11,955 nucleotides of DNA from the NCBI GenBank assembly GCA_031414595.1, contig JANNVX010000113.1, forward strand, positions 1 to 11,955, read 5' to 3'. Position 1 is the first letter of the stretch, and the number at the start of each line of letters is the position of its first letter. Below the pieces are notes generated by a model. It searched no databases, had not been told where the DNA came from, and saw only the letters and a program-made list of their open reading frames with translations. Below are positions 1 through 11,955 of the stretch, piece after piece. The stretch comes from Deinococcales bacterium (lineage in GTDB: Bacteria; Deinococcota; Deinococci; Deinococcales; JAAFIG01). The translations under genes were made by a program, and so were the position numbers.

Positions 1-81
1 GTCACAGGGCGGACACGGGGGTCCGCCCCTACCTGACGTATTTTTATGGATTTTGTAGGGACAGACCCCTGTGTCTGTCCT
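1..81. repeat. 81-bp terminal direct repeat (copy 1) containing an inverted doublet of GTAG-type REP hairpins
   Basis: Identical to 11875-11955. REP-A on - strand (7-32): GTAG-GGGCGGAC-ccccgt-GTCCGCCC. REP-B on + strand (55-80): GTAG-GGACAGAC-ccctgt-GTCTGTCC. The two are separated by a 22-nt AT-rich spacer. Confidence 0.92.
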
Positions 82-140
82 GCTAGGAAACAATGTTTCA
101 TCATTTCCAAATAGGGAAGTTATTTACGGACAAATCCTAA
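1..140. mobile_element. Right part of a putative MITE (REP doublet + right TIR 115-137 + TAA 138-140)
   Basis: The reverse complement of 115-137 (GGATTTGTCCGTAAATAACTTCC) matches 11821-11843 (GGAACTGTCCAAGAATAACTTCC) at 18/23 positions. Both are bounded externally by TAA. Confidence 0.65.
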
Positions 141-231
141 GATAAATTATTTTGTCAAGTTAAAAATATACAAATTAAATACTTACTCGAGTGTACCCAC
201 ACAAACCACGCACCAAGGCTCGAGCAACAGC

Positions 232-271
232 AAAATAAAAAACTCGAGCCTCCTTTTTTGGAGGCTCGAGT
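232..271 (-). terminator. Intrinsic terminator of the lipoprotein gene
   Basis: Perfect 12-bp stem ACTCGAGCCTCC (242-253) / GGAGGCTCGAGT (260-271) with a 6-nt loop, followed on the - strand by a T-rich tract. It lies about 27 bp past the stop at 298. Confidence 0.85.
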
Positions 272-297
272 GAAATCAACAAAACTAAACAGTAGCT

Positions 298-1875
298 TTA
301 GTTACTTTGGAAAGTACGAGCTTCTGATTCACCCTGGATAATTTCAGCATTGCGCGGTGCGCCAAAGATGTCGACTGCACCGCTTGGGTCAAGCAAAGCA
401 TCGGTGGTCGTACCCTTAAAGCCAATCACATTCCAACCAAATGGACTGGCGGCTGGGAATGTGCCAAGACCCAAGTCCGAGGTACTAGGGATGGTGGTGT
501 TATTGGCTGTAGTAAAGATAATAATCTGTTTTGTTCCTGATTGGAAAACGGCGACGTGCATACCTCCTGAAAATGCACCCCAATTAAATCCTTGGGTGGC
601 AAGATTAACACCAGTGGCAACATTATTTGGCGAACCAAGGGCTGGGGCTAAGGGCAGGGTAATGGTGGTGCTGTCATTTGCGCCCACACCAACTCTGGAA
701 GCAATAGATTTACGTCCTGCACTATCGGTTGCCTCTGCTTGTACCATCATGGTTGTGGTCGCAATAATTGGGGTATTCAAGGCTGGGGCAATGCTGGTTA
801 ATCCAGAATCACCAAAGCTGGCATTTTGTGAACCCAGACTCATCACACCACCATCTGTGTAAACCAAGCCTTGGCTCAATTTGGTCAGGTTATAAGTGAC
901 GTTAGGCTTATTGATGGTTGTGGTCATTAGCCCTGAAGTAAGGGTATTGAGATTGATGTCTTGATTACCGGTTGTGCCAGCATCGGCGACTGTAACACTA
1001 GGACGCTCTCCGTGACCAATAAAAATAGGGGTAGTTGCTCCACCGGGTAAACCAGTAGCTGGATTAGTCCTCCATTGCATACCACGCAATGCGCCAGTGG
1101 CTGCATTGCCTGTACAAAACCCAACCGAACGGCTAAACGGATTATTGGCAACACTGCCTTCGGAGAATCCGTTAGCCGCACTAGATGCAAAAGCGACTCT
1201 GGTTCTGCGGTCAGCAGGGGTAGGAAGTGTTAAAACAGTTCCACCAGCATTCAAATTACCAGTGATTGTACCGGACTTGGTTAGCACCACACTGTCAAAG
1301 AAAGAAGGAACACGAACTGTTGTACGGGTCAAGTTCTTATAGACCAAAACAATCGTAGTGCCTCCCGAGGAGAAATTAACCGCCAAGGTATACGGTGTGG
1401 TCAAATTGGTAAAAGCAAATTGTCCGTTAGATCCTGTGGTTGTAGATTGCAAGAGACTGGTTGCGGTTGGTAGGGCAATCACATTGACATTTGGCGCTGG
1501 ATTACCGCAGCTGTCCACAGCCGTTCCGCTCACCCCAATTGTGGCGGGTGGATTGACTGTAATTGCAGCCGTGGCGGTTAATGTTCCAGAAGATGCCGTC
1601 AAAGTGACATTGGTGCTGTTGGCAATGGTGGCTGGCGGGGTGTAACTGACGGTTGTTCCAGTGGTGGCTGATAATGTACCAACACTAGGGTTAATTGCCC
1701 AGTTAATTGTGCCGGTGGCATTGGTCAGCGTCGCAGTAAACGGAACGGCTGCGCCACCAACAACAACCGTACTGGTTGTCGGTGAAACCGAGAGTGTTGC
1801 GGCTGGTGGGGGTGGGCAAGCTGTTAGAACAGCCACCAAGCCTGTTGCCAATAACCCTAAAATCTTACTTTTCAT
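298..1875 (-). CDS. Surface lipoprotein, Thr/Gly/Ala-rich, with an N-terminal Ig-like domain and a carboxypeptidase-regulatory-like beta-sandwich (525 aa)
   Basis: Signal peptide with lipobox LTA-C20 followed by PPPP. Ig-like pattern (LSVSP..V..G..V.FTA......W......GTLS.....YTPP), then 'VSGTAVD..GNP.PNV.V ... TTGSNGQFAFTNL..PYTL'. SD AGGAGG at 1881-1886, 5 nt from the ATG. Downstream terminator present. Domain names come from pattern recognition only. Confidence 0.85.
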   Translation of the reverse strand: MKSKILGLLATGLVAVLTACPPPPAATLSVSPTTSTVVVGGAAVPFTATLTNATGTINWAINPSVGTLSATTGTTVSYTPPATIANSTNVTLTASSGTLTATAAITVNPPATIGVSGTAVDSCGNPAPNVNVIALPTATSLLQSTTTGSNGQFAFTNLTTPYTLAVNFSSGGTTIVLVYKNLTRTTVRVPSFFDSVVLTKSGTITGNLNAGGTVLTLPTPADRRTRVAFASSAANGFSEGSVANNPFSRSVGFCTGNAATGALRGMQWRTNPATGLPGGATTPIFIGHGERPSVTVADAGTTGNQDINLNTLTSGLMTTTINKPNVTYNLTKLSQGLVYTDGGVMSLGSQNASFGDSGLTSIAPALNTPIIATTTMMVQAEATDSAGRKSIASRVGVGANDSTTITLPLAPALGSPNNVATGVNLATQGFNWGAFSGGMHVAVFQSGTKQIIIFTTANNTTIPSTSDLGLGTFPAASPFGWNVIGFKGTTTDALLDPSGAVDIFGAPRNAEIIQGESEARTFQSN

Positions 1876-2014
1876 GAACGCCTCCTAATAGTGTCCCTGA
1901 GAAAACTTACAAATAACTTACAAGCCAAGACAACACTTCCTGCCTCGAGATTAGTATACATGGCTTTTCAAAATTTGCGACATAAAACAATTAACAGCCG
2001 TTTACCACAATTCA

Positions 2015-2043
2015 AACCGAGTACAAGAAAAATAAACTCGGTT
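2015..2043. promoter_or_regulatory. Candidate operator (8-bp inverted repeat) in the divergent promoter region
   Basis: AACCGAGT (2015-2022) - N13 - ACTCGGTT (2036-2043) in the AT-rich 1876-2180 intergenic region. Confidence 0.35.
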
Positions 2044-2180
2044 CAAAGTTACTCATCTAATGTGATATTTCTCATGTTCAAAAATCACACCGATTCATAA
2101 AAGAATATTTTTACCCTAATCTCGAGCATTATTTACTTTCGCCTCTAGCAACTACGCACGCAAAAGTAAACAATGCAGGT

Positions 2181-3092
2181 GTGGAACTCACCTTCTCGAG
2201 CCTAGCCAGTGCCATCAGTTGGTTATTTGTGCTGCTAACTTACCAACAATTCCGTGAACGAGGCAAAATCCATCAGTTACTTTGGACACTCGGCATTGCC
2301 AGTTTTGCCGTGGCGGTCACAGCCGATACGGTGGCTCGAGCGCAGGGCGGTTGGCAGGAAAACGGCTACCGAATCTGGTACTTTTTTGGGGCAATGCACG
2401 GGGTAACGCTGCTTGGGCATGGCACGTTAATGCTACTCAATAAACAACCTTGGACACAGCGTCTGCTCGAGGTGATTGTAGCCATGATGATTGTCAGTGC
2501 CGTGATTGTGCTGAATGCCCCGATAAACTTTAGTCTGCTCGAGACTCCTTTTGAACCTAAAGGCACAGCTTTTCCGGACATTAGTCAAATGGGTTTTGCG
2601 ACACCGCGTTTCTGGACTATTCCTTTTAATTTATACGGCACATTCTGGCTGGTCGGCGGCGCACTCTACTCGAGCCTGACGCTCTGGCGTTCGCACCGTC
2701 CGAGGGCAATTGGCACGCTGCTGATTGCCTTAGCTGGGTTTGTACTAGCCACTGTCTCAAGCCTCAACCGTTTTGGAATTGATTACCTAGAAGCCATCGG
2801 ACGGATGGTTGGCGTAACAATTTTGTTTATTGGGTTTTTATTTACCACCCTAGAACCGAGTGCTTTACCAAAAGTTAATTTGCCAAAAATCCCGCCGCTT
2901 GTATTGGCGGCTATTTCTGGCTGGGGACTGGCTTTAGCGGCTTTTTTTCAACTCGAGCCAGCCGCTTGGAAAGCCCTGATTGATTACCCCGGACTGTTTT
3001 TAATTGCGGGTATTATTCTGGGGATGTTCTGGTTAGTCTTACAAAAAGCCCTCAGCCGTGCCAAAACCTTTACCGAATCGAACAAATCATGA
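2181..3092 (+). CDS. Uncharacterised polytopic membrane protein (about 7+2 TM segments, 303 aa)
   Basis: Long ORF of hydrophobic segments. GTG start with AACAAT (-10-like, one mismatch) 6 nt upstream and no clear SD. Stop overlaps the MFS start (ATGA, 3089-3092). Confidence 0.8.
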   Translation: MELTFSSLASAISWLFVLLTYQQFRERGKIHQLLWTLGIASFAVAVTADTVARAQGGWQENGYRIWYFFGAMHGVTLLGHGTLMLLNKQPWTQRLLEVIVAMMIVSAVIVLNAPINFSLLETPFEPKGTAFPDISQMGFATPRFWTIPFNLYGTFWLVGGALYSSLTLWRSHRPRAIGTLLIALAGFVLATVSSLNRFGIDYLEAIGRMVGVTILFIGFLFTTLEPSALPKVNLPKIPPLVLAAISGWGLALAAFFQLEPAAWKALIDYPGLFLIAGIILGMFWLVLQKALSRAKTFTESNKS

Positions 3093-4291
3093 ATTGGCAG
3101 GTTTGGCTGGGCTTACCCAAAGACACCGAGCGCCGACTGGGTTTACTAACCCTGATGGGCAGCACCTTTTTTATGTGGGCGGGGTTTTTTGTGGTCATTC
3201 CACTGCTCAGTCTGCATTTTGTCAATGGTTTAGCTTGGAGTGCCGCATCTATCGGTATTATTCTTGGGGTTCGCACCGTTGTCCAACAAGGTTTGGGCGT
3301 GGTCAGTGGGGTCTTGTCTGATAAATTGGGCGCTCGAGGGTTAATCGTGGCGGGTTTACTGATTCGCTCGATAGGTTTTGCTGGACTTGCCTTGGTCTCG
3401 GATTTTTGGAGTTTACTGCTGGTGATTGTCTTCTCGAGCATCGGCGGGGCAATGTTTGATGCACCTAAAAATGCGGCAATAGCAGTGTTATCTGACCCTG
3501 AGACTCGCCCTAGGGTTTACGCGGTTTTTGGGATGATTGGCAACCTTGGCATGGCGCTTGGGTCTTTGTTGGGGGTGCTACTCTTAAAAATTAGTTTTGA
3601 AATCGCGGCGCTGCTGTCTGGAGCAATGTATTTTTTAACGTTTTTGGTCAATATACGGTACCTGCCGAACCTGAAAATCTCGAGCAGTCAAAATAATGCG
3701 CTAAGTGGACTCGGCTTGGTGCTGCGTGACAAACGTTTTGTTTGGTTTACTTTTTTACTGGCTGGAATGTATTTAATGTGGTCACAATTTTCCTTGGCTT
3801 TAACGCTCGAGGCAACCCGCTTAGCTGGCACACCCAACGCGGTGGCATGGCTTTTTCTGGTCAATACAGGTGTTGCCATTGGCTTGCAGTACAGCCTGAC
3901 CGAAATTTCTAACCGTTACCTCTCCCCTGTTCAGAGCCTGATGCTTGGAGTGCTGATTATGGCTTTTGCTTTGTACGGCGTGGCTTTCTCGCCCAGTATT
4001 TTGTGGTTACTGATTTGCGTCGCCATTTTTTCGATAGGCTCGAGTTTAGCCAGCGCACCGCAACAAGAAATTACAGCAAGACTAGCCAAACCCGAAGCTC
4101 GAGGGGCATATTTTGGTTTTAGTGCCTTGGCTTTTGCCCTTGGCGGAGGCGTTGGCAATGCCCTTGGCGGCTGGTTACACGACTTTGGGACACAAATTGG
4201 CTGGCTTGGTTTACCTTGGGTTGTGATTGCCTCGAGTGGTTTACTGACCGCCCTAGGATTATGGTCTTTTGAACAAAAAAGCTCAGTCTGA
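3089..4291 (+). CDS. MFS transporter (DHA1/MdtH-like putative efflux permease, 400 aa)
   Basis: MFS motif A 'GVLSDKLGARGLI'; 'PETRPRVYA' and 'PEARGAYFG' loop motifs; about 12 hydrophobic segments. Confidence 0.92.
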   Translation: MNWQVWLGLPKDTERRLGLLTLMGSTFFMWAGFFVVIPLLSLHFVNGLAWSAASIGIILGVRTVVQQGLGVVSGVLSDKLGARGLIVAGLLIRSIGFAGLALVSDFWSLLLVIVFSSIGGAMFDAPKNAAIAVLSDPETRPRVYAVFGMIGNLGMALGSLLGVLLLKISFEIAALLSGAMYFLTFLVNIRYLPNLKISSSQNNALSGLGLVLRDKRFVWFTFLLAGMYLMWSQFSLALTLEATRLAGTPNAVAWLFLVNTGVAIGLQYSLTEISNRYLSPVQSLMLGVLIMAFALYGVAFSPSILWLLICVAIFSIGSSLASAPQQEITARLAKPEARGAYFGFSALAFALGGGVGNALGGWLHDFGTQIGWLGLPWVVIASSGLLTALGLWSFEQKSSV

Positions 4292-4315
4292 AGCGAATAA
4301 AGCTCAGTTTGAAGC
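4278..4315. repeat. 17-bp imperfect direct repeat at the convergent MFS/tctA junction
   Basis: AAAGCTCAGTCTGAAGC (4278-4294) and AAAGCTCAGTTTGAAGC (4299-4315): one mismatch, 21-bp period. Confidence 0.75.
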
Positions 4316-5803
4316 CACTTGTTTTCTCGAGCGCCAAAGACGCAAAAGCGGCGGCACAACCAAAGCCAGAACCGCAATGGTCAAAATCACAGCACTGATT
4401 GGACGGGTTAAAAAAACCGTGGCATCGCCCTGAGAAATACCCATGGCTCGGCGAAATTGTTCTTCGGCTTTAGGTCCTAGAATCATGCCAACAATGGCTG
4501 GGGCGATTGGAATATCAAAACGGCGCATGAAATAACCAAGAATGCCAATGATACCCAAGAGCGCCAAATCAAAAACGCTGTTGTTTAAGCTGTACACCCC
4601 AATACTGGCAAAGACCAGAATCCCACCGTACAATAGCGGACGGGGAATCTCGAGCAAGCGCACCCAAACACCCGCAAGCGGCAAGTTGAGAATTAAAAGC
4701 AGCACATTGCCAATGTATAAACTGGCAATTAAGCCCCAGACCAAAGCACCATTGGTGGCAAAAAGCAAAGGACCTGGTTGAATCCCGTAACTCTGAAAAG
4801 CCGCCAACATAATCGCAGCAGTGGCACTGGTTGGCAGTCCAAGCGTCAAAAGCGGCACAAGCACCCCCGCAGCACTGGCATTGTTGGCGGCTTCGGGTCC
4901 TGCGACACCTTCGATAGCGCCGTGTCCAAATTCTTCGGGGTTCTTAGCGAGGCGTTTTTCTAAGGCATAGGATAAAAAAGTCGGGATTTCTGCGCCGCCA
5001 GCCGGTAGCACCCCAAAAGGAAAACCAAGGGCTGTGCCTCGCAACCACGGTTTCCATGACCGCGCCCAGTCCTCTTTGGTCATGCTGGCACGTTCACGAA
5101 GTTTAATGATGCTTTGCCCAGACTTAAATCTCGAGGCAACATAGAGCGTTTCGCCCACCGCAAATAAGCCGACCACCACAATCACCACTTCGATTCCATC
5201 AGATAACTCGGCAAAACCAAGGTCAAACCTCGATTGCCCCGTCAGCACATCCGTGCCAACCAAACCAAGCAGCACACCGATTAAAAGCGCAAAAATACCG
5301 CGCAGTGGGCTGCCACCAAGCACCGCGCTGACGGTAATAAAAGACAGTACCATGACTGCAAAATACTCGGCTGCACCAAAGGTTAGCGCCAGATTGACTG
5401 CCACAGGAGCAAAAAAAGTCAGTAGTACCGTGGCTATAGTCCCCGCCACAAAACTGCCTATCGCGGCGGTGGCAAGCGCGGCTGCCCCTCGTCCAGCCCT
5501 TGCCATTTTGTTACCCTCTAAACTGGTGATGATACTGGCACTTTCGCCGGGGGTATTGAGTAAAATACTGGTGGTGCTGCCGCCGTACATTGCCCCGTAA
5601 TAGATGCCAGCAAACATGATAAACGCCGAGACTGGCTCGACTTTAAAAGTCACAGGCAGCAGCAGCGCCACGGTCAGGGCGGGTCCAATTCCGGGCAGCA
5701 CACCGACCATTGTGCCTAAGAAAACGCCAATAAATCCAAACATCAAATTATTGGGGGTTAATGCCACAGAAAAACCAGACATCAGTGATTGAAAGGTATC
5801 CAT
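4304..5803 (-). CDS. tctA: Tripartite tricarboxylate transporter large permease TctA (499 aa)
   Basis: Signature motifs 'GVLPGIG', '[22 protein letters not shown]', '[11 protein letters not shown]', 'PLLTLGLP', 'GIQPGPLLF'. GGGAG SD upstream. Confidence 0.96.
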
Positions 5804-5813
5804 ACATCTCCCA

Positions 5814-6317
5814 TTAAAACGGCAGCAGTCCAGCCGGTAATTGAATCCCTAGACCCCTGGTAAAGCCAAGGTAAGCGATAACCGAAACCACCGCACCAAT
5901 TAAAAAATCCATCCCAAAGGCTCGAGCGCGTTGGTTTGTGGGTAGGGGTCTAAAACCTTGGGCTGTGCCAGCAAACATCAGGCTCGAGGTGATGATAAAC
6001 CCCAACAAGTTAATAAACAGAATTTGGGTCAGTAAGCCACCAGCCACAAAAACAATGGCGAGATAATTGGTTGGGGCGTTTGGGTCTGCGTCTTCTTCGC
6101 CAGCCGGCTCGGCTTTTTCGCCACGCAATGCCCCGACCAAGAGCAGTAATCCCGCAACCAGTAAGCCAATTCCAATCATCCACGGAAAAATATTTGGTGG
6201 GACTTTAGCAAAGGTGCTGGTGCTACTCATGCCGTTTGCTTGAACCAAGACAAAAATACTCAGCAGTATGCCAGCAACCGCAAAAATAACATCAGCAGGA
6301 CTAACATTTCTCATCAT
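5814..6317 (-). CDS. tctB: Tripartite tricarboxylate transporter small permease TctB (167 aa; start may be the second ATG at 6314)
   Basis: Small multi-TM protein between tctC and tctA, with 'PP..FP', 'LGFIITS' and C-terminal 'F..GLGIQLP.G' typical of TctB. Confidence 0.92.
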
Positions 6318-6327
6318 GCCCCTTGTG

Positions 6328-6356
6328 AAAAAGGGCAGTGAATCACTGCCCTTTTT
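6328..6356 (-). terminator. Intra-operon hairpin (terminator or mRNA stabiliser) between tctC and tctB
   Basis: Perfect 13-bp inverted repeat AAAAAGGGCAGTG (6328-6340) - AAT - CACTGCCCTTTTT (6344-6356), with T-runs on both strands. Confidence 0.8.
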
Positions 6357-6362
6357 TTAGAA

Positions 6363-7322
6363 CTATTTTAGTAAACCAATGTCACGCAAAGTCTTGACGA
6401 TTTTTTCATCCTCGAGTTTCAAGAAGACCTCGAATTTAGAACCCGATTGATACAAATCAATCCAACCCTTTTGCTTCAAGACTTCTTTCCACTGGGTTGT
6501 AGCGCTCATTTTGTCCATCAAGCCAACCAATTCAAGACGGCGTGTTTCGGTGATGCCCGGAGGGGCAACAATGCCACGCCAATTGGCAATTTCAACACTG
6601 ATTTTTTGTTCCTTAAAGGTTGGTGCATTGACCCCAGCCACACGCTTAGGACTCGAGACACCCAATAAACGCAATTTACCCGCTTCGACTTGTGGTAAGA
6701 ACTCAGATAAACTCGAGACCCCTGCTGATACTTGATTACCTAGCAATGAAGCCAATGCCTCGCCGCCACCCGCATACGGCACATAATTGACTTTGCTCAT
6801 GTCCGTACCACTGGCTCGAGCCAATAAACCGACTGTAATATGGTCTGTTCCGCCAGCGCTGCCACCCGCGATTGGTGTTCCACCTGGATTGGCTTTCCAA
6901 GCCGCTAAGAACTCGGTCAAATTCTGGATTTTACTGCTGGCTGGCACGACCAAGGCTTGAAATTCGCCCGTCAAACGAGCAATCGGTGTGACCATATCAA
7001 GGTTAGCTTTAGATTTATTGGTCTGAATTGCCCCAACCATCACCAAGCCCATGACCATTAACTGGTTGCCATCGCCTTTGGCATTGACAAACTGCGCCAA
7101 ACCAACCGTGCCACCCGCCCCAGCCACATTAGAAACTTGCACCCCCGAAGCGAGCTTACTGCCCTCGAGAACACTTTGAATCGAACGAGCCGTCTGATCC
7201 CAACCACCACCAGGTGCAGCAGGAGCCATGATTTTAAGCCCACTAACCTGAGCCACACTCGAGACTCCAAAACCAGCCAAAACTGCGGCTAAACCAAGAC
7301 CGAACAACACACGTTTACGCAT
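6363..7322 (-). CDS. tctC: Tripartite tricarboxylate transporter substrate-binding protein TctC/Bug family (319 aa)
   Basis: '[14 protein letters not shown]', '[10 protein letters not shown]', '[10 protein letters not shown]', '[10 protein letters not shown]'. Start reassigned to ATG 7322 ([10 protein letters not shown]..., signal peptide) because SD GGAGG lies at 7328-7332 and the longer ORF would overlap the divergent kinase gene. Confidence 0.95.
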
Positions 7323-7352
7323 AAATACCTCCAAGAAATTTTTGAATACGTC

Positions 7353-7381
7353 AGTGTACGCAACCAAAACCAGTTTGCCTA
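7353..7381 (-). promoter_or_regulatory. Putative sigma70-type promoter of tctCBA
   Basis: On the - strand: TAGGCA (7376-7381) - 17 nt - TACACT (7353-7358), leaving a short leader that contains the SD. Confidence 0.6.
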
Positions 7382-7482
7382 GTCTTTTGTTTACAGGTAT
7401 GAACAAAAGGCGAAGCGACCCAAGCCCGAAGGTGCTGCTGTAGGAGTCAAGACAGGCAAAAGGCGAAGGGCGAAAGACAAAA
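7382..7482. promoter_or_regulatory. Candidate response-regulator binding region
   Basis: Inverted repeat CTTTTGTT (7384-7391) / AACAAAAG (7402-7409) next to the -35, and direct repeat CAAAAGGCGAAG at 7404-7415 and 7457-7468 (53-bp period). Confidence 0.5.
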
Positions 7483-7538
7483 GAAGTTAGAATTTCTCGA
7501 GGAGATGATTTTTCGAGTTCATTTCTTGGTGCTTTCTT

Positions 7539-7547
7539 TGCTAACAT
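7539..7547 (+). promoter_or_regulatory. Extended -10 element (TGc-TAACAT); probable leaderless transcript of the sensor kinase
   Basis: TAACAT at 7542-7547, exactly 6 nt before GTG 7554, with no SD. Confidence 0.65.
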
Positions 7548-7553
7548 ACAAAG

Positions 7554-9134
7554 GTGCAACAACAACCCAGTTTTGTACCCAGTGTTAAACGCAGATGGGG
7601 CATTCAGCAGCGCTTTTTTTTGTTGCAAGCGGTACTTTTTGCATTGCTGACCCTGATTTTAGCCGCCGTGCAAATCAGTACCTTACGCAGTTCTTTAGAG
7701 CGTGATTATGGGATTCGGGCGCTTAATGTATCCCGCTCTGTGGCACTGATACCTAGTGTCATAAACGCCATGAACGACCCACGACCACAAGACATGATTA
7801 ACCCCTTGGTCAATCAGATACGCGAACGTGTCAATGCTGATTTTATTGTGGTTGGTAATCTCGAGGAAGTGCGCTACTCACACCCATTGCCTGAACGTAT
7901 CGGGCAGAAGATGGTCGGGGGTGATAACCAAGAACCATTGGCGGGCAGAGAAATTGTCAGTATTGCCACGGGTTCACTGGGGCGTTCGATTCGCGGTAAA
8001 GTCCCTCTTTTTGACTCGAGCAAAAAAGTGATTGGTGTGGTCAGCACTGGTTTTTTACTGCCCACTGTACAAAGTACCTTTTTGACTGTACTGCAAAGTA
8101 TTCTGCCTTGGTACGGGGTGGCGCTGCTGGTTGCCCTGATTTCCTCGAGCCTGATTGCAAGGCGCTTGAAACGCGAAATGCTAGACCTTGAACCAGAACA
8201 AATTGCCGCCCTTGTACGCCAACACCAAGCCACGCTCAGCGCCATGCAGGAAGGGGTTTTGGTACTCGACCCAGACTTAAAAATCCAAGTTCAGAACCTT
8301 CGGGCGCAGCAAATCCTCAATGCCAAAATCGGCGATGAGTTACCGAACATCTGGCAGGAATTAGCAGCAACCAAACTCGAGCAAAAAGAAAATCAGCCAT
8401 TTAAGTTTGGTCATCAGCACCTCATGGTCACGATGCTCGAAATGGGCGAAGGGTGGAGCGTGATTACTTTTCGTGACCGTGCCGAAGTCCTCGAGATTGC
8501 CCAACAACTGACCCAAAGCCAGCAATACGCCGAGCTTCTTCGCGCCCAAACCCATGAATTTCAAAATCGGCTACACACCATCTCTGGATTGATTCAACTG
8601 GGTCAATTAGAAAGCGCCCTGAGCATCATTCGTAGTGCCTCAGAACGCAATTTGGCATTGCACGAAATGCTCCAAGACCTCGAAGTGCCACAGGTGGCTG
8701 CCCTGATTATCGGCAAATACGAACGCGCCCAAGAACTTGGGATTGCCTTTGCGCTTGAGTCCGGCTCGAGTCTGCCCAAACACTGGGCAAAACTTGGCAC
8801 AGAAAGTCTGGTGTTGATGATTGGCAATTTACTCGAGAATGCTTTTGATGCTGCCCTAGACAGCCAAAACAAACAAGTTGGTTTAATGCTTGGTACGGAC
8901 CCCGAAGGGCTACAAATCGAAATTCGGGACTCTGGCAGTGGTATCCCTGCATGGCTCGAGCCACGGGTTTTTGAACGCGCCGTCAGCAGCAAAGGCACAG
9001 GGCGCGGCTACGGATTAAGTCTGGTACGCCAACAAGTTCTGGCACTGGGCGGGTCTATAAAACACTTTCGGCATCAAGAACAAACGGTTTTTCAAATCAG
9101 TTTTGCGGTTGACACCCTAAAAGGCAACCCATGA
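7554..9134 (+). CDS. CitA/DcuS-family sensor histidine kinase (526 aa)
   Basis: Two TM helices flanking an sCache-type domain ('FIVV..RYSHP..ERIG...GGDN...G.LG.SIRGKVP'); 'LEPEQIA'; H-box '[18 protein letters not shown]'; N-box '[10 protein letters not shown]'; G-boxes 'DSGSGI' and 'SSKG..RGYGL'. Confidence 0.95.
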
Positions 9135-9799
9135 CCAAGGTTTACTTACTCGAAGATGACCCTTGGGTAGCCCAAATTAACGCCCAGATGGTCTCGAGTA
9201 TTGCTGGATTTAAGGTGGTTGGCACTGCCCGCACCATCCGCCAAGCCCACCAAGAAATTTTAGAATTACACCCGCAACTCTTGCTACTTGATATTTACTT
9301 ACCAGACGGCAGCGGACTCGAGTTTTTACACACCTTACGAGCTGCCAGACTTGAATTTGAAGCCATGATGATCACGGCTGATAACGACACGAACTCGGTG
9401 CGTCATGCCCTGATGGACGGCGTATTTGATTATCTGATTAAACCTTTTGAACGCAGCCGCTTAGAAACTGCTTTAGAACGTTACAGCACCCGTCATCAAT
9501 GGCAAAGCGACAAGCACCTTGACCAAAGCAAAATAGACCATTTGCTCGGTCACAACCTCGAGCCAGACCTCCCCAAAGGCATAGACCCCAATAAACTCGA
9601 GCAGATAAAAACTCTGCTGCGCTTACAAACCCAGACTTTAAGTGCCGAAGAAATTGCTGCTAGTCTTGGTATCTCGAGGGTGACGGCATGGCGTTACCTC
9701 GAGTATTTATGCAGCAGCAATTGGGCAATTTTAGAAAATGACCAGAGCGGGACTGGCAGACCCGTGAAGCGGTATAAACGGTTACAGATGGGGAACTAA
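9131..9799 (+). CDS. CitB/DcuR-family response regulator (222 aa)
   Basis: Receiver 'LLEDD...LLLDIYLPDG...ITA...DYLIKPF'; CitB-type C-terminus 'LPKGID' and HTH 'SAEEIA..LGISRVTAWRYLEYL...GRP'. ATGA overlap with the kinase. Confidence 0.95.
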   Translation: MTKVYLLEDDPWVAQINAQMVSSIAGFKVVGTARTIRQAHQEILELHPQLLLLDIYLPDGSGLEFLHTLRAARLEFEAMMITADNDTNSVRHALMDGVFDYLIKPFERSRLETALERYSTRHQWQSDKHLDQSKIDHLLGHNLEPDLPKGIDPNKLEQIKTLLRLQTQTLSAEEIAASLGISRVTAWRYLEYLCSSNWAILENDQSGTGRPVKRYKRLQMGN

Positions 9800-9863
9800 A
9801 CGGTTTACTCGAGACTTACAAAAGCTCTCAAGGTTCAATAAAAAATGTGACCTCTTACGGACT

Positions 9864-9910
9864 CCCCCCGCCTTCGGCGACCCCCTCGAAAAGAGGGGGT
9901 TTTGGGGTCG
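9864..9910 (+). terminator. Double-hairpin element or terminator between the convergent response regulator and IMPDH/GMPR-like genes
   Basis: CGCC-TTC-GGCG (9869-9879), then ACCCCCTC (9880-9887) - GAAAA - GAGGGGGT (9893-9900), followed by TTT. Confidence 0.6.
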
Positions 9911-9950
9911 TTGTACTATTTGCCAGTTTGCATATTGGCATCTAACCAGT

Positions 9951-10988
9951 TCACACATGGGCATCTAAGCGGGTTGAATTCTCGAGTTGGGTGCTGTTTG
10001 TAACCCGAATGACCTCGGCTTTGGTGCGGTATTCTTCTAAAGTCAGGGCATCCACATAACTCATGGCACTCCGCAGGGCTTGTTCGTAATGCTTAAAGAC
10101 TTCTTGTACGGTGTCTGATTCAAAACGTACCCGCCCTTGCGCTCCTTCAACAAATTCGGAATTGCCTTTGGCTTTAGCGCTTGCCATGCCAAAGTATTCT
10201 TTATACTTGTGTGCGCCAAGTTCAAAAATTGGTGAGCAGGTTTCTTTTACCGCACTGAACGGACGACCCATCATGACTAAGTGCGCTCCGAGTGCCACAG
10301 CTTTACAAAAATCGGCAGTGCCTTTGATGCCACCATCAATACACAAAAAATGTGGACTGTTGCCACTGACTTGCTCGACCAGCCACGCATTGGGGCTACC
10401 AATTCCCGTTACGCCCCGCGTGGTACAGGCACTACCCGAGCCAACACTATACTTTTGAATATGTTGCTGCTTAGCCCCCAAGAAACGTTGTACGGCTCGA
10501 GGTGAACCAAAATTACCAACCATTAAGACATTTTGGTCATTATGCCAATCCAACACATCTTCATCTTCGATAATTGCGCCGTTGGCAATGTCAATCGAAA
10601 CGATAATGCCGTTTTTATTCATTAAACGAGATTTGTGTTCCCTAAATTCATCCAAGCCGACAGCCATACCAATCGGCAGCCCTTCGGAAGCAAGTTTTGA
10701 TACAACCGCAAAACGGGCTTCAAAAGTGGTTTCTGGCATTCCCCTAGACTGAATATGCACCCCGCCAGCCTCGGCAACCGCCCTTGCAAAAGTGGTACTT
10801 GGTGCGCCAGTATTGGCATAGTCGGTATCAAAAACCGCCATGCTTGCGGTCAGAATCGGCAAGGCTAATTTGAACGCACCGACTTGCAAACTGGTATCCA
10901 CCAAGCGCCGCGATTTGACACGGCTGTGAGGGGCAGGGAGAATCAGCACGTCATCAAAGGTAAAGGCTTCAGTATTTGAAGTTTTCAT
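9951..10988 (-). CDS. IMP dehydrogenase / GMP reductase family protein without CBS domains, divergent; probably GMPR-like (345 aa)
   Basis: 'TFDDVLILP', 'LPILTASM', 'IDIANG', catalytic Cys loop 'SVGSGSACTTR..G.GSP', 'DGGI...D..KA.A.GA..VMMG', 'EYFGMAS', 'VEG', 'LRSAMSYV'. Confidence 0.88.
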   Translation of the reverse strand: MKTSNTEAFTFDDVLILPAPHSRVKSRRLVDTSLQVGAFKLALPILTASMAVFDTDYANTGAPSTTFARAVAEAGGVHIQSRGMPETTFEARFAVVSKLASEGLPIGMAVGLDEFREHKSRLMNKNGIIVSIDIANGAIIEDEDVLDWHNDQNVLMVGNFGSPRAVQRFLGAKQQHIQKYSVGSGSACTTRGVTGIGSPNAWLVEQVSGNSPHFLCIDGGIKGTADFCKAVALGAHLVMMGRPFSAVKETCSPIFELGAHKYKEYFGMASAKAKGNSEFVEGAQGRVRFESDTVQEVFKHYEQALRSAMSYVDALTLEEYRTKAEVIRVTNSTQLENSTRLDAHV

Positions 10989-10994
10989 AACTAC

Positions 10995-11003
10995 ATTCTA
11001 GCA
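10995..11003 (-). promoter_or_regulatory. Extended -10 element (TGc-TAGAAT); probable leaderless transcript
   Basis: TAGAAT (10995-11000, - strand) exactly 6 nt before ATG 10988, with no SD. Confidence 0.7.
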
Positions 11004-11008
11004 AAAGC

Positions 11009-11020
11009 CAAGGCTCGAGC
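11009..11020. repeat. 12-bp direct repeat CAAGGCTCGAGC, left flank of the HNH cassette
   Basis: Identical to 11752-11763 and 214-225. Abuts the HNH stop codon at 11021. Confidence 0.7.
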
Positions 11021-11479
11021 TTAAATGGTAGGCATGGTCGAATCAATCCGTTTTTTTGCCGCTCGAGTAGGATAACGTTGTGCTTCTTGTAACATTTCAC
11101 GCTCGAGTAATCGGTCATTGGTGTTCATTCCTAGAATCGTTGTGGTTGCTTGACCAACTTCTGATTTTGCGACAATTGTAATTTCATTATCTGCAAATGC
11201 AAAATGCTCTGCCCAGATGTCTGAACGTGGATTAAAAAATCGTACCAACACACCATTCACCAGTGTGCCAAGGTCACTGCCTTTGGCTCGATTACAATTT
11301 GTACAAGCCAGTGCTAAATTATCAAAACTTGTTTCACCACCATGTTTTTCGGCAATAATATGATCCACCTGACAACCAAAAAACGTATCGTCTTCGTGAA
11401 TCAAGCAATACTCACACAATTTTTCGGCTCGTAAAATCACCGCACGACGCAACTCCACAGGAATATAAGTAACGCTCAC
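11021..11479 (-). CDS. HNH endonuclease with paired CxxC zinc-binding motifs (152 aa)
   Basis: 'CEYC...VDHIIAEKHGG....DNLALACTNCNRAKG', followed by an 'FFNPR..W..HF' extension. The GTG start overlaps the upstream TGA (GTGA, 11476-11479). Confidence 0.92.
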   Translation of the reverse strand: MSVTYIPVELRRAVILRAEKLCEYCLIHEDDTFFGCQVDHIIAEKHGGETSFDNLALACTNCNRAKGSDLGTLVNGVLVRFFNPRSDIWAEHFAFADNEITIVAKSEVGQATTTILGMNTNDRLLEREMLQEAQRYPTRAAKKRIDSTMPTI

Positions 11480-11709
11480 TGGGCAATCAGCACTCGAGCT
11501 TTGGCTTTGGCTAAACGCATTAAATGCTCGAGTTGCAAGTAATGCTCGAGTTCAGAAGTTTCTTCTGGTGTCAAACCATCATTTTTTTCTAGTGCAATTA
11601 AATACGCCACACGTTCTTTACTAGCCTCAGAAGGCACAAAATGAGCCACAGCAACCGAGGGCTGTCCAGCAGCGATAAAATCAATGACTTCTTGATAGGC
11701 ACTAACCAT
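11476..11709 (-). CDS. Small alpha-helical hypothetical protein (77 aa), candidate antitoxin or partner of the HNH nuclease
   Basis: Has its own promoter and is translationally coupled to the HNH gene. Acidic helical core 'LTPEETSELEHYLQLEHLMRLAKAKAR'. Confidence 0.8.
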   Translation of the reverse strand: MVSAYQEVIDFIAAGQPSVAVAHFVPSEASKERVAYLIALEKNDGLTPEETSELEHYLQLEHLMRLAKAKARVLIAQ

Positions 11710-11715
11710 ATAAAA

Positions 11716-11748
11716 AGTGTAATCGAAAACGAATTAGATTGCAATTTA
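11716..11748 (-). promoter_or_regulatory. Promoter of the two-gene HNH operon with an overlapping palindrome
   Basis: On the - strand: TTGCAA (11739-11744) - 17 nt - TACACT (11716-11721) - 6 nt - ATG 11709. Imperfect palindrome TAGATTGCAATTTA (11735-11748) is centred on the -35. Confidence 0.7.
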
Positions 11749-11751
11749 GAG

Positions 11752-11763
11752 CAAGGCTCGAGC
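11752..11763. repeat. 12-bp direct repeat CAAGGCTCGAGC, right flank of the HNH cassette
   Basis: Identical to 11009-11020. Overlaps the perfect palindrome AGGCTCGAGCCT (11754-11765). Confidence 0.7.
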
Positions 11764-11817
11764 CTAGGCAAGGTTTTTGATGTGCCAATTGGCATATTTC
11801 CTTCGAGCTTAGAACGC

Positions 11818-11955
11818 TAAGGAACTGTCCAAGAATAACTTCCTGATTTCAAATAGACCAAAAACAGACAATTGGTCACAGGGCGGACACGGGGGTCCGC
11901 CCCTACCTGACGTATTTTTATGGATTTTGTAGGGACAGACCCCTGTGTCTGTCCT
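11818..11955. mobile_element. Left part of a putative MITE (TAA 11818-11820 + left TIR 11821-11843 + REP doublet)
   Basis: The TIR is the inverted partner (18/23) of 115-137, and the sequence runs into the REP doublet. Confidence 0.65.
11875..11955. repeat. 81-bp terminal direct repeat (copy 2) with REP doublet
   Basis: Identical to 1-81. REP-A at 11881-11906, REP-B at 11929-11954. Confidence 0.92.

Follow-up and report, generated by a model that had tools for sequence, protein, structure and literature searches.

An IS-derived MITE with a swappable GTAG-REP doublet core in a Deinococcales genome

The stretch of DNA analysed here, 11,955 bases long and hereafter called the window, carries at each end part of a 191-bp repeat that is an IS-derived MITE with a swappable REP-doublet core. 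The account that we consider most probable (roughly 0.85) is that of an ISAzo13-derived MITE, mobilised in trans, whose core has been exchanged. Sequence comparisons suggest that the element is mobile, as near-identical copies were found together with three filled-versus-empty sites between species.

Structure of the element and its position at contig ends

The window is the entire contig C113 of its own genome assembly, G000 (120 contigs, 4.49 Mb, 94% complete). Its genes are chromosomal and encode a TctABC transporter, an sCache histidine kinase with a response regulator, an enzyme of the IMPDH/GMP-reductase family and an HNH protein. The hexamer CTCGAG occurs 55 times in the 11,955-base window, compared with about 2.9 occurrences expected for a random hexamer. 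Bases 1-81 are 100% identical to bases 11875-11955, and an earlier sequence-only reading had merged the window ends through this 81-bp terminal overlap into a single unit, in which a TIR at each side, flanked by TAA, encloses two REPs in inverted orientation. All motifs (TAA, TIRs, REP(-), 22-nt spacer, REP(+)) were located where that reading had placed them, and the left and right TIRs match at 18 of 23 positions. The parts of the element in the window are listed below.

11818-11820, no strand: TAA flank of the right-end MITE copy, one of its two 3-bp target repeats; T[A/T]A at 71 of 78 MITE and IS ends in G000
11821-11843, plus strand: left TIR, 23 nt; 20/23 identical to the left TIR of an ISAzo13-family IS; homology between copies starts here
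11844-11879, plus strand: left linker, 36 nt; the first ~9 nt (TGATTTCAA) resemble IS subterminal sequence, the remainder is MITE-specific
11880-11906 (also 6-32), minus strand: REP(-), GTAG and a hairpin with an 8-bp stem in the minus-strand reading; 50 exact copies in G000
11907-11928 (also 33-54), no strand: 22-nt spacer between the head-to-head REPs, with a homologous counterpart in a second MITE family
11929-11955 (also 55-81), plus strand: REP(+), GTAG and a hairpin, at the contig end; 65 exact copies in G000; 27/27 identical to a REP within a RAYT-like ORF (G000:C109)
1-81, plus strand: REP(-), spacer and REP(+) of the second MITE copy, truncated by the contig start; identical to 11875-11955; the missing left half is probably at the end of contig C116 (synteny with G005)
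82-114, plus strand: right linker of the left-end copy, 33 nt, from the sequence and the alignment of copies
115-137, plus strand: right TIR, 23 nt; 23/23 identical to the right TIR of the ISAzo13-family IS; homology between copies stops here
138-140, no strand: TAA flanking the left-end copy, as also seen at the end of C116

The element measures 191 bp from TIR to TIR and contains no ORF of 60 aa or more, and is thus small and non-coding. Both window copies are intergenic, one lying about 160 nt past the 3' end of a gene and the other about 110 nt upstream of an ORF start. REP(-) differs from the reverse complement of REP(+) at five positions, all of them transitions; in the stem, four of these make up two compensatory pairs, and the fifth is a loop position. 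In the minimum-energy fold predicted for the single strand (-43.8 kcal/mol, z = -7.9), the two TIRs are paired, as are REP(-) and REP(+), so that a single long hairpin results; none of 200 shuffled sequences folded as well. A search of the window and of locus L021 against Rfam returned no family at gathering score.

When the merged unit was compared with the assembly by BLAST, 57 matches of at least 130 nt were obtained, 39 of them at 99% identity or more and 11 at full length (e.g., C70:807-1003, 99.5% identical to the merged unit). The 191-bp unit is therefore real, but the two window ends do not represent one physical copy of it. Contig ends are touched by 47 of the 57 long matches, and 44 of these 47 reach 134-147 nt into the repeat. 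The 81-bp overlap is explained by the assembly breaking inside the repeat, since two contig ends that each extend about 140 nt into the same 197-nt repeat will overlap by about 81 nt (138 + 140 - 197 = 81). In the congener G005, the two flanks of the window are found on different contigs, each continuing into other sequence. The G005 sequence upstream of the left flank is homologous to contig C116 of G000, which ends in a TAA followed by the left half of a copy. Taken together, the contig-end matches, the chromosomal genes and the synteny with C116 indicate that the two TAA triplets of the window most likely belong to two different copies. The merged unit joins the halves of two identical copies, and its sequence is also that of natural full copies (e.g., C70:807-1003).

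The exact terminal overlap and the TAA at both flanks would also be expected if the contig were a small circular replicon with a single element copy at its junction. Against this stand the many other long matches that end at contig ends in the same way, the chromosomal gene content, the separate and continuing flanks in G005 and the match of the left-flank neighbour in G005 to C116. The circular junction was rejected, as the two contig ends were not found to lie in one copy, and we regard it as extremely improbable. Of the 240 contig ends of the assembly, 69 are due to this element and its parent IS, and end overlaps of this kind should not be taken as circularity.

Target sites and the parent insertion sequence

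About 35 copies of the element are present in the assembly. When 14 copies were aligned together with 40 nt of sequence on each side, similarity started at GGAAC and stopped at AAATCC, which are the tips of the TIRs. The triplet T[A/T]A flanks 31 of 35 left ends and 18 of 21 right ends of the MITE, and all left (10/10) and right (12/12) ends of the IS described below. Read inward, a C precedes the triplet at 54 of the 78 ends, giving a preferred target of C-TWA-G. The sequence-only reading had named three findings that would speak against it: REPs elsewhere never flanked by these TIRs, homology not ending at the element boundaries, and TIRs unique to this locus. Each was looked for and the opposite was seen, with REPs flanked by the TIRs, homology ending at GGA/TCC and TIRs present at many loci.

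Empty sites in relatives, proposed by the same reading as a check, were found in three cases. The filled site in G000:C33 (TTA[...]TTG) corresponds to an empty target C-TTG-G in G005:C574, where the flanks are contiguous. The filled sites in G001:C313 and G001:C585 show exact duplications of TAA/TAA and TTA/TTA in comparison with empty sites in G000:C18 and G000:C34, respectively. These three comparisons between congeners set the length of the duplication at 3 bp. A 2-bp TA duplication of the IS630 type with variable end bases was also considered and rejected, as the copy in C70 and the three empty sites fit 3 bp. No empty sites were obtained for the two copies in the window, where similarity to G005 in the intergenic flanks is lost 17-47 nt beyond the element, or for the copies in C70, C11, C31:52228 and C37:49073, for which the flanks in relatives are on different contigs or rearranged.

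Identical triplets on both sides were observed in only three of seven internal copies. Discordant pairs were TTA/TTG (C33:43647-43839), TAA/TTA (C11:139-333) and TTA/TAA (C31:27145-27339). For two discordant or rearranged copies, recombination between copies is likely, because their flanks are not contiguous in relatives. The empty site for C33 is contiguous in G005, so flank shuffling does not explain its TTA/TTG pair; one idea is that a donor-flank overhang may have been carried along with the element.

An IS with the same TIRs and a coding interior was recognised at contig ends of G000, as 12 right ends (identical) and 10 left ends (identical or one base off). These ends encode the first 21 and the last 32-34 codons of a transposase. 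Nine of the 12 right ends encode the last 33 residues at 100% identity; in the remaining three, identity is 97-100% over 32-34 residues. A full copy of about 1.3 kb is present in contig C678 of the same-genus genome G001, with ORFs at 295-558 and 627-1511. The larger ORF matched PF07592 (3.2e-97) and NF033519 (358 bits, cut-off 200), with a weak secondary match to IS630. Membership of PF07592/NF033519 in the G001 copy and the 3-bp duplication place the MITE as an ISAzo13 derivative. In G001:C678 (L011), an A7 run (530-545) separates the two ORFs of the transposase, and the -1 frame is open across it; the interruption could be a programmed frameshift or a mutation. The ISAzo13 transposase gene is absent from the G000 assembly, where a PF07592 search gave no matches and tblastn found the terminal codons only. 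An older MITE subfamily (C28, C48, C119) agrees exactly with the left end of the IS over 35-36 nt.

The element is accordingly classed as a MITE on its size of less than 300 bp, its lack of coding capacity, the TIRs at the limits of homology, the duplication verified at empty sites and an autonomous partner with the same TIRs. The alignment and the empty sites bear out the earlier description: the element is non-autonomous, is bounded by TIRs, is accompanied by a 3-bp duplication of TWA and encloses a GTAG-REP doublet. Mobilisation in trans, which that description had implied, is supported by the IS ends in G000 and the full IS in G001, and the DDE transposase with these TIRs that it had proposed to look for exists in G001:C678.

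These comparisons show that the whole unit, from TIR to TIR, is what moves, and that it inserts at T[A/T]A, preferably C-TWA-G, with duplication of 3 bp. The IS that shares the TIRs of the MITE, and of which at least 10 copies are present in G000, probably supplies the DDE transposase that mobilises the MITE in trans. The central part of the MITE, the head-to-head GTAG-REP pair, has been exchanged between unrelated MITE shells at least once, with insertion through an HUH enzyme, gene conversion or template switching as candidate routes. This core is probably dispensable for DDE transposition, and probably the Deinococcales version of the central palindrome of ISAzo13-type MITEs in other phyla.

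The REP core and explanations for its spread

The two halves of the core carry a 5' GTAG tag followed by an imperfect palindrome, which falls in the 20-40-nt range of REPs and is present in many copies, and they form an inverted doublet within one hairpin, as is typical of REPs. Stem variants (GGGCGGAC/GTCCGCCC, GGGCGAAC/GTTCGCCC and GGACAGAC/GTCTGTCC) differ from each other by compensatory changes. A census of the assembly with a tolerant pattern gave 174 REP matches. Of these, 118 lie beside ISAzo13-type TIRs, 27 beside a different TIR and 24 beside neither; five were flagged for both and by eye belong to the second kind of TIR. Thus, 145-150 of the 174 REPs sit inside MITE shells and only 24 outside any.

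The different TIR defines a second MITE family, with TIRs TAGAGCCTCCGAAAGG, 22 left ends and duplications of 9 bp in five of seven aligned copies (examples in G000 are C74:3119-3300, C8:2631-2800 and C15:54930-55110). It accounts for 27-32 of the 56 REPs outside ISAzo13-type shells. The reading of such "REP-only" doublets as free REPINs was largely rejected, as most of them are cores of this second family. At positions 238-272 of the window, directly downstream of an ORF of 525 aa (298-1875, minus strand), there is a terminator-like hairpin, CTCGAGCCTCC-TTTTTT-GGAGGCTCGAG, whose arms resemble the TIR tips of the second family (GAGCCTCC).

The core of the window element is 84.8-88.5% identical to three cores of the second family, with identical REP(+), and only 54.8-67.1% identical to four cores of sister ISAzo13-type subfamilies in G000. 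The relationships of cores and shells thus disagree, which indicates that the doublet has moved between shells at least once. Sharing of the core with an unrelated MITE shell favours the movement of REP doublets between MITEs.

Two further kinds of repeat structure were seen in the assembly. An ISAzo13-type variant of 111 bp holds a single REP (C36:3202-3312, the same as C62:31-141). A nested hairpin element of about 40 nt, with the core GACCAT...GCACCT..CGGGCATGGTC, gave 45 pattern matches; it is mostly found inside REP stems or loops and in some cases inside ISAzo13-type TIRs, which adds a third layer of nesting (C31:12018, C49:25494 and C41:77360(-), as well as L034 in G006 and L016 in G014).

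A RAYT flanked by these REPs, as suggested by the sequence-only reading, was sought at nine loci around Y1-transposase matches in seven of the eight genomes of the genus; at none of them were these REPs found beside the gene. The single Pfam Y1 match in G000 (C98) is in a type I restriction-modification locus, and the 3.2 kb searched there held no REPs of the window family. A RAYT-like ORF of 201 aa is encoded in G000:C109 (L095:1474-2079(-)), for which the best NCBIfam match was REP_Tyr_transpos at 33.7 bits, below the cut-off of 80. This ORF holds a doublet of the window REP family in frame, between the HUH strand and the tyrosine helix. Its REP(+) is identical to that of the window in 27/27 positions, and its GTAGs point outward, compared with inward in the MITEs. 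The RAYT-like ORF in G007:C411 has the same arrangement. In the paralogues G000:C98 (L020:1417-2121(-), 62.9 bits and below the same cut-off of 80), G006:C18, G006:C2 and G004:C152, other REP-like doublets occupy the same place. The RAYT-like ORFs with an in-frame GTAG-REP doublet are 201-253 aa long (L095, L020, L099, L102, L091, L092). The doublet within the ORF is a physical association and not the arrangement that defines a REPtron. A bona fide REPtron was identified in G001:C417 (L087), where a RAYT gene (389-805(-), 152 bits on NF047646) is flanked by the inverted REPs GTAGGGTGGGCTT[C/T]GCCCAC at 262-284(+) and ~869-891(-), a family unlike that of the window.

Other explanations for the shell and for its core were weighed against an ISAzo13-derived MITE with an exchanged core. 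A 3-bp TWA duplication is also a trait of IS1031-like and PIF/Harbinger elements, and the sequence-only reading had assigned the shell to one of these types. The confirmed duplication agrees with such an origin, yet the sole element found with these TIRs encodes an ISAzo13-family transposase, and neither Pfam nor NCBIfam gave an IS5-family match for it. Duplications of 3 bp are moreover stated for ISAzo13 as well, as for the eukaryotic Zator, in the accessible text of PMC10045372 and PMC5718144. The assignment to IS5 (IS1031-like) or PIF/Harbinger was hence abandoned, and there is hardly any chance that it is correct. The strong fold and the intergenic position of both window copies would fit a host-serving, REP/BIME-like regulatory repeat, such as a terminator or mRNA stabiliser, with incidental TIR-like ends. 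However, these ends coincide with the TIRs of the IS, transposition is evident from the target duplications and the empty sites, and Rfam gave no match, so that this explanation is very unlikely; a secondary effect on the host may still exist.

The spread of the core itself may involve more than hitch-hiking in a DDE-mobilised shell. A REPIN moved as a single strand by a RAYT-like HUH transposase may have landed in the apical loop of the MITE and may still hop between shells. The composite would then serve both chemistries as a substrate, in keeping with the landing site that the sequence-only reading had considered. Such dual mobility would account for a core that resembles its counterpart in an unrelated shell (85-88%) more than those in sister shells (55-67%), and it is in line with the in-frame doublets of the ORFs in C109 and G007:C411, the single-REP variant of 111 bp and the presence in the genus of a classical REPtron with another type of REP. 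Hairpins also serve as insertion targets in G000, where many of the ~40-nt elements lie in REP stems or loops. The absence of these REPs beside the gene at all nine Y1 loci points the other way, as do the small number of REPs outside MITE shells and the opposite orientation of the GTAGs in the MITEs and in the ORF. Furthermore, clean presence/absence of a bare doublet was not found, the only candidate (G001:C272 versus G000:C58) being a replaced intergenic stretch, and gene conversion or template switching explains the discordance of cores and shells equally well. We therefore consider dual mobility possible but doubtful. As a speculative and rather improbable extension, ISAzo13-type shells across phyla may carry, or be landing pads for, the palindromic repeats of each lineage. 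In the present lineage, RAYT-like HUH enzymes with the same in-frame doublet would have put the GTAG-REP doublet into the single-stranded tip of the folded MITE. REPs would then ride on DDE transposition with the two chemistries coupled, and the uncorrelated TWA triplets would be 5' donor-flank overhangs carried along, as in piggyBac.

Related systems and distribution

In its TIRs, 3-bp duplication and small, non-coding, multi-copy nature, the element resembles IS-derived MITEs and the ISAzo13-family IS, the prokaryotic counterpart of the eukaryotic Zator. It differs from MITEs that are derived from an IS by loss of the transposase in that its centre is a GTAG-REP doublet and not a remnant of the IS interior. 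With REPINs and RAYT-mobilised doublets, as they are presented in the accessible text of PMC3116915, PMC2817692 and PMC3733652, it has in common the GTAG tag, the short GC-rich imperfect palindrome and an inverted REP pair that forms one long hairpin with compensatory stem changes. Unlike in REPINs, the doublet is bounded here by DDE-type TIRs and a target duplication, appears to move with them, and was found without a flanked RAYT. Like the present element, the Correia/NEMIS, Nezha and Chunjie MITEs (Delihas 2011, PMC3184786) are 100-250 bp long, have TIRs and direct target repeats, fold into stable hairpins and lie between genes, with empty sites in relatives; in the accessible part of that source no REP doublet is described for them, and a label of Chunjie as MITE/REP-like has no support there. 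In Pseudomonas, composite REPs near tyrosine-transposase genes likewise join REPs to unrelated stem-loops, in larger repeated inverted structures of hundreds of copies (Di Nocera et al. 2013, PMC3733652). Going by the accessible text of the same paper, those composites border Y1-transposase genes and lack both DDE-type TIRs and target duplications, whereas the outer shell of the present element is that of a DDE IS. In the accessible parts of the open-access literature on ISAzo13, on REPINs, RAYTs and MITEs, and on Deinococcus repeats, neither a REP doublet inside a DDE-type MITE nor ISAzo13 MITEs were described.

The full hybrid was found in G000 and G001, with up to 99% identity, and as one old copy in G006. 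The core alone gave matches in six of the seven other genomes of the genus, and the same design with other REP stems was observed in G003, G007 and G006, as well as in G014, which belongs to another genus. By reading of the sequences, the 19 TIR pairs in G000 comprise 12 with the window REP family and seven with other GTAGGGG hairpins. An ISAzo13-type shell that lacks a GTAG hairpin was accordingly seen in none of these 19 pairs, nor elsewhere in the Deinococcales.

A scan of species-representative genomes with the right-TIR pattern returned at least 89 stretches, 80 of which were examined. Among these 80 listed matches, 11 were from Deinococcales MAGs and 69 from other phyla. Nine of the 11 listed Deinococcales loci had GTAG hairpins, and the other two hold less than 75 nt of interior. 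Of the 69 listed loci outside the Deinococcales, 37 had a partner TIR and form MITEs of 90-232 bp, mostly 134-179 bp; a GTAG hairpin was present in none of these 37 listed pairs. The non-Deinococcales copies that were inspected had other long palindromes in the centre.

To our knowledge, the way in which REPs multiply is still argued, and RAYTs are the only engine that has been proposed. Here, most copies of one REP family reside inside MITEs that are probably moved by DDE transposases, which offers a specific example of the possible spread of REPs by hitch-hiking. Two shells that differ in their TIRs and in duplication length share this doublet. A MITE family can now be assigned to the little-studied ISAzo13 group, whose TIRs are also present on high-copy MITEs in Planctomycetota and Endozoicomonas.

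High-copy MITEs, mostly of 134-179 bp, that are delimited by the same 23-nt TIR pattern but have GC-rich palindromic cores particular to each lineage are present in Planctomycetota/Pirellulaceae, Endozoicomonas, Salinisphaera and other groups (L104, L107, L110, L112, L115, L125, L163, L173 and other loci). With such MITEs as queries, 62 matches were obtained in an Endozoicomonas genome and 82 in a Pirellulaceae MAG; in these numbers both strands of the palindromic queries are counted.
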